Of a stretch of DNA of 64,000 bases, positions 1-64,000 are shown in pieces. The translations under genes and the position numbers were made by a program. The notes below the pieces were generated by a model. That model was not told where the DNA came from and did not search any database. It saw only the letters and a list, made by a program, of their open reading frames with translations. This DNA comes from Acidimicrobiales bacterium (GTDB lineage Bacteria > Actinomycetota > Acidimicrobiia > Acidimicrobiales > CATQHL01), in the NCBI GenBank assembly GCA_963664235.1, contig OY760933.1, forward strand, positions 76,503 to 140,502, given 5' to 3'. Position 1 is the stretch's first letter. Each line of letters opens with the position of its first letter.

Positions 1-625
1 GCTGGCCCTGGCCGCGCTGGCCGCGGTCCGGCTGCTGGACGCCACCGGGCACGACCTGGTCATCGTGGAGACCGTCGGCATCGGGCAGGTCGAGGTGGAC
101 ATCGCCCGCACCGCCGACACCACGATCGTGGCCGTGAGCCCGGGCTGGGGGGACGCCGTTCAGGCCAACAAGGCCGGGCTGTTGGAGATGGCCGACATCT
201 TCGTCGTCAACAAGGCAGACCGGGCCGGGGCCTCCGACGCCCGGCGGGACCTGGAGTACATGTTGGATCTGGGGCACCGCGACGGCTGGAGGCCGCCGGT
301 GGCGCTCACGGTTGCAACCACCGGCGACGGCGCCGACGAACTCTTCAAGCACGTGCAGGACCATCGCCACCACCTGCGCGACTCCAGCGCCTTGGCCGAC
401 CGGCGCGCCCGTCACGTCGCCGAGGAAGTTCGCCGCCACCTGCACCGCTGGGTGGACGAGCTGTGCGAACACCCCCCCGAACGGGCTGCGGCGCTGTTCG
501 CACAGGTCGCGGCCGGCCGGCTGGCACCGTCGGCGGCGGCGCGGCGACTGGCCGGCGAACTCGGCAAGCTCAGCGACCGTGACGGTGAGACCGCTGAGAC
601 CGCCGGCGAAGAGACGGAGGTCTGA
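1..625 (+). CDS. meaB: MeaB/ArgK-type G3E GTPase (methylmalonyl-CoA mutase accessory protein), C-terminal part; 5' end lies outside the window
   Basis: The frame of ORF 65..625 is open back to base 2. The translation ...HDLVIVETVGIGQVEVD...FVVNKADR... carries the ETVG(I/V)GQ and NKxD GTPase motifs of MeaB/ArgK. The stop at 623-625 lies 1 nt before the next ATG. Confidence 0.8.
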   Translation, partial: LALAALAAVRLLDATGHDLVIVETVGIGQVEVDIARTADTTIVAVSPGWGDAVQANKAGLLEMADIFVVNKADRAGASDARRDLEYMLDLGHRDGWRPPVALTVATTGDGADELFKHVQDHRHHLRDSSALADRRARHVAEEVRRHLHRWVDELCEHPPERAAALFAQVAAGRLAPSAAARRLAGELGKLSDRDGETAETAGEETEV

Positions 626-626
626 C

Positions 627-1871
627 ATGCAGAGCCCCCTCACCGGAGGACCCGGCGCGATCGTGCTGACGGGCTGGCAGCAGGCCCGCGAGGCCTACCG
701 GAGCAAGAATCTGCGCCAGGCCATGTACGACGAGGGGGCCGTCATCATGGAGGACTGCCTGCTGGTGCTGCACGGCGAGGCCCACCGGCGGCGCCGGCGC
801 GTGGAGAACCGGCTGTTCCGCCGGGAGGTGTTCGCCCACTGGGAGCGCGGGGTGCTGGGCGAGACCCTGAACGCGGTGCTGGCACCATACCTCGCCGCCG
901 GAAGGGCCGACCTGAGGGCACTCGGCTACCGGGCGGCCATCAGCCTCACCGCCACGATCGCCGGGGTGGACCACGACCCCGCCAACGTGGCCCACACCTC
1001 GAGGCTGGAGGAATTCGTGGGGACCTTCAGCGCCGGGGCGACCCTGGCACACTCCACCCGGGATCCCGAAGAGGTCCGGGCGGAGGTGCGAGAGCAGTTG
1101 CAGGCATTCCGGGTCGAGATGCTGACCGAGTCCCTGGACCGGCGGCGGGAGTTGCTGGCCCGGCTGGCCCGCGGCGAGATCGCTGAGGAGGGCCTTCCCC
1201 ACGACGTCGCGACGCTGTTGCTCCGCCACCAGGAGGCCCTCGACATCACCGATGCGGTGATCGAGCGGGAGATCTGCTTCTACCTGCAGGCCGGGGCCCA
1301 CAGCACCGCCGACACCTACACCCACGCCCTCGATGAACTCTTCAGCCGCGGCGGATCGCATCCCGAGGATCTCGAGCGGGCATCCAGCGATGCGGCCTTC
1401 GCCCAGCGCTGCGTGCACGAGTCGCTGCGCCTCAACCCGGCAAGCCCGGTGGCGTGGCGCGAGCCGCTGCGAACCGTGAACCTGCGCGACGGCACGGTGC
1501 TGCCCCAGGGCAGCAGGGTCGTCATCGATCTCGCCACCGTGAACCGCGACCCGGAGGTGTGGGGGCCCGACGCCGGCGTCTTCAACCCACACCGGACCGT
1601 TCCGGAGGGCGCCAATGCCTGGGGCCTCAGCTTCGGCGCAGGGGCGCACGCCTGCATCGGCGCCGAGCTCGACGGCGGCATGGAACTCCTCGGGGACACC
1701 ACGCCCGACGATGACCATCTCTACGGCACCGTCGCAGTGATGGTCACGGCCACGCTCGCCGCCGGCGGCCGACCCGACCCGCAGAACCCGCCGGTGCAGG
1801 ATCCCAACACCAAGCGCCCACACTTTTCGTCGTACCCCATCATCTTCGCGGGAGCCCAGGAGCAGCCATGA
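627..1871 (+). CDS. Cytochrome P450, paralog 1 (non-canonical I-helix)
   Basis: Start taken at inner ATG 627 of ORF 312..1871; the upstream part overlaps meaB and is Arg/Pro-rich. It has the heme-thiolate loop FGAGAHACIG and the ExxR motif HESLR. The I-helix reads AGAHST (1290-1307). It aligns over its full length with 3837..5090. Confidence 0.85.
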   Translation: MQSPLTGGPGAIVLTGWQQAREAYRSKNLRQAMYDEGAVIMEDCLLVLHGEAHRRRRRVENRLFRREVFAHWERGVLGETLNAVLAPYLAAGRADLRALGYRAAISLTATIAGVDHDPANVAHTSRLEEFVGTFSAGATLAHSTRDPEEVRAEVREQLQAFRVEMLTESLDRRRELLARLARGEIAEEGLPHDVATLLLRHQEALDITDAVIEREICFYLQAGAHSTADTYTHALDELFSRGGSHPEDLERASSDAAFAQRCVHESLRLNPASPVAWREPLRTVNLRDGTVLPQGSRVVIDLATVNRDPEVWGPDAGVFNPHRTVPEGANAWGLSFGAGAHACIGAELDGGMELLGDTTPDDDHLYGTVAVMVTATLAAGGRPDPQNPPVQDPNTKRPHFSSYPIIFAGAQEQP

Positions 1872-2671
1872 CGACCGACCGTTCCCTTCTCGTGACCGGC
1901 GGCGCCGTCGGCATCGGTGCCGAGATCGCCCGGCTCGCGGCAGCTGCGGGCTACCGCGTCGGAGTCCTCGACGTTGACGCCACTGGGGCACAAGCCACCG
2001 CGGAGGGCATCGACGGCGCGGTGGCGCTGGCGGCCTCGGTCAGCGACGAGGACGAGATCGAAGCCGCGCTCGACGCCTTCGGCACCCCTGAGGTGCTCGT
2101 CAACAACGCCGGCATCGTCCGCTTCGGACCTCTCCTGGATCTGCCGGCCGGTGACTTCAGGGCCGTCGTGGACGTGAACCTGGTCGGCACCTTCCTGTGC
2201 GGGCGGGCCGCGGCGCGCCGCATGGCCGGCGCCGGGGGCGGGCAAATCGTGAACGTGGCGTCCATGAACGGCATCGCGCCCGGCCCCAATGCCGGCGCCT
2301 ACGCCTCCACCAAGGCCGGCATCATCATGCTGACCCAGCAGATGGCGCTGGAGTGGTCGCGCTTGGGCGTACGGGTCAACTGTGTCGCCCCGGGACTTAT
2401 CGACGGCGGCATGTCGGCACCCATCAACGCCGACCCGGTGCTGCGGGCCGAGCGCGAGATCGCCGTGCCGCGAGGCCGTCTCGGCAGCACCGCCGACATC
2501 GCCAAGGCCGTCCTGTGGCTGGCCTCGGCGGACTCCGACTACGTCTGCGGCCAGACGCTGCTGGTCGACGGTGGCATCACCATGTCGATCCTCTCGCACC
2601 TGCCGCGGCCGGCCAGCGTGGACGGCGTGGGCGACGACGCACGCACCCCTGGACGCCCGGCGGCGTCATGA
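1868..2671 (+). CDS. Short-chain dehydrogenase/reductase (SDR)
   Basis: The start forms an ATGA overlap with the P450 stop. Motifs seen are TGGAVGIG, NNAG and YASTKAG (YxxxK). Confidence 0.85.
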   Translation: MTTDRSLLVTGGAVGIGAEIARLAAAAGYRVGVLDVDATGAQATAEGIDGAVALAASVSDEDEIEAALDAFGTPEVLVNNAGIVRFGPLLDLPAGDFRAVVDVNLVGTFLCGRAAARRMAGAGGGQIVNVASMNGIAPGPNAGAYASTKAGIIMLTQQMALEWSRLGVRVNCVAPGLIDGGMSAPINADPVLRAEREIAVPRGRLGSTADIAKAVLWLASADSDYVCGQTLLVDGGITMSILSHLPRPASVDGVGDDARTPGRPAAS

Positions 2672-3432
2672 GACCTGTCGAGGGCATGTCGGTGCTCATC
2701 ACCGGGGGCGGGTCGGGCATCGGCGAAGGCGCCGCGGAGCACTTCACCGCAGCCGGCGCGTCGGTGACGATCACCGGGCGCCGGGCGGAGAAGATCGGGG
2801 CGGTGGCGGACCGGCTGGGCGATCGCTGCTGCGCCGTGGCGGGCGACGTGACGGTGGCCACCGACCGCGAGCGAATGGTCGAGACGGCTGTGCGCCACGG
2901 CGAGGGGCGCCTCGACGTGCTCTTGAACAACGCCGGGAACATGTACCGGGGCCCGGTGGAAGAACTCGAAGAGGATCGGCTGCTTGCCCTGTTCCACAGC
3001 AACGTCGTGGCAGGCATGATGCTCTGCGGCATGGCTGTGCCGCACTTGCGCCGAACGCAGGGATGCGTGCTGTTCGTGGGCTCGGTGCACACCAAGCGCA
3101 GCTTCCCCGGCGTGGCGCCGTACGCGGCCACCAAAGGCGCCATCGAGACGCTCACCGGCGTCCTGGCCGCCGAATTGGGACCGCAGGGAATCAGGGTGGG
3201 CTGCGTGCGCCCCGGCGCGGTGCTCACCGAGATCAATCAGCGGGCCGGGCTGTTCGACGACGAGCAGGCCGCGGCCCGGTTGGCGGCGATGTCGGGGGCC
3301 CACGCCCTCGGGCGCATCGGCACCGCCACCGAGATCGCCGAGGCCTTCGAGTACCTGGCGAGGGCCGAGTGGACCACCGGGGAGGTGCTGGTCGTGGACG
3401 GCGGCCTGGGACTCGGGATCACCCATGACTGA
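2668..3432 (+). CDS. Short-chain dehydrogenase/reductase (SDR)
   Basis: Start taken at inner ATG 2668 of ORF 2197..3432, in an ATGA overlap with the previous stop. Motifs seen are ITGGGSGIG, NNAG and YAATKGA. Confidence 0.85.
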   Translation: MRPVEGMSVLITGGGSGIGEGAAEHFTAAGASVTITGRRAEKIGAVADRLGDRCCAVAGDVTVATDRERMVETAVRHGEGRLDVLLNNAGNMYRGPVEELEEDRLLALFHSNVVAGMMLCGMAVPHLRRTQGCVLFVGSVHTKRSFPGVAPYAATKGAIETLTGVLAAELGPQGIRVGCVRPGAVLTEINQRAGLFDDEQAAARLAAMSGAHALGRIGTATEIAEAFEYLARAEWTTGEVLVVDGGLGLGITHD

Positions 3433-3796
3433 GCCCATGGGCGATCTCGCCCGGCGCAGCGCCCGGCAGGTCGTCGAGGATCATCTCGAGTCCATCGGGA
3501 CCGGCGACCCGGCCGCCATGGCCGCGGACTACGCCGCCGATGCCGTCCTGGTGCGCGGCGAGGCGTCCTATGTGGGCGCTGCGGTGATCTGCGAGTACTT
3601 CGAGTCCGTGCCCCGGCGGCTGGCAGGCGGTGAGGTGTCCTTCGGCGAGCGCACCGACCACGGCGGCGGTCGCATATCGGTGCGCTGGCGCATCAGTGGC
3701 GGGCCCGCCGGCGGCACGTCCGGCTGTGACACCTTCACGGTCGCCGGCGGCGCCATCTCGCATCAGTCCGTGGCTCTCGACGATGCCGACTTCTGA
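3425..3796 (+). CDS. Small SnoaL/NTF2-like protein (family-level guess)
   Basis: 123 aa, overlapping the upstream SDR by 8 nt. Size and pattern (...VVEDHLESIGTGDPAAMAADYAADAVLV...) resemble SnoaL-like/NTF2 folds. No diagnostic motif was seen. Confidence 0.5.
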   Translation: MTEPMGDLARRSARQVVEDHLESIGTGDPAAMAADYAADAVLVRGEASYVGAAVICEYFESVPRRLAGGEVSFGERTDHGGGRISVRWRISGGPAGGTSGCDTFTVAGGAISHQSVALDDADF

Positions 3797-3836
3797 ACCG
3801 CTCCTTTGAACGACTCCCTACGATGAGGCGCCGACC

Positions 3837-5090
3837 ATGACCTCCACCACCACGAACCCCGACAATCCCGCCACGGCCGCCCCCCGGACTGTCACCGTCA
3901 CCAGCCTCGCCGCGGCACAGCGTTGTTACCGCAACCGCGACCTGCGCCAGGGCTCCTACGACGAGGGTGACGTGGTCATGGCCGATGTGGTCATCAACCT
4001 GCACGGCGCCGAGCACCGCAACCGTCGCCGCCTCGAGAACCGCCTGTTCCGGCGCGACACCTTCTGGCACTTCGAGCAGGATCTGTTCCCGGCGATCTTC
4101 GACGAGACCCTGGCGCCGCACCTGGCGGCGGGCCGCACAGAACTGGTGCGCTTCAGCCACCAGCTGATGATGAACCTGGCGGCTCTCACCGCCGGCGTGG
4201 ACCGCCACGAGGGCACGCCGGAGGAGACCTTCCGCCTCTACGACTACCTCATGCTGTTCATCGAGGGCGCCACGATCGCGCACTACACCGGCGACAAGGC
4301 CGCCAAGACGGCCGAGATCGCACAGGCACTGGCAGCGTTCGGTGAGGAGTTCCTCTCTCCGGGAATCGCACGCCGCCGGGCGATCCTGGACCGCATCGCC
4401 GCCGGCGAAGCGCCCGAATCCGAACTGCCCCCCGACGTGCTGAGCGTGCTGGTCCGCAACCAGGACAACCTGGACCTCACGCCGGAGATCATCTGCCGGG
4501 AGGTGGCCTTCTACATGCTGGCCGGGGCGCACACCAGCGCCACCGCCTTCACCCGGGCGATGCACAACATCTTCAGCTGGCTCGAGGAGCACCCCGAGGC
4601 CGCCGACCTGCCGCGCACCGACCGGCTCTTCTGCCAGCGCGCCACCCACGAGACGATCCGGCTGCAGCCTTCCAGCCCCGTGGCTGTGCGCTGGGCCGAG
4701 GCCGACTTCGAACTCGCCGACGGCACCGCGGTCCGCACCGGCGACAAGGTCGTCATCGACCTGCCGACGGTGAACCGTGACCCCGCTTTCTTCGGCGACG
4801 ACGCCGACGACTTCAACCCGATGCGCGGAGTCCCCGAGGGGGCGCACCCTTGGGGCCTCAGCTTCGGCATGGGGATGCACGCCTGCATCGGCCAGGATCT
4901 CGCCGCGGGCGTGGTGCTCGACCCCGACAGCGGGCTCGGCAGCCATCTGTTCGGCGTCACACCGGTGGCGGTGCAGACCATGTTCGACCACGGCTGCGTC
5001 CCCGATCCCGACGATCCCCCCGAGATGGACCCCTCCACGACACGGCCCTACTTCGGCCGCTACCCGGTGATCTTCACCCGCAGCACCTGA
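3837..5090 (+). CDS. Cytochrome P450, paralog 2 (non-canonical I-helix)
   Basis: It has the heme loop FGMGMHACIG and the ExxR motif HETIR. The I-helix reads AGAHTS (4521-4538). It is a paralog of 627..1871. Confidence 0.85.
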   Translation: MTSTTTNPDNPATAAPRTVTVTSLAAAQRCYRNRDLRQGSYDEGDVVMADVVINLHGAEHRNRRRLENRLFRRDTFWHFEQDLFPAIFDETLAPHLAAGRTELVRFSHQLMMNLAALTAGVDRHEGTPEETFRLYDYLMLFIEGATIAHYTGDKAAKTAEIAQALAAFGEEFLSPGIARRRAILDRIAAGEAPESELPPDVLSVLVRNQDNLDLTPEIICREVAFYMLAGAHTSATAFTRAMHNIFSWLEEHPEAADLPRTDRLFCQRATHETIRLQPSSPVAVRWAEADFELADGTAVRTGDKVVIDLPTVNRDPAFFGDDADDFNPMRGVPEGAHPWGLSFGMGMHACIGQDLAAGVVLDPDSGLGSHLFGVTPVAVQTMFDHGCVPDPDDPPEMDPSTTRPYFGRYPVIFTRST

Positions 5091-5208
5091 GACGGCCCGA
5101 GCCACCGATCCCCGCCAGCGGCGCGGCCGGTTGGGCCCGAACCACGAACCCCGACCGACCACACCACATTCGACAACCCCCAACTCGAGAAACACGGAGG
5201 ACCCCCAC

Positions 5209-5943
5209 ATGAGCGTTGCAACCCTGGGACCCAGCACCGACCAACTCGCCGCCATGACCCCCGAGGAGTTCGTGGGACTCCTGCGGGCCGAGCTCACCAG
5301 GCCCGGCTGCGGCATGGCCGACCACCCCGTCGTGGCCGCCATGGAGGACGGCAGCATCACCGTCGCGCAACTGGTGCTGTTCTGCGAGCAGTTCTACCTG
5401 CACATCTCCCGCATGCTTCCCTGGATCGGGGCGATCTACGTGAACTGCCCCCACGAGGACGTGCGCACCACGCTGGTCAAGAACCTGGCCGAGGAGTGCA
5501 TGGGCATCGAGACCGGCACGAAGGCCCACCCCGAGTTGCTGCTGGAGTGGGGAGCGGCCCTCGGCGGTGACGTCGAGGCCATGCGCACGGCCGAGCAGCT
5601 GCCCGCCGGCCGCCGGCTCACGGAGTACTTCGAGTTCATGGGGCTGTGCCGCGACTGGTGCGTGCCGCTGGCCGCCATCGGCATCGGCCTGGAGTCCTTC
5701 GTGCCGGACACCTTCACACGCATCGTGGCGGCCCAGAAGAAGAACTACGGCATGAGCGACGAGGACCTCATCTTCTGGACTATGCACATCCTCGCCGACG
5801 CCGAGCACGGCGACGAGGGCATCGAGATCGTCTCGGAGTACGCCCGCACGCCTGCCCAGCGCGACGCCGTGTACCACTGCACGCTGGAGACCGGGCGCCT
5901 CTTCTACGACATGTGGAACCTGTATCGCACCGTGCCGGCCTGA
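5209..5943 (+). CDS. Heme-oxygenase-like (TenA/PqqC/CADD-type) putative diiron oxidase
   Basis: Start taken at inner ATG 5209, preceded by GGAGG (5196-5200). The protein looks all-helical and has the carboxylate/His pairs NLAEECMG...H and ILADAEHGDEG typical of the Haem_oxygenase_2/HDO family. Confidence 0.55.
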   Translation: MSVATLGPSTDQLAAMTPEEFVGLLRAELTRPGCGMADHPVVAAMEDGSITVAQLVLFCEQFYLHISRMLPWIGAIYVNCPHEDVRTTLVKNLAEECMGIETGTKAHPELLLEWGAALGGDVEAMRTAEQLPAGRRLTEYFEFMGLCRDWCVPLAAIGIGLESFVPDTFTRIVAAQKKNYGMSDEDLIFWTMHILADAEHGDEGIEIVSEYARTPAQRDAVYHCTLETGRLFYDMWNLYRTVPA

Positions 5944-7097
5944 TGGACCTGAGCGCCGAGCAGGAGGCCCTGCGGGAGACGGTCGCGGCGCTCGCCGCCG
6001 ACCTCTACGAGCCCCAGGCTGCTTCCTGGGATGCCGAGCGCACCCCGTTCCCCGACGCCGAGAGGCGCCGCCTCGCCGAACTGGGATACATGGGGATGGG
6101 CCTGCCGCCGGAGTACGGGGGTGGCGGGGCCGACCTGCTTGACTCCCTCATCGTCATCGAGGAGCTGGCCAAAGCCGCCCCGACGGCGGCGTTCGGTGTG
6201 TTCGAGGCCAACACCGGCCCCGCACGTGTCATCGACCTCTTCGGCACGCCCGAACAGAAGGCCCGCCTGCTTCCTCCCGTCGCCGGCGGCGAGGTGACCA
6301 TGGCGATCACCATCTCCGAGCCCGACGCCGGCTCGGCCGCCACCGACATGACCACCGCCGCGGTGCGCCAGGGGGACCGCTACGTGATCAACGGCATGAA
6401 GCGCTGGTGCTCGGGCGCAGGTCACGCCGAGCAGTACCTGGTCTACGTGCGCCTGAGCGACGAGCCCGGCGCCCGTTCCATCGGGGCCCTGGTGGTCGAC
6501 CGCGACAGCGACGGGCTGAGCTTCGGACCCCAGGAACGGCTCATGGGGTTCCGGGGCATCCCCTCGGCGGACATGTTCTTCGACGACGTGGCCGTTCCGG
6601 CCGAGAACCTGGTCATCGGCGCGGGCGGCTTCGGGCAGCTGTTCACCGCGTTCAGCATCGAGCGGCTCGGCAACGCCACGATGAGCCTGGCCATCGGCCA
6701 AGCCTGTGTGGACCTCTGCGCCGCGTACGTCACCGAGCGCCGCCAGTTCGGCAAGGAAATCGTGGAGTTCCAGACGGTGCAGACCGCCCTTGCCGACATG
6801 ATCCTGCAAGTGGAGGCGGCCCGGCTGCTGATCTGGCGGGCGGCGGCGCGTGCGGGCCGCGGCGCGCCGCGCACCCTGGAGGCCTCGCTGGCCAAGTGCT
6901 TCGCCAATGAGATGGCCAAGAAGGTGGCCGACGTGGCGGTGCAGCTGCACGGCGGCTACGGCTACAGCGAGGAGTACGGCATCGAGCGGCGCCTGCGCGA
7001 CTCGCACGGCTGGGCCATCGCCGGTGGCACGCCCACCATCCAGAAGGTGCGGATCGTCTCGGAGTACCTGCAGCGCCGCTTCAACCAGCGCGCCTGA
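5943..7097 (+). CDS. Acyl-CoA dehydrogenase
   Basis: Start taken at inner ATG 5943, in a TGATG overlap with the upstream stop. The ACAD pattern runs throughout (...LGYMGMGLPPEYGGGG..., ...KRWCSGAG..., ...FGKEIVEFQ..., ...IAGGTPTIQ...). Confidence 0.85.
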   Translation: MDLSAEQEALRETVAALAADLYEPQAASWDAERTPFPDAERRRLAELGYMGMGLPPEYGGGGADLLDSLIVIEELAKAAPTAAFGVFEANTGPARVIDLFGTPEQKARLLPPVAGGEVTMAITISEPDAGSAATDMTTAAVRQGDRYVINGMKRWCSGAGHAEQYLVYVRLSDEPGARSIGALVVDRDSDGLSFGPQERLMGFRGIPSADMFFDDVAVPAENLVIGAGGFGQLFTAFSIERLGNATMSLAIGQACVDLCAAYVTERRQFGKEIVEFQTVQTALADMILQVEAARLLIWRAAARAGRGAPRTLEASLAKCFANEMAKKVADVAVQLHGGYGYSEEYGIERRLRDSHGWAIAGGTPTIQKVRIVSEYLQRRFNQRA

Positions 7098-7114
7098 CGG
7101 ACCGACCTCCCGGG

Positions 7115-8329
7115 CTAGCGGTCGGCGCCCAGCAGCACGGCGTTGTGGTATTGGGCGCCCGAACCGGCGCCGGTCACCAGGGCCACCTCGGCGCCGGGCA
7201 CCTGTGACGGCCCGGCGGTGCCGCGGATCTGGCGCACCGCCTCGACGATCTTCAGCGTCGGGCCGCCCCAGCCCACGTGCGAGTACGCCATGAGTCCCCC
7301 GTCGGTGTTGGTGGGATGCCGGCCGTCGAGCCCGATGCCGGCCTCGGCTAGGTAGTCCACGCCCTCGCCTTCGCCACAGAAGCCGAGCGTCTCGAACTGC
7401 CGGATCACCTCGAAGGTGTTGATGTCGTAGAGCTCGAAGACGTCCACGTCGGCAGGCCGCAGGCCCGCCATGGCGAAGCTGCGCCGGTAGGCGCCGGAGC
7501 CGATGCGGGCCACGTCGTCGTAGCGGGGCGGATCCACGTACTGCTGGCGGTGCCACTCCGAGCCGCCGCCCAGGATCACCGCCGGCGCTGATGGGCAGTC
7601 ACGGGCGCGCTCGAGGCTCGTGATGACCATGGCGGCAGCGCCCTCGGTGGCTAGGCACAGGTCCAGCAGCCGGAACGGCTCGGCCACCGGCGGCGACGCC
7701 AGCACGTCGGCCGGCGTGTACGGGCCACGCCCGTACATCACTGCGGCGGGGTTGGCGGACCCGGCGTTGCGGATGGTGGCGGGCACCAGCGCCATCCGCT
7801 CGGGGTCGGGGGCGAACCGGTGCAGATACACCTGCGCCACCAGGGCGAACTGCGCGGCGGTGAGCGACCCCCAGCACGAGGTGAACTCGTTGTCGGGCCG
7901 GGTGTAGGAGGCCACGGTCCCCCCGGCGCCGCTCGCGGCGTCGCCGCCAGAGGACACCCCGGCGCCGGACTCCCCTGCTCTGCCCCCGAACACCAGCACC
8001 GTCGAGGCTTGGCCGGCCAGGATGGCGCCGGCGGCGTCGAGCAGGCCGGGGGCTCCCTGTGGGTAGGTGTCGCCCACCCAGTTGAACCCCTTGCCCACCA
8101 GCGCCGACCAGTCCACGGAGCCGGGATGGAAGATCGTGCCGCCGGGACCGGGCCAGCGCGCCGAGATGCCGTCCACGTCGTCGAGGCCCATCCCGGCGTC
8201 TGCGAGCGCGGCGTGCGCCGCCTCCAGGCAGATCTGCACAGAGTTCCCTTCGAGGCTCCGGGCCTGGCGCGTGGCCGCCACTCCTGCCACGGCGATGCCC
8301 GCCAGCGGGTGACTGCCCAAAGCGCTCAC
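7115..8329 (-). CDS. Thiolase-like protein of the SCP-x / lipid-transfer (Ltp) type
   Basis: GTG start at 8329 in a GTGA overlap with the upstream stop. It shows a thiolase-fold pattern (...GQASTVLVFGG..., ...TNTDGGLMAYSHVGWGGPTL...). It shares an operon with a DUF35 protein. Confidence 0.75.
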   Translation of the reverse strand: MSALGSHPLAGIAVAGVAATRQARSLEGNSVQICLEAAHAALADAGMGLDDVDGISARWPGPGGTIFHPGSVDWSALVGKGFNWVGDTYPQGAPGLLDAAGAILAGQASTVLVFGGRAGESGAGVSSGGDAASGAGGTVASYTRPDNEFTSCWGSLTAAQFALVAQVYLHRFAPDPERMALVPATIRNAGSANPAAVMYGRGPYTPADVLASPPVAEPFRLLDLCLATEGAAAMVITSLERARDCPSAPAVILGGGSEWHRQQYVDPPRYDDVARIGSGAYRRSFAMAGLRPADVDVFELYDINTFEVIRQFETLGFCGEGEGVDYLAEAGIGLDGRHPTNTDGGLMAYSHVGWGGPTLKIVEAVRQIRGTAGPSQVPGAEVALVTGAGSGAQYHNAVLLGADR

Positions 8330-9879
8330 ACCTGGCGACCCTCGCCCCAGAAACGCTTGCGGATCTGGTCCTTGGCGATCTTGCCGACCGCGTTCTTCGG
8401 CAGGGAATCCATCAACTCAACCCGCTCGGGCACCTTGATCGACGTCAATTCCGACTGCCGGCAGTGCTCCCGCAACTCGCCGGGGCCGGCCGTCGCCCCG
8501 TCCTTGAGCGCCGCCACCGCCACGATGGCCTCACCCCAGTCCGGATCGGGCACACCGACGACCGAGCACTCAAGCACCGCCGGATGGCGGTACAGCACGT
8601 TCTCGATCTCTGTCGGGGCGATGTTCAACCCGCCCCGGATGATGAGGTTCTTCAGCCGGTCGACGATGTAGATGAACCCCTCGTCGTCGATCTCCGCCAC
8701 GTCCCCGGAGTGCATCCACCCGTCGCGCAGCGACTCGGCGGTTCGCTCGGGGTCGCGGTAGTAGCCCTTCATCACGTACGGACCGCCGAAGATGACCTCG
8801 CCTCGCTCCCCGGGCGCCACGTCTCGACCCTCGGCGTCGACGACCCGCACGTCCACGGCGTAGGACGGCTGGCCGCAGGAGCCCAGCAGTTCGGGACGCT
8901 CGGTGAGTCCCCGGTGGTGGTCCTCCTTGCGCAGCATGGTGCCGATCGAGGCGATCTCGGCCATGCCGTAGAGCTGGTTGAAGATGTTGCCGAAGCGGCC
9001 GACCAGTTCGCCGAGGCGCTCGGGCGAGATGGGCGAGGCGCCGTAGCCGAGCGTCACCAGACCGCCGAGAAGCCCGTCGTGTACCGGTGGCAGGCGATCC
9101 AGCAGGCGCATCAGCTGCGTGGGAACCAGGAACGAGTGGCTGACGCCCTGGCGGTCGGTGGTCTCGGCGAATCCCCTCGGGTCGAAACTCCGGCTGTCCC
9201 CGAACCCCAGGGCCGCCCCCATCAGCAGCACCGGCACGATCGTGATGTTGACGCTGGAGTTGTGCGGGATCTGCAGCAGGTAGCGGCTGTGCCGGCCGAT
9301 CTCGTACTCCAGGGCCGTGACGGTGGCGTGCTGCAGTACCCGGGCGTGGTCGAACAGAACCCCCTTCGGACGCCCGGTCGTCCCGCTGGTGTAGACGATG
9401 CAGAAATCGTCGTCGGAGCGCACCTCGTGCAGCGTGGGCGGCGGGGTCGCGGATCCCGCGGCGACGAGTGACCGGTACGGCTCGGCGTCGATGTCCAGGA
9501 CCTCCAGGCCGTACTTCTCGGAGGCCTCGACGGTCTGGTGGAGGTGCTCGGTGTCACAGAGCAGCAGCCGCGGCCGCGCATTGTCGATGATCTGGTCCAG
9601 TTCCGCCGGGCCGAGCCGGAAGTTGAGCCCCACGTAGACCGCGCCGCTCTTGGTGATCCCACCGAGCACCTCGACGACCTCCGGGCGGTTCGCCACGAGC
9701 AGCGCCACACGGTCGCCGGGCTCGATACCGAAGCGATCAGCGAGCATGTTGGCGATGCGGTTGGTCCGCCCCTCCAACTCCGCCCAGGTCACATCGCGAC
9801 GCTGCGGGCCCACATCGAACAGCGCGGTCGCGTTCGGGTACCGCACCGCGTTGCGCCGGAACGCCAAGCCGACGTTCAT
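8326..9879 (-). CDS. Acyl-CoA synthetase (AMP-forming)
   Basis: Motifs seen are YTSGTTGRPKGV, GGPYVMKGYY and C-terminal LPKNAVGKIAK. Start set at ATG 9879 (MNVGLAFRRNA...). The longer ATG 9960 adds 27 codons with poor third-position GC. Confidence 0.85.
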   Translation of the reverse strand: MNVGLAFRRNAVRYPNATALFDVGPQRRDVTWAELEGRTNRIANMLADRFGIEPGDRVALLVANRPEVVEVLGGITKSGAVYVGLNFRLGPAELDQIIDNARPRLLLCDTEHLHQTVEASEKYGLEVLDIDAEPYRSLVAAGSATPPPTLHEVRSDDDFCIVYTSGTTGRPKGVLFDHARVLQHATVTALEYEIGRHSRYLLQIPHNSSVNITIVPVLLMGAALGFGDSRSFDPRGFAETTDRQGVSHSFLVPTQLMRLLDRLPPVHDGLLGGLVTLGYGASPISPERLGELVGRFGNIFNQLYGMAEIASIGTMLRKEDHHRGLTERPELLGSCGQPSYAVDVRVVDAEGRDVAPGERGEVIFGGPYVMKGYYRDPERTAESLRDGWMHSGDVAEIDDEGFIYIVDRLKNLIIRGGLNIAPTEIENVLYRHPAVLECSVVGVPDPDWGEAIVAVAALKDGATAGPGELREHCRQSELTSIKVPERVELMDSLPKNAVGKIAKDQIRKRFWGEGRQV

Positions 9880-9963
9880 GCGAGCACTCTCATCCCGTTG
9901 CCTCGGAGTGCCGACCACCGACGCTGCCCAGAGGCTCGGGCCGGCGCACCTTCGGGGCATCGC

Positions 9964-10389
9964 TCATGCAGCGGCCTCGGAAGCGCTGCGATCGGTCGTG
10001 CACGGGGCGAAGGCCGGCAGCAGGACCCCGTCGGGCCCGGGCACGAAACGGACCTGCACCTCCATGCCGATCCGGACCTCCTCCGCGGGGCAGTCCACGA
10101 TCCACGTCAGGAGCGACCAGCCCTCGGTCACGTCCACGATCGCCAGCACGTAGGGCACCTCGAAGGACGGCTCGGGCGGGCGATGCACGACGGTGAAGCT
10201 GTAGATCGTGCCGCGCCCCTCGCTGGGCTCGTAGCTCCACTGCCCCCAACCGCAGTGCGCGCAGACGACCTGGGGGGTGAAGAAGCTCCGAGCGCAGCGG
10301 GCACAGACGGGCCGCAGCAGTTCGCCCCTGTCGAGCGCCGCCCAGAACTCACCGGTCAGCGCTCGATCGGCGCGGTCCGGCGGGGGCAT
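9964..10389 (-). CDS. DUF35 zinc-ribbon/OB-fold protein (thiolase/aldolase partner type)
   Basis: It has a CARCARSFFTPQVVCAHCG zinc ribbon followed by an OB-like C-terminus. The ATG at 10389 lies 7 nt after the upstream stop. Confidence 0.75.
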   Translation of the reverse strand: MPPPDRADRALTGEFWAALDRGELLRPVCARCARSFFTPQVVCAHCGWGQWSYEPSEGRGTIYSFTVVHRPPEPSFEVPYVLAIVDVTEGWSLLTWIVDCPAEEVRIGMEVQVRFVPGPDGVLLPAFAPCTTDRSASEAAA

Positions 10390-10396
10390 CGGGCGC

Positions 10397-11269
10397 TCAG
10401 TCCTCGTGCAACAGGAGCGCCATGGCAGCGTCGCGCACAGCCATTCCCTCGGTCACGCCGCGGGCGCGAGCCAAGCCGTTGCAGGCGCCCACCTTGCCGA
10501 TCTCGTACGCCTTGAAGGCGTCACCGATGGGTGCGGTCCAGGCGTCGAAGGAGCCGCCCGCCAGCCCGTGGCGCTCCACGATGTCGAGGCCGGCGATGCC
10601 GGAGTCGTTCTTGGCTCGGCCGCCGTCGGCGCAGATGAAGCCGTGGGGGGAGACCTCCAGCAGGAAGCCCGCCCCGCTCCGACCCGTGTGGCCCGCCGTC
10701 ACCAGCACGTTGCGGGAATCGCCGGGCTGAGCGAACACGATCGAGTCGGTCACGACCAACTCCCGTCCCGTCGGCGACGTCGCCATCACCTCGCGGCGGA
10801 TCTTCGTGCCCTCGTCGATCTCACCGACCGGGTCGTTGCATGCCAGAAGCCGTGCAGCTTCGGCGACAGCCATGCCTTCGGTCACCCCGCACCGCTCGGC
10901 GTAGATGTTCACCCGGCTGATGACCCCACAGGTGTACTGGTCCATGCCGTTGCCCAGTTCGGAGGACTCGGCCGACGCGGTGGCGGCGGGTATCCCGAGA
11001 GCCTCCAGGTACCAGAGTCCGGCGATGCCCGCCCCGTCCATGCCCACCGCGCCGTCGTGGGCGATGACCGCCCGGGGCCTGTGGGGGACCATGAGCCGCG
11101 CGGGCAGCACTCCCAGGTACGACGCCGGCACGACGACGTCGGTGCCGCGATTGCGGGCGTCCACGTACCGGGCCGAATCCATGACCACGATCCGCCGGTC
11201 CCCGTGGCTGGCCACGACCTCCTGGGGGTGGTCCGCCTCGTTCGCAAGCAGCGGTGCTTCTGTGACCAT
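10397..11269 (-). CDS. Uncharacterized protein built from two tandem ~140-aa modules (paralog A)
   Basis: ATG 11269 is preceded by GAGGAG. The two halves align with each other (DGAVGMDGAGIAGLWYLEALG...ERCGVTEGMAVAEAARLL versus DGGRAKNDSGIAGLDIVERHG...ARARGVTEGMAVRDAAMALL). The protein aligns end to end with 18008..18886. I recognised no known domain. Confidence 0.6.
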   Translation of the reverse strand: MVTEAPLLANEADHPQEVVASHGDRRIVVMDSARYVDARNRGTDVVVPASYLGVLPARLMVPHRPRAVIAHDGAVGMDGAGIAGLWYLEALGIPAATASAESSELGNGMDQYTCGVISRVNIYAERCGVTEGMAVAEAARLLACNDPVGEIDEGTKIRREVMATSPTGRELVVTDSIVFAQPGDSRNVLVTAGHTGRSGAGFLLEVSPHGFICADGGRAKNDSGIAGLDIVERHGLAGGSFDAWTAPIGDAFKAYEIGKVGACNGLARARGVTEGMAVRDAAMALLLHED

Positions 11270-11394
11270 GTGGTGCTCCTCGCTCGTCTGTACTGCGTCT
11301 ATCCGGCGCGTGGCGGCGCGTGCAGCGGCTCAAAGGCCGTCGCGCAGGCCGGGGCGACCCGAGTCTGCCACCCGATCGCCGACGGGCCCCGGAA

Positions 11395-12423
11395 CTATCC
11401 GACCAGGTGCGGTGCCCGCTGGGCCAGGCGCAGGAGCCGGGTGGCGTTGCCGTTCAGGGTCGCCATCAGATCGGCCACGTCGGGACCGGTGCCCTTGTCC
11501 CAGCCACCGAAGTTGGTGCCGTAGACCAATTGGTCGGTGCCGAGGGCGTCGGCCACGAAGGAGAACTCGCGGGCACCGGTCACGTGGCAGTCGAACCAGA
11601 GCCGAGCGAGCTGCTGGTCGAAGACGCCGGCGGGCTTCAACCATTCGGGCGAGGCGGGGCGACGCTCGGCCAGCTTGCGCAGCTTCGAGAGCACGAGGGC
11701 GAGCGATCCGCCGCCGTGACTGAGACAGATGTCCAGCGCCGGATGGCGGCGCAACACCCCGCCGAAGATCAGCGTGGCCGCGGCCAGGGCCTCCTCGAGG
11801 GAGTACTCCAGCACCAGGTCCAGATCCCAGCGGCGCAGACGTTCGTCCAGCAGCGCGCCGTCGATGCCCGATTGGGTCGGATGCAGGAACAGGGGCACGT
11901 CGAGCTCCACACAGGACTCGTACAGGGCGTCGAGGACCGGGGAATCCAGCGGCGTGCCGAAGTCGGTGCCGATGTAGCCGCCGAGCAGCCCCAAGTCGCT
12001 CACGATGCGCTGGAGCTCCGCGCAGGCCGCGTCGATGTCCTGCATGGGCAGGGCGCCGAGACCCACGAACCGGCCGGGATGGTCGGCGACCACCTCGGCG
12101 AGGCTGTCGTTGTGGGCACGGCAGAACTCGACGGCCGCCGGCGCGTCGATGAAGTGCAGGTAGGTCAGCGGGTTCGGCGACAGCGCCTGCACGCTGATGC
12201 CGGCGGCGTCCATGGCGGCGAGGCGCATGTCCACCTCGATGAACAGCGATCCCCGGTAGGCCACGCCGTCGAGTTGGTAGTTGCCGACCCGGAACCAGGG
12301 GCTGCCGTCGGGGTGGTAGCCGATCTCGGGACCGCAGGCCCCGGCCTGGCCCATCGATCCCTCCAGCACGATGTGGCCGTGCACGTCGATGAGGCCATCT
12401 GCCAGACCATCTGCACTTCTCAC
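11395..12423 (-). CDS. Amidohydrolase_2 family metal-dependent hydrolase/decarboxylase (ACMSD-like)
   Basis: Start set at GTG 12423, in a GTGA overlap with the upstream stop. It opens with the metal site LIDVHGH and also has ...PLFLHP... and ...GTNFGGWD.... Confidence 0.75.
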   Translation of the reverse strand: MRSADGLADGLIDVHGHIVLEGSMGQAGACGPEIGYHPDGSPWFRVGNYQLDGVAYRGSLFIEVDMRLAAMDAAGISVQALSPNPLTYLHFIDAPAAVEFCRAHNDSLAEVVADHPGRFVGLGALPMQDIDAACAELQRIVSDLGLLGGYIGTDFGTPLDSPVLDALYESCVELDVPLFLHPTQSGIDGALLDERLRRWDLDLVLEYSLEEALAAATLIFGGVLRRHPALDICLSHGGGSLALVLSKLRKLAERRPASPEWLKPAGVFDQQLARLWFDCHVTGAREFSFVADALGTDQLVYGTNFGGWDKGTGPDVADLMATLNGNATRLLRLAQRAPHLVG

Positions 12424-13160
12424 GAGCGACCCTCCATGATCCCGTCGGCGCCGGGCAGCCAGGCCGCCACACCCGCCACCGGGATGGCGCACACCACCGC
12501 CTCGGTGATCTGGGCCTCGCTGCAGCCGGCCCTGCGGGCACCGTTGGCGTGCACGTTCACGAACCGGGAGGAGAACTCCGCCGCGTTGATCGTGCACAGC
12601 AGCAACTCGGCATGGTCGGCGTCCAGCACGTTCTCCGCCAGGGACCACTCGCGCATCAGCACGTAGCCCTCGAGCGCCCGGGGTGCCTCGTCGGCCATGA
12701 GCTTGACGTACTCGGGGACGAACCCGAAGTAGTCCTCGAAGTAGTCCAGGCACCCCTGGCGACCCAGGGGGAACTCGTCGGCTTCGCCGCCGCCGGGCTG
12801 GAGTGTCTCGCCGAAGGTCTCGTCGATGGCCGAGTTGAACAGGGCGTAGACGGCCTCGCCTCGGGAGATCAACACCGTGAGGGCCGCGCCGCGGGCCACG
12901 TCGAGTTCAAGCCCCAGGTCCCGCGATCGTTCCATCTGTGCCATCAGCATCTGGCGGTGGCCCTTGACGGCTGCAGCGGACGCCATATACAGCGCCTTCG
13001 CCCAGGCAGGACAGGCCCCATCGGTGTCGGTGACCTCGCGCACACGGGCCAGGCCCTCGGCGAACTTCGGCGAGACGGCGTCGATCTGGCCGGTCGCCAG
13101 GGCGGCGCTCCCCAGAATCGATCGGTCGGCTCCCCCGACAAGGGTTGGCTGGACTGTCAT
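12420..13160 (-). CDS. AhpD/carboxymuconolactone-decarboxylase-like protein (two-domain)
   Basis: ATG 13160 is preceded by AGGAGG. The helical 246-aa protein has a CMD-like C-terminal half (...ELLLCTINAAEFSSRFVNVHANGARRAG...). This is a family-level call only. Confidence 0.5.
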   Translation of the reverse strand: MTVQPTLVGGADRSILGSAALATGQIDAVSPKFAEGLARVREVTDTDGACPAWAKALYMASAAAVKGHRQMLMAQMERSRDLGLELDVARGAALTVLISRGEAVYALFNSAIDETFGETLQPGGGEADEFPLGRQGCLDYFEDYFGFVPEYVKLMADEAPRALEGYVLMREWSLAENVLDADHAELLLCTINAAEFSSRFVNVHANGARRAGCSEAQITEAVVCAIPVAGVAAWLPGADGIMEGRS

Positions 13161-13234
13161 CGGACCTCCTGGTGTATTTCGGATCTACAGAACCGGCTTG
13201 CAGCGGCGCGCCGGCCTCGGGCGGCTGGCGCGAC

Positions 13235-13987
13235 TCAGAGCTTGGACACTTCGCCGCCGTCGATCACGAAGCAGGCTCCTGTGGCGAAGGACGCCAGCGG
13301 CGACGCCAGGTAGCACACCAGCGGTCCAAGCTCGGCGGGCTCGCCCATGCGGCGCATGGGTATCTTGCGCAGGCGGGCGGCGAGCATCTTGTCGTCCGCC
13401 ATCACCTGGGCCTGGGCCTCGGTGGCGAAGGCACCGGGGGCGATCAGGTTCACCCTGATGCCGTGGCGGGCCCATTCCGCCGCCAGCGCCTCGGTCAGGC
13501 GGGCCAGCGCGCCCTTCGAAGCGCTGTAGGCGGCGAGCAGCGCCTTGCCCTTGAGGCTCGACGTGGAGCCCACGTTGATGATCGAACCGCCTCCGCCGGC
13601 GGCCACGAAGTGGCGCGCCGCAGCCTGCGACAGGATGGCGGGAGCGGTCACGTTCACCGCCAAGACCTCGGCCAGGACCTCCAGGTCCTGATCCAGGAAC
13701 GTGCCGGCGGGAGCGATCCCGGCGTTGTTGACCACGCAGTCCAGGCGGCCGAAACGCTCCAGCGCCACATCAACGAGGCCGGCGACCTCGGCGGCGTCGC
13801 GCATGTCGCAACGCACCGGGTGGATCCCCCCATCGGCGCCGGCCGCAAGATCCTCCAGGGCTCCCGCCGAACGGGCCGCTGCCACCACCCGCGCGCCCTC
13901 ACCGACCAGAGCTTCCGCTGCGGCCCTGCCGAGGCCGCGGCTGGCCCCGGTGACGATGGCGACGGTGCCGTTCAACTGCAGATCCAT
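13235..13987 (-). CDS. Short-chain dehydrogenase/reductase (SDR)
   Basis: Start taken at inner ATG 13987 of ORF 13235..14335. Motifs seen are VTGASRGLG, NNAG and YSASKGA. Confidence 0.85.
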   Translation of the reverse strand: MDLQLNGTVAIVTGASRGLGRAAAEALVGEGARVVAAARSAGALEDLAAGADGGIHPVRCDMRDAAEVAGLVDVALERFGRLDCVVNNAGIAPAGTFLDQDLEVLAEVLAVNVTAPAILSQAAARHFVAAGGGGSIINVGSTSSLKGKALLAAYSASKGALARLTEALAAEWARHGIRVNLIAPGAFATEAQAQVMADDKMLAARLRKIPMRRMGEPAELGPLVCYLASPLASFATGACFVIDGGEVSKL

Positions 13988-14016
13988 GTCAGCGCCTCGC
14001 GGTCGGTGCCCGGTGA

Positions 14017-15210
14017 TCAGTACTGCGCACCGCTGGGTGTGCCCGTCTGGACGATGTCGCGGCACAGGCGGTTGGCGATTCCCAGGCGCAGCACCTCGCT
14101 GGCCCCCTCGTAGATGCGCATCGGCCGGGCCTGGCGGTAGTACTGCTCGATGCGGGAGCCCTTGATGAGCCCCCAGCGTCCCATGACCTGCACGCAGCGG
14201 TCCACGACGCGCCCGGCCGCCTCGGTGGCCGCCAGCTTGGCCAGCGAGGAGTGGTCGAGCGTTGTGGCAGGGTCCCGCCGGGCCATGTCGGCCGCCCTGT
14301 AGGCCAGCAACCGGGACGACTCCAGGTCGACCCACGAATCCGCCAGCAGACTCGCCACCGCGCCCAGGCGCACCAGCGGCCGCCCGAACTGTTGCCGCTC
14401 GGCGGCGTGGCGGCCGGCGATCTCCAGCGCGCCCTCCATGAGCCCGACGGCCGCACCCGCCACCGAGGAGCGGAAGACCGACAGGGTGGCGAGCACGTGA
14501 GCGAACCCCCTGCCTGGCGCACCGAGCCGATGATCCGACGTGAGGACCACGTCAACAAAATCGACCTCGCCGAGGACATGCGGGGCGATGATCTCCGGCG
14601 AGGGCGAGATCCGCACCCCCGGGCTGTCCGCCGGAACGAGGACGACCGAGTAGTCGTCCTCCTCGCCCTCCCCCGACGCCGGCTCGCGCACCAGCGTCGT
14701 GAAGAAGTCCGCCACCGGGGCGTTCGAGATGAACGACTTGCGTCCGGACAGCACGAACTCGTCACCGCCGGCCCCCGAGGGCCGCAGCGTCGTCGTGATC
14801 GCCTTGAGGTCCGAACCCGCTTCAGGTTCGGTCAGCGCCAGGGCCGCTATCGATTCCCCCGACGCCACCCTGGGCAGCCACTCGCGCCGCTGGGTCTCGC
14901 TGCCGCCGAGGGCGATGGCGTAACTGCCGATGCCCTGCAGGGCCAGCAGGGCGTCCAGATGCGCCGAGCCCTTCATGCAGGCCTCCCGCGCCAAGCACAC
15001 GGCGAGAGGATCCACCCGTTCGAAGCGTCCCCCGTAGGCGGATGGGACCATCAACTCGCACAGCCGGCTGGAGCGCAGGATCGCCAGGGTGGGAGCGTGG
15101 ACCTCCGAGCACTCGTCCGCCTCGCCGGCGAAGGGCGCCACCTCCTGCGCCACCGCCTGGGCTTCGGCCTTGACGTCGCGATAAAGCTGGGGAAGTTCGA
15201 AGATCGACAT
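14017..15210 (-). CDS. Acyl-CoA dehydrogenase
   Basis: Start taken at inner ATG 15210 (MSIFELPQLYRD...). The ACAD pattern is present (...ALTEPEAGSD..., ...QFGRPL..., C-terminal ...IYEGASEVLRL...). Confidence 0.8.
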   Translation of the reverse strand: MSIFELPQLYRDVKAEAQAVAQEVAPFAGEADECSEVHAPTLAILRSSRLCELMVPSAYGGRFERVDPLAVCLAREACMKGSAHLDALLALQGIGSYAIALGGSETQRREWLPRVASGESIAALALTEPEAGSDLKAITTTLRPSGAGGDEFVLSGRKSFISNAPVADFFTTLVREPASGEGEEDDYSVVLVPADSPGVRISPSPEIIAPHVLGEVDFVDVVLTSDHRLGAPGRGFAHVLATLSVFRSSVAGAAVGLMEGALEIAGRHAAERQQFGRPLVRLGAVASLLADSWVDLESSRLLAYRAADMARRDPATTLDHSSLAKLAATEAAGRVVDRCVQVMGRWGLIKGSRIEQYYRQARPMRIYEGASEVLRLGIANRLCRDIVQTGTPSGAQY

Positions 15211-15391
15211 CGCCCGGCCCTTTCCTTGCTTGACCTCGCCGCTCCGGCCGTTGAGACTCATGCAGGCTGTCGACGGCCGCCGCAGCGTAGCGGGCGGACC
15301 TCTCCGCTCCGGCGCCGGCAACTAGAATAAACGGTTGGTAGATAAGAGTCACGCGCCGCACTGAACAGCGTCGGGGAGGAGCAAGCGAACC
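15211..15391. promoter_or_regulatory. Divergent intergenic region between the two long catabolic operons, with an AT-rich box at 15321-15350
   Basis: This is the only non-coding gap between the minus operon (15210 down to 7115) and the plus operon (15392 to 20900). It contains actagaataaacggttggtagataagagtc in an otherwise GC-rich context. No promoter motif was assigned. Confidence 0.3.
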
Positions 15392-16162
15392 ATGACCGAC
15401 GTGATCGTCGACCGGCGGGACAAGACGCTGTGGCTACGGCTGAACCGGCCCGAGCGGATGAACGCCTACGACCGGACGACCGTCGACGAGATCATCGCGG
15501 CCCTTCGGGAACACGCCGACGCCCGGGTCACGGTGATCACCGGCGAGGGCCGGGCGTTCTGCGCGGGCGGCTACCTGGCGAACCTGGCGGACCCCGACTT
15601 CTGGGAGCTGCGCTCGATGTTCACCGGCAGCCTGGAGCTCTTCGACGCCATCCGCTCGGCGCCCATGCCGGTGATCGCCGCGGTGAACGGGCCCGCCTTC
15701 GGCGGCGGGAACGAACTGGTGGTCGTGTGCGATCTGGCCATCGCCTCGGAGAACGCCCGCTTCGGCCAGACCGGCGTGAAAGTCGGTAGCGCCCCGGTGC
15801 TGGGCGGCACGAACCTGCTGGCGATGACGGTGGGCGAGAAGAAGGCCAAGGAGGTGGTCTACCTCTGCCGCCCCTACAGCGCCGCCGAGGCCCTGGAGTT
15901 GGGCTGGATCAACGCCGTCGTGCCCCACGACGAGTTGCACGCCGAAGTCGAGCGCTGGTGCGCCGAGATCTGCGCCATGTCGGCTCGCTACATGGAGGTC
16001 GCCAAGATCAGCACGAACGTCTGGTGGCACCAGCTGCGCGACAACATGCAGTCGGGCCTGGGAATGCTGATGCAGGCCATCGGCTCGCCGGACATGCTCG
16101 AAGGGGCGACCGCCTTCCTGGAGAAGCGCAAACCGGAGTTCCCCCCGCGGGACGCCCGCTAA
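15392..16162 (+). CDS. Enoyl-CoA hydratase/isomerase (crotonase family)
   Basis: Crotonase motifs are present (...GEGRAFCAGGYL..., ...AAVNGPAFGGGNELVVVCD...). Confidence 0.85.
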   Translation: MTDVIVDRRDKTLWLRLNRPERMNAYDRTTVDEIIAALREHADARVTVITGEGRAFCAGGYLANLADPDFWELRSMFTGSLELFDAIRSAPMPVIAAVNGPAFGGGNELVVVCDLAIASENARFGQTGVKVGSAPVLGGTNLLAMTVGEKKAKEVVYLCRPYSAAEALELGWINAVVPHDELHAEVERWCAEICAMSARYMEVAKISTNVWWHQLRDNMQSGLGMLMQAIGSPDMLEGATAFLEKRKPEFPPRDAR

Positions 16163-16176
16163 GCCCTGCCGGAACC

Positions 16177-17865
16177 ATGGCCGCTCGAAGCTACGACCAG
16201 TTCCGGCCCACCTTCACCGACCGCCGGCGTTGGAACTCCCCCGACGTGCTGCGCCACAGGGCGAAGACCCACGGCGATCGCGTCTACCTCGACGTCCCGT
16301 CCACGGGCGAGTCCTACACGTTCGCCGAGACCCTCGAGTTGGCCGAGCGGGTGGCCCGCGGCCTGATCGGGGCTGGCGCAGTCCCCGGGGACAGATTGCT
16401 CATCATGGCGCCCAACTGCTCGGCCTACATCCTGGCCTGGCTGGGATCGTCACTGGCCGGAATGGCCGAAGTCCCCATCAACACCGCCTACCGGGGCACG
16501 TTCCTCGAGCACCAGGCCTCCACGGTGGCACCGCGCCTGGCACTCATCCACCCGGACTACGCGGAGCGCTTCGCCGAGAGCGCCGAGGCCGTGGCGACCG
16601 TGGAGCGCTTCTACCTCGCCGGCGGCGACGGTGACGAGCGCGCCGCCGCGACGGCAACGCTGCGCCAAGCCGGCTTCGAGGTCTCGGACTGGGAGGAGTT
16701 GCTGCAACCGACGGATCTTGGCTCCGCAGCGGAGTTGCCGACGGTGCGCCACTCGGACCTGGGGTCGGTCTTTTTCACCTCGGGGACAACCGGCCTGTCC
16801 AAGGGCGTCATGATGCCGCACGCCCACATGCACCTCTTCGCCGACCAGTGCGTCTCGCTCACGCGGCTCACCGACGCCGACGTCTACATGTCCGCCGGGC
16901 CTCTGTTCCACGGCAACAGCCATTTCCTGGCCGCCCAACCTGCGCTCATCGCCGGCGCCCGCTACGTCCTGCAGGAGCGGTTCAGCGCCAGCGCCTGGGC
17001 CAAACAGGTGCGGGAGAGTGGCGCAACGATCACCAACTTCGTGGGCGTGATGATGGACTTCGTCTGGCAGCAGCCCCCGCAGCCCGACGACGCCGACAAC
17101 GACCTGCGCTGCATCTTCGCCGCGCCCACTGCCTCCAGCATCCTCGAGGAATTCAAGCGACGGTTCGGCGTGGAGGCATTCGTGGAGGTGTTCGGCCTCA
17201 CCGAGACCTGCATGGCGATCCTCAGCCCCTACGGCGAGGACCGCCCGCCGGGCGCCGCCGGCCTGGCCAACAGCGACTGGTTCGACGTGCGCCTCGTGGA
17301 CCCCGAGACCGACGAGGAGGTCCCGGTCGGCGAACTGGGCGAGTTGGTGGTGCGTGCTCGCCACCCGTGGACACAGTCGGTGGGCTACTACAACATGCCT
17401 GAGGCAACCCAGGAGGCGTGGCGCAATCTCTGGTGGCACACAGGAGACGGGCTGCGGCGCGACGCCGAAGGCTGGTACTACTTCGTGGACCGCCTGAAGG
17501 ACGCCATCCGCCGCCGCGGCGAGAACATCAGCTCCTACGAGGTGGAGCAGGCCCTGCTGGGTCACCCCGCCGTCGCCGAGGTGGCCGTCGTAGCCGTTCC
17601 CGCCGACCAGGAGGCCGGCGAGGACGAGGTGCTGGCCGTGCTGGTGCCCGAACCCGGCACCGAGATCTCCGCCGCAGAGATGTGGGCCTACGCCGACCGG
17701 CGACTCCCCTACTTCGCCGTACCCCGCTACCTTCGCTTCGTGGCCGAACTGCCCAAGACGCCGTCGGAGAAGGTGCGCAAAGTGGAGTTGCGAGACGCCG
17801 GCGTCGCCGTCGACACCCACGACCGCGGTCCCGCGCCACGACGGCGGGGAGGCCATAGGACGTGA
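16177..17865 (+). CDS. AMP-dependent acyl-CoA ligase
   Basis: Start taken at inner ATG 16177 of ORF 15958..17865. Motifs seen are FFTSGTTGLSKGV, WWHTGD and PKTPSEKVRK. Confidence 0.85.
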   Translation: MAARSYDQFRPTFTDRRRWNSPDVLRHRAKTHGDRVYLDVPSTGESYTFAETLELAERVARGLIGAGAVPGDRLLIMAPNCSAYILAWLGSSLAGMAEVPINTAYRGTFLEHQASTVAPRLALIHPDYAERFAESAEAVATVERFYLAGGDGDERAAATATLRQAGFEVSDWEELLQPTDLGSAAELPTVRHSDLGSVFFTSGTTGLSKGVMMPHAHMHLFADQCVSLTRLTDADVYMSAGPLFHGNSHFLAAQPALIAGARYVLQERFSASAWAKQVRESGATITNFVGVMMDFVWQQPPQPDDADNDLRCIFAAPTASSILEEFKRRFGVEAFVEVFGLTETCMAILSPYGEDRPPGAAGLANSDWFDVRLVDPETDEEVPVGELGELVVRARHPWTQSVGYYNMPEATQEAWRNLWWHTGDGLRRDAEGWYYFVDRLKDAIRRRGENISSYEVEQALLGHPAVAEVAVVAVPADQEAGEDEVLAVLVPEPGTEISAAEMWAYADRRLPYFAVPRYLRFVAELPKTPSEKVRKVELRDAGVAVDTHDRGPAPRRRGGHRT

Positions 17866-17918
17866 ACTCCGACCGGCGGCGTGGTCTCGCGGAGGATCGG
17901 GAAGCGCGCCACCCATCC

Positions 17919-17944
17919 GTCATTCCGGCCCATGCCGGAATCCA
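17919..17944. repeat. REP-like palindromic element, copy 1 (GTCATTCCGGC-N4-GCCGGAATCCA)
   Basis: gtcattccggcccatgccggaatcca has the 8-bp inverted arms attccggc/gccggaat. It is intergenic. It matches 35207..35232 except in the 4-nt loop, and the two also share the upstream catcc. Confidence 0.7.
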
Positions 17945-18007
17945 TGCTCGGCCAGAACCGGCGGCTTCTGCCGCTGATGGCCCAGTGCACCGGGGGAACA
18001 GTCACCC

Positions 18008-18886
18008 ATGACCCGACCAGCAACCGCCGAGCAGGTGCCCACCCAACAGACCGCCGTCTACTCGTCGCCGGCGGGGCGCGGGCGGGTCTGCGCCATGGAT
18101 TCCGCCTATCACGTGGATCCGGCCAACCGGGGCCGGGACATCTGCGTGAACTCCTCGTACTGCGGCGTCCTGCCCGCCCGGTTCATCGCCGAGGCCGCCC
18201 CGCGGGGGGCCATCGGCATGGACTGCGGCATCGGACCGGAGGGTTCGGCCATCGCAGGCCTCTGGTACCTGGAGGCGCTGGACATTCCCGCCGCGGTCGC
18301 CGACGTGCTGAGCGCGCGGCTCGGCGACGGCGTGCACCTGTACGACAACGGCGTCATCAGCTTCTGCAACCAGCCGGCGGCCGATTGCGGGGTGCGGGCA
18401 GGCATGCCGGTCGCCACCGCAGCCCGCATGATGCTGGAGAACGACCCGACCCCGGCGTCGGCCGACGAGATCACCAACCGCACGGTCATGCACACCGCCA
18501 CCGACGGCCGCTGCGTGATCGCCACCGACTCCATCGCCTTTGCCACCCCCGTCGACCGCGGCCGCAACGTTCTGGTGACCGCCGGGCACACCGGGCGCAG
18601 CGCGGTGCCGTACCTGCGCCGGGCAAGCCCCTGGGGGTTCATCTGCTCCGACGGGGGGCGCGGCATGGACGACTCGGGCATGGCAGGGCTGGCCATCGTG
18701 GAGGCCGACGGCCTGGCGGGCGCAACCGTTGACGCTCGCCGCGCCCGCATGGGCAGCGGGCTGTCGCACTACCACGACGGCGTCATCTCGGCGGCCAACG
18801 CCCTTGCGGTGGCCCGTGGCGTGGAGATCGGCATGGGTTGCCCCGAGGCCGCGCTGCTGCTCCTGGCCCGCCCGGATGAGTCCTGA
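18008..18886 (+). CDS. Uncharacterized protein built from two tandem ~140-aa modules (paralog B)
   Basis: It aligns over its full length with 10397..11269 (MDSA.H/YVD..NRG.D..V..SY.GVLPAR..., GIAGLWYLEAL.IPAA..., NVLVTAGHTGRS..., GFIC.DGGR...DSG.AGL.IVE..GLAG...). Its 3' end overlaps the next gene by 11 nt. Confidence 0.6.
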   Translation: MTRPATAEQVPTQQTAVYSSPAGRGRVCAMDSAYHVDPANRGRDICVNSSYCGVLPARFIAEAAPRGAIGMDCGIGPEGSAIAGLWYLEALDIPAAVADVLSARLGDGVHLYDNGVISFCNQPAADCGVRAGMPVATAARMMLENDPTPASADEITNRTVMHTATDGRCVIATDSIAFATPVDRGRNVLVTAGHTGRSAVPYLRRASPWGFICSDGGRGMDDSGMAGLAIVEADGLAGATVDARRARMGSGLSHYHDGVISAANALAVARGVEIGMGCPEAALLLLARPDES

Positions 18887-20900
18887 CGCCGGGGAAGCCT
18901 CCGAACCGGCGAACCCGGCGCCCCCCGGCGGGCATGGGTTCCCGCTGCTGTTCCGCCCGCTGCGGATCGGTCCGCTGGAGATCCGCAACCGGGTGATCTT
19001 CGCCGGCCACGGCTCGCGCTTCGTGGACTGGCACTCCCACCACCTCACAGAACGCCAGGGCCACTACCTGGCCGAGCGAGCCGCAGGCGGCGTCGGCCTG
19101 GTGATCCAGGGCTCCTCCATGGTGCACCCCACGGGCCTCGCCGCCGCCGGCATCAACGAGGTCTACAGCGACTCCGGCATCCCGGCCTACGCGAGGGTGG
19201 CCGAGATGGTGCAGGCCGAGGGCGCCGCCATCTTCGGCCAACTCTCCCACCTCGGGCGCCAGGGTGACACCTTCGCGGCCCACCGGGAGCTATGGGCACC
19301 GTCGGCGGTGGCGGACCCTGCCAGCCGCGTCGTGCCGCATGCCATGACCGGTCGCGACATCGCCGAACTCACGGGCTGCTACGGCGACGCCGCCCGCCGT
19401 CTCGTCGCCGCCGGTTTCGACGGGCTGGAGGTGTACCTAGCCCACGGCTACCTGCTGTGCGAGTTCCTGTCGCGCTTCAGCAACCGCCGCAGCGACGGCT
19501 ACGGCGGCTCGCTGGCGAATCGCTGCCGGCTGCCCCTGGAGGTGCTGGAGGCGGTCCGGGCCGAAGTCGGCGACGAGGTGCCGGTGGGCATCCGCGTCAG
19601 CGCAGAGGAGTTCGTTGCCGAGGGGCTGAGCCCCGGCGAGTGCAGCGAGATCGTGGCGCACCTCATGGCGCGCACCCGCGTGGACTACGTGAGCGTCAGC
19701 CAGTCCAACTATGCCTCCATCGACCGCATGATCCCCGATATGAGCTACCCGCGAGCCCCGTTCGCCCACTACGCGGGCGAGGTGCGGCAAGCCACCGGGG
19801 ATGTGCCGACCTTCGCGGTGGCCCGCCTCGTCACCCCCGAGCAGTGCGAGGAGTTGCTGGCGACCGGGGTGGCCGACGCGGTGTGCCTCGTGCGGCCCCT
19901 CATTGCGGACCCAGAATGGGCGGCGAAAGCGGCCGGAGGTCGTCGGGAGGACATCCGCGAGTGCATCTCCTGCAACGTGGGCTGCCGCGGCGGGCCGCAC
20001 CGGGGCTCCCCCATCGCCTGCCTCGTGAACCCCGCTGTCGGCGAGGAGGCCCGGTGGGGGTTCCGCCGGCTGCATCGGGCGTCCCGCAGCCGGCGGGTGG
20101 TCGTGGTCGGCGGCGGCCCGGGAGGCCTGAAGGCTGCCGAGACCGCCGCGCTGGTAGGCCACGAGGTGATCCTGTTCGAAGCCGCCGAGCAGCTCGGAGG
20201 CCAAGTACTGGTGGCGGCCGCGGCGATGCCTTACCGGGACGAGTTCGCCAACTCGGTCCGCCACCTCGAGCGGCAGATCCACAAGCTGGGCACCGAGGTG
20301 CGCACCGGTGTACGCGCCGGCGCCGCGACCGCACTGGCGGACGATCCGTCGTGTGTGATCGTGGCGACGGGCTCGTTCCCGGGCGGATTCGACGTGCCCG
20401 GCGGGGAGATGGTGCAATCGGCGCACGAAGCCATCACCGCCGGCGTCGCCGGTCCCCGGGTCGTACTGATCGACGCGGGCGAGGCCGGTTGGAAGGTCTG
20501 CACCGCAGCGGAGAACCTCGCCGCCGCCGGCCACGACGTGACTCTGGTGACACCCGTCTCGGTGGGCGCCTCCATGGACGCCTTCAGCCGTCCGCCGATG
20601 CTGCGACGCCTACGAGCCGCCGGCGTCGAGTTCCTGGAGTACCACACGCTGAGCGCCGTGCGGGCCACAGGTGCGGAGGTCACCGAGACGCTCACGGGTA
20701 CCTCGCGCCTGCTCCCCGCCGACAGTGTCGTGGGAGCCGCCTACGGCGTCGCCGACGACACCCTGTTCGCCGAGTTGCTGGCCCTCAGCGAGGCCGGGAA
20801 CATGCCGGAAGTCGAGTTGCACGCCGTAGGCGACTGCCTCGCCCCCCGCCAGGCCATAGACGCCATCTGGGACGCCTTCCGGGTGGCCCGCTCCCTGTAG
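18876..20900 (+). CDS. FadH-like (2,4-dienoyl-CoA reductase architecture) Old-Yellow-Enzyme FMN domain + 4Fe-4S + FAD/NAD(P) domain oxidoreductase
   Basis: Start taken at inner ATG 18876. It has an N-terminal Oxidored_FMN pattern, the cysteine cluster CISCNVGC...C and the dinucleotide fold VVVVGGGPGGLKAAE. At about 674 aa it matches FadH in length and architecture. Confidence 0.8.
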   Translation: MSPDAGEASEPANPAPPGGHGFPLLFRPLRIGPLEIRNRVIFAGHGSRFVDWHSHHLTERQGHYLAERAAGGVGLVIQGSSMVHPTGLAAAGINEVYSDSGIPAYARVAEMVQAEGAAIFGQLSHLGRQGDTFAAHRELWAPSAVADPASRVVPHAMTGRDIAELTGCYGDAARRLVAAGFDGLEVYLAHGYLLCEFLSRFSNRRSDGYGGSLANRCRLPLEVLEAVRAEVGDEVPVGIRVSAEEFVAEGLSPGECSEIVAHLMARTRVDYVSVSQSNYASIDRMIPDMSYPRAPFAHYAGEVRQATGDVPTFAVARLVTPEQCEELLATGVADAVCLVRPLIADPEWAAKAAGGRREDIRECISCNVGCRGGPHRGSPIACLVNPAVGEEARWGFRRLHRASRSRRVVVVGGGPGGLKAAETAALVGHEVILFEAAEQLGGQVLVAAAAMPYRDEFANSVRHLERQIHKLGTEVRTGVRAGAATALADDPSCVIVATGSFPGGFDVPGGEMVQSAHEAITAGVAGPRVVLIDAGEAGWKVCTAAENLAAAGHDVTLVTPVSVGASMDAFSRPPMLRRLRAAGVEFLEYHTLSAVRATGAEVTETLTGTSRLLPADSVVGAAYGVADDTLFAELLALSEAGNMPEVELHAVGDCLAPRQAIDAIWDAFRVARSL

Positions 20901-20920
20901 CCCGCACCGGGGCGCTCGCG

Positions 20921-20960
20921 CTGCTTCGTCTACCGACCGGTCGGTCGGCAGACGAAGCAG
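20921..20960 (+). terminator. Long perfect hairpin after the FadH-like gene (no U-tract)
   Basis: ctgcttcgtct...agacgaagcag forms an 11-bp perfect stem. The loop itself contains the palindrome ccgaccggtcgg. It starts 21 nt after the stop at 20900. Confidence 0.5.
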
Positions 20961-21035
20961 CCAGGTGGTAGGTTTCCCTGGTCACGCGCCCGTCCATGAG
21001 GCGGGTGCCCTTCAGAGTTCATTGGGGAGGACACG

Positions 21036-22763
21036 ATGCGGAAGCTTCGGATCACACTTGTACTACTCGCCGTCTTCGGCCTGATCGCGGCGTCCTGCGC
21101 CAGCGACTCCGGCGCGGCCGATGAGGCGCTCGCTGAGGCGCAGGCGGCTTCTGCCGCCGCCGCGGCAGCGATGAGCGAGGCGCAGAGCGCCGGCGCCGCA
21201 GCAGCCGAGATCGGCGCCGCGATCGCTGAAGCGCAAGCCGCTTCGGCCAGCGCCGATGCCGCTTCAGCAGGCGCGGAAGCCGCAGCAGCCGACGCCGCAG
21301 AGGCGTTGGCCGCCGCCGACTTGGCGCAGGCCACAGCCTCGGGGAACGAAGCCGCTGTAGCCGAGGCCGAAGCCGCGCTCGCCGACGCCCAGGCAGCCGC
21401 TGCGGACGCCTCAGCCGCCGCCGCGTCCGCCCAGGCCGAGGCCGAGGCCGCGCAGGCCGAAGCCGCAGCCGCCCAGGAAGAGGCCGCCGCCGCCCAGGCC
21501 GAAGCCGCCGCCGCCCAGGCCGAGGCCGAGGCCGCGCAGGCCGAAGCCGCCGCCGCCGAGGAGTCCGCAGCCGAGGCCGCAGCCGCAGCCGCAGGCCCCA
21601 TCTGCGGTGGCAACACCACCGGTGACCTGCCCCAGGGCGTGGACAGCGAGAACGGCGTGCTGAAGATCGGCACCGTTCAGCCCGTCGGCGGCGCGGCGGT
21701 CGTGGCCGGAATCGAGTTGCTCGGCGGCGTCAAGATCGCCGTGGACGAGATAAACGCCAACGGCGGTATCGACGGCTGCATGATCGAGTTGGTGGACTAC
21801 AACTCCCAGTACGAGGTTGAAGAGCTCATCAACCAGACCCGCCGCATGATCGACCGCGACGGCGTGTGGGCCATCCTGTCCCCCGCCGACAGTCGGGCCA
21901 TCCCGGGCACCTTCGACTTCTTGGCCGAGAGCGGCGTCATCATGTGGGGACCGATCTCACCCCCGTTCGACGCGGAACGCCAAGAGGTCTACTGGCTGGC
22001 CACCACCCGCACCGAGCAGGCCCGCATCTGCGTCGACCACTTCGACGACCTGGGCTTCACCAAGGTCGCCACCATCGGCGCCACCAACCCCCTCGGCCAA
22101 GAGGTCGTGGCCGGCGTGGAGATCCAGGCCCCCATCAACGGCATGGAGATCGTCGCGCAGGAAACCATCGAGTCGGCCTCGGAGATCGTGGCCCCCGCGG
22201 TGCTGAACGTCATCGCCAGCGGTGCCGAGGGCATCGTCGTCGGCGGGGACGGCATCCAGACCGCCCTGATCCTGCAGTTGCTCAAGGAGAACAACAGCAA
22301 TGCCAGGCTGTGCACCGACCAGGGTGCCGCCGGCACAGGTGGCCAGAGCACCGTCGGCCCGGCCGACGATGCGGCCGGCGGGTTCCTGGGCGCCCTGCAG
22401 GTGGCCCTGCCCGACACGGACTCCCCGCTGATGAGCCAATGGCGCGCCCTGCGCAACGCCTACTGCGACTCCATCAGCGACGAGTGCCAGGCCCCCAACT
22501 TCAGCCAGCAGACCTACCTGCACTCCATCACCTTCTTCGACGTCGTCGACCGCCTCGACGGTGACCTGAGCTGGGACAACTTCCACACCACCGCCGAGAA
22601 CCTCTGGGTCAACCCCATCGCGACCGGCGCCATGCCGCCGATCGGCTGCGGACCACAGGCTGACGGCGGCCACGCCTGCGCCTCCGGGGCCGGCATCGCC
22701 GAATACGACCTCGAGACCGGCACCTGGACGCAGATCCGGCCATTCGCGGCACCCAAGTCCTAG
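21036..22763 (+). CDS. LivK-type (Leu/Ile/Val-family, Peripla_BP_6-like) solute-binding lipoprotein with a ~170-aa Ala/Glu/Gln stalk, copy 1
   Basis: RBS GGGGAGG, then the signal peptide and lipobox MRKLRITLVLLAVFGLIAASC, then a low-complexity A/E/Q region up to ...AAAAAAGPICGG. The SBP body begins ...VLKIGTVQPVGGAAVVAGIELLGGVKIAVDEINANGGIDG.... The livHMGF genes follow downstream. Confidence 0.8.
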   Translation: MRKLRITLVLLAVFGLIAASCASDSGAADEALAEAQAASAAAAAAMSEAQSAGAAAAEIGAAIAEAQAASASADAASAGAEAAAADAAEALAAADLAQATASGNEAAVAEAEAALADAQAAAADASAAAASAQAEAEAAQAEAAAAQEEAAAAQAEAAAAQAEAEAAQAEAAAAEESAAEAAAAAAGPICGGNTTGDLPQGVDSENGVLKIGTVQPVGGAAVVAGIELLGGVKIAVDEINANGGIDGCMIELVDYNSQYEVEELINQTRRMIDRDGVWAILSPADSRAIPGTFDFLAESGVIMWGPISPPFDAERQEVYWLATTRTEQARICVDHFDDLGFTKVATIGATNPLGQEVVAGVEIQAPINGMEIVAQETIESASEIVAPAVLNVIASGAEGIVVGGDGIQTALILQLLKENNSNARLCTDQGAAGTGGQSTVGPADDAAGGFLGALQVALPDTDSPLMSQWRALRNAYCDSISDECQAPNFSQQTYLHSITFFDVVDRLDGDLSWDNFHTTAENLWVNPIATGAMPPIGCGPQADGGHACASGAGIAEYDLETGTWTQIRPFAAPKS

Positions 22764-22776
22764 CCACGTCCCCCAA

Positions 22777-22824
22777 CGTCCGCGTGCTGCGGTGCGTCAC
22801 CCGACGCACGGCAGCACGCGGACG
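22777..22824 (+). terminator. Nested perfect hairpin between the tandem SBP genes
   Basis: The outer stem is cgtccgcgtgctgc/gcagcacgcggacg (14 bp) and the inner stem is gtgcgtc/gacgcac. It starts 14 nt after the stop at 22763. Confidence 0.5.
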
Positions 22825-22972
22825 ATTGCACCCGCATCGGTCTGAGCGGCGATCCCAAATACTGCCAATCGTTCGGTTGGCAAAATGGCCGGTCACGGAT
22901 TAGCCTGGCCCGGTCCGTCAAACAACCGTCCGGACGGACACCATGTCTGTACGACCACCTGGGAGGACCCTG

Positions 22973-24703
22973 ATGCGAAAGCTTCGGCTCACACTTGTAC
23001 TTCTGGCTGTTTTCGGACTCGTTGCCGCCGCGTGCGCCAGCGACTCCGGCGCGGCCGATGAGGCGCTCGCTGAGGCGCAGGCGGCTTCTGCCGCCGCCGC
23101 GGCAGCGATGAGCGAGGCGCAGAGCGCCGGCGCCGCAGCAGCCGAGATCGGCGCCGCGATCGCTGAAGCGCAAGCCGCTTCGGCCAGCGCCGATGCCGCT
23201 TCAGCAGGCGCGGAAGCCGCAGCAGCCGACGCCGCAGAGGCGTTGGCCGCCGCCGACTTGGCGCAGGCCACAGCCTCGGGGAACGAAGCCGCTGTAGCCG
23301 AGGCCGAGGCCGCGCTCGCCGACGCCCAGGCAGCCGCTGCGGACGCCTCAGCCGCCGCCGCATCTGCCCAGGAAGAGGCCGCCGCCGCGCAGGCCGAAGC
23401 CGCAGCCGCCCAGGAAGAGGCCGCCGCCGCCCAGGCCGAAGCCGAGGCCGCCCAGGCCGAAGCCGCGTCAGCGCAGGCCGAAGCCGCCGCCGCCGAGGAG
23501 TCCGCAGCCGAGGCCGCAGCCGCAGCCGCAGGCCCCATCTGCGGTGGCAACACCACCGGTGACCTGCCCCAGGGTGTGGACAGCGAGAACGGCGTGCTGA
23601 AGATCGGCACCGTTCAGCCCGTCGGCGGCGCCGCCGTCGTGGCCGGAATCGAACTGCTCGGCGGCATCAAGATCGCCGTCGAGGAGATCAACGCCAACGG
23701 CGGCATCGACGGCTGCATGATCGAGCTCGTCGACTACAACTCCCAGTACGAGGTCGAAGAACTCATCAACCAGACCCGCCGCATGATCGACCGCGACGGC
23801 GTGTGGGCCATCCTCTCCCCCGCCGACAGCCGGGCCATCCCGGGCACCTTCGACTTCCTCGCCGAGAGCGGCGTGCCCATGTGGGCGCCCATCTCGCCCC
23901 CGTTCGAGATCGAACGCCAAGAGGTCTACTGGCTGGCCAGCAGCCGCACCGAGCAGGCCCGCATCTGCGTCGACCACTTCCACGACCTGGGCTTCTCCAC
24001 AGTTGCCACGATCGGCGCCACCAACCCGCTCGGCCAGGAGGTCATCGAAGGCGTGGAGATCCAGGCCCCCATCAACGGCATGGAGATCGTCTCGCAGGAG
24101 ACGGTGGAGTCGGCATCGGAGATCGTCGGCCCGGCCGTGCTGAACGTCATCGCCAGCGGTGCCGAGGGCATCGTCGCCGGCGTCGACAACATCCAGAACG
24201 CCCTGATCCTGCAGATCCTGGCCGAGAACAACAGCGATGCGCTGCTCTGCTCCGACCAGGGCGCAGCCGGCTCCGGTGGTCAGAACGCCGTTGGTCCCGC
24301 CGAAGAGGCCGCCGACGGCTTCCTGGGCGCCCTGCAGGTGGCCCTGCCCGACACGGACTCCCCGCTGATGAGCCAGTGGCGTGCGCTGCGCAACGCCTAC
24401 TGCGACTCCATCAGCGACGAGTGCAGGGCAGCCAACTTCAGCGAGCAGACCTACCTGCACTCGATCACCTTCTTCGAGGTGATCGATCGTCTCAACGGTG
24501 ATCTCAGCTGGGACAACTTCCACGCCGTCGCCGAGAACCTCTGGGCCAACCCCATCGAGACAGGCGCCATGCCTCCGATCGGCTGCGGACCGCGGGCCGA
24601 AGGCGGCCACGCCTGCTCCTCTGGAGCCGGACTCTCCGAGTACGACTACGAGACCGAGACCTGGACGCAGATCCGCGAGTTCCAGGCCCCCTACTCCTCA
24701 TAG
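22973..24703 (+). CDS. LivK-type solute-binding lipoprotein with Ala/Glu/Gln stalk, copy 2 (tandem duplicate)
   Basis: Start taken at inner ATG 22973, preceded by GGGAGG. The signal peptide and lipobox are MRKLRLTLVLLAVFGLVAAAC. The gene is collinear with 21036..22763 throughout. Confidence 0.8.
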   Translation: MRKLRLTLVLLAVFGLVAAACASDSGAADEALAEAQAASAAAAAAMSEAQSAGAAAAEIGAAIAEAQAASASADAASAGAEAAAADAAEALAAADLAQATASGNEAAVAEAEAALADAQAAAADASAAAASAQEEAAAAQAEAAAAQEEAAAAQAEAEAAQAEAASAQAEAAAAEESAAEAAAAAAGPICGGNTTGDLPQGVDSENGVLKIGTVQPVGGAAVVAGIELLGGIKIAVEEINANGGIDGCMIELVDYNSQYEVEELINQTRRMIDRDGVWAILSPADSRAIPGTFDFLAESGVPMWAPISPPFEIERQEVYWLASSRTEQARICVDHFHDLGFSTVATIGATNPLGQEVIEGVEIQAPINGMEIVSQETVESASEIVGPAVLNVIASGAEGIVAGVDNIQNALILQILAENNSDALLCSDQGAAGSGGQNAVGPAEEAADGFLGALQVALPDTDSPLMSQWRALRNAYCDSISDECRAANFSEQTYLHSITFFEVIDRLNGDLSWDNFHAVAENLWANPIETGAMPPIGCGPRAEGGHACSSGAGLSEYDYETETWTQIREFQAPYSS

Positions 24704-24709
24704 AGAACT

Positions 24710-24737
24710 GAGCCGGGTTTCCCCCCAAACCCGGCTC
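24710..24737 (+). terminator. Hairpin 1 after SBP copy 2
   Basis: gagccgggttt-cccccc-aaacccggctc forms an 11-bp perfect stem, 7 nt after the stop. Confidence 0.5.
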
Positions 24738-24744
24738 GACCCAG

Positions 24745-24803
24745 CAAGGAACCGCCGTGCGAACTCAGGAGCATCCCCCCGCTCCCCGCACGGCGGTTCC
24801 TTG
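24745..24803 (+). terminator. Hairpin 2 after SBP copy 2
   Basis: caaggaaccgccgtgcg ... cgcacggcggttccttg forms a 17-bp perfect stem with a large loop. Confidence 0.45.
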
Positions 24804-24870
24804 TCTACAATTCCCCGGCTAGCGATCGCCCGCCGGACCGGCGGGCTCGCGGAGAGCTAAGAAGAGCACA

Positions 24871-25986
24871 GTGCAGGTACTGCAGCAGATCATCGCAGGG
24901 CTCGAGGACGGCAGCGTCTTCAGCCTGATCGGCTTAGCCATCGTGGTCATCATGAAGTCCACGGACGTGCCCAACTTCGCCATCGCTCAGATGGGCATCA
25001 TGTGCGCCTACATGGGCTGGTTCCTGTCGGCGGATCCCAGTGACGGGGGCGTTGGCTGGCCGTTCTGGATTGCGATCATCATCGCCCTGCTCTTCGCCGG
25101 CGTCTTCGGCGCGGCCACCCAGTTCCTGCTCATCCGTCCCCTGGTGGGACTCTCCAACCGGCCGCTGGCCTACGCCGCAGCCGCCGTGATGACCTACCTG
25201 TCGATCGACTTCATGCACCGCGAGGGGCTGCCGACCTTCCTGGACTGGTTCCCCACTCCCGACGGCGGCTGGTCGTGGGGCGCGGCGGTACCGCTCGGCC
25301 TCCTCGCCGGCATCCTGACCCTCCTGGCGGCCCGAGCCTGGGTCAAACCGCTCGCCAAGGTCGACCACTTCCCGTTGCTGCTGCTCACCATCGGTATGAC
25401 CTGGGCACTGCTGTCGGGCAACCAACTCCTCTGGGGAGTCCAGGCTCGTGCCTTCGACGCCCCGTGGGACGACAAGACTCCGCTGAAGCTCACGAACCCC
25501 GACGGGTCGGTCCGCCTCATCATCGGAGCCGACGAGGTCGTCGCCATCGGCACCGGCCTGGCCATCGCAATAGGCGTGGGGCTGTTCTTCAAGTCCACCT
25601 GGGGCGTCCGCATGCGAGCCATCGCCGAGGACGGCACCACCGCCCGCCTGCTGGGCATCAACAGCGGGCGCATCTCGCTGCTGGCCTGGGCGATGGGCGT
25701 CGCCATCGGCGCCATCGCACTGATCCTCCGCACCACCTCGGCTGTGCTGGACGTCTCTACCGCCAACGTCATCATCCTCAAGGGGTTCATCGCCGCAGTG
25801 CTGGGCGGTTTCACCTCGCTGCTGGGCACCTTCGCCGGCGGAATGGTCCTCGGCGTAGGCGAGAGCCTCGTCGGCGGGCAGATCTCCACCAGCGTGCAGG
25901 CGGCCGTCGCCCTCATGGTCGTCGTCGTCGTGCTGTTGGTGGTTCCGGGCGGCCTGACGCGCGAGAAGTCGGCGCGGGAGGTCTGA
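24871..25986 (+). CDS. livH: Branched-chain amino acid-type ABC transporter permease (LivH family)
   Basis: GTG start. It is a polytopic membrane protein with the LivH-like N-terminus VQVLQQIIAGLEDGSVFSLIGLAIV. It sits in the operon order K-K-H-M-G-F. Confidence 0.8.
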   Translation: MQVLQQIIAGLEDGSVFSLIGLAIVVIMKSTDVPNFAIAQMGIMCAYMGWFLSADPSDGGVGWPFWIAIIIALLFAGVFGAATQFLLIRPLVGLSNRPLAYAAAAVMTYLSIDFMHREGLPTFLDWFPTPDGGWSWGAAVPLGLLAGILTLLAARAWVKPLAKVDHFPLLLLTIGMTWALLSGNQLLWGVQARAFDAPWDDKTPLKLTNPDGSVRLIIGADEVVAIGTGLAIAIGVGLFFKSTWGVRMRAIAEDGTTARLLGINSGRISLLAWAMGVAIGAIALILRTTSAVLDVSTANVIILKGFIAAVLGGFTSLLGTFAGGMVLGVGESLVGGQISTSVQAAVALMVVVVVLLVVPGGLTREKSAREV

Positions 25987-25990
25987 GGCG

Positions 25991-27046
25991 ATGAGCGACG
26001 CCACTGTCCCGAGCCGCGCGCTGTACAAGCCCCGCGCCAGGGGGATCCTCGGCTACAGCGAGCCGGCGGCGGTGGCGCTGCTGTTCGGCGTCGCCGCGTT
26101 GCTGCCCAACCTCTCGTACGGAGGTCTCAACGGCCCGTACTGGCACGGAGTGCTGACGGGAATCCTCATCCACACCATCTCCGCAATGGGATTCAACCTG
26201 CTCGTGGGTTGGGCCGGGCAACTCGGCCTGGCACACGCCGGATTCTTCGCCCTCGGCGCCTACGGCACCACGCTGCTGTACGAGGACGGGGTGCCGTATC
26301 TGGTCGCCATGGTCATCCTTGGGGTGATCTGCGCCATCGTGGGCATCGTCATCGCCTTCCCGGCGGCACGCCTCAAGGGGTTCTTCCTCGCCATCGCCAC
26401 CCTGGCCTTCGGGGAACTCCTCGTGAAACTCATCGAACTGGGACCCGAGATGTGGGACTGGCTCGATACCGGCGCCAGCGGCGGGCGCAGCGTCAAGAAG
26501 GTCTTCTCCATCGGCGAGGGCAACGGGCCCATAACGCTCTACTTCACCGCGTTGATCATCCTGCTCATCACCTATCTCGTGATGCTGGTGCTCACGCGGG
26601 GCCGCATGGGGCGCACCCTCAAGGCGGTCAAGGACATCGACATCGCCACCGGACCGATCGGCATTCCCGCCACCCGCTACAAGCTGGTGGCGTTCGGCAT
26701 CTCCGGATTCGTCGCCGCCATCGCCGGCGCTCTTTACGCCCAGGACATCCGCTTCTTGAGCCCGGCCTCGTTCAAGGACAACATGCTGGTCTTCATGCTG
26801 GTCATCCTGGTGCTGGGCGGCGTCGGGCGCATCTGGGGACCGCTCCTGGGCGCAATGTTCTACATCCTCATCCGCGAGCAGCTTGCAAGCTTCCAGATCC
26901 TCCGTCTCATCATCATCGGCATCGCCCTGATGATCGCCATCCTGGCCCTGCCGAACGGTTTCGCATCGCTTCCGGGGCGCATCCGGGACAGCCGCTTCGG
27001 CAAGCAACTCCGCAACATGCCCCTGGCAAAGTTGTTCACACTATGA
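25991..27046 (+). CDS. livM: Branched-chain amino acid-type ABC transporter permease (LivM family)
   Basis: Polytopic membrane protein (...GFNLLVGWAGQLGLAHAGFFALGAYG...). It starts 5 nt after the livH stop. Confidence 0.8.
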   Translation: MSDATVPSRALYKPRARGILGYSEPAAVALLFGVAALLPNLSYGGLNGPYWHGVLTGILIHTISAMGFNLLVGWAGQLGLAHAGFFALGAYGTTLLYEDGVPYLVAMVILGVICAIVGIVIAFPAARLKGFFLAIATLAFGELLVKLIELGPEMWDWLDTGASGGRSVKKVFSIGEGNGPITLYFTALIILLITYLVMLVLTRGRMGRTLKAVKDIDIATGPIGIPATRYKLVAFGISGFVAAIAGALYAQDIRFLSPASFKDNMLVFMLVILVLGGVGRIWGPLLGAMFYILIREQLASFQILRLIIIGIALMIAILALPNGFASLPGRIRDSRFGKQLRNMPLAKLFTL

Positions 27047-27885
27047 GTGACGGCCACGCCCCCCTGGAGTTGCGCAACCTGCACGTCGCCTTCGGAGGCA
27101 ACCGCGTCCTCGAGGGCGTGGACCTCACCTTCGGCAGCGGGTTCAACGGGCTCATCGGCCCCAACGGCGCCGGCAAGACGACGATGTTCAACGTGATCTC
27201 CGGCTACGTCGCGCCGTCGCAGGGCGAGGTTCTCCTGGCGGGCGAAGACCTGGCGAACCGCAGCCAGAGTGCTCGCGTCGCCGCCGGCATCGGGCGGACC
27301 TTCCAAGCCCCCAAGCTGGTGCTCGACGCCAGCGTCATGGAGAACACGCTCCTGGGTCTACAGCAGCGTTACCGCTGGGGGCACCTGTCAGAGTTGCTGC
27401 GCATGCCCTGGGCGCGCGCCGAGGAGCGCCAGGCACGGCAGGATTGCATGGACATGCTGGAGCGTTTCGGCCTGGCAGACTTCGCCCACACCGAGGCCGA
27501 CTCGCTGCCCCTCGGCAGCCAGAAGCTCGTCGAGGTCGCCAGAGCGCTCGTGGCCGAACCGCCGGTGGTGCTGCTGGACGAGCCGGCCGCCGGGCTCGGC
27601 GCCGACGACGTCACCGTGCTGCTGCGCGGGCTGCGGGGCATCGGCGCCGAGAGGGAACTCTGCATCGTCATCATCGAACACGACCTGCAGTTGGTGGCCA
27701 GCCTCTGCCCATATATCGCCGTGCTGGACTTCGGGCGAATAATCTCCGAGGGCACCCCCGACGAGGTAACACACGATCCGGCGGTGATCGAGGCGTACCT
27801 GGGGCACGGTTTCGCCGCCCGCCTCGAGGCTGAGAGCCTGGGCGTCACCATCGGCGAAGACGGCGCGAGCCCGGGAGCGAACTGA
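27043..27885 (+). CDS. livG: ABC transporter ATP-binding protein (LivG family)
   Basis: Start taken at inner ATG 27043, in an ATGA overlap. It has Walker A GPNGAGKTT, an LSGG-type signature region and Walker B VVLLDEPAAGL. Confidence 0.85.
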   Translation: MSDGHAPLELRNLHVAFGGNRVLEGVDLTFGSGFNGLIGPNGAGKTTMFNVISGYVAPSQGEVLLAGEDLANRSQSARVAAGIGRTFQAPKLVLDASVMENTLLGLQQRYRWGHLSELLRMPWARAEERQARQDCMDMLERFGLADFAHTEADSLPLGSQKLVEVARALVAEPPVVLLDEPAAGLGADDVTVLLRGLRGIGAERELCIVIIEHDLQLVASLCPYIAVLDFGRIISEGTPDEVTHDPAVIEAYLGHGFAARLEAESLGVTIGEDGASPGAN

Positions 27886-28595
27886 TGGCTCTTCTGGAAG
27901 TCAACGACCTGGTCAGCGGCTACGGGAGTCTCGAGGTGCTGCACGGCATCTCCCTCGAGGTCGAGGAGGGTGAGATCGTGTCGGTGCTGGGGGCCAACGG
28001 GGCCGGCAAGACGACGTTCCTCCGGGCCGTCTCGGGCGTTCTGGACACCTGGTCGGGAAGCGTGAGCCTGGCCGGCGACGACCTGGCCGGGCTGGCCGTG
28101 GAGCGGCGCGCCGCGGCGGGCCTGGGGCATCTCCCCGAGGGCCGGGGTGTGTTCCAGAACCTCACCGTGCGGGAGAACCTGGACCTCGGCACAGTGCTGC
28201 GCCGCGACGGGGCCGCAGCCGTCAACGCCGACCGGGAGCGCCTGCTGGAGATCTTCCCCGACCTGGCCGAGAAGATCCGCGACGGGGCGTCGTCGCTGTC
28301 GGGCGGCCAGCAGCAGATGCTGGCACTCTCCCGAGCCATGTTGACCCGTCCGAAGCTGCTGATGATCGACGAGTTGTCCTTCGGGCTGGCTCCGTTCCTG
28401 GTCGACGAGTTGTTCAATCTGGTCACCGAGCTGCGCAACGAGGGCAACACCTTCCTTCTCATCGAGCAGAACGCCCAGGTGCTGGACATCTCCGACCGCA
28501 CCTACGTGTTCCAGACGGGAAACAACGACATCTCCGGACCGTCCGCCGAGTTGCGGGAGTCCCACGACTTGGTGCGCTCCTACCTCGGCACCTGA
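27885..28595 (+). CDS. livF: ABC transporter ATP-binding protein (LivF family)
   Basis: The start overlaps the livG stop as TGATG. It has Walker A GANGAGKTT, the signature LSGGQQQ and Walker B LLMIDELSFGL. Confidence 0.85.
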   Translation: MALLEVNDLVSGYGSLEVLHGISLEVEEGEIVSVLGANGAGKTTFLRAVSGVLDTWSGSVSLAGDDLAGLAVERRAAAGLGHLPEGRGVFQNLTVRENLDLGTVLRRDGAAAVNADRERLLEIFPDLAEKIRDGASSLSGGQQQMLALSRAMLTRPKLLMIDELSFGLAPFLVDELFNLVTELRNEGNTFLLIEQNAQVLDISDRTYVFQTGNNDISGPSAELRESHDLVRSYLGT

Positions 28596-28627
28596 CCGGC
28601 GCTTCCCCGCTCCTAGAATCACCGGCG

Positions 28628-29164
28628 ATGACCCCCAGTAGCGCCGACCCGACGGGTCTCATGCCGACCGAAGGCTTCTACCACTGGGGAATCGTGGCGA
28701 CCGACTTCGAGGCCACCTGCGACGAACTGGCCGCGGTGTGCGGCCTCAACTGGGCCAAGCCCATGCGGCGCCAGTTCGAGATCCGCCAGGGCGACGAGGT
28801 CAAGGAGGTGAACTTCCGGCTCACCTACTCCATCGAGGGGCCACCGCACTACGAGGTCCTGGAGGCGTCCCCGGGCACCGTATGGGACCCGGCGTTCGCC
28901 GGCGGCGTCCACCATCTGGGATTCTGGTCGGATGATCTGGCCGGCGACATCGCCCGGCTCGAGGCCGCGGGCTACCCGGTCGGGGTCACCGCCGCCACCC
29001 CCGATGGCAAACCGGCGGGATTCGCCTACCACCGGCTCCACAGCGGCCTCTGGCTGGAACTCGTGGACAGCGCCCGCAGGACCGCCTACGAGGGCTGGAT
29101 CGCAGGCGGCGATTTCCCCACCTTCACGCTCCCGCCTGCGCCGGACGTCGATCCGTCCAGTTGA
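28628..29164 (+). CDS. VOC/glyoxalase-family protein
   Basis: 178 aa with ...HWGIVATDFE... and ...GGVHHLGFWSDDL..., the paired beta-alpha-beta-beta-beta metal-site pattern of the VOC superfamily. Confidence 0.6.
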   Translation: MTPSSADPTGLMPTEGFYHWGIVATDFEATCDELAAVCGLNWAKPMRRQFEIRQGDEVKEVNFRLTYSIEGPPHYEVLEASPGTVWDPAFAGGVHHLGFWSDDLAGDIARLEAAGYPVGVTAATPDGKPAGFAYHRLHSGLWLELVDSARRTAYEGWIAGGDFPTFTLPPAPDVDPSS

Positions 29165-29190
29165 GCGCCGGCAACTCGGGGACCGCCGAG

Positions 29191-30690
29191 ATGCCCGCCC
29201 CGGGTGACGTAGCCGACGTCGTCGTCGTTGGAGGCGGCCCGGGCGGATGTGCCGCAGCCCTCGAAGCGGCACGCGCCCGCGCCTCGGTGGTGCTGCTGGA
29301 GGCCCTGGACAGCGTGGGGGGCAACGCGGCGCGGTCCACCGGCTACATGGCATTCGCCGACTTCGAGGCCCAGCGCGCCGCCGGCATCAGCGACTCACCG
29401 GAGGACTACCTCACCGACATGGTCGCCGAGGCGGAGCTCCAGGAGGAGCGCTACGGGGTGATCTTCGACACGGCCCTGGCCGGCCGCTACGCCGCAGAGT
29501 CGGCCGACGCCTACCGGTTCCTCCTCGACCTGGGGTTCGGGTTCGGCCGCTTCGTGCCGCGCCCGCGCCAGCACACCATCGACCGCATGATGGATGTGGT
29601 CGACGTGGCCTCCTTCGGCACCCTGTTCGCGGCCGCTCTGACCGGCGCGGGCGTGAAGGTGCGCTGCGGCGTGCGCGCCCGGCGCCTGCACACCGACTCC
29701 GGCAGGGTCACAGGAGTGCTCTGGGAGCCTGCCAGTGGCGGAAGCGAAGGCGACGGCACCGACACCCGGCCGGGCTTCCTCGAGGCCCGACACGGGGTGA
29801 TCCTGGCGGCCGGCGGGTACCAGGCGAACCACGCGCTGCGGTCGCGCTACCAACCCGGCTACCTGGCCACCACCCCCTACCTGGGCGTCGACACCGACCG
29901 CGGCGACGGGCACCTCATGGGCCAGGCCATCGGCGGCGACCTCATCAACATGACGATGATCCCGCCGCTGGTGATGGTGGCCTCCGCCCTGGTGGAGGAC
30001 TCCATCGCCGTGGACTCAACCGGGCGGCGCTTCGGTGACGAAGCCGGACCCTACGACGAGCGCGTGGCGGCCCTCGAAGGCGTCAGCGAGCGGCGGGCGT
30101 TCTACGTGTTCGACGACCGTGTGCACCGGCTGCGTCGCGACCTCATCGAGCAGATGCCCCAACCGGCGGTCAGCGCCCCGACGATCGCGGAACTGGCCGG
30201 CCTGATCGGCTGCCCACCCGACGCTCTCGCCGCCACCGTCGAGGAATGGAACGCCACGGTCACCTCTGGAACCGAGCAGGATCCGGTGTTCGGGCGGGTC
30301 GTATTCGGCAAGTCCCGCCATCCCATCGCGCAGCCGCCTCTGTGGGCGTCACCCATGGTCGTCGGCGTCAACTTCCCCGCCGGCGGGTTCCGGGTGTCGC
30401 TGGACTGCGAGGTCCTCGACGTGTTCGGAGACGTGATCGGCGGCCTGTTCGCCGTCGGCGACTGCGTGGGCGGGATCGCCCCTGCCATCGGCCTCGGGGG
30501 CGTGAAGATCTCCAGCGCGGTGACCCTCGGGCGGATCGCCGGCAGGGTGGCCGCGGCGGGCGGCGGGCAGGTCCCCCCAGCCGCCGGCCCCTCCGCGCAG
30601 GCACCCGTCGATCCCGTCGCCACCGCCGACACGCCGGATGCGCCGACCGCCGGCGGTGGCTCGGGTCAGCGCATCCCCATCGTCGGCTGA
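29191..30690 (+). CDS. FAD-dependent oxidoreductase (FAD_binding_2; KstD / fumarate-reductase-flavoprotein-like)
   Basis: It has the motif DVVVVGGGPGGCAAALEAA...GGNAARSTG and the C-terminal flavin motif ...GLFAVGDCVGG.... Start taken at ATG 29191. TTG 29161, which overlaps the VOC stop, is an alternative. Confidence 0.75.
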   Translation: MPAPGDVADVVVVGGGPGGCAAALEAARARASVVLLEALDSVGGNAARSTGYMAFADFEAQRAAGISDSPEDYLTDMVAEAELQEERYGVIFDTALAGRYAAESADAYRFLLDLGFGFGRFVPRPRQHTIDRMMDVVDVASFGTLFAAALTGAGVKVRCGVRARRLHTDSGRVTGVLWEPASGGSEGDGTDTRPGFLEARHGVILAAGGYQANHALRSRYQPGYLATTPYLGVDTDRGDGHLMGQAIGGDLINMTMIPPLVMVASALVEDSIAVDSTGRRFGDEAGPYDERVAALEGVSERRAFYVFDDRVHRLRRDLIEQMPQPAVSAPTIAELAGLIGCPPDALAATVEEWNATVTSGTEQDPVFGRVVFGKSRHPIAQPPLWASPMVVGVNFPAGGFRVSLDCEVLDVFGDVIGGLFAVGDCVGGIAPAIGLGGVKISSAVTLGRIAGRVAAAGGGQVPPAAGPSAQAPVDPVATADTPDAPTAGGGSGQRIPIVG

Positions 30691-30754
30691 CCCGCGGGCG
30701 CCGGAGGAGCGATTGTCACCGGCGCCGGCACGGCCCGCGGGTAGCTTGACCGTC

Positions 30755-31852
30755 GTGATAAGGACGCGCCGGACGGCGCCCGTGGTAGCGGTGCTGGCCC
30801 TGCTGGCCCTGCCAGCCGGATGCGGCTACTTCGAGTCCGACGAGGCGCACCTTGCGCCCCAGCGGCCGCTTCTGCCCCCCACGAGCGAGTCACTGAGCGC
30901 CCCGGCGTCCCTGACGCCCACGACCGGGCCGGAGCCTTCGGCAACCGGAGCCGCGCCGGCGGACAGCGGTGGCGCTGTACTCACCCAGGACACCGCCGAG
31001 CCGGCGCCCAGCGAGGGCGAGACCGCCGACGGCGAGCCGGTGCCCGGTGACGGAGACGAGACCGGCGAGGGAGACGACACCGGCGGCGAGAGTGACGAGA
31101 ACGGCACCGACGAGTCCCAGCGCCTGCAGATCGTCGTCATCGGAGAGCTGCTGCACAGCCCGACCGCGTTCACCCAGGGGTTGGAGATCTTCGACGGCCG
31201 CCTCTACGAAAGCACGGGCGCCCCGGCCGATCGGGCCAGCAGCCTGCGGGAGCTGGCCCGCGACACCGGCGACGTGTTGCGACTCCAGGAGATCACCGAG
31301 GACGTCTTCGCCGAGGGGCTCACCTTCGTGGACGGCGCCATCTTCCAGCTCACCTGGCAGGACGGCGTCGCCCTGGTATGGGACCCTTCCGACTTCACCG
31401 AGATCGACCGCTTCAGCTACGAGGGCCAGGGGTGGGGCCTGTGCTTCAACGGCAGGGTGCTCGTGATGAGCGACGGCAGCGACGAGTTGCACTTCCGGGA
31501 TCCCGTGAGCTTCGAGCGGGTCGGGAATCCGGTGCCCGTGACGATGAACGGCGAGGAGCTTCCCTCGCTGAACGAGTTGGAGTGCGTCGACGAATTGGTC
31601 TGGGCGAACGTCTGGCAGACCGACCTGGTTGTGCAGATCGATCCCGTGACCGGCCGGGTGCTGGCCCACGCCGATGCCTCCGACATCGGGCTGCCGCGCC
31701 CCGACGATCCCGACGCCGTGCTGAACGGCATCGCCTGGGATCCCGAGACCGAGACGTTCCTGATCACCGGCAAGGACTGGCCGGCGATGTACGAGATCTA
31801 CTTCGAGGCCGCCGGAGCCCCCAACGAGGACCCGCAGCGCCTGAACCCCTAG
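30755..31852 (+). CDS. Glutaminyl-peptide cyclotransferase (bacterial/plant beta-propeller type) lipoprotein
   Basis: GTG 30755 gives VIRTRRTAPVVAVLALLALPAGC (signal peptide plus lipobox). A Pro/Ser/Thr then Asp/Glu/Gly linker follows. The body then shows the Glu_cyclase_2 pattern (...FTQGLEIFDGRLYESTG..., ...AEGLTFVDG..., ...GWGLC..., ...LNGIAWDPETETFLITGK.W...). Confidence 0.75.
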   Translation: MIRTRRTAPVVAVLALLALPAGCGYFESDEAHLAPQRPLLPPTSESLSAPASLTPTTGPEPSATGAAPADSGGAVLTQDTAEPAPSEGETADGEPVPGDGDETGEGDDTGGESDENGTDESQRLQIVVIGELLHSPTAFTQGLEIFDGRLYESTGAPADRASSLRELARDTGDVLRLQEITEDVFAEGLTFVDGAIFQLTWQDGVALVWDPSDFTEIDRFSYEGQGWGLCFNGRVLVMSDGSDELHFRDPVSFERVGNPVPVTMNGEELPSLNELECVDELVWANVWQTDLVVQIDPVTGRVLAHADASDIGLPRPDDPDAVLNGIAWDPETETFLITGKDWPAMYEIYFEAAGAPNEDPQRLNP

Positions 31853-32796
31853 CCGCCGAGCGCAGCCTTCAGAGCGGTCGCCGCTTCCTGCTGGGCCTGC
31901 TCGGCGCTGTCCATCTCCGCGTCGAATCCGAAGAACCCGTGAAACATGCCGTCGTAGCACGAGTAGGTCACGTCACAGCCCGCTGCGACCAGCTTCGCCG
32001 CGTATGCCTCCGCCTCATCACACAGCGGGTCGTACTCAGCGGTGATGATCAGACCAGGTGGCAGATCGGCATGACTCGCGGCGTGCACGGGCGACATGTA
32101 CGGATCGGTCCGGTCGGCGTCGCCGGTGTAGTGGTCGTAGAACCACACCATGATCGCCCGCGTGAGAAGCGGCCCGTCGGCGTTGGCGGCCATCGACCAC
32201 CAGGCGTCGGGATCCATGTCACAGCAGGGATAGACGAGAAGCTGGAAGGCGATCGAAGGGCCGCCGCGGTCGCGTGCCATCATCGCCGTCACCGCTGCCA
32301 GGTTGCCGCCGGCCGAGTCTCCCGCCACCGCCAGTCGCGCCGGGTCCACGCCCAACTCCGCGGCGTTGGCCGCCACCCAGCACGTCGCCGCGTAGCAGTC
32401 CTCCGGTCCCGCCGGGTAGGGATGTTCGGGCGCCAGCCGGTATTCCACCGACACGTACACCAGCCCGGTGCGGTTCACCATGGCCCGCACCTGCGGCTCG
32501 TGCGTCTCGATGCTGCCGAGCACCCAACCGCCACCGTGGAAGAACACCACCACGCCGGGCAGCCGGCCGTCCTCTCCGGCATCGTGCGGCCAGAAGATGC
32601 GCAGCGGCAGGTCGTCGCCGTCAGGCCCCCGGATCACCCGGTCTGCGACGCGCCCGACCTCGGCAGGCCCCGCCTCCTGCTGCGTCTGGATCGTGAAGTT
32701 GCGCATCTCGTCGGGGGTCATCTCGGGGGACAGCCGGAAGCCACCCTCTTCCATGGCGTTCAGGACTGTCACAGCCTGTGGGTCCAGTGGCATCAT
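31849..32796 (-). CDS. Alpha/beta hydrolase, hormone-sensitive-lipase-type esterase
   Basis: It has the oxyanion motif HGGGW, the nucleophile elbow GDSAGG, and D...H later in the sequence. RBS GGGAG. Its stop overlaps the convergent glutaminyl cyclase stop at CTAG. Confidence 0.8.
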   Translation of the reverse strand: MMPLDPQAVTVLNAMEEGGFRLSPEMTPDEMRNFTIQTQQEAGPAEVGRVADRVIRGPDGDDLPLRIFWPHDAGEDGRLPGVVVFFHGGGWVLGSIETHEPQVRAMVNRTGLVYVSVEYRLAPEHPYPAGPEDCYAATCWVAANAAELGVDPARLAVAGDSAGGNLAAVTAMMARDRGGPSIAFQLLVYPCCDMDPDAWWSMAANADGPLLTRAIMVWFYDHYTGDADRTDPYMSPVHAASHADLPPGLIITAEYDPLCDEAEAYAAKLVAAGCDVTYSCYDGMFHGFFGFDAEMDSAEQAQQEAATALKAALGG

Positions 32797-32836
32797 TCGT
32801 CTCCCTTGTCTGGGCCACCAGTTTGCCTGGCGGCGC

Positions 32837-33868
32837 CTACCAGCCCTCGCCGAACGTCAGCACCGACCGGAGGACCCTCCCGGACTGGAGGTCCTCCACC
32901 GCCTCGTTGGCCTCTGCCAGCGGACGCCTGTTCATCACCAGATGATCGGTGGTGACCGCACCGGAGCGGTGCAACTCCAGGACATCGCGAATGTCGTCGG
33001 GGGTGAAGCCACGAGACCCCCAGACGCTCGATTCACGCCAGACCAGGTCGGTGGCGCGCAGCGTGAAGCCGTCGATGGTCGTGCCGATCATGATGACCCG
33101 CGAGCCGATGCCGGAAGTGTCGATCGCCTGACGATCCACGACCGCAGATCCCACCGTCTGCACCACCACCTCCGGGCCGCCGGGGCCGCACAGTGCCCGC
33201 ACCTGCTCCGGGGCGTCGTCACCGCCGCGCACCACATGATGCGCGCCGAGCCGCTCGGCAAGTTCCAGCTTGGCGTCGCTGCGACTCACCGCGATCACCC
33301 GGCAGCCGAGGTGAACCGCCAGCTGCACCGCGTTCGAACCGATGCCCCCCACCCCGAAGATCACCACCGTCTCGCCGGGCTGCACCTTGCCGATGCGCAC
33401 CAGCCCGTGGTAGGGCGTGGCCACGGCGTCGGTGAGCACCGCCACCGCGGCGGGGTCGTCGCTGGGCAGCACCGGGATCACGTTGCGCTCGGGCACCAGC
33501 ACCTGGGTGGCGAACGCCCCGTCGTACTCCACGCCCATGCGGCGCACGCTGAGGCACATGTTGACCCGCCCGACGCTGCACATCCGGCACGACCCGCAGT
33601 GGTCGATGTAGTACAGCGCCACAGGCGTGCCCGGAGGCGCCACCGACGGGTCCACTCCCTCGCCCAACTCCCGCACCACGCCGGAGGCCTCGTGGCCGGG
33701 CACGATCGGCAGCACCGAGTCGAAGCCGCCCTTGCGCAGGAAGACGTCGCTGCCGCAGACGCCGCAACCCCGGACGTCCACCAGGATCCACCCCGGGCGG
33801 GGCTTTAGGTCGGGCCGCTCGACGATCTCCAGCGGCGTGTTGTAGCGGTGCAGGACCGCCGCCTGCAC
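32837..33868 (-). CDS. Zn-dependent alcohol dehydrogenase (MDR family)
   Basis: Start set at GTG 33868, 10 nt after the upstream stop and preceded by GAGGGG. Motifs seen are GCGVCGSD, GHEASG and the Rossmann motif GVGGIGSNAVQLA. Confidence 0.8.
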   Translation of the reverse strand: MQAAVLHRYNTPLEIVERPDLKPRPGWILVDVRGCGVCGSDVFLRKGGFDSVLPIVPGHEASGVVRELGEGVDPSVAPPGTPVALYYIDHCGSCRMCSVGRVNMCLSVRRMGVEYDGAFATQVLVPERNVIPVLPSDDPAAVAVLTDAVATPYHGLVRIGKVQPGETVVIFGVGGIGSNAVQLAVHLGCRVIAVSRSDAKLELAERLGAHHVVRGGDDAPEQVRALCGPGGPEVVVQTVGSAVVDRQAIDTSGIGSRVIMIGTTIDGFTLRATDLVWRESSVWGSRGFTPDDIRDVLELHRSGAVTTDHLVMNRRPLAEANEAVEDLQSGRVLRSVLTFGEGW

Positions 33869-33878
33869 GGCGCGCCCC

Positions 33879-35006
33879 TCAGCCGATGCCGGGCAGGCCC
33901 AGGGCCCCGGCGTCGGGCAGGTCGCCGACATCGAAGTGCGACGAGCCGAACACATCGGGCTTCTTGCGTCCCACGCGCTCGTAGTACTCCTCCGGCACCG
34001 TCGTCGGGTCCTTGTACATGCTCCACTGGCACTTCTGGCGCACCTCGGGATCACGGTCCGTGTCTGGGTAGACCGGCGGGTCGATGACCCTGGTGGGGTA
34101 GCCGAAGCGATCCATCGGCATCTCCTCGTTCAACACGATGCAGTGCGCGCAGTAGAGGCAGATTCCCTTGGTGTAATGGTTCCAGGAGGCGGGCTCCTCG
34201 GAGACGGCCCAGTTGTAGGGGGGCTCCACGCGCGCCGGCGTGTCCTCCTCCCAGTCGCCGCGGATGATCCGCTGGCCGGAGCCGCACGGGTCGAAGCGGA
34301 TGATCCACCGATCCTCCTCCTCGATCATCTCCATGTCGCCGGTGCGCTCTGGCCCGACGAGGTGGCCGCGCATGGCCTCACAGGACACCGTCAGCAGGGT
34401 CTCCAGCGCCTCGTCCCAGGGGTGGGAGTCGATGTCGAACTTCTGGTAGCGCCAGGAGAACAGCGGCAGCAGGACCCGCTCGTACATGTCGGCGATGCCC
34501 TGCCCACCGTGGTTGTCCTGGATCGCCGACATCAGGCCGTAGGTGTGATCCACGTCGCGGTCATGCGTCTGGCGCCACACGTCCTTCATGACGTCCAGCG
34601 TCTCCAGCGCCTCGTCTGTCTCGGCGCGGTAGATGTGCTTCAGCAGGTTGCGCTGGTGGACACGGAAGGAATCCCAGTGGCGGTGGGCGTTCCAAGCCTT
34701 GCCCTCCGGGGTCGTGAGCTTGGACTGCACGTCGGCGTCGACGACCGCCAACTCCTCGGCGTCCATGCCACCGTCGGCCAGGAAGCCTCGCAGGTCGTTG
34801 ATCCACTGCCGGTAGAGGGTGAAGCAGACATTCGCCTCATCCACGAAGTAGTCGGCCAGGTCCGCTGCGTGGTCCCAGTCGCCATCGGTGATGGCCTCGG
34901 CGATCTTGCGGTAGGTGCCGATCGTCTGGTCCTCCCACGAACCGATACGCGTCCGCCGCCCAAGGATCTCCGAGAATTCGATCCTGGTCTTCTCCCCTGT
35001 TCCCAT
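33879..35006 (-). CDS. Uncharacterized conserved protein with DPCGSG and CxxCxxC motifs (copy 1)
   Basis: ATG 35006 is preceded by GAGGAGG. The protein is 375 aa with normal codon bias. It contains ...RFDPCGSGQR... and ...KGICLYCAHC.... Its C-terminal ~95 aa align with the truncated ORF at 63703..64000. I recognised no known domain. Confidence 0.65.
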   Translation of the reverse strand: MGTGEKTRIEFSEILGRRTRIGSWEDQTIGTYRKIAEAITDGDWDHAADLADYFVDEANVCFTLYRQWINDLRGFLADGGMDAEELAVVDADVQSKLTTPEGKAWNAHRHWDSFRVHQRNLLKHIYRAETDEALETLDVMKDVWRQTHDRDVDHTYGLMSAIQDNHGGQGIADMYERVLLPLFSWRYQKFDIDSHPWDEALETLLTVSCEAMRGHLVGPERTGDMEMIEEEDRWIIRFDPCGSGQRIIRGDWEEDTPARVEPPYNWAVSEEPASWNHYTKGICLYCAHCIVLNEEMPMDRFGYPTRVIDPPVYPDTDRDPEVRQKCQWSMYKDPTTVPEEYYERVGRKKPDVFGSSHFDVGDLPDAGALGLPGIG

Positions 35007-35206
35007 TCGTGAGCCTCCTCGGCTTCCCCTGTTGCCGCGCCCGGCCTCATCGGCCGACGACGATGTGCCCGGCGACTATACCCAACCACCACTCCAGCAG
35101 ACGAAACCGACCGGGGCCACCAACGGTGCCGAACCGAAGCGCCCTCGGGCAACCGCGCACAGCTAGCCTCGGCACGTGCTGAGTGGTGCGACAGACCGCC
35201 GCATCC

Positions 35207-35232
35207 GTCATTCCGGCGAAGGCCGGAATCCA
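35207..35232. repeat. REP-like palindromic element, copy 2
   Basis: gtcattccggcgaaggccggaatcca lies in the divergent intergenic region. It yields the spurious VIPAKAGIH-type peptide in ORF 35183..35407. Confidence 0.7.
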
Positions 35233-35291
35233 CCGTCCGGCGGTGCGATCTCGAATTCCCGTGGGTTGCGCAGCACGCTCCTCGGCGGCCG

Positions 35292-36800
35292 ATGACAAAC
35301 GCCGAAGCACCGGCGCGCGCCGCTGTCGTTTCCCCCTACTGGACATTCTGGGAGGCAAGCGCAGGCGGGTCGACGCTCCGGGAAGACCGCCGGGCGCTGC
35401 TGGCTGATGCCGTCGCGACCCTTCGGGACGCCACCGCATCAGCTGACCCACGGCTTTCCGGCGAGAGTCGGAATCCACAGCCCGACGCAGCCGTCGCGGG
35501 CGCTGGCAGCGTGTCGCTCGAGGTCATCGCCGAGTCCCTCTTGGACTCGCCGGAGTCGGCGGCGACCGTGGCGGGCGGCGTCTCCGGCGAACTCGATGTG
35601 ATCGTGGTCGTCATCACCATGGCGGCGCCCCCCACGCACGGCATGGCGTTCCTGGACCGCTTCGAAGACGTCCCGCTGGTGGTCTGGTCACTGCAGCGGT
35701 CGCGCAACATCCGGGCCGGCTTCGATGCCTCGGACATCACCTCGGCGGGGACCGCCGTGGGCACGCCACAGCTCACCAACATGCTGGCCCGCACCGGACG
35801 GCCCCACGAGATCGTCGTCGGTTCGCTCGACGATGATGCCTGCCACGTGCAGCTGGCCCGCGCCGTCGGTGTGGCGGCGACGGCGAGCGCGCTGCGGACG
35901 GCCCGGATCGCCCGGGTCGGCCAACCCCCGCCGGGCTACGCCTGTGTGGACGCCGACCCCGAGGCGCTGCGGCGCGCCACCGGCATCGACCTCGTGGCCG
36001 TAGATCCCGCCGACCTGCGCCGCCGCTGGAGCGCGGTGGACGGGGCGAGCATCGACCACCTGCAGCGAGAGGCGGAGGCCACCACAGAGATCGCCGTCGC
36101 CTGGGACACCGCCGGGCGGCGCTCCCTGGCCGGCGCAGCAGCGCTGGAAGCCCTGGACGACGACCTGGGCGTCGCGGCGGGAGCCATGAACTGCCACGTT
36201 CCCGAACTCCGCTTCGGCACCGAGGTGGGCGTCACGCCCTGCTACGGCCTGGGGCGGGAGACCTCCCGGGGAATCCCCTGGACATGCGCCGGCGACGTGC
36301 TCACCGCGGTCGCCATGCTCGTCGGCAAGCGACTCGGAGGTGCCGCCCTGTACCACGAGGTGGAGGTCATCGACTTCGACACCGACGAGGTCGCCATCGC
36401 CAACTCGGGTGAGCACGACCTGGCCTGGTGCCCCGCCGGCGAGCGTCCGCGCCTGCAACCCAACCCGTGGTACAGCGACGATCCGTTGACCGGCGCCTGC
36501 ATGTGGTTCGAGCTACCGCCCGGGCCGGCCTCGCTGATCGGCTTCACCCCCCACTCCGACGAGCCCAGCGGCTACCGCTTCATCGTGGCCGAAGGCCACA
36601 TCACCGAGCGCTCACTCCCGCAGAGCCCCACCGTAGGCGGCGTGTTCCGCTTCGCCGGCGACGCAGGGGTGGCCGAGTCCTGGCGTGCCTGGGCTGCCGC
36701 CGGCGTCAACCACCACAGCTCCGCCAGCCCCGGCCACCTCGCCACCGACGTGGCCACCGTGGCCCGCTACCTCGGCGTCGGCTGCGTCCAGGTCTCCTAG
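35292..36800 (+). CDS. L-fucose/L-arabinose-isomerase-like protein (family-level guess)
   Basis: 502-aa ORF. The N-terminus ...VVSPYWTFWE... and the C-terminal ...GVNHHSSASPGHL... resemble the AraA/FucI-like superfamily. The true start is uncertain because a degenerate REP copy lies in frame at 35455-35479. Confidence 0.5.
   Translation: MTNAEAPARAAVVSPYWTFWEASAGGSTLREDRRALLADAVATLRDATASADPRLSGESRNPQPDAAVAGAGSVSLEVIAESLLDSPESAATVAGGVSGELDVIVVVITMAAPPTHGMAFLDRFEDVPLVVWSLQRSRNIRAGFDASDITSAGTAVGTPQLTNMLARTGRPHEIVVGSLDDDACHVQLARAVGVAATASALRTARIARVGQPPPGYACVDADPEALRRATGIDLVAVDPADLRRRWSAVDGASIDHLQREAEATTEIAVAWDTAGRRSLAGAAALEALDDDLGVAAGAMNCHVPELRFGTEVGVTPCYGLGRETSRGIPWTCAGDVLTAVAMLVGKRLGGAALYHEVEVIDFDTDEVAIANSGEHDLAWCPAGERPRLQPNPWYSDDPLTGACMWFELPPGPASLIGFTPHSDEPSGYRFIVAEGHITERSLPQSPTVGGVFRFAGDAGVAESWRAWAAAGVNHHSSASPGHLATDVATVARYLGVGCVQVS
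35455..35479. repeat. Degenerate REP-like copy inside the isomerase-like ORF
   Basis: tttccggcgagagtcggaatccaca matches the REP consensus at about 23 of 29 positions by hand alignment. It is translated in frame as ...LSGESRNPQ.... Confidence 0.45.
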
Positions 36801-36819
36801 CGCCGGTATCTTCCTGCCC

Positions 36820-37143
36820 GTGGATTCATGGCATCACGTCGGCGGCGTGTCGGACTTCGAAGTGGGTTGGCCTGGAGAGGTCCGGATCGGGTCCCAGCAG
36901 ATCGCGGTGCATCACACGCCCGAGGGTTTCTTCGCAACCGGGGCGATCTGCACGCACGAGGACGAGAGCCTCATCGACGGGCTGCTCGAGGGTTGCGAGA
37001 TCGAGTGCCCGAGGCACATGGCGATCTTCGACGTGCGAACCGGTGAGGTGCTGTGCGCGCCCGCAATCGTGCCGCTGCCGACCTATCCCTGCGAGGTCCG
37101 GGGCAGCGAGGTGTGGGTACTTGTTCCCGACGCGGGCGTCTAG
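36820..37143 (+). CDS. Rieske [2Fe-2S] ferredoxin
   Basis: Start set at GTG 36820, 20 nt after the upstream stop. The ~107-aa protein has CTHEDESL...CPRHMAIF (CxH...CxxH). Confidence 0.75.
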   Translation: MDSWHHVGGVSDFEVGWPGEVRIGSQQIAVHHTPEGFFATGAICTHEDESLIDGLLEGCEIECPRHMAIFDVRTGEVLCAPAIVPLPTYPCEVRGSEVWVLVPDAGV

Positions 37144-37262
37144 GCGCCCTCAGGCGGCTCTGGGTCCATCGACACGTCCGGGCAGGCGGGATACGCTCAC
37201 AGGCGTTGATCGGCCGCCTGCCGGGCCCGCGGCCGGCGCCTGACGAACGGGGGCATGGACTC

Positions 37263-38366
37263 ATGACAACAGCCCAGAGGTCCGAGCGTCGCCGCGACTG
37301 GATCCCTGAAGAGCCGGTCGACTTCGCGCCCGTCTTCGTCTGGCCCCCGCAGCCCAAGGCGCTGGCGAAGTACTTGTTCGGGTGGGGCGGCTTCCTGTGG
37401 CCGTGGCGGATCATCTGGCTCGGCCTGGCCATCGGTTCGTGGTACTGGCTGTCGCCGGACCTCGCTCAGGCCCGCAACCTCGAGGTGGGCTGGATCGCCA
37501 CGATCTTCGTCCGGAACCTGGTGTTCATATGGCTCGTCGCCGGCGGGATCCACTTGGTCCTGTACACGCTGAAGCTGCAGGGAACCGACCTCAAGCACGA
37601 CCCGAGATGGCTCTTCGTGGGCCGCCGCACGTTCCTCTTCAAGTCCCAGGTTCGCGACAACGTGTTCTGGAGCTGCGTGAGCGGCGTGACTCTCTGGACG
37701 GCCTGGGAGGTGCTGTTCTTCTACGGCTACGCGCACGGTTGGGTGCCGTACCTCGGGTGGTCCGACAACCCAGTGCTGTTCGTGCTGCTCTTCGGTGTGG
37801 TTGTTCTCTTCCGCAAGATCCACTTCTACTTCACGCACCGGCTCCTGCACTGGGGGCCGCTGTACCGCAGCGCCCACTACCTGCACCACAAGAACACCAA
37901 CCCGGGGCCGTGGTCGGGCATGGCCATGCACCCCCTCGAGCACCTCATCTACCTGAGCTCGGTGGTCATCCACTTCGTGGTGGCCTCGCACCCCGTCCAC
38001 ATGATGTTCAACATCTTCGAGACCGCCCTGGCGCCCGCGCACGGCCACACCGGGTTCCACGGCAAGACCGTCAAGGGGAAGCTGCCGGTGGGCGACTACT
38101 TCCACTGGCTGCACCACCGCTACTTCGAGGGCAACTACGGCGAGAACGTGATTCCCCTCGACCGCTGGTTCGGCACGTTCCGGGACGGCCCACCCGACGG
38201 CAGCCCCGGCGCACCCCTGCCGACCGAGCGCCACTACGAACTCGCCGGCGAGGATCCGCGCGGACGGGTCGCCGCCCGGGGCGCTCCCCCGCTTGCGCAG
38301 AATCGCCGGCCAGCCCTTCAAGCGCCTGCAATCTCCGGTGGAAATAGGCTGCATTTCACTGTCTGA
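37263..38366 (+). CDS. Membrane fatty-acid hydroxylase / sterol-desaturase superfamily enzyme
   Basis: Start taken at inner ATG 37263. It has several hydrophobic helices and the His boxes HRLLH, HYLHHK and HWLHHRYF. The last ~55 codons are low-complexity with poor third-position GC and may not be the native C-terminus. Confidence 0.75.
   Translation: MTTAQRSERRRDWIPEEPVDFAPVFVWPPQPKALAKYLFGWGGFLWPWRIIWLGLAIGSWYWLSPDLAQARNLEVGWIATIFVRNLVFIWLVAGGIHLVLYTLKLQGTDLKHDPRWLFVGRRTFLFKSQVRDNVFWSCVSGVTLWTAWEVLFFYGYAHGWVPYLGWSDNPVLFVLLFGVVVLFRKIHFYFTHRLLHWGPLYRSAHYLHHKNTNPGPWSGMAMHPLEHLIYLSSVVIHFVVASHPVHMMFNIFETALAPAHGHTGFHGKTVKGKLPVGDYFHWLHHRYFEGNYGENVIPLDRWFGTFRDGPPDGSPGAPLPTERHYELAGEDPRGRVAARGAPPLAQNRRPALQAPAISGGNRLHFTV
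38022..38094. repeat. Direct repeat A (internal piece of the hydroxylase gene), duplicated at 39758..39830
   Basis: By hand alignment there are 5 mismatches in 73 nt against 39758..39830. It encodes ...LAPAHGHTGFHGKTVKGKLP.... Confidence 0.8.
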
Positions 38367-38415
38367 TATACCTGTAATATGCCGGTCAAGTGCTGGGGCA
38401 CGCTAGACTGCGGGC

Positions 38416-39702
38416 ATGGAGTCGGCCGGCAACAGCGGTCCGCTCACACCCCATGGGTATCGGCAGCGGACCGCCGATGCGCTCATGACCTGGGCGTTGA
38501 GCAGTTCGCCCATTGTCGCGGTCGAGGGCGCACGGGGTGTGGGCAAGTCCTGGACCAGCCTTCGGCATGCTTGCAGCGAGGTGCGTCTCGACCGGGACCG
38601 CAGAGCTGCCGAAGCGGCGGCGTTGTGGCCCCGCAGAGTGCTCGAAGGCGCTCGACCGAGGCTGGTGGATGAGTGGCAGCTCGCCCCGGGTCTGTGGAAC
38701 GAGGCTCGGCACGTCGCGGACGCCGAGACGGGTCGAGGGTTGTTCATCTTCACGGGATCGGCGCATCCGCCCGACGATCACACTCGACATTCCGGCGCCG
38801 GCCGCGTGATGCGGGTGAGGATGCGACCGATGTCGCTCGCAGAGTCTGGAGAGTCGACCGGAGAGGCGTCGCTGGCGTCCTTACTCGACGGCGCCGACTG
38901 CTCCGTGGGCACACCTCAGGCATCGGACACCGACGTTGTGGAGGCGCTCTGCAGAGGCGGCTGGCCGAGGCATCTCACTATGGGCGTGGCGCAGGCACAG
39001 GCCCTGTGCCGCGCCTACCTCTCAGAAATCGCTCGCGTGGACATCGGAAGGTTGGATGGCGCAAGACACCGCCCCGAACGTGTCATGAGACTCTTGGAGT
39101 CGCTGAGCCGCAACACCGCAACCGCCGCCGCAGCATCCACTCTCGCCGGCGACATCGCCGGCGACGCTGCGCCGTCCCGCGACACCGTCTCGGACTACAT
39201 CGAATCCCTCAAACGGGTGTACGTGGTGGAGGACCTGCCTGCCTGGTCGGTCCACCTGAGGTCTCGTGCGCGGCTGCGACGTTCGCCCAAGCGCCATCTG
39301 GTGGACCCGTCGCTCGCCGTAGCGGTCCTGGGTGCCGGTCCCGAGCGACTCTGGCGAGATCCGGGATTCCTGGGCCAGGCGTTCGAGTCGCTGGTGGTGC
39401 GTGACCTACGGGTCTACGCGGACGCCAACGAGGCATCCGTCCACCAATACCGCGACAGCAACGGCCACGAACTCGATGCTGTGGTTCAACGCTTCGACGG
39501 CCGATGGCTGGCCGTAGAGGTCAAGCTCGGGCCGGGTGATCGCGTCGACGAAGCGGCCCGGTCGTTGAACGCCGCCTGCGAGCAAATCGACTTCGACCGG
39601 GTCGGCCCGCCCGCGAAGCGGCTGGTGATCACCCCGTCGGGGTACGGTTACGAACGGCCCGACGGCGTCACAGTCGTGCCCGTCACGTCGCTCGGCCCGT
39701 GA
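38416..39702 (+). CDS. AAA ATPase with DUF4143-type C-terminal nuclease-like domain (COG1373-like), paralog 1
   Basis: It has Walker A GARGVGKS, Walker B LVDEWQ and the C-terminal ...HELDAVV...WLAVEVK... (D...E.K). It is a paralog of 58234..59505 and has the same terminal ...GYGYERPDGVTVVPVTSLGP. Confidence 0.75.
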   Translation: MESAGNSGPLTPHGYRQRTADALMTWALSSSPIVAVEGARGVGKSWTSLRHACSEVRLDRDRRAAEAAALWPRRVLEGARPRLVDEWQLAPGLWNEARHVADAETGRGLFIFTGSAHPPDDHTRHSGAGRVMRVRMRPMSLAESGESTGEASLASLLDGADCSVGTPQASDTDVVEALCRGGWPRHLTMGVAQAQALCRAYLSEIARVDIGRLDGARHRPERVMRLLESLSRNTATAAAASTLAGDIAGDAAPSRDTVSDYIESLKRVYVVEDLPAWSVHLRSRARLRRSPKRHLVDPSLAVAVLGAGPERLWRDPGFLGQAFESLVVRDLRVYADANEASVHQYRDSNGHELDAVVQRFDGRWLAVEVKLGPGDRVDEAARSLNAACEQIDFDRVGPPAKRLVITPSGYGYERPDGVTVVPVTSLGP

Positions 39703-39706
39703 CAGA

Positions 39707-39757
39707 TCGGTTACGGAGCCCCGGCGGGCCTCAGATGCGGTGGACGCGCTCGGCGTT
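39707..39757 (-). pseudogene. Orphan copy of the 3' end (last 9 codons plus downstream tail) of the lactonase-like gene
   Basis: It aligns with 44813..44865 with 4 mismatches and a 2-nt indel by hand. It reads NAERVHRI* on the minus strand, against NAERVYRI* in the real gene. Confidence 0.75.
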
Positions 39758-39830
39758 ACCGCGCTCGCACCCGCGCACGGCCACACCGGCTTCCACGGCA
39801 AGACCGTCAAGGGGAAGCTGCCGGCGGGCG
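39758..39830 (+). pseudogene. Orphan internal fragment of the fatty-acid-hydroxylase gene
   Basis: It is a copy of 38022..38094 and begins at the base immediately after the lactonase fragment. Similarity is lost after ...gctgccggcgggcg. Confidence 0.75.
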
Positions 39831-39882
39831 GTTCGGTCTGCGGTGACTCCCGCCACGCCGAGGACAGGCAGTGCTCTGGGGG

Positions 39883-42814
39883 TCAACTCGGGGGGTCTTC
39901 GTCACCGAAGTTGAGCCAGCATTCGGAGGTGCCGTCGGGGCGCAGGCCGCAGGTGTGCCATCCGTCGGCGGTGAGGGCGGTGAGGGGGCCCGGTGGGACG
40001 CTGTATCGAATTCTGCTCACACTCCGGCCGCCACCGGGGCCGCTGCCCCAGCATTCGGGGGTGCCGTCGGGGCGCAGGCCGCAGGTGTGGAACCAGCCGG
40101 CGGCGATGTCGGTGAACGGCCCCGGCGGGGCGTCGGTCTGGCGGTAGAAGTTGTCGCCCCAGCACAGCACGTCGCCGCTGTCGCGCAGCGCGCAGGTGTG
40201 TTCGAAGCCGGCAGCGATGTCGGTGAGCGTGGTGGCCTCCAGCCACGCCGGCGGGCCGGCGGACTCGCCGGCCCATTTGGATCCCCAGCATTGGTAGCCG
40301 CCGCCGCGGCGGGTCGCGCAGCCGTGTTCACGGAACGCGTTCCAAACGCCGGTCTCCTCTCCCGAGCCGATGTCGAGGGCGGTGAACGGCCCCGCCAGGC
40401 GCAGTGTCACGGCGCTCTCCTCGTCGGCGGCGAACAGGTCCCAGCAGATCACCGATCCCGTGGCGCGGATGCCGCAAGCTTCGCGGCGACCCACGGCCAC
40501 GGAGGTGATAGCGCCGTCGGGCGCCGCGTACGGCTCCCCGTCGCGGATCTGCCAGCAGGACACGACGCCGCCGCGGCGGATCCCGCAGGCGGCCCACCAG
40601 CCGACGCTGACCGCCGCGAACACCCCGGCCGGTGGCGGGTGGTCGACGAGCCCCCCGTCGATCCCCGTGCGCCAACCCCAGCACGCCACGCTGCCATCAT
40701 CGCGGAGACCGCATGCGTGGTAGTGGCCGGCGTCGAGGGCCGCGAGCCCGCCGCGTGCCGTGTACGACTGCAGCCAATCCGCCATGGGGACTTCGCGGAA
40801 CCGCCGCCAATTGCGCCACGGCCGCTTGTTCCTATCGGAGTAGTCAAGGAACCCTGCCCAGAAGTGAAGCTGATCGACGGTCCTGTAGCCGCCGGGCGCG
40901 CCGGCGCGCTCGTCGGGCAGGCCCGCTCCCGGTGGCCACCCGTCGGCCCAGCACTCCACGGTGCCCGCCGGGCGGATCCCGCAGTAGTGATCCCCTCCGG
41001 AGCTGACGACCGTGAACGGCCCCTCCGGCAGCGCGTCGGAGCCCGATCTCGTGCAGTCGACCGTGCCGCCCGCGGGCTGGCAGGAGTCCATAGCCCACCC
41101 GCGCACCACAGGCAGCACCTCGCCGCTCCCCGCCGACGGGCCGCTGCGGTCGCGCCGGCATACCAATTCCCACGTGGCACGATTCCCGCACTCGTAGTCC
41201 CCGAGGCGAATCGTCCGGAATAAGACCCGACTTCGCTCGGCGTCGTGGACGGGCGTCCGCGCCGACAGCGGGTTCCGACCGGCCATCTCCCTGCTCAGGC
41301 CCCAGCACACCGCCTCGCCGGCGGGGCGCAAACCGCACGCGAAGCGATAGCCGGCGCGGATCGCCGTGAACCGCCCCGGCGGCGGGTGGGTCGCCCACCA
41401 GCTACTCGACCCCCAACACGCCACCTCGCCGGCGGGACGCAGACCGCACGTCAAGCTCGCGCCGGCGCTGAGCGCGGTGAACCGCCCCGGCGGCGGCTCG
41501 GTCGCGCCGTTCTCGTCGTAGCCCCAGCACGCCGCCTCGCCGGCGGGGCGCAAACCGCACCCGTGATACTGCCCCATGCTGATCGACGCGAACTCGCCCT
41601 CCGGCGGCGACCAACCCAGCGGCACCGCCCCCCAACACACCACCTCGCCGGCGGGACGCAGACCGCACGTGTGACTGGAGCCGGAGTCCAGCGTCACGAA
41701 CAGCCCCGCCGGCGGGCGATACCCCACCTCCGCGTCGTTCCAACACGCCAACGACCCGTCGACGCGAACCCCACAGATCGAACCGGGGAAGACCAGAGGC
41801 GATCCATGCTCGAGCAGCGCCGGCACGGCAGCGATCGCCACGAACGGCCCGCTCGGCGCCGGCGCCATCCCCCACCCCGGGCACGGCGCGGAAAAATAAC
41901 CCGTGCAATCCCACGCCAGCTTCTCCCTGCCCCAGCACGCCACCTCCCCGCCGGTTCGCACCCCGCACGTGAACTCCATCCCCGTCGCGATCGCCGAGAA
42001 CGAACCCTCCGGAGGCGACGCCTGCCCCGCGTCGTTGGCACCCCAACACTCCACCGACCCCCCAGCCCGGAGCCCACAACTGTGCGAAAAGGAGACGCTG
42101 ACCGCCGTGAACACGCCCCCCCGCAGCACCGGCGCCGAATCGCGCGACCAACACACCAGCATGCCCCCGACACGGATCCCGCACGCGTAGGGCCCCCATC
42201 CCACCGACACCGCCTCGAACACGCCTCCCGGCGGCGCGAATTCCTCAACGCCCGGACCCCAACACGCCAACGATCCCCCGGCACGGATCCCGCACGCGTG
42301 CTCGTCGCCCACGCTCACCGCCGAGAACGACCCCGCCGGCGCCGACCACTCCCCCCCTTCCACCGCCCCCCAACACACGAGCGCGCCACCGACACGAACC
42401 CCGCACGCGACCCGCGGGCCCACACTCACAGACACGAACCGCCCGTCCGGCGGCATGTCACGACGATCCTCGCTCCATCCCCCCCCAACACGCCACCTCA
42501 CCACCCGCCCGCAACGCACACCCCACCCGGCCGCCCAGACTCACCGACACAAAACCCTGCCCCGCACCGTCACTCGCCGGCAGCGCCTCCGGCGCCGAGC
42601 CACTGCCCGCCGCGACAGAACCCCCACCGTCCGCCGCCGGCGCGCCGGGAGCCTCCACCGCCGGCGCGCTGGGAGCCTCCACCGCGTCGCCGCGGACCGA
42701 CGAAACCGCCACATCGCCCTCCGAAGCAACAGAACACGATGCGGCCGCGAGGGCGACGACCAGCAGCGCGATGCCGGTCAGGCGCACCCCTCCCCCCCGG
42801 CGGCGACTCATCAC
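39883..42814 (-). pseudogene. Secreted RCC1-repeat (beta-propeller) protein with a possible lipobox, interrupted by a +1 frameshift in a G8 tract
   Basis: ORF 42458..42814 carries the signal peptide MMSRRRGGGVRLTGIALLVVALAAASC and the first blade. ORF 39883..42519 carries many blades with the pattern F..V..G..H.CG.R..G...CWG. The two join at the homopolymer 42479-42486, and G7 would restore ...EVACWGGWSEDRRDMPPDGRF.... Confidence 0.8.
42479..42486 (-). repeat. Homopolymer G8 (C8 on the plus strand) at the RCC1 frameshift
   Basis: Counted directly: ...catCCCCCCCCaaca... on the plus strand. Confidence 0.9.
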
Positions 42815-42996
42815 GAAACCCCGCCCGGCACCCGAGTCATCGACGCCGGGCGTGCACCGGCCTGCCGCGGCGAATCGTCGAATCCGGTCGAGGAGGGAGA
42901 GGACATGCCTGCGGAAACCCCAGCCGCCGGCTCGTTCAGCGGGTCGTCGTCGCTGACGTTCAGCCAGCAGTCGTCTTCCCCGCTCGTCGACAGCGG

Positions 42997-43140
42997 TATG
43001 AGAACTTCGATCTCCGATACAGACAGATATTCATATATATTCGATCTGTTGTCCAATATTATACAGCTACTTGATCGTATTGAAGAATATCATTATTGTT
43101 CAGGTGCTATATTGAGATCCTGATACTTTCTAGATTTCAC
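42997..43140. other. AT-rich patch in a GC-rich context, with an imperfect palindrome at 43023-43049
   Basis: The patch reads ...gtatgagaacttcgatctccgatacagacagatattcatatatattcgatctgttgtccaatattatacagctacttgatcgtattgaagaatatcattattg.... The arms acagat and atctgt flank an AT core. It lies upstream of the RCC1 gene start and next to the IS3 scar. Confidence 0.7.
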
Positions 43141-43171
43141 GCAGGTTGTGGTGTTCGTCGGATTCACGCCG

Positions 43172-43325
43172 TCAGCTTGCTTGATTTCGGGCACCGGTGG
43201 TGGTGTGACGGGTCTCGTATTCCACGGGCGTGTGCATGTCGAGTGGAGAGTGTCGTCGTTGCCGGTCAGTGACCTGCCGCCCCAAGAACTCGGGGCAGGC
43301 CAGAGCCTCCAATACCCGGGGTCGT
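43172..43325 (-). mobile_element. IS3-family transposase (rve integrase domain) C-terminal remnant
   Basis: The minus-strand translation is *RPRVLEALACPEFLGRQVTDRQRRHSPLDMHTPVEYETRHTTTGARNQAS*. The RRHS.L...P.E(Y/F)E tail is typical of IS3 OrfB C-termini. It is bounded upstream by an in-frame stop, so only about 50 codons survive. Confidence 0.6.
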
Positions 43326-43414
43326 TAACCGTGACCTGGGCACTCACAGGAACCCATACCGCGCTAGGGATCCAACCACTGGAGGGGGACGGTTCGCCGT
43401 GAGGGTCGCCGGAC

Positions 43415-44686
43415 CTACCGAGGCCTGCGCGGGACGCTCCTGATCGGCTCCGAGACGAGGGTGTCTCCCCCCGGGCTCGCGAGCTGCCGTTCCAGCGCCG
43501 TGAACTCCTCGATGACTTCGGGGGCCTCGAACGCACGGTTTCGCCGCCCGAGGGTCACCTGCGCAAGAATGCCGGCTCCCACGAGCCGCTCGATCGCCTG
43601 GTTGGTCGCCTGGAACGACCGTCCGATCAACTCCGAGGCCGTCGTGGCGGTCAGCAAGGGCGCGCCCGGCAATGCGCGAACGAGCAGATCAGCTGCCGAG
43701 TCGCGGCGCACTGACCCGAGCCGCTCTCGCCAAGAGTCCTGGAGCGTACGCACCTGCTCCTCGAAGCGCCCGGCGTCGGTGGCGGCCCGCCGGCATGCGC
43801 TCGCGAACAGCGCGATCCAACCGTTGAGACCGGCGCGGGCTTGCTCGGATTCGGGCGCGCCTTCATAGCGGGTCCCCATGAGTCCACCCACGTAGTCGCG
43901 AGGCCATGTGGCGAGGATCAGCGAGACCGGGGGAAGGACGCGCGGCGCGAGTCCGCGCCGTCGCAACACCAGGTGAATCAGCGCACGCCCCGTGCGCCCG
44001 TTCCCGTCGACGAACGGATGGATCGTCTCGAACTGTGCGTGGGCAATGGCCGCCTGCGCGACCGCTGGCAGGGAGTCGTCATTGCAGAACGAGGCGAGGT
44101 CCGCCACCAGCGCATCGACCAGGTCGTGCGGCGGTGGCACGAAGGCCGCCGAACACGGGTTGTAGTCGCTGCCGCCGATCCAGTTCTGGACGGCACGGGT
44201 GCGGCCGCCGTGGCCGGCGAGACGCGTACCGGCGAGCAGGCGGCGATGCGCCTCCTTCACGATCTCCACGGTGATCGCCCCCCTCGGCGGCACCGCCTCG
44301 GTGGCCCAGAGCATCGCCTCGATGTTCCCGAGCACCTCCACGGCGGTGATGTCGCTCGGGTCCTCGCCGAGTTGGCGGGCGGCCTGGGCACGGAGGAGCC
44401 GGCGGCCCCCCACCTCCAAACCTTCGATCCGGGAAGAGGCCACCGCTTCGGCGCGAAGCAGCAGCCGGGCCAGCGCCTCGGTGCCGGCGAGCGCGCCCGC
44501 CGTGGCGTCGAGCCGGGCGAGTGCCGCTTCGGCATCGGCGACATCGGCCGCAACATCGCCGTCGAGCAAGAAGCGCCGACCGACGAGGGGGTCGGGGATA
44601 TAGACCTCGTAGTCGCAAGGACGGCGATCGCGGCGTGTGAGGCCACGATCGTCGCCCGCCCAGTTCCGCGTTTCCAACCGAGCCAT
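43415..44686 (-). CDS. Fic/DOC family protein (Fido domain) with an N-terminal inhibitory-helix motif
   Basis: It has the Fic motif HPFVDGNGRTGRA, and an N-terminal SSRIEG that matches the (S/T)xxxE(G/N) inhibitory motif. Start set at ATG 44686, preceded by GGAAGG. The track start at 44704 is a TTG. Confidence 0.8.
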   Translation of the reverse strand: MARLETRNWAGDDRGLTRRDRRPCDYEVYIPDPLVGRRFLLDGDVAADVADAEAALARLDATAGALAGTEALARLLLRAEAVASSRIEGLEVGGRRLLRAQAARQLGEDPSDITAVEVLGNIEAMLWATEAVPPRGAITVEIVKEAHRRLLAGTRLAGHGGRTRAVQNWIGGSDYNPCSAAFVPPPHDLVDALVADLASFCNDDSLPAVAQAAIAHAQFETIHPFVDGNGRTGRALIHLVLRRRGLAPRVLPPVSLILATWPRDYVGGLMGTRYEGAPESEQARAGLNGWIALFASACRRAATDAGRFEEQVRTLQDSWRERLGSVRRDSAADLLVRALPGAPLLTATTASELIGRSFQATNQAIERLVGAGILAQVTLGRRNRAFEAPEVIEEFTALERQLASPGGDTLVSEPIRSVPRRPR

Positions 44687-44697
44687 CTCGACCTTCC

Positions 44698-44726
44698 TAT
44701 TCAAGGATACAATACAACCTTGAATA
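44698..44726. promoter_or_regulatory. Perfect 9-bp inverted repeat just upstream of the Fic start (candidate operator)
   Basis: TATTCAAGG-atacaatacaa-CCTTGAATA lies 11 nt upstream of ATG 44686 and abuts the RBS. Confidence 0.4.
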
Positions 44727-44812
44727 CAGGTCCCGGCAATTCACGGCGGAGGTGAACCCCTGCCGACCCGCCGGCGGGAGTCCGTAGCAACGAAGGAGCT
44801 AGACGGCCCCGC

Positions 44813-44865
44813 TCGGTTAACGAGCCCCGGCGGGCCGCTCAGATGCGGTAGACGCGCTCCGCGTT
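44813..44865. repeat. Direct repeat B (lactonase 3' end plus downstream tail), duplicated at 39707..39757
   Basis: See 39707..39757. Confidence 0.8.
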
Positions 44866-45726
44866 CTTGGAGAACAGGGCCTCCTGCTCGTCGCGGCTGA
44901 AGTCCGAGATGATCTCGCGGTAGGCCGCCACGACGTCGGCGTAGCTGGAGTACATCCTGTCCACCGGCCAGTTGGTGCCGAAGAACGAGCGCTCGACGCC
45001 GAAGGCCTCGATGCAGCCCAGCACCCAGCGACCGATGGAGTCGGTGGTCCAGTTGGTGCCGGCCATCTGATGGCCCATCCCCAGCCCGGAGATCTTGATG
45101 ACGCAGTTCTCGGCCTCGGCGATGGCGTCCATGCCGGCCCGCCAGTTGGCGAAGTACTCGTCGTCGATGGCCTGCGGGAAGCCGGCGTGGTCGAGGATCA
45201 TCACGATGTTGGGATACTTCTTGGCCAGGGCGCCGGCCTTGGCCATGTTCTCCCAGGTGCAGTCCAGGTCATAGACCAGGTTGTACTTCTCCAGCAGGGC
45301 GTAGCCGCGGTGGAAGTTGGGGTCCACCAGGTAGTCGCCCTCGGCGAAGTCTCGAAGGCCCCGGAACAGCGGGAACTCGCAGTGGCGGGCGATGGTCTCC
45401 TCGACGTCGGGGCTCTGCATGCGGGCGTCGCCGGTGATTCCATGCGGCCAACCCGTGGCCTCGGCCATCTCCGACAGCCAGCGGGTCTCCTCCACCGGGT
45501 CGGCCGTGCCGATGGCGGCCTGCACGTGCACCGCCTTGGTCACCCCGCAGCCCTCGATGTCGGCGAGGTACTCGTCGGGGGTGTAGCGCCTCATGTCCTT
45601 GAGCGGCCGGATATCGCCGAGCTGCGGGTGGACGAAATCGTCCTCCAGCCACACCCACTCCAGCGGCGGGTGCGGGCGGTCCCAGTAGTGGATGTGAGAG
45701 TCCACGAAGGCCAAGTCGCTGCTCAT
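44839..45726 (-). CDS. Amidohydrolase_2 family sugar lactonase-like enzyme (L-fucono/rhamnono-lactonase type)
   Basis: Start taken at inner ATG 45726, preceded by AGGAGG. Motifs seen are VDSHIHYW, ...ILDHAG... and ...FGTNWPV.... It is the last gene of the sugar ABC operon. Confidence 0.7.
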   Translation of the reverse strand: MSSDLAFVDSHIHYWDRPHPPLEWVWLEDDFVHPQLGDIRPLKDMRRYTPDEYLADIEGCGVTKAVHVQAAIGTADPVEETRWLSEMAEATGWPHGITGDARMQSPDVEETIARHCEFPLFRGLRDFAEGDYLVDPNFHRGYALLEKYNLVYDLDCTWENMAKAGALAKKYPNIVMILDHAGFPQAIDDEYFANWRAGMDAIAEAENCVIKISGLGMGHQMAGTNWTTDSIGRWVLGCIEAFGVERSFFGTNWPVDRMYSSYADVVAAYREIISDFSRDEQEALFSKNAERVYRI

Positions 45727-45782
45727 GGGGAACCTCCTGGGGAGCGATGGAAAGACGGCGCGTCGGGCTGCGACGATACCTG

Positions 45783-46907
45783 TTAGGTGTCGGCGCCGGC
45801 GAAGCGGACGCGGATTCTGTCGACGGTCACAGCGCCGAGCAACAGCGAACCCTGGGCCACCTCGATCCAGAATGTCTGCACGCTGAGCTGGATGAGGCCG
45901 TTGCGCAGAACGCCAATGACCAGCAGGGCCAACACCGTCCCGAGGATGGTGCCGCTGCCCCCGTTGAGGCTGGCCCCGCCCAAAATGACGGCGGTGAGCA
46001 CCTGCAGCTCCCAGCCCAGGCCGGTGTTGATCGACTGCGAGCCGACCTGCGAGAGGCGGATGAGCCCTGCGAGGCCGATCATCAGACCCGACAGGATGAA
46101 GCCGTAGGTGATGTAGCGCCGGACCCTGATGCCGGCCAGCCGGGCAGCCTCGGGACTTGCCCCGATGGCGTACAGCGCCCGGCCGTAGGTGGTGTAGCGC
46201 AACATGACCACGAACAGGATCACCACCCCGGCGAAGATGAACACCCCGAGGGGGATGTTCGCCACCGGGCGGGAACTTCCGAGGGCGCCGAACTCGTTCA
46301 TGCGCACCGTCTGGCCCTCGCCAAGCACCTTCGTGAGGCCACGCCACACCGCCAGGGTTCCCAGCGTCGTGATGATCGAGTTGAGTCCGAGGCCGGTGAC
46401 GAAGAAGCTGTTCATGCCGCCGACCACGAACATGGTCGCGATGGCGATCAACAGCGCCTCGGCCAGCCCCAAGCCGAGGCCGTAGGAGGTGATGGTGGAG
46501 TCGGTGGCCGTCTGGGAGATGGCGGCCATCATCCCGACGATTCCCGCCCCGGACCCCACCGACAGATCCACCTGACCCGCCACCAGCAGCAACGTGGCCG
46601 GCATGGCGATGATCCCGATGGGGGCCATCGTCTGCAGAACGTTGACGATGTTGTCGTAGGTGAAGAAGAACTCCGCCTTGATGGCGAAGAAGATCACCAG
46701 GGCTGCCAGCACCAGGATGAGGGCCAGCGACTCCTGGACTTTGCCGAGTTTCGGCCGCGTCCCCATGATGCGCGCCACGCGCCCGGCCGCCTCTTCAGCG
46801 CTCTCGTCCTGGCGTCCCCTGAAGACGTCAGCAGTCGTCGGCACCGTGCGTTCGTCCCGCCCGCCGGATGCGCTGTGACTCTGCTCGTTCTTGCTGTCGT
46901 CAGACAC
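45783..46907 (-). CDS. Sugar ABC transporter permease (RbsC/AraH family)
   Basis: Polytopic membrane protein with the RbsC-like pattern (...LLVAGQVDLSVGS..., ...GGASLNGGSGTILGT...). The N-terminal ~47 aa are hydrophilic. ATG 46766 is an alternative start. Confidence 0.8.
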   Translation of the reverse strand: MSDDSKNEQSHSASGGRDERTVPTTADVFRGRQDESAEEAAGRVARIMGTRPKLGKVQESLALILVLAALVIFFAIKAEFFFTYDNIVNVLQTMAPIGIIAMPATLLLVAGQVDLSVGSGAGIVGMMAAISQTATDSTITSYGLGLGLAEALLIAIATMFVVGGMNSFFVTGLGLNSIITTLGTLAVWRGLTKVLGEGQTVRMNEFGALGSSRPVANIPLGVFIFAGVVILFVVMLRYTTYGRALYAIGASPEAARLAGIRVRRYITYGFILSGLMIGLAGLIRLSQVGSQSINTGLGWELQVLTAVILGGASLNGGSGTILGTVLALLVIGVLRNGLIQLSVQTFWIEVAQGSLLLGAVTVDRIRVRFAGADT

Positions 46908-46966
46908 AATCCCTCCGGCAGTAATTCGTGTAGGTCGGTCGATATCGATCGATGGGGCGCATGCTC

Positions 46967-48475
46967 TCAGCCGCCGGCGAGTTCCAGGAGGGCGCCGGTG
47001 GTGATCTCATCACCCTGCAACTCGGCCACGATGGCGCCCTTGGTCATGACATAGACCCGGTCGGCGACCTGGAAGGCCTCCTCGTAGTCCGAGGTCACCA
47101 CCAGTACGCCGACTCCGCTGGAAGCCAGATCGCGCAGGGCGCCGTAGATGTCCTCTCTGGCACCCACGTCGACGCCGCGGGTGGGTTCCACGAGCACCAG
47201 CACGTCAGACTGGTTCTCCAACCAGCGAGCCAGCAGGACCTTCTGCTGGTTGCCGCCCGACAGGGTGCCCATGATCTGCTGGGGGTCGTTGCGGGAGCGG
47301 ATCGAGAGCTTCTGGTGCCAGCGCTGGTAGGCCTCGGCCTCGGTGGCCTTGCGGATCCAGAATCCGTACTTGGCGAGACGCTGCCAGGAGGCCACAGCCA
47401 CGTTCTCGGCAACCGGGCGAACCATGAACCCCCCTGCCGTCTTGCGCTCGGCCGGCAGGTAGCCGATGCCGGTGCTCACCGCGCCGATGGGACTCTCGGG
47501 CGCGTCCACGTCGCCGGTGCCAATCTGCAGCGCGCCTCGGTCGATCGACCGCAGCCCGAACGCCGTCTCGGCCACCTCGCTGGCGCCTGACCCGAGCTTG
47601 CCGTAGAGAGCCACGACCTCGTGCGCCCCGACCTCCAGGTTCACGTCGTTGAAGTAGTCCAGGGCGCCGGCACCGGACCACTGCAGCACGGGCGCGTCGT
47701 CCTCGCCGTTGCTGACCGGTTCGGGACGCCCCAACGCGCTGGCCCGCCGACCGATCATGGCCTCCACCATCATCTTGCGGTCCACCTCGCTGGTCGGCGC
47801 TTCGAGTGCCGTGGACCCGTCGCGCAGAACCTGCACCCGGTCCGAGATTCGCTCCACCTCGTCGAGGCGGTGCGTGATGTAGACGATCGCCACGCCGTCG
47901 GCCCGCAGGCGCCGCACGAAATCGAACAGAATCTCGGCCTCGTGGAAGCTGAGTGCCGCCGTGGGCTCGTCCAGAATGAGAACCTTTGCTTCCCGGCTGA
48001 GAGCCCGGGCGATCTCGATGATCTGGCGCTCCCCGAGTCGCAGGTCGCCCACGATCCGGTCCGGGTCGATGTCCACCTCCAGCGCCGAGAGGATCTCGGT
48101 GGCCCGGCGCCGCACCTCGCCCCAGCGGATGAAGCCTCGCGTCGAGGGCAGGCTGCCCATGGAGATGTTCTCCGCCACCGAGAGGGTGGCGGCGTCCTGG
48201 AACTCCTGGGAGATGATGGCGATACCCAACTCGCGGGCCTCCCGCGAGGTCAGGGTTTCGTAGGCGTGTCCCCCGATCCGGATCGTTCCCGAGTCGGCCG
48301 TGTAGACGCCTGAGGAGATCTTGACGAGGGTCGACTTGCCGGCGCCGTTCTCACCGAGCAGCGCCAGCACGGAGCCGCCCGAGGCGTCGAGGTCCACGCC
48401 ATGCAGGACCTCGACGCCTCCGAACGACTTGCGTATGCCGCGCGCCGCGAGGATCGGCTCGGACGGAGTCGCCAT
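46967..48475 (-). CDS. Sugar ABC transporter ATP-binding protein, two fused ABC domains (RbsA family)
   Basis: It has Walker A GENGAGKST, Walker B ILDEPTAAL, and a second signature and Walker B (LSGGNQQK ... LVLVEPTRGVD). Confidence 0.85.
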   Translation of the reverse strand: MATPSEPILAARGIRKSFGGVEVLHGVDLDASGGSVLALLGENGAGKSTLVKISSGVYTADSGTIRIGGHAYETLTSREARELGIAIISQEFQDAATLSVAENISMGSLPSTRGFIRWGEVRRRATEILSALEVDIDPDRIVGDLRLGERQIIEIARALSREAKVLILDEPTAALSFHEAEILFDFVRRLRADGVAIVYITHRLDEVERISDRVQVLRDGSTALEAPTSEVDRKMMVEAMIGRRASALGRPEPVSNGEDDAPVLQWSGAGALDYFNDVNLEVGAHEVVALYGKLGSGASEVAETAFGLRSIDRGALQIGTGDVDAPESPIGAVSTGIGYLPAERKTAGGFMVRPVAENVAVASWQRLAKYGFWIRKATEAEAYQRWHQKLSIRSRNDPQQIMGTLSGGNQQKVLLARWLENQSDVLVLVEPTRGVDVGAREDIYGALRDLASSGVGVLVVTSDYEEAFQVADRVYVMTKGAIVAELQGDEITTGALLELAGG

Positions 48476-48511
48476 CCGGTCCGATCTCTCGCGACGCTCT
48501 CGTTCAGACGG

Positions 48512-49813
48512 CTACGAGCAGCCAGTGACCTCGTAGTAGTCGTCGATGTTCTCCGAAGTGATCTGCTGGTGAGGCGTGAACAACTGGCCGGCGATGCTGT
48601 TGCCCTCGATGGCGTTGATGATCGCCGGGAGCAGGATCGTGCCGTACCGCTCGGGGAAGTAGGCCACCGAGGCGATGTAGTTCGGGTTGTTCTTGACATC
48701 GCACCAGATGCTCGGATCCGTGCCCTGGCCCGAGAAGTAGAGGTCGCCGTCGCGTCCCAGCGTCCGGGCTGCGGCGATGGCACCGATGATGCCGTCCTCG
48801 TTGATGGCAACAACCGCGATGCGGTCACCGGGCAGCGCCGGCAGCAGGTCGGTGAGCTGCTCGAGCGCCGGGTCGGTCCGATCGGCACCGTCCATGATCT
48901 GCTCGTTGATGATCGGGCAGTGCTCGGTGAAGCCCTGACGATAGCCACCCATGCGGTCGCGGTTGGCCGCGCCGGCGGCCGTGGACTCCAGCGAGATGTA
49001 CGCCGTGTAGTCACAGTCGAAGTTCTCCTTGAAGTACGCACCGAGGGCGCTGCCGCCGAGGTAGCCGGCGTAGCCGTTGTTGGCGCCCATGAAGGAGAGC
49101 TGGCACGGGGGCTGGATGATGTCGATGGCGATCACGGGGATGCCCTCGGGCAGGGCCGCGCAGATCTCCGGCGATGACTCCTGGAACACCTGGAAGTTCA
49201 GCAGGCCCTCAACGCCCTGGACCTCGAAGGTCTGAGCGCATTCCAGCGCCTTGCCCGCATCGATCTCGGAGTCGCAGAAGAGAAGCTCGACGCCCTGGCG
49301 CTCCGCCTCTTCCTTGATGCCGTCGGAGACCAACTTCACGAACGGAACCTGATCGCCGAGGGAGATGTAACCGACCTTGTAGGCGGGGCGCTCGGCTGCC
49401 GCGGCGGCGGCCTGCGCGGCTGCAGCCTCGTTCTCGGCCCTGTCCGCCTCTGTGCGGGCAGACTCAGCCTCGGCACGAGCAGCCTCAGCCTCGGCGCGGG
49501 CGGCATCAGCAGCGGCCTGCGCTTCGGCGTCACCACTGGCAGCGGCCTCAGCCTCGGCACGGGCGGCATCCGCTTCAGCGGTAGCGGCGGCAGCCTCAGC
49601 GCGGGCAGCTTCCGCCTCAGCGGTAGCGGCCGCAGCCTCCTGGCGGGCGGACTCGGCCTCGGCCTGCGCAGCCGCAGCATCCGCCTCGGCGGCCGCAATG
49701 GCCTGCTGGGCGGCGGCATCGGCGGCACCGTCGTCGCCGTCGTCGCCGGCACACGCCGACGCCACAAGGGCCAGCACGAAGGCAAGCGCTAGCAATCGTC
49801 GAATTGCTTTCAT
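48512..49813 (-). CDS. Sugar-binding (Peripla_BP_1/4, RbsB-like) lipoprotein with a ~125-aa Ala/Glu/Arg stalk
   Basis: RBS GGGAGAGGGAGA, then the signal peptide and lipobox MKAIRRLLALAFVLALVASAC, then the stalk ...AEAEAARAEAAAATAEADAARAEAEAA.... The SBP body begins ...YKVGYISLGDQVPFVKLVSDGIKEEA.... Confidence 0.8.
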   Translation of the reverse strand: MKAIRRLLALAFVLALVASACAGDDGDDGAADAAAQQAIAAAEADAAAAQAEAESARQEAAAATAEAEAARAEAAAATAEADAARAEAEAAASGDAEAQAAADAARAEAEAARAEAESARTEADRAENEAAAAQAAAAAAERPAYKVGYISLGDQVPFVKLVSDGIKEEAERQGVELLFCDSEIDAGKALECAQTFEVQGVEGLLNFQVFQESSPEICAALPEGIPVIAIDIIQPPCQLSFMGANNGYAGYLGGSALGAYFKENFDCDYTAYISLESTAAGAANRDRMGGYRQGFTEHCPIINEQIMDGADRTDPALEQLTDLLPALPGDRIAVVAINEDGIIGAIAAARTLGRDGDLYFSGQGTDPSIWCDVKNNPNYIASVAYFPERYGTILLPAIINAIEGNSIAGQLFTPHQQITSENIDDYYEVTGCS

Positions 49814-50045
49814 GGGTTGATCTCCCTCTCCCGGGTTCTCTCGATTGTGACGCGCCGAACAACCATCGGTAATGACACTGCTCGCGCTACGCCGCCACGC
49901 CGTTCTGAGCGCTGGGAGAGCATACGACGACAGACCCTGCAGTCCAAACCACCGGTTGGGTAAACGACCTGGCGCGGGCTGGTGTTAGCGTCGCGGCGGC
50001 GCCGCCGGCCGGTGCGCCCCCCGAGCGACCACATCTGGAGGACCA

Positions 50046-50360
50046 ATGGAGCGGTTCTGTTTCACGTTCGAGATATTCGAGGGCATGGAGGATGAGTACA
50101 AGCGCCGCCACGACGAGATCTGGCCTGAACTGGTCGAACTGATCCAGGACTCGGGACTCAAGAACTACTCGCTGTTCCGCCGCGGCACCCAGGTCATCGC
50201 GTATGTGGAATGCCATCCCGACAAGGACGCCGCCTTCGCCCACATCGCCGGCTCGGAGGTGAACGCCCGCTGGTCCAAGTGGTTCGAAGAGGTCATCGTC
50301 AGCCTCACCGACTCCGACGGGAACCTCTACGAGGCCGCCGAGGTCTGGCACCTCGACTGA
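50046..50360 (+). CDS. rhaM: L-rhamnose mutarotase family protein
   Basis: 104 aa, RBS GGAGGA. It has the RhaM pattern (...YKRRHDEIWPEL...GLKNYS.F...). Confidence 0.75.
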   Translation: MERFCFTFEIFEGMEDEYKRRHDEIWPELVELIQDSGLKNYSLFRRGTQVIAYVECHPDKDAAFAHIAGSEVNARWSKWFEEVIVSLTDSDGNLYEAAEVWHLD

Positions 50361-50372
50361 GGCGGTTCGCTC

Positions 50373-51479
50373 CTAGTGGTCGACCCGGTAGCGCGCCACG
50401 TAGTCGGCGTCCAGTTCGATTCCCCAGCCCGGCCCCTGCGGCAGCGGGTACATCCCGTCGCTGATCTCGGGGCGGTTGGCCATGAGGTTCCAGAACAGGG
50501 GATCCCGGTTGGGGTGGAAGCACTCCACGTAGGTCCCATGCGGGATCGACGCCAGCATGTGGGCGGAGATCTGCGGCTCCTCGTGGTGGCCCACTTCGAC
50601 GCCGTAGACGGCTGCCATCCCGGCGACCCGGCGCCACTCGGTGGGCCCACCGCCCCAGGATGCGTCGAAGTTGCAGACGTCGATTGCCCCGGCGGCCATC
50701 AACTCGCCCGCCCCCTTGCGTGACATCTCGCTCTGGCCTGCGGCGACCGGCACACCCGCCATGTTGCGCACATCACGCATGCCGCGGGTGTCGTTGAACC
50801 AGCGCACCGGCTCCTCGAACCAGCGCAGGTTCTCCGCTCCCACCAGGCGCACGAAGCGGATCGCTTCGGCCACGCTGTAGCCGCCGTTGGCGTCGGCCAT
50901 GAGGATGAAGTCCTCGCCGGCGGCCTCCTGCATCACCTTGAAGCGGTGCGCGTCGGTCTCCGGCGCCTGGCCGCCGACCTTGGTCTTGCAGCCGGCGAGG
51001 CCGATGTCGCGGTAGTACTGCATCTCGGCGGCCAACTCGGCGTCGGACTTACCGTGGTAGCCCCCGATGGCGACGATCGGCATGGCGTCGCGGTAGCCGC
51101 CCCAGAGCCGGTACAGCGGCATGTCGGCCGCCTTCCCGACCACGTCCCACAGAGCGCTGTCCACGCAGGCGATGGCCATGATGACCAGCTTGCGGTCGCG
51201 CAGGATGTCGAAGGTGAGCGGCTCCATCGCCTGCCAGCAGTTCTCCACCAGCAACGGGTCGCGGCCAACGAGCATGGGCTGCAGTTCGGTGGTGATGATG
51301 CGGGCGATCTCGTGCTGGGTGTGCACCTCGTCGCCGTTGTAGATCTCCCCGACGATGCCCTCGTCGGTGTAGACACGGGTGATGAGCGTCGCCCGCTCAG
51401 ACATCGAGTAGGCGGAGCCCTTGAATGTCTCGGCGAGGGGCACCACCAGGGGCACGACCTCGATGCGTTCGATCTTCAC
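50373..51479 (-). CDS. Enolase-superfamily (mandelate racemase/muconate lactonizing) acid-sugar dehydratase-like enzyme
   Basis: Start set at GTG 51479, preceded by GGGAGAG. Motifs seen are KTKVGG (KxK), DANGGY and FEEP. The long N-terminal extension in the track is Arg/Pro-rich. Confidence 0.75.
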   Translation of the reverse strand: MKIERIEVVPLVVPLAETFKGSAYSMSERATLITRVYTDEGIVGEIYNGDEVHTQHEIARIITTELQPMLVGRDPLLVENCWQAMEPLTFDILRDRKLVIMAIACVDSALWDVVGKAADMPLYRLWGGYRDAMPIVAIGGYHGKSDAELAAEMQYYRDIGLAGCKTKVGGQAPETDAHRFKVMQEAAGEDFILMADANGGYSVAEAIRFVRLVGAENLRWFEEPVRWFNDTRGMRDVRNMAGVPVAAGQSEMSRKGAGELMAAGAIDVCNFDASWGGGPTEWRRVAGMAAVYGVEVGHHEEPQISAHMLASIPHGTYVECFHPNRDPLFWNLMANRPEISDGMYPLPQGPGWGIELDADYVARYRVDH

Positions 51480-51602
51480 GGGGCTCTCCCTGTCGATTGG
51501 CTCGGGGAAGTATAGGTGTGACCCCAAGGTCGGCGGCCCGGGGGCGTGCCTCGCCGGAACGCATTCTTGGATGCATCTCAGGGGGGAATAGGATCGTCTG
51601 CA

Positions 51603-52739
51603 GTGCATGAAGAACCCTCGTGGACAATGGGGATCGAGGAGGAATATCTCATCGTCGAGCGGGAGACCGGCGCCCTGGTGGCGCAACCCCCCGGCCTGAT
51701 CGAGAGAGTCGCCGACCTGCGGCACGGCCTGGTGGGCCGCGAATTGTTCGACTCCCAGGTCGAGATCGGGACAGTCGTCTGCGAGGACGTCAGACACCTC
51801 CGCGCCGACGTGGGGCTGCTGCGGATCGCGGTGACCGAGGCCGCCGAGGAGTTCGGCCTGGCACCCATCGCGGCATCCACGCACCCCTTCGCCAAGTGGG
51901 AACAGCAGCAGTTCACCGACAACGAGCGCTACCGGGCCCTGGCTCAGGACCTGCAGTACACGACCCGCCGCCTGGTGATCTCGGGGCTCCACGTGCACGT
52001 GGGGATCGAGGATCCCGAACTGCGGATCGACCTGATGGGACAGGTGGCCTACTTCCTGCCGTATCTGCTGGCGCTGTCCACGTCGTCACCGTTCTGGTCG
52101 GGCCAGGACACGGGCCTCAAGAGCTACCGCACGTCGGTCTTCCACGCCGTTCCACGCACCGGCCTGCCCGAGAAGTTCGAATCCTGGGCCGAGTTCGAGC
52201 GCCACACCGACGTGCTCATCGGGGCGGGGATCATCGAGGATTCCAGCAAGATCTGGTGGGACGTCCGCCCGTCGAAGCGCTACCCCACCCTCGAGCTCCG
52301 GGTGACGGACCTGCCCACCCGGATGGAGGACACCATCGCCATCGCCGCCACCTATGTGTGCGTGCTGCGGATGCTATGGAGGCTGAAGAGAGAGAACCAG
52401 CGCTGGCGCGACTACGCCAACTTCCTGATCGCCGAGAACATCTGGCGGGCGCAGCGCTACGGCACCACGGGCACGCTGTTGGACCTGGGCACCGGTGAGA
52501 TGGTCCCCTTCGCGGAATTGGCCGCCGAGATGGTCGAAGTGGTGCGGCCCGACGCCGAGGCCCTCGGTTGCACCGAGGAGGTGGAGCACATCAGGACCAT
52601 CTGCGAGCGGGGCACCTCTGCCGACCGTCAATTGGCCGTATACCGGGACGCCCTCAAGCAGGACGCGACGGAGGACGAGGCTCTGAAGGCCGTTGTGGAT
52701 GCGCTCATCGCCGACACGCTCGCCCCTCCCAGCAGGTAG
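51603..52739 (+). CDS. Carboxylate-amine ligase, glutamate-cysteine-ligase family 2 (YbdK-like)
   Basis: It has ...WTMGIEEEYLIV... and ...SGLHVHVGI.... The start is uncertain (GTG 51603 or ATG 51627). Confidence 0.7.
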   Translation: MHEEPSWTMGIEEEYLIVERETGALVAQPPGLIERVADLRHGLVGRELFDSQVEIGTVVCEDVRHLRADVGLLRIAVTEAAEEFGLAPIAASTHPFAKWEQQQFTDNERYRALAQDLQYTTRRLVISGLHVHVGIEDPELRIDLMGQVAYFLPYLLALSTSSPFWSGQDTGLKSYRTSVFHAVPRTGLPEKFESWAEFERHTDVLIGAGIIEDSSKIWWDVRPSKRYPTLELRVTDLPTRMEDTIAIAATYVCVLRMLWRLKRENQRWRDYANFLIAENIWRAQRYGTTGTLLDLGTGEMVPFAELAAEMVEVVRPDAEALGCTEEVEHIRTICERGTSADRQLAVYRDALKQDATEDEALKAVVDALIADTLAPPSR

Positions 52740-52781
52740 AGACTCGGGCTCCGCGCCGTGCCGGCCCGGAGCCGGCGGCGC

Positions 52782-53018
52782 TCAGGACTCGATCACGCAG
52801 AGTGCGGCGCCGACTTCGACCTCGTCCTCGACCTCCACGCGCAGCTCGGCCACCGTTCCGGCGACCGGCGACGGCACATCGGCCTCAACCTTGTCGGTCT
52901 CCACGCGCATCAGCACGTCACCGGCGGCCACGCTGTCACCGGGCGCCACGCTCCACTCCAGCACGAGCACCTCATTCGCAGTGTCGCCGAGCTTGGGCAA
53001 CTTCACGATCTGTCGCAT
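52782..53018 (-). CDS. Free-standing lipoyl-attachment domain protein
   Basis: 78 aa with the lipoyl-lysine motif VETDKVEADVPSP. A stop follows directly, so no E2 catalytic domain is attached. Confidence 0.8.
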   Translation of the reverse strand: MRQIVKLPKLGDTANEVLVLEWSVAPGDSVAAGDVLMRVETDKVEADVPSPVAGTVAELRVEVEDEVEVGAALCVIES

Positions 53019-53036
53019 GGTTCGATCCTCCCCTAC

Positions 53037-54020
53037 TCAAGCCAGGATGTTCTCGAACATGCTGGCCACGCCCGGTGCCGCCGCGGCCTTCACCTCTTCG
53101 ATCGCAGCATCCACGTCGCCGCTGATCCTGGCGGCAATCGTGGCTACGTCGGCCTCAGCCAGCAGACCCTCGGCCACGAGGCGAGCGCCGAACGTGTTGA
53201 TGGGGTCCCGCTCGTACCACTCGTCGAGTTCGCCCTCGGGGCGGTACGGAGCGGTGTCGGAGCGGGAGTGCCCCGCGTAGCGGTACGTCTTCATCTCCAG
53301 CAGCGAAGGGCCGTCGCCGGCACGGGCCCTCGCAGCGGCGGCCTCGACGGCGGCATTCACCGCGTCGACATCCTGGCCGTCCACCACCTCACCGGGAATG
53401 CCGTAGGCACCGGCCCGGTCGGCGATGTTCGCGATGGGGGTGGTCGTTGCGATCGGGCTGTACTCCCCGTACTGGTTGTTCTCGCAGATGAAGATCGCCG
53501 GCAGATTCCAGATTGCCGCCAGGTTGATGCCCTCGTGGAAGGCGCCGATATTGGCAGCCCCATCGCCGAACAGGGAAACGGCCACATCGTCGGTACCGCG
53601 AACCTGAGCGGTCAGCGCCGCTCCTGCGGCCACCGGGACGCCTGCGCCCACGATGGCGAACGTCGGCAACAGGCCGATCGAAGTGTCACAGAGATGCATC
53701 GACCCGCCGACACCGCCGATGGAGCCGACCACACGGCCCATGATCTCCCCGCAAACCTGCAGCGGGGTCATGCCCAGCGCCATAGCGTGGCCGTGGCCGC
53801 GATAGGTGCAGCACACCGTGTCGGTCGGGCGCAGCGCCGAGGCCACCCCTACCGCTACCGCCTCCTGGCCCTGGCACGTGTGGGTCGTGCCGTGCACGAG
53901 CCCCTCGGCGAAGAGCCCCCGCACCGCGTCCTCCAGCGTCCTGATCTCCACCATCCGCTCGTAGCGTGCCGAGCGGTCGCTACGAACCGCCTCCCGCCGC
54001 GCCAGTACCTCACTGCTCAT
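53037..54020 (-). CDS. 2-oxoacid/acetoin dehydrogenase-type E1 component, alpha subunit (TPP-binding)
   Basis: It has the TPP motif GDGAANIGAFHEGINLAAIWNLPAIFICENNQY and the E1-alpha N-terminal pattern ...HTCQGQEAVAVG.... Confidence 0.85.
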   Translation of the reverse strand: MSSEVLARREAVRSDRSARYERMVEIRTLEDAVRGLFAEGLVHGTTHTCQGQEAVAVGVASALRPTDTVCCTYRGHGHAMALGMTPLQVCGEIMGRVVGSIGGVGGSMHLCDTSIGLLPTFAIVGAGVPVAAGAALTAQVRGTDDVAVSLFGDGAANIGAFHEGINLAAIWNLPAIFICENNQYGEYSPIATTTPIANIADRAGAYGIPGEVVDGQDVDAVNAAVEAAAARARAGDGPSLLEMKTYRYAGHSRSDTAPYRPEGELDEWYERDPINTFGARLVAEGLLAEADVATIAARISGDVDAAIEEVKAAAAPGVASMFENILA

Positions 54021-54056
54021 GCGATCGCCCTTTCCGTGTGTCGGTGACCGTGCGTC

Positions 54057-55076
54057 CTAGACGAGCGCTCCGTCGCGCTCCCACCAGTGGGGCGGACTCT
54101 CGCCGTTGGCCAGCAGCTCGCCGACCTGCCCCGCCACGTATTCGGCGTTCGGGAGGTAACGCTGCTCGAGCTCCTTGCCGAACGGGACGTGCACATCGGG
54201 CGCCGTGATCCGGATAGGCGGGGCGCTCAGGTCGCCGAACGCCTCGGCGACCACCGTCGAGACGATGTCGGCACCCCAGCCGCCCGAGTAGGGGCACTCC
54301 TCGACGACCGCCAGGCGACCGGTGCGCCGCACCGAATCCAGCACCGTCTCGGTGTCCCAGGGCTGCAGCGTCTGCAGGTCGATGACGTCGGCCGTCCAGC
54401 CGTCGGCGTCGCCGGCCGCCTCCAGGCAGGTCCGCACCGTGGACCCGCAGCCCACCAGCGTGATGTCGTCGCCACTCACGGGCACTGCCGCCTGCCCGAG
54501 GGGAATGATCCCCTCGGCGCCGGTGGTCACGTCGCCACGCACGGCGTAGAGGATGCGGGGCTCGAGAACCGCCACAGGGTTGTCGTCTCGAATGGCGGCC
54601 CTCGTCAGCCCGTAAGCGTTGTGCGGCCCCGAGATCATGACGATCTTCAGACCCGGTGCCCCGACCATCCAGGACTCCATCACCTGGGAGTGCTGGCAAC
54701 CGAACCCCAGGCCGGCACCCACCGAGGCGCGCATCACCATCGGAACCTTGACCACCCCGCCCGACAGGTAGCTGAACTTGGCAGCCTCGGTGACCAGCTG
54801 ATCCAGGGCCACACCCAGGAACTCCACGAACATGATCTCGGTCACGGGGCGCAGGCCGGTGGCCGCAGCCCCCACCGCGGCGCCCATGAAGCCCATCTCG
54901 GCGATCGGCGTGTCGCGAACCCGCAACGGGCCGAACTCCGCCAGCAGGCCATCGGAGGTCTTGAAGGGCCCTTCGGCGACCGCCACGTCCTCGCCGAAGA
55001 CGACGACATCGGGGTTCTCCCGCATCTCATCGGCGATTGCGGCCGCGATGGCCTGGTTCATGCGCATTCGTGCCAC
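54057..55076 (-). CDS. 2-oxoacid/acetoin dehydrogenase-type E1 component, beta subunit
   Basis: GTG 55076 is preceded by GAGGAG. The E1-beta pattern is present (...VVVFGEDVA..., ...VRDTPIAEMGFMGAAVGAA..., ...EIMFVEF...). Confidence 0.85.
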   Translation of the reverse strand: MARMRMNQAIAAAIADEMRENPDVVVFGEDVAVAEGPFKTSDGLLAEFGPLRVRDTPIAEMGFMGAAVGAAATGLRPVTEIMFVEFLGVALDQLVTEAAKFSYLSGGVVKVPMVMRASVGAGLGFGCQHSQVMESWMVGAPGLKIVMISGPHNAYGLTRAAIRDDNPVAVLEPRILYAVRGDVTTGAEGIIPLGQAAVPVSGDDITLVGCGSTVRTCLEAAGDADGWTADVIDLQTLQPWDTETVLDSVRRTGRLAVVEECPYSGGWGADIVSTVVAEAFGDLSAPPIRITAPDVHVPFGKELEQRYLPNAEYVAGQVGELLANGESPPHWWERDGALV

Positions 55077-55241
55077 GGCATGCTCCTCTGTCGCAAGATC
55101 GCTGCGAGGTTACCCGCCCCCGGCGACAAGTCCCCAACCGAATCGATCCGGCGGCGCGGGCAGCGCACCCGCTGCTCACCGCTCCCGGTGAGTCCAGGTT
55201 GATTGCCTGCGGATCCTCCGCTCGGGGGCCCGCGGAGCGCC

Positions 55242-56108
55242 CTAGGAGGCCGTTACCCCCTGCGCCGCGACCTCACGCAGCCAGTCCACGCTGCGGGCCA
55301 CCAGTTCGTCCTCGTTCGAGCCCACCGGCAGCGTGGCCACCTCCACACACGCCAAGCCGTCGAATCCCGCGGCGCGCAACTCGCCCAGCGCGCCATCGAG
55401 GTCCAGATCGCCGTCGCCGAGCGCGCAGCACGGCCACCAACCGCCGGGGATGCCGAAGTCGGCGTTCTCCAGCACGAGATCCTTCACGTGGAGCATCCGC
55501 GTGAACCGAGCGAGCTGCCGGGTCCCCTCGCAGAGGTCCTCGCCGATGCGCACCAGGTTGGCGGTGTCGAGGACCACCCCCAGGTCGTCGCGCCCGACAC
55601 GGTCAACCAACTCGCACAGCGCGTCGAGGGTGAGGTCGCAGTGCGTCTCGATGGCGAGCTCCATGCCCAGGTCGGCAGCTCTCTCGCAGGCCTCGGTCAC
55701 GAGCGGCACGACTCGATCCAGCACCGGCCCCTCGGGTTCGAGGCCCCAGTGCGTGAAGGTCCCCACGACGATGCGCACCAGGCTGCACCCTGCGGCCGCG
55801 GCGACCGGCAGCGCCTTCAGCATCCGCTGGTTGGCGGCAGCCGAGGTTCCCATGCGCAACCCGCCCGGATGGCCCCAGGCAAGCACCAGCTCCAGACCAC
55901 CCTCGGCGGCCTGCGCTGCCAGCCGCTCGGCCAGTGCCGGGTCGTCCATCGGCAGGTAGCAGGTCTCCAGGCTCACCCCGTCGAGGCCCAACTCCCCGGC
56001 CCTCCGCATGAAGTCCTCGTGGCTCCAGCGGATGCCCGGATCCTCCTCCCCCTCGCGCAGCTCGCCGAAGTAGCGGTGGTAGGAGTAGCTGTCCAGACCG
56101 AGACGCAC
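55242..56108 (-). CDS. Sugar phosphate isomerase/epimerase (xylose-isomerase-like TIM barrel)
   Basis: GTG 56108 is preceded by GGAGGGG. It has the AP_endonuc_2-like pattern (...LAIETHCD..., ...MLHVKD...). Confidence 0.7.
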   Translation of the reverse strand: MRLGLDSYSYHRYFGELREGEEDPGIRWSHEDFMRRAGELGLDGVSLETCYLPMDDPALAERLAAQAAEGGLELVLAWGHPGGLRMGTSAAANQRMLKALPVAAAAGCSLVRIVVGTFTHWGLEPEGPVLDRVVPLVTEACERAADLGMELAIETHCDLTLDALCELVDRVGRDDLGVVLDTANLVRIGEDLCEGTRQLARFTRMLHVKDLVLENADFGIPGGWWPCCALGDGDLDLDGALGELRAAGFDGLACVEVATLPVGSNEDELVARSVDWLREVAAQGVTAS

Positions 56109-56141
56109 GGCGCCCCTCCGTCGCGCCGGTCCCCCTGGCCG

Positions 56142-57239
56142 TCAGGTCCCGGTGCCCTCCACCGACGCCGGCGCCCCCATTCGCACGCTCTCATAGGCGG
56201 CGTGCACCACCTCCACCGTCCGCGCCCCCAACTCGCCCGGCGAGCGGTTCGGGACGTCCTTGCCCGCTGTGAGGTCCACGAGCGTGTTGGGCGGACCGTC
56301 GCAGGTGTACAGGCCTGCCGACGGCGGCAAGTCCACCTTGTTGTCGGTGTTGCCGGTGTAGTGCCACAGGAAGTCCCGCTCGAAGTCCAGGATGAGCTGT
56401 CCCTCGCTGCCGTAGATGCGGATCAACAACTGGTGGCGCGGCCAGATCTCGTCAAGGGAGTCGTCGGCGTTCGCCGGACCGGGACAACTGGCACCGCTCA
56501 GCGTTCCCGTGGCACCCGAGACGTAGCGGATCGCGATGGCGTCGTGCAGATCCACGCGGGCGCCCATGTTGTTCATGAAACCGAAGACCTGCGCCGCCCG
56601 GTCCCCTGTAAGCCACATCGCCATCCCCATGGCGTGGCTCAACTGCGCCGGCGCGTACCCGCCGCCGGAGATCTTCGGATCGGTCCAGGTGTCCCAGTCG
56701 GGCATGATGTCCACGGCGGAGCCCTCGTAGGCCCCCGTGGCCCGCAACAACTCGCGAGTGCCCGAGGCCATCTGCACCATCACGTGCTCGACGTCACCAA
56801 TCCCGCCGGCTTCAGCCATGAGGCGTTTCGCCTCGATACCCAGCGGGCCGTAGTTCCAACCGAAGGAGATCAGCAGGTGGCGACCGAGCCGCTGCGCGGT
56901 CTCGTGGATGTCCCAGGCGTCACCCGGGTCGATCGTGACCGGCTTCTCGCACAGCACGTTCGCCCCGGCCTCCATCGCCGCGACGGCGTGCTCGTGATGG
57001 AGGACCGACGGCCCCGCCACGACCACCGCGTCGAGACCCTGCTCAAGGGCCTCCCGGTAGTCCTCGCTGGCATGTGCGAAACCGAAGCGCTCCTGCACGA
57101 ACTGCAGTGCCTCGGCTCCCTTGCGCACCACCGAGACCAGTTCGACGTCGTCTCGCCCCGCCAGCACAGGGATGTGGTTGCTTACCGCCCAGGAGCCGGC
57201 TCCGATGACCCCGACCCGCACCTTGCCCGAACCACCCAT
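56142..57239 (-). CDS. Gfo/Idh/MocA family oxidoreductase
   Basis: Start taken at inner ATG 57239. It has the Rossmann motif VGVIGAGSWA and the EKP motif (LCEKPVT). Confidence 0.8.
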   Translation of the reverse strand: MGGSGKVRVGVIGAGSWAVSNHIPVLAGRDDVELVSVVRKGAEALQFVQERFGFAHASEDYREALEQGLDAVVVAGPSVLHHEHAVAAMEAGANVLCEKPVTIDPGDAWDIHETAQRLGRHLLISFGWNYGPLGIEAKRLMAEAGGIGDVEHVMVQMASGTRELLRATGAYEGSAVDIMPDWDTWTDPKISGGGYAPAQLSHAMGMAMWLTGDRAAQVFGFMNNMGARVDLHDAIAIRYVSGATGTLSGASCPGPANADDSLDEIWPRHQLLIRIYGSEGQLILDFERDFLWHYTGNTDNKVDLPPSAGLYTCDGPPNTLVDLTAGKDVPNRSPGELGARTVEVVHAAYESVRMGAPASVEGTGT

Positions 57240-57394
57240 CAGGGGACCTCCCGTTTCCCTTTCCGGCGACTCGGTGACGCCGGTATCGATACGCGGGGCC
57301 GGGATACCGCCCGATCCCCGGCGGCACAGAGTAGGCGGTGGCCGAACATCCGGGGATAACGTGCCTCCGACGCAGGCAGTCCCGGACGGTACAC

Positions 57395-58165
57395 ATGAGC
57401 ACAGACAGCGCAAACGCTGCGCCGGCGAGCGGCCCGACGGGGCCGGCGTTCGGCGGCTTCGAGGGAAGGGTGGCTGCGGTCACCGGCGCCGGCAGGGGCA
57501 TCGGGCGCGCCGTCGCCGACGCCCTCGTGGCCAAGGGCGCCCACACCGCCTATCTGGACCTCGCAGAGCCCGAACCGCCCCTCCACACCGGTGAGCGCGG
57601 GCTCTTCGTGCACTGCGATGTGACCGACGAGGCCTCCGTCGACACCGCCTTCACCACCGTCGAGGAAACCTGGGGCACGGTGTCGATCCTGGTCAACAAC
57701 GCCGGGATCTTCTGGATCCGGCCGCTGGCCGAGACCAGCCTCGAGGCGTGGAACCAGATGCTGGCGGTCAACACCACCGGGGCGTTCCTCTGCGCGAGGC
57801 GCGTCCTGCCAGCAATGCGAGCCCAGCGGTACGGGCGTCTCGTCGCCCTCGGCTCGAGCGCCGGCAAGACCGGCGGCGCCAAGGAGACTGCGGCCTACGG
57901 CGCCTCGAAGGCCGCAATCATGGCGCTGGCCAAGTCCATCGCCACCGAGTACGCCGCCGACGGCATCACGTCCAACGCGCTGGCGCCCGCGCTGATCAAC
58001 ACCGACATGGTGGCCGGCATCGCCGACCTGGCCGGTCGGATACCCGTGGGGCGTCTCGGCGAGCCGGCCGACATCGCCGCCGCCGTCGTGTTCCTGGCGA
58101 GCGAGGATGCAGGGTTCATCACCGGCGAGGTGATGGACATCAACGGCGGATTCCTCATCGACTGA
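57395..58165 (+). CDS. Short-chain dehydrogenase/reductase (SDR)
   Basis: Start taken at inner ATG 57395. Motifs seen are VTGAGRGIGRAV, NNAG and YGASKAA. Confidence 0.85.
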   Translation: MSTDSANAAPASGPTGPAFGGFEGRVAAVTGAGRGIGRAVADALVAKGAHTAYLDLAEPEPPLHTGERGLFVHCDVTDEASVDTAFTTVEETWGTVSILVNNAGIFWIRPLAETSLEAWNQMLAVNTTGAFLCARRVLPAMRAQRYGRLVALGSSAGKTGGAKETAAYGASKAAIMALAKSIATEYAADGITSNALAPALINTDMVAGIADLAGRIPVGRLGEPADIAAAVVFLASEDAGFITGEVMDINGGFLID

Positions 58166-58233
58166 CCGGGAACCACTCCTCTACGACCGCCGGCCCAAGG
58201 TCGTGGTCCACCGATCAGCATGCACATCACGCG

Positions 58234-59505
58234 CTAGGGACCGAGTGCTGTGAGGGGAACGACGGTGGTGCCGTCGGGACGTTCGTAGCCGTAGCCGGTG
58301 GCCGTGATGATCAGCAGCTTGGACGGCTCGGACGTGCGCGAGGTGTCCACCTTGTGGCGCAGGCGCAGCAGCGACCGGGCGGCTCTCTCGATGCCCTCGT
58401 CCGCGCCGAGCTTCACTTCCGCGGCGACCCAGCGCCCGTCGCGTGCTTCGACAATGGCGTCGACTTCCAGCGCGTCGCTGTCGCGGTAGTGGTAGACCGA
58501 GGCTCCGCCGGCCCCGCCGTAGATGCGCAGGTCCCGCACGACCAGCGACTCGAACAGGAATCCCAGCGCCTCCAGGTCGCCCAGCAGCAGCTGGGGACCG
58601 GCGGCCAGGGCCGCGACGGCCAGTGAGGGGTCCACGAAGTGTCTCTTGGCCGAGCCTTGCAACGTGGCCCTGGACCGCAGGTGCGAGCGCCACGCAGGAG
58701 CGTCCTCCACGATGAACAGTCGCTCCAGGGACCGCAGATACTCGGTGGCCGTGGTGCGGTTGAGGGGCCGGTCACCGGCGGCCTCGGCAGCGAGCCTGGA
58801 GAAGGATGCCGTCGTGGCCACGTTGCGTGCGATGGAGGCGATCAACCTGGCCACCCCGGCCGGGTCGCGCGCCACCCCGTCCACCGCGCTGACGTCGGTC
58901 CGGCAGAGTTCCGAGATGTAGCCGTCCAGGAAGAGTTGCGCGTCGGGCACGGACCGGCCAAGCAGGCGAGGCCAGCCGCCCCGGCAGAGCGCGTCGAGCA
59001 TGTCCCTGAAGTCGGCCTCCGGGCGGCGGGCCGCCACGGGCGCCCCCTCCAGCAGCGCCGCCAGCGACACGTCACCGGTGGACTCCCCTGTCTCGAGCAG
59101 CGACATGGGTCTCATCCGCACCCGGGCGATGCGCCCGGCACCGGAGTGCCGCGTGATGTCGTCCGGCGGGACCGCAGAGCCTGTGAGGATGAACCGCCCG
59201 GTGCGGTGCCCCTCGTCAGCGGCGTGGCGGATCTGGTTCCAGACCTCCGGTGCCAACTGCCACTCGTCGAGGAGACGAGGCTCTCCGCCCTCCAGCACCA
59301 GGCCGGGCACCAACGACACCGACCTGCGGGCGTTGAGGTCTCGATCGAACAGCACCTCACTGCGGGCGAAGCTGCGCCCCGTCCACGTCTTGCCGCACCC
59401 CTTGGGGCCCTCGATGACGACCGCGGGCATCGCGGCGAGCGCCCGTGTCACCGCGCCGTCTGTCACCCGCAGCTTGTAGCCAGCGGGCGTGAGCGTCTCC
59501 GGCAT
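58234..59505 (-). CDS. AAA ATPase with DUF4143-type C-terminal domain (COG1373-like), paralog 2
   Basis: RBS GGGAGG. It has Walker A GPKGCGKT, Walker B LLDEWQ and C-terminal ...LEVDAIV...WVAAEVK.... It aligns over its full length with 38416..39702. Confidence 0.75.
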   Translation of the reverse strand: MPETLTPAGYKLRVTDGAVTRALAAMPAVVIEGPKGCGKTWTGRSFARSEVLFDRDLNARRSVSLVPGLVLEGGEPRLLDEWQLAPEVWNQIRHAADEGHRTGRFILTGSAVPPDDITRHSGAGRIARVRMRPMSLLETGESTGDVSLAALLEGAPVAARRPEADFRDMLDALCRGGWPRLLGRSVPDAQLFLDGYISELCRTDVSAVDGVARDPAGVARLIASIARNVATTASFSRLAAEAAGDRPLNRTTATEYLRSLERLFIVEDAPAWRSHLRSRATLQGSAKRHFVDPSLAVAALAAGPQLLLGDLEALGFLFESLVVRDLRIYGGAGGASVYHYRDSDALEVDAIVEARDGRWVAAEVKLGADEGIERAARSLLRLRHKVDTSRTSEPSKLLIITATGYGYERPDGTTVVPLTALGP

Positions 59506-59794
59506 GTGGCCTCCCGGTCCGCCGTCGGACCTCCGCCGATAAATCCTACAGTATCCGGAGAGAGCAACCTACTACTTATGGAGTTGCCGACCGACAACTA
59601 TCGAAGATACTGGCCTACAGATGCGGCGGCCGCCCCAAGTCCCAATCAGCCCGGCCGGAGAGCGTCCGAACAGATCGCCGTCGCCCGCCGGACGCTCCTA
59701 CCCGGCTACCAGGGCCGAGGAACCTCGATCCGCGTCGATTCCTGAGCGTGCCCTGGCCACGACCGCGTGCGCCTGCTGCTCGACCAGAACCGGC

Positions 59795-60943
59795 TCACCG
59801 GTGGTTCCCGCTGGGCGGCGAGTGGGCGCCGGTAAGGGAGAGCAGGCGCTCCCTTATGGCCGGACCTTCCGCCGCGAGGTCCACGGTGGCAAACCGGATC
59901 CGGTGCCCCTGAATGGTGGCCGCCTCGTCGACGTGACGCCCCACGGACGGATGTAACAGCAGCCCTGAGGCGTGCTGCGACATGGGATCGTCCGAGCGTT
60001 CCTGGGATCGCAAATAGGCGTACATCTGGTATAGGTACCCGCTTCGCAGCTTCTCGTCCCCATGCTGGTTGGGGCTCAGGACGTGAGTGAACTTCGTGTC
60101 GATGACGAGCCGCTGGTGGACCAGCCGCTCTGTTCCGGCGGGCGCTTCCAGGACGATGTCGGTCTGCATGGAGGGGAGGATCTCGGCCATTCCAGGGGTC
60201 GCACCCTCGACCTGCCAGTGGATTCGCCTCCCCGTACCCACCTCCCAGCCGTGAGGAGAGAGGACGGTCTTGTAGAACCCCCCGACGGCGGCCTCGAAGA
60301 GGGTTCGGGCCCGAACGTCGTTGCGATCGGGTGAGGACAGGTGGATCGTTCCCGGGTCCTCCGTCGGCAGCCTCAGCCGGAAGGCGAGTTGGGCCGCCGC
60401 CAGCATCTGCCGGTCCCCCGCGTTGGTTCGACCGGTCGCCTCCGGTGTCGTGGTCCGGTTCCGGTATTGAATCGACGAAGTCTCGCTGCCAACGCCGGCC
60501 CGTTCGAGCGCCGCGGCGCCGCGGCGGCAGCGCCGCACCAATTCCTCGTTGTGGACGGTCCTGGTGAGTTCCCGGAGGGCCACCCTGACGAACCGGTTGC
60601 GTGGCGTGTCGGTGGTCAACTCGTCGAACGTGCATGCGATCCTGCCGCGCTGAAGCAGGCTGCGGCGCTCGGTGCGCAGAAGGTCCATCCGCCCCCGGAC
60701 CCGGGTGAGGTCGGCCTGCCGGCGCTGAAGCTCGGAACTCAGATTGCGGCGCAGGCGACGCTGAACCGCGTGGACCAGGATCTCCGCCACGAGGTCCGGA
60801 ATGTCGTCGGGATTCTCCTCGGCGGCATACCGTCGACTGCCGGGGATCTCACGGAACAGCCGGGAGGCGTACAGCAGCAGCAGCCAGACGTTGCGCACCG
60901 GGATCCTGCCGACGAAGGCACCGTCGCCGGCCGAGTCGCTCAC
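59795..60943 (-). CDS. mcrC: McrC-like restriction endonuclease subunit
   Basis: GTG 60943 forms a GTGA overlap with the mcrB stop. The McrC pattern includes the PD-(D/E)xK-like core ...TDIVLE...LVIDTKF.... The upstream part of ORF 59795..61552 overlaps mcrB out of frame. Confidence 0.7.
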   Translation of the reverse strand: MSDSAGDGAFVGRIPVRNVWLLLLYASRLFREIPGSRRYAAEENPDDIPDLVAEILVHAVQRRLRRNLSSELQRRQADLTRVRGRMDLLRTERRSLLQRGRIACTFDELTTDTPRNRFVRVALRELTRTVHNEELVRRCRRGAAALERAGVGSETSSIQYRNRTTTPEATGRTNAGDRQMLAAAQLAFRLRLPTEDPGTIHLSSPDRNDVRARTLFEAAVGGFYKTVLSPHGWEVGTGRRIHWQVEGATPGMAEILPSMQTDIVLEAPAGTERLVHQRLVIDTKFTHVLSPNQHGDEKLRSGYLYQMYAYLRSQERSDDPMSQHASGLLLHPSVGRHVDEAATIQGHRIRFATVDLAAEGPAIRERLLSLTGAHSPPSGNHR

Positions 60944-62765
60944 GGTGTGAGGCCTAGGAGCAGCTTCTCCCCCGCGGACTCGGCCCTCTTCGGATCGTCG
61001 AACCAATACTCCCCGAGGAGAGGCGTGATCTCGGTCTCCACGACCTGCCTGAACCACTGCTGCGGATCGGGAATCTCCACGCCGGGTGGCGGCGTGACCA
61101 CGCTGTGGCCGACCCGGAAGTGCGCACCGAGGACGGCATCGTCGGCGATGGCAGCGTTCAACTCGTTCAGGCGGCTCTCGATGTCCCGCAGGAACGCCTC
61201 CTCGATCCCGCACTGCTCGCTGACCCATGTCCGCCATGTGTCTCCGAGCGTCGGTTCGAGGTCCACGAACGCGAACCGCCGGCGCAGCGCGAAGTCCACG
61301 AGAGCCAGCGAACGGTCGGCCACGTTCATGGTGCCGATGACGTAGAGGTTCGGCGGGATGTGAACACGCTCGGCGGAGTGCCTGGGGTAGCTCAGAGCGA
61401 TTGCCTCGGTGGGAATGCGCTTGTCGGCCTCGAGCAGGGTGAGCATCTCGCCGAAGATCTGGGCGGGGTTGCCCCTGTTGATCTCCTCGATGACGAGCAC
61501 GTAGGCCTCGCCCGGGTCGCCCGCTGCAGCCTCGACCGCTTCGAGGAAACACCCGTCACTGACGATGTCGTCGACGGAATACGGCGTGCCGTCGTCCGCC
61601 TCGGCCCGCCGTTCACCGTCCGACTCGGTCTGCCTGTCGTCCTCCGCCATTTTGCCCTCAGCGACTCGCTCAGGCGCTACCGGTTCCTCCGGCGGCGCCC
61701 GCTCGGCGGTGAAGGCAGTTGCCGTCAGCTCGGGGATGGAATGAATTCGCGCACTCTCGTCCATCAACACCGCTTCGAGCTTCGCCCCAGGGAGAGATAA
61801 GCCGCGCCATCGAGCCTGCGCTTGTCGACGTCGATTCTCATCTCGCCGGTGATGAACGACGATGAAGGCCCATCCAGCGACGGATAGTGCCAAGACCTCG
61901 CCCAGTAGAGTCCGATGGTCAGCATCGATCCGACAAAAGGTCGGGCAAACGCTGCATCGAAGGAATCCGTGAATCTCTGCCGACTGGTTGAGTCGGCGCT
62001 GTCCGCATACTCGAGTGCATCGGAAAATACCCGCCAAAGGACATCGATGTGATCCGCGGAGCGCTTGTTGGCAAACGGGAAGAACCACGAACGGCGGTTA
62101 TCCAGTACGGGAATCCCCTCGAAAGACTCCGGCAAACGTGCCGTGACGCCGATGGAATCAGCCAGGCTCTTGGCGATTCTCCGGCGATTGTCATTGGTGA
62201 TCCCGCGGTTGAACAGGCCGAAGGTGGTAAAGGGACAGATGTCCTGGAGGGGCCCGGAGGAACCATCGGCAAATCTGTCCTGCACGCTGAGCGGGACTTG
62301 AAGCTTGGACAACTCGTGAATCGCCGAGATCAGAGGCTCACGGTCATCGCGGTAGGCAAGAGGGTGATCGGCGAACGCTGTGTAGAAGGTGGACCAAGCG
62401 AACCGATCAGCATCCTGTGGCCGATCACCGTAACTGGCCACCCAGAATGGACGGTTGCGGAATCCGTCGATGTCCTGGGGCTCGTCCTCGAACGCGAATC
62501 TGAGTAGCTCAGTGCCCCATCGTTTTCCGGACACGACCTTCCACATGGTGCGCATGTTCGTGAAGAAGTACCACTCGCGGGGAGGATCGACCGGCGTCCA
62601 CTCGACCAGGAGGCTGCGCCCCTCCCCGGGGTTGTCTCTGACGGTTCCGGTGGCCTTTACCGCCATCACCGCCACGAAGTGCCCGCGGTTGTCGAACGGC
62701 AGACCGTGCTTCCTCGTGTACGCCGACTTCAGGGCGACCCGGTCGCCGGGCCGAATCGACTTCAC
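60940..62765 (-). pseudogene. mcrB: McrB-like GTPase gene, frameshifted and lacking the Walker A region
   Basis: The N-terminal domain ORF 61764..62765 ends ...AAYLSLGRSSKRC*. The AAA+ part continues in another frame (ORF 60940..62088) with VLVIEEINRGNPAQIFGE, IGTMNVADRS and ALRRRF. No GxxGxGK(T/S) motif occurs anywhere between them. Confidence 0.7.
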
Positions 62766-63052
62766 CTCCTCGATTTAGCGATCCGTATAGCCGTGCTCCC
62801 AGACGCCATCTCGAACGAACCGCTCAGACTGGTCGTCGACTCCGCCGAACGACGCGCCGAGGAACCACGTGTAATCGACACCGGCACCGCCACGACCTGA
62901 AACCACGTCTCACACCTCGCCCCTCGATCATGATGCAACGAGGGAATCCTAAGCATCCCAATGTCCCGCCGCAGAATGGATTCGAGAGGTCTACCAGCGA
63001 CGGGTTTGCGACGCGGTCCGATGGCCTGGGTGTCGGACCGCAGCCGATGTGG

Positions 63053-63062
63053 CACAATTGTG
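63053..63062. promoter_or_regulatory. 10-bp perfect palindrome CACAATTGTG directly upstream of the antitoxin start (candidate operator)
   Basis: It is a perfect palindrome and ends 3 nt before ATG 63066. Confidence 0.35.
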
Positions 63063-63065
63063 GCC

Positions 63066-63332
63066 ATGACAACTGAATCGCTGCGGGTCGTGAGGGATCG
63101 GTTCTCGGAGTTCATCGAGCGGGTGCACGCACACCACGAGCGGGTCGTCGTCACGCGCAACGGCTCGCCGGCCGCCGTGTTGATGAGCCCTGAGGACCTC
63201 GCGTCGCTCGAGGAGACCCTGGCGATCCTCGGCGACAGCGACGCGCTCCGGGAACTCGCCGAGGCGCATCGCGCCCACGCCGAGGGCGACGTGGTGCGCG
63301 GCGTCGACGCTGTCAGGGCGCTCAGGCCTTGA
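63066..63332 (+). CDS. Phd/YefM-family antitoxin
   Basis: Start taken at inner ATG 63066. The 88-aa protein has the typical opening ...LRVVRDRFSEFIERVHAHHERVVVTRNGSPAAVLMSPEDLASLEETL.... Confidence 0.8.
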   Translation: MTTESLRVVRDRFSEFIERVHAHHERVVVTRNGSPAAVLMSPEDLASLEETLAILGDSDALRELAEAHRAHAEGDVVRGVDAVRALRP

Positions 63333-63610
63333 CCGCAGGTGAGCCGTACCAGATCATCGTCGCGTGGCCTGCTGCCAGGACCATCGCAGAAGAACTCCCG
63401 GCATCGGTGGCCGCAGCCGTCGTCGAGTTGATAACCGGGCCCCTGCTGGAGAATCCTCGGCGATTGGGGGTGGCGCTGCGCAACGAGTTGGAAGGACTGT
63501 GGAGCGTCCGCCGCGGCACCTACCGCCTCGTCTACCGGATCGACGATGCCCGGCGTGAGGTCCTCATTCTCCGGGTCGGCCACCGCCGGGACGTCTACCG
63601 GTCCGACTGA
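63329..63610 (+). CDS. RelE/ParE-family toxin
   Basis: TTG 63329 overlaps the antitoxin stop as TTGA. The C-terminus ...LWSVRRGTYRLVYRIDDARREVLILRVGHRRDVYR is typical of RelE/ParE. Confidence 0.75.
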   Translation: MTAGEPYQIIVAWPAARTIAEELPASVAAAVVELITGPLLENPRRLGVALRNELEGLWSVRRGTYRLVYRIDDARREVLILRVGHRRDVYRSD

Positions 63611-63702
63611 GGAAGATCAGACCGCATTACGGCGCACCGACGGGTGCCGAGCCCACCGGCCGGCGATATAGGAGGGTGTCCGCCGATCACGCCTGGGCGG
63701 GG

Positions 63703-64000
63703 CTAGGGCGTGGGCGGCTTCGTGCGGCCTATGCGGGTGTAGGTGTCCTCTGGGATGGCTTCGATGCTCTTGTAGACGGTCCAGGTGCAGGGCTTGGGGT
63801 TCTCGCCGGTGGTGTCGTCGGGAAACAGGGGCGGGTCGACGCGGCGGACCGGGTGGCCCCAGCGCTCGGCGGGGAGCATCTCCAGCGTGAAGCAGCAGTG
63901 GGCGCAGTAGTAGCAGACGCCCTTGCTGTTCCAGGCCCAGTCGTGCTCCTCGGTGGTGACGCCGAAGCGGACGGCCCGCTCCGGGTTGGGTGGTGAATCC
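63703..64000 (-). CDS. Uncharacterized CxxCxxC protein, copy 2 (C-terminal part; the gene continues beyond the window end)
   Basis: It is not in the ORF track because it has no start in the window. Hand translation of the minus strand gives ...NPERAVRFGVTTEEHDWAWNSKGVCYYCAHCCFTLEMLPAERWGHPVRRVDPPLFPDDTTGENPKPCTWTVYKSIEAIPEDTYTRIGRTKPPTP* (TAG at 63703-63705). It aligns with the C-terminus of 33879..35006. Confidence 0.7.
   Translation of the reverse strand, partial: DSPPNPERAVRFGVTTEEHDWAWNSKGVCYYCAHCCFTLEMLPAERWGHPVRRVDPPLFPDDTTGENPKPCTWTVYKSIEAIPEDTYTRIGRTKPPTP

What the first reader, a model, noticed from the sequence alone, without database searches (positions are those of the whole stretch)
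39883..42814. ~976-aa secreted RCC1-repeat protein switched off by one base in a G8 homopolymer
ORF 42458..42814 holds a signal peptide with a possible lipobox (...LAAASC) and the first blade, and ends ...EVACWGGMERGSS*. ORF 39883..42519 holds many further blades. They are one gene in two frames.

The frames change exactly at a run of eight G on the coding strand (plus-strand C8, 42479-42486). With G7 or G10 the reading becomes ...EVACWGGWSEDRRDMPPDGRFVSVSVG..., which keeps the blade periodicity (CWG...PP.G.F..VS.G).

So the current state is OFF by a single homopolymer unit. Three explanations are possible: slipped-strand phase variation of a surface protein, a very recent inactivation, or a homopolymer sequencing error. 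A second G-rich tract (cgggggggagggg) lies in the signal-peptide codons near 42787-42798.
Basis: partly seen in the sequence, partly recalled or inferred. Interest (0 to 1): 0.66.

Follow-up and report, generated by a model that had tools for sequence, protein, structure and literature searches.

The report
Propeller lipoprotein gene broken at G8
A large surface lipoprotein gene of a sponge-associated bacterium is cut in two by one extra G in a run of G's; the insertion looks real, but nothing shows it is a deliberate on/off switch rather than a recent knock-out of a dispensable gene.

Summary
Minus-strand ORFs 42458..42814 and 39883..42519 are one gene split at a G8 run (plus C8, 42479-42486). 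Removing one G gives a 976-aa protein. Its only close ortholog (69% identity) is intact, reads ...CWGGWGDDRRD..., and carries G7 at the same codons.

The protein has a lipobox signal peptide, a disordered linker and about 21 short three-stranded blades of the BLIP-II/CRINKLY4 type, probably forming three seven-bladed propellers.

G8 is unlikely to be an assembler artefact. An independent k-mer assembly of run ERR3887488 reproduces 1,093 bases, G8 included. Eighteen other window genes are intact.

Tests for a selected switch were negative. The number, length and 5' clustering of the G runs match what the protein sequence and codon usage predict, and the ortholog has fewer runs than expected. 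Ordinary genes here avoid such runs (0 observed, 7.8 expected); this gene does not.

The gene lies with a Fic gene in a 5.06-kb cassette flanked by 53-nt direct repeats. A 95%-identical relative lacks the cassette.

Best reading: a real, recent +1 slippage knock-out of a dispensable accessory gene. It could revert, but adaptive phase variation is unproven. Interest is modest.

The parts
39883..42814 (-). Whole gene (2,932 nt with G8; 976 codons plus stop once one G is removed)
   Evidence: The ortholog aligns end to end at 79.8% nt and 69% aa identity.
42734..42814 (-). Signal peptide with lipobox (MMSRRRGGGVRLTGIALLVVALAAAS|C, Cys27). The start is GTG 42812-42814 or ATG 42809-42811.
   Evidence: The PS51257-type pattern is met in the window protein and the ortholog. 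Homology with the ortholog begins at 42816.
42563..42733 (-). Low-complexity Ala/Gly/Pro/Ser/Glu linker (aa 28-84)
   Evidence: pLDDT is 25-39 and there is no secondary structure.
42482..42562 (-). Blade 1 (aa 85-111, FVSVSLGGRVGCALRAGGEVACWG), encoded by the upstream ORF
   Evidence: Three strands, E88-94, E97-102 and E107-110, with pLDDT 88-92.
42479..42486 (-). G8 homopolymer (plus C8), the frameshift site within codons W-G-G
   Evidence: The ortholog has G7 here.
42458..42478 (-). Out-of-frame tail MERGSS and premature TGA (42458-42460) of the OFF product
39883..42478 (-). Rest of the gene in the +1 frame: blades 2-21 and stop codon 39883-39885. The inferred propellers are about 41737-42562 (with blade 1), 40945-41736 and 39913-40746, with a poorly modelled insert at 40747-40944.
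   Evidence: Blade parsing, model, BLIP-II/ACR4 matches. The 3 x 7 partition is inferred from the blade count.
42792..42798 (-). G7 tract in codons R-G-G-G of the signal peptide n-region
42351..42357 (-). G7 tract (codons E-G-G-E)
42116..42122 (-). G7 tract (codons R-G-G). The Logan contig L064 ends 2 nt beyond it.
43000..43130 (-). AT-rich patch (34% GC in a 69% GC genome) with a perfect TATAAT at 43058-43063; candidate promoter
   Evidence: The consensus scan found no full -35/-10 pair, so the promoter role is inferred.
39758..44812 (.). 5.06-kb strain-variable cassette holding this gene and a Fic gene (43415-44704, minus strand)
   Evidence: Absent from the 95%-identical relative L070, which jumps from 44813 to 39757. 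It is also absent from L065, L066, L071 and L072. Fic Pfam hit.
39707..39757 (.). Direct repeat, copy 1 (a copy of the last 24 nt of the Amidohydro_2 gene plus downstream sequence)
   Evidence: 88.7% identity over 53 nt with 44813-44865.
44813..44865 (.). Direct repeat, copy 2 (the genuine 3' end of the Amidohydro_2 gene and downstream sequence)

Best explanation
A genuine single-G insertion (G7 to G8), made by replication slippage, has put a 976-aa lipoprotein gene out of frame after blade 1.

The intact protein would be exported and lipid-anchored through its lipobox. A roughly 57-residue flexible linker would hold it away from the membrane. It would display about 21 disulfide-containing three-stranded blades, probably as three seven-bladed BLIP-II/CRINKLY4-like propellers, acting as a binding surface.

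In the G8 state only a 117/118-aa stub can be exported: signal peptide, linker, one blade and the tail MERGSS. Any product started at the internal Met (857 aa) lacks both the export signal and blade 1.

The gene is unusually slippage-prone because its 5' half uses G-ending codons (GGG is 38 of 88 Gly codons). W-G-G, R-G-G and G-G therefore become G7 runs, the kind of run this genome otherwise removes from its genes.

The gene is dispensable cargo of a strain-variable 5-kb cassette. The OFF allele is most likely a recent, non-programmed loss of function that drifted or was selected to majority in the sampled population. Back-slippage could revert it.

Shown: one gene in two frames; G7 is the in-frame state in the ortholog; G8 is present in two assemblies; the fold class; the cassette polymorphism; and the absence of tract enrichment. 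Inferred: slippage as the cause, recency, non-adaptiveness, the three-propeller partition and the binding function.
For: The ortholog P0002 is intact and has G7 at the same codons.

The exact 117-aa OFF product lies on Logan contig ERR3887488_4652, which is 100% identical to window 42114-43206 including G8. Logan builds k=31 unitigs directly from reads, discards k-mers seen once, and uses no polishing.

No other homopolymer of 5 or more bases in the window separates two coding-like frames. Eighteen other window genes give full-length Pfam domains.

There is only one lesion. 130 of 139 family-conserved columns are kept, and most of the nine exceptions are shared with the intact ortholog.

Tract statistics: the gene has 4 runs of 7 or more against 3.4 expected, and 9 runs of 6 or more against 9.1 expected. 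In contrast, 23 background genes have 0 against 7.8 (0 of 500 permutations) and 16 against 29. The 5' clustering is as expected (P = 0.06-0.16). The ortholog has 4 runs of 6 or more against 9.6 expected.

The cassette is absent in relatives and flanked by 53-nt direct repeats. The ortholog sits in a different gene neighbourhood.

As a precedent from mycobacteria, a 7G tract gains +1 at 3.14e-8 per generation, about 100 times the substitution rate (PMC10334774).
Against: No read pile-up could be inspected, and the two assemblies showing G8 may derive from the same sample or even the same reads.

Only one population and one ortholog exist in the searched collections, so tract-length heterogeneity could not be tested.

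A recent neutral knock-out and the OFF phase of a switch leave the same sequence signature.

dN/dS against the ortholog is 0.55. This is compatible with a fast-evolving functional surface protein and does not show relaxed constraint specific to this lineage.

The window copy has four tracts of 7 or more and the ortholog one. This could also reflect selection for mutability.
Confidence: 0.55

Rival explanations
1. Adaptive phase variation (contingency locus). The G tracts in the 5' quarter of the gene would be maintained because reversible slippage switches a surface-exposed propeller lipoprotein on and off, for example to escape host recognition or phage adsorption in the sponge. The sampled population would happen to be mostly OFF.
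For: The tract is early in the gene, at codon 111 of 976, in an exported surface protein.

Four G tracts of 7 or more lie within 700 nt, while 31.6 kb of ordinary genes have none.

The same W-G-G tract is kept as G7 in the ortholog, and the gene is otherwise pristine.

Homopolymer-tract phase variation on 7-8-nt G/C runs is documented in high-GC mycobacteria.
Against: Synonymous-codon permutation shows no excess of runs, of run length or of 5' clustering.

The ortholog is significantly depleted of runs.

Three of the four tracts are absent from the ortholog and rest on amino-acid differences.

Other family members carry 0-1 such runs.

No alternative tract length of this strain was found in 5.8 billion proteins or in JGI contigs.

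The measured slippage rate for a 7G tract in mycobacteria is low for a switch, about 3e-8 per generation.
Confidence: 0.22
2. Homopolymer-length error in the reads or the assembly; the organism really has G7 and an intact gene.
For: G8 is the longest homopolymer in the window and so the site most prone to a length miscall.

The source is a 3.49-Mb single contig, which suggests long-read data.

The sequencing platform of ERR3887488 could not be established.
Against: The identical G8 appears in a Logan k-mer assembly of ERR3887488. That assembly needs each 31-mer at least twice and keeps the better-supported path.

That run yields contigs 100% identical to the window over 1,093 nt, so its reads are accurate.

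The three G7 tracts and 36 G/C 6-mers cause no frame breaks, and 18 other genes are intact.
Confidence: 0.1
3. Programmed recoding. A +1 ribosomal frameshift or transcriptional slippage on the G8 run would restore the frame, so full-length protein is still made from the G8 allele.
For: GGG GGG G allows tRNA-Gly to re-pair in the +1 frame, and polymerases can slip on long homopolymers. Both points rest on general knowledge and were not tested here.
Against: The ortholog is encoded in a single frame with G7, so the shift is not a conserved feature.

No rare or stop codon follows the run; the next codon is ATG.

Rfam finds nothing in the window.

Known bacterial transcriptional slippage uses A/T runs of about 9 (own knowledge).
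Confidence: 0.03

Closest known systems
Homopolymeric-tract frameshifts in Mycobacterium tuberculosis complex (glpK 7C/7G, espK, PE_PGRS and others; PMC10334774, bioRxiv 10.1101/717272)
   Same: Both involve a high-GC genome. A 7-8-nt G/C run inside an ORF gains one unit, truncates the protein, and can revert by the same slippage. Tracts of 7 or more are rare in the genome.
   Different: In mycobacteria, recurrence across thousands of isolates and reversion in culture are demonstrated. Here there is one population and one allele, the organism is an uncultured sponge associate of uncertain phylum, and no phenotype is known.
Poly-G/poly-C contingency genes of Neisseria, Haemophilus, Campylobacter and Helicobacter (own knowledge)
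   Same: A surface-exposed protein gene with a G/C homopolymer near the 5' end whose length sets the reading frame.
   Different: Those tracts are usually 8 or more units long, are over-represented relative to composition, and vary between sibling cells. Here the runs are no more frequent than codon usage predicts.
BLIP-II, beta-lactamase inhibitor protein II of Streptomyces exfoliatus (PDB 1jtd, 3qhy, 3qi0)
   Same: A secreted actinobacterial seven-bladed propeller with short (about 40 aa) three-stranded RCC1-like blades. Foldseek TM-score is 0.70-0.72 normalised to BLIP-II, and the profile E-value is 7e-30.
   Different: BLIP-II is a single 270-aa propeller. This protein has about three propellers, a lipid anchor, a long linker and two conserved Cys per blade. 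Beta-lactamase binding was not tested.
CRINKLY4/ACR4 receptor-kinase ectodomain of plants (PDB 7a0j, 7a0k)
   Same: An extracellular seven-bladed propeller of short RCC1-like blades. It is the best sequence-profile hit (1.3e-30), with TM-score 0.68-0.75.
   Different: It is eukaryotic, has a single propeller, and is fused to a TNFR-like domain and a kinase.
Canonical RCC1-like domains (RCC1, UVR8, HERC2 RLD) and bacterial RCC1-repeat effectors such as Legionella LegG1 (PMC7542358)
   Same: Same superfamily by Pfam RCC1_2 and WD40_RLD and by fold.
   Different: Canonical blades are 50-60 aa with four strands and act inside eukaryotic cells. Here the blades are about 37 aa with three strands and the protein carries a lipoprotein signal, so it is likely extracytoplasmic.

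Membership tests
RCC1_2 / BLIP-II-CRINKLY4-type short-blade beta-propeller proteins | Repeats match Pfam PF13540 (RCC1_2) above the gathering score | tested here: met
   195.7 bits against a cut-off of 22, with 7 stretches.
RCC1_2 / BLIP-II-CRINKLY4-type short-blade beta-propeller proteins | Blades of about 37-40 aa with three strands that pack as a seven-bladed propeller similar to BLIP-II/ACR4 | tested here: met
   The model has pTM 0.72 and three strands per repeat. Foldseek gives E = 1e-15 and TM-score 0.72 to 3qi0_C and 1jtd_B, and 0.75 to 7a0j. The split into three propellers of seven blades is inferred from 21 blades.
RCC1_2 / BLIP-II-CRINKLY4-type short-blade beta-propeller proteins | Beta-lactamase inhibition or other defined ligand binding | not testable with these tools
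   Needs purified protein.
Bacterial lipoproteins | N-terminal signal peptide ending in a lipobox with an invariant Cys (PROSITE PS51257 pattern, Cys within residues 15-35, Lys/Arg near the N-terminus) | tested here: met
   The regex is met with Cys27 and RRR at residues 4-6. The same LAAASC is present in the ortholog.
Bacterial lipoproteins | Lipid modification by Lgt and cleavage by Lsp | not testable with these tools
   Biochemical.
Simple-sequence-repeat contingency (phase-variable) loci | Slippage-prone repeat inside the ORF or promoter whose length sets expression | tested here: met
   The G8 run lies at codons 110-112. G7 is in frame and G8 is out of frame.
Simple-sequence-repeat contingency (phase-variable) loci | Tract-length polymorphism within a strain or population | tested here: inconclusive
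   Only G8 is seen, in the window and in Logan ERR3887488. No other copy of this strain exists in the protein collection or in JGI contigs.
Simple-sequence-repeat contingency (phase-variable) loci | Repeat over-represented or longer than composition and codon usage predict, or conserved against synonymous drift | tested here: not met
   Runs of 7 or more: 4 against 3.4 expected. Longest run 7 (repaired) against 8.1 expected. The ortholog is depleted. 5' clustering gives P = 0.06-0.16.
Simple-sequence-repeat contingency (phase-variable) loci | Reversible, high-frequency switching with a phenotype | not testable with these tools
   The organism is uncultured.
Decaying pseudogene | ORF disrupted relative to an intact ortholog | tested here: met
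Decaying pseudogene | Further lesions or loss of conserved residues | tested here: not met
   There is a single frameshift. 130 of 139 conserved columns are kept and most deviations are shared with the intact ortholog. Pairwise dN/dS of 0.55 is uninformative about this lineage alone.
Programmed frameshift / transcriptional slippage genes | The frameshift and slippery site are conserved in orthologs | tested here: not met
   The ortholog is a single in-frame ORF with G7.

The most novel reading that the evidence does not exclude
The gene may be a true contingency locus of an uncultured sponge symbiont. An unusual G-ending codon bias in its 5' half would create several hypermutable G7-G8 tracts, in a genome that otherwise removes such runs. 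The population could then switch a large surface propeller lipoprotein on and off stochastically, for example to evade host phagocytosis or phage adsorption. This would extend homopolymer-tract phase variation from pathogens to mutualistic, uncultured symbionts, and to an accessory cassette gene.
Probability: 0.18. Interest if true: 0.55.

Novelty: new member of a known kind. Interest (0 to 1): 0.3.

Why it matters
If the G8 allele is real, it is a clean natural example of how a slippage-prone run inactivates a gene in a genome that otherwise avoids such runs. It also gives a concrete site where deep amplicon sequencing of sponge tissue could test whether symbionts use homopolymer switching on surface proteins.

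The work also defines a poorly described protein type: lipid-anchored proteins of about 850-1,040 aa made of BLIP-II/CRINKLY4-like propellers, seemingly three in tandem in this protein. They are common in sponge-type Acidimicrobiia and Chloroflexota MAGs.

For annotation, the 857-aa protein on record (P0001) is a truncated call and should be treated as a frameshifted gene.

Tried and rejected
Exact look-ups of the two neighbouring proteins, of P0001 and of the 878-aa ORF found nothing.

A search with the N-terminal 217 aa returned no near-identical fragment. It did not even return P0002, so it seems restricted to targets of similar length.

Two JGI metagenome scans for the tract flanks, allowing G6-G10, found nothing.

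The genome-contig scan did not contain the source genome or any close ortholog; the best hit was 39% identical.

Run accessions ERR3887488 and SRR23238833 are not mentioned in the paper library, so platform and host are unknown.

My first frameshift census used GC3 thresholds that were too strict and missed even the target. It was redone without them. The only other candidate was the C6 run at 30573-30578. It proved to be a normal boundary between a complete FAD_binding_2 gene and a complete glutaminyl cyclase gene.

G-quadruplex motifs as an explanation for the G-rich 5' half: none were found in the gene.

The long antisense ORF 41245..43074 is a by-product of the A-poor coding strand, which leaves few stop codons on the opposite strand.

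No Rfam family and no tRNA (a possible integration site) is present in the window.

The consensus promoter/terminator scan found nothing useful.

A split permease gene in related contig L071 was checked as a possible homopolymer error in a similar assembly. It is a 20-nt tandem duplication.
Full report
**1. The observation**

The minus strand between 39883 and 42814 carries two overlapping ORFs in different frames: 42458..42814 (118 aa) and 39883..42519 (878 aa). They meet at a run of eight G on the coding strand, which is plus C8 at 42479-42486.

Editing the run in silico gives one open frame of 976 codons (G7) or 977 codons (G10). G8 stops at codon 118 and G9 at codon 129.

The database holds the downstream part as an 857-aa protein, P0001. 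It is called from an internal Met on a 3,494,148-bp contig and is 100% identical, so that contig is the source genome.

The only close relative among 5.8 billion proteins is P0002 (1030 aa, 69% identity, 97% coverage) from Logan contig SRR23238833_3980. P0002 reads straight through the junction (...GGDVVCWGGWGDDRRDRSPGGRFVSVSVG...). Its DNA has TGT TGG GGG GGT TGG there, a G7.

The two ORFs are therefore one gene. G7 is the in-frame state and the window carries one extra G.

**2. What the gene encodes**

Pfam finds RCC1_2 repeats (3.4e-59) and the RCC1-like domain. The repaired protein parses as follows:
- a signal peptide whose LAAAS|C fits the PROSITE lipobox rule (Cys27, conserved in the ortholog);
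- a 57-residue low-complexity linker;
- 19 clear repeats of about 37 aa ending in CW[G], plus two degenerate ones.

An AlphaFold2 model built on 31 family members (pLDDT 74.6, pTM 0.72) shows residues 1-82 disordered and three strands per repeat. Blade 1, which lies in the upstream ORF, is modelled at pLDDT about 90.

The best structural matches are BLIP-II (TM-score 0.72 on the target), the CRINKLY4/ACR4 ectodomain (0.68-0.75), and then UVR8 and RCC1-like domains. A family profile hits ACR4 at 1.3e-30 and BLIP-II at 7e-30.

Each blade keeps two Cys ten residues apart: 20 C-x9/10-C units, many invariant in the family. This fits an extracytoplasmic, disulfide-bonded protein.

Twenty-one blades suggest three seven-bladed propellers; that partition is inferred. 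In the G8 state only a stub can be exported: signal peptide, linker, one blade and MERGSS. The internal-start product lacks both the export signal and blade 1. Its Met is not conserved; the ortholog has Arg at that position.

**3. Is G8 an artefact?**

The exact 117-aa OFF product (ATG start) is on record in one further place, Logan contig ERR3887488_4652. That contig is 100% identical to window 42114-43206, including G8 and two G7 tracts. The same run also holds the exact paralog P0031 of the source genome.

Logan builds k=31 unitigs directly from reads, discards k-mers seen once, and simplifies with Minia3, with no polishing (PMC12424806). G8 is therefore in the reads and on the best-supported path, and those reads are accurate.

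A census of all homopolymers of 5 or more bases found no other site separating two coding-like frames. The one doubtful case (30573-30578) is a normal gene boundary. Eighteen other genes give complete Pfam domains.

Two caveats remain. I could not see the reads themselves or learn the platform, and the two assemblies may share a sample. I rate an artefact at about 0.1.

**4. Is the tract a selected switch?**

Four of the five homopolymers of 7 or more bases in 64 kb lie in the first 700 nt of this gene. This looks striking but has a simple cause.

The 5' half uses G-ending codons. Third-position G is 0.52-0.61 there, against about 0.36 in other genes, and GGG is 38 of 88 Gly codons. W-G-G, R-G-G and G-G therefore become G runs.

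Permuting synonymous codons among identical amino acids gives these results:
- Runs of 7 or more: 3.4 expected, 4 observed.
- Runs of 6 or more: 9.1 expected, 9 observed.
- Share of simulated runs falling in the first 700 nt: 60-66%, so P(4 or more there) = 0.06-0.16.

The ortholog has fewer runs than expected: 4 of 6 or more against 9.6, with P(at least as many) = 0.997. Three of the window's four tracts are absent from the ortholog and rest on amino-acid differences. Other family members carry 0-1 such runs.

The informative contrast is with the rest of the genome. Twenty-three ordinary genes (31.6 kb) have no G/C run of 7 or more where 7.8 are expected (0 of 500 permutations). They have 16 runs of 6 or more where 29 are expected. 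Selection in this organism removes slippage-prone runs; in this gene it does not. That fits either neglect of a dispensable gene or tolerated mutability, and the sequence cannot tell them apart.

No tract-length variant of this strain exists in the collections.

**5. Genomic context**

The ABC-transporter ATPase at 46967-48475 has relatives at 82-98% identity. I fetched their contigs and aligned them with the window.
- In a Petrosia ficiformis sponge metagenome (LXNJ01000052 and JGI PetF_10000028; Horn et al. 2016, PMC5099237) and in L071, the amidohydrolase gene is followed directly by the fatty-acid hydroxylase gene.
- L072 has only the DUF4143 ATPase gene between them.
- L070 is about 95% identical at the DNA level. 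It jumps from window 44813 to 39757, so it lacks the Fic gene and this gene.
- L068 and L069 (94%) run into the first 90 nt of the Fic gene, and both contigs end there.

In the window, the 5,055-bp segment 39758-44812 is bounded by 53-nt imperfect direct repeats (39707-39757 and 44813-44865, 88.7% identity). These repeats contain the last 24 nt of the amidohydrolase gene.

The ortholog P0002 lies in a different neighbourhood, with PIN toxin and SGL genes and no flank homology. The gene is thus accessory cargo in a strain-variable spot of a sponge-associated bacterium.

**6. State of the gene apart from the frameshift**

The repaired protein agrees with 130 of 139 columns where at least 90% of 30 other family members agree. 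Five of the nine exceptions are identical in the intact ortholog, and most of the rest lie in one loop.

Pairwise dN/dS against the ortholog is 0.55 (dS 0.37), similar upstream and downstream of the tract. There is no second lesion. The inactivation is recent, or reversible, on the time scale of sequence divergence.

**7. Verdict**

The most likely reading (0.55) is a real +1 slippage mutation that recently knocked out a dispensable, unusually slippage-prone accessory gene. It could revert, but nothing shows that the tract is maintained for switching.

Adaptive phase variation remains possible (about 0.2). The closest documented analogue is homopolymer-tract variation in mycobacteria, where a 7G tract gains +1 at 3.14e-8 per generation, about 100 times the substitution rate (PMC10334774). 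Sequencing error (about 0.1) and programmed recoding (about 0.03) are less likely. Recoding is disfavoured because the ortholog is encoded in one frame.

This is a new member of a known kind of event and its interest is modest. The read pile-up over 42479-42486 would settle most of what remains open.

Noticed in passing
window 39883-42814 (minus strand); L001 1236-4328: There is a smooth 5'-to-3' gradient at synonymous sites. Third-position G falls from 0.52-0.61 to 0.13, T from 0.11-0.19 to 0.03-0.07, and C rises from 0.22-0.28 to 0.71. Other genes in the window sit near C 0.5, G 0.36, T 0.06. The ortholog shows the same gradient and paralog L063 a milder one; most other family members show none. 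No explanation was found, and no G-quadruplex motifs are present.
   Followed up: partly
window 39707-39757, 44813-44865 and the 39758-44812 segment between them: The Fic gene and the propeller gene form a 5.06-kb cassette flanked by 53-nt imperfect direct repeats. The repeats include the last 24 nt of the neighbouring amidohydrolase gene. The cassette is absent from a 95%-identical relative (L070) and from more distant syntenic contigs. No recombinase gene lies inside it.
   Followed up: yes
window 38034-38094 and 39770-39830: A 61-nt direct repeat (96.7% identity). A piece from inside the fatty-acid hydroxylase gene is copied just downstream of the propeller gene's stop codon, next to the cassette boundary. 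It may be a scar of an earlier arrangement.
   Followed up: no
window 42940-42993 (minus strand), next to the AT-rich patch 43000-43130: The reading LSTSGEDDCWLNVSDDDP resembles the family's C-terminal end (LRPDGTSECWLNFGDEDP): 9 of 18 aa and 34 of 54 nt, with tblastn E = 0.31. It may be a relic of a second family member truncated at the AT-rich patch. The evidence is weak.
   Followed up: partly
23 genes across window 3837-59505: Ordinary genes strongly avoid G/C homopolymers. Runs of 7 or more: 0 observed against 7.8 expected under synonymous-codon permutation. Runs of 6 or more: 16 against 29. Runs of 5 or more: 71 against 113.
   Followed up: yes
L064 (Logan ERR3887488_4652), end at window 42114: The independent contig stops 2 nt past the G7 tract 42116-42122. 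This could reflect a branch (tract heterogeneity), a repeat or low coverage. The cause could not be determined.
   Followed up: no
window 41245-43074 (plus strand): A 609-aa antisense ORF covers exactly the G/T-rich half of the gene. Its Pro/Arg/Thr/His-rich translation, together with the A-poor coding strand (few T, so few stop codons on the opposite strand), indicates a by-product rather than a gene.
   Followed up: partly
alignment A2 (31 family members): Two Cys ten residues apart are invariant or nearly so in most blades, suggesting one disulfide per blade. The longer homologues (about 950-1,040 aa) carry lipobox signal peptides. Many entries of about 830-870 aa do not match the lipobox pattern. 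Paralog P0031 has a signal peptide ending LLAGPC.
   Followed up: partly
L071 about 12340-12360, compared with L072: In a related strain, a 20-nt tandem duplication (TGATCGGGTTGGCCGGGCTC) splits the ABC permease gene. The gene is intact in a second contig (L072) from the same sample assembly, and the aligned 1.2 kb otherwise has no mismatch.
   Followed up: partly
window 58234-59505 and 38416-39702: The window holds two DUF4143/AAA_14 ATPase genes. The copy in relative L072, which occupies the same slot as 38416-39702, is only about 67% identical to either of them.
   Followed up: no
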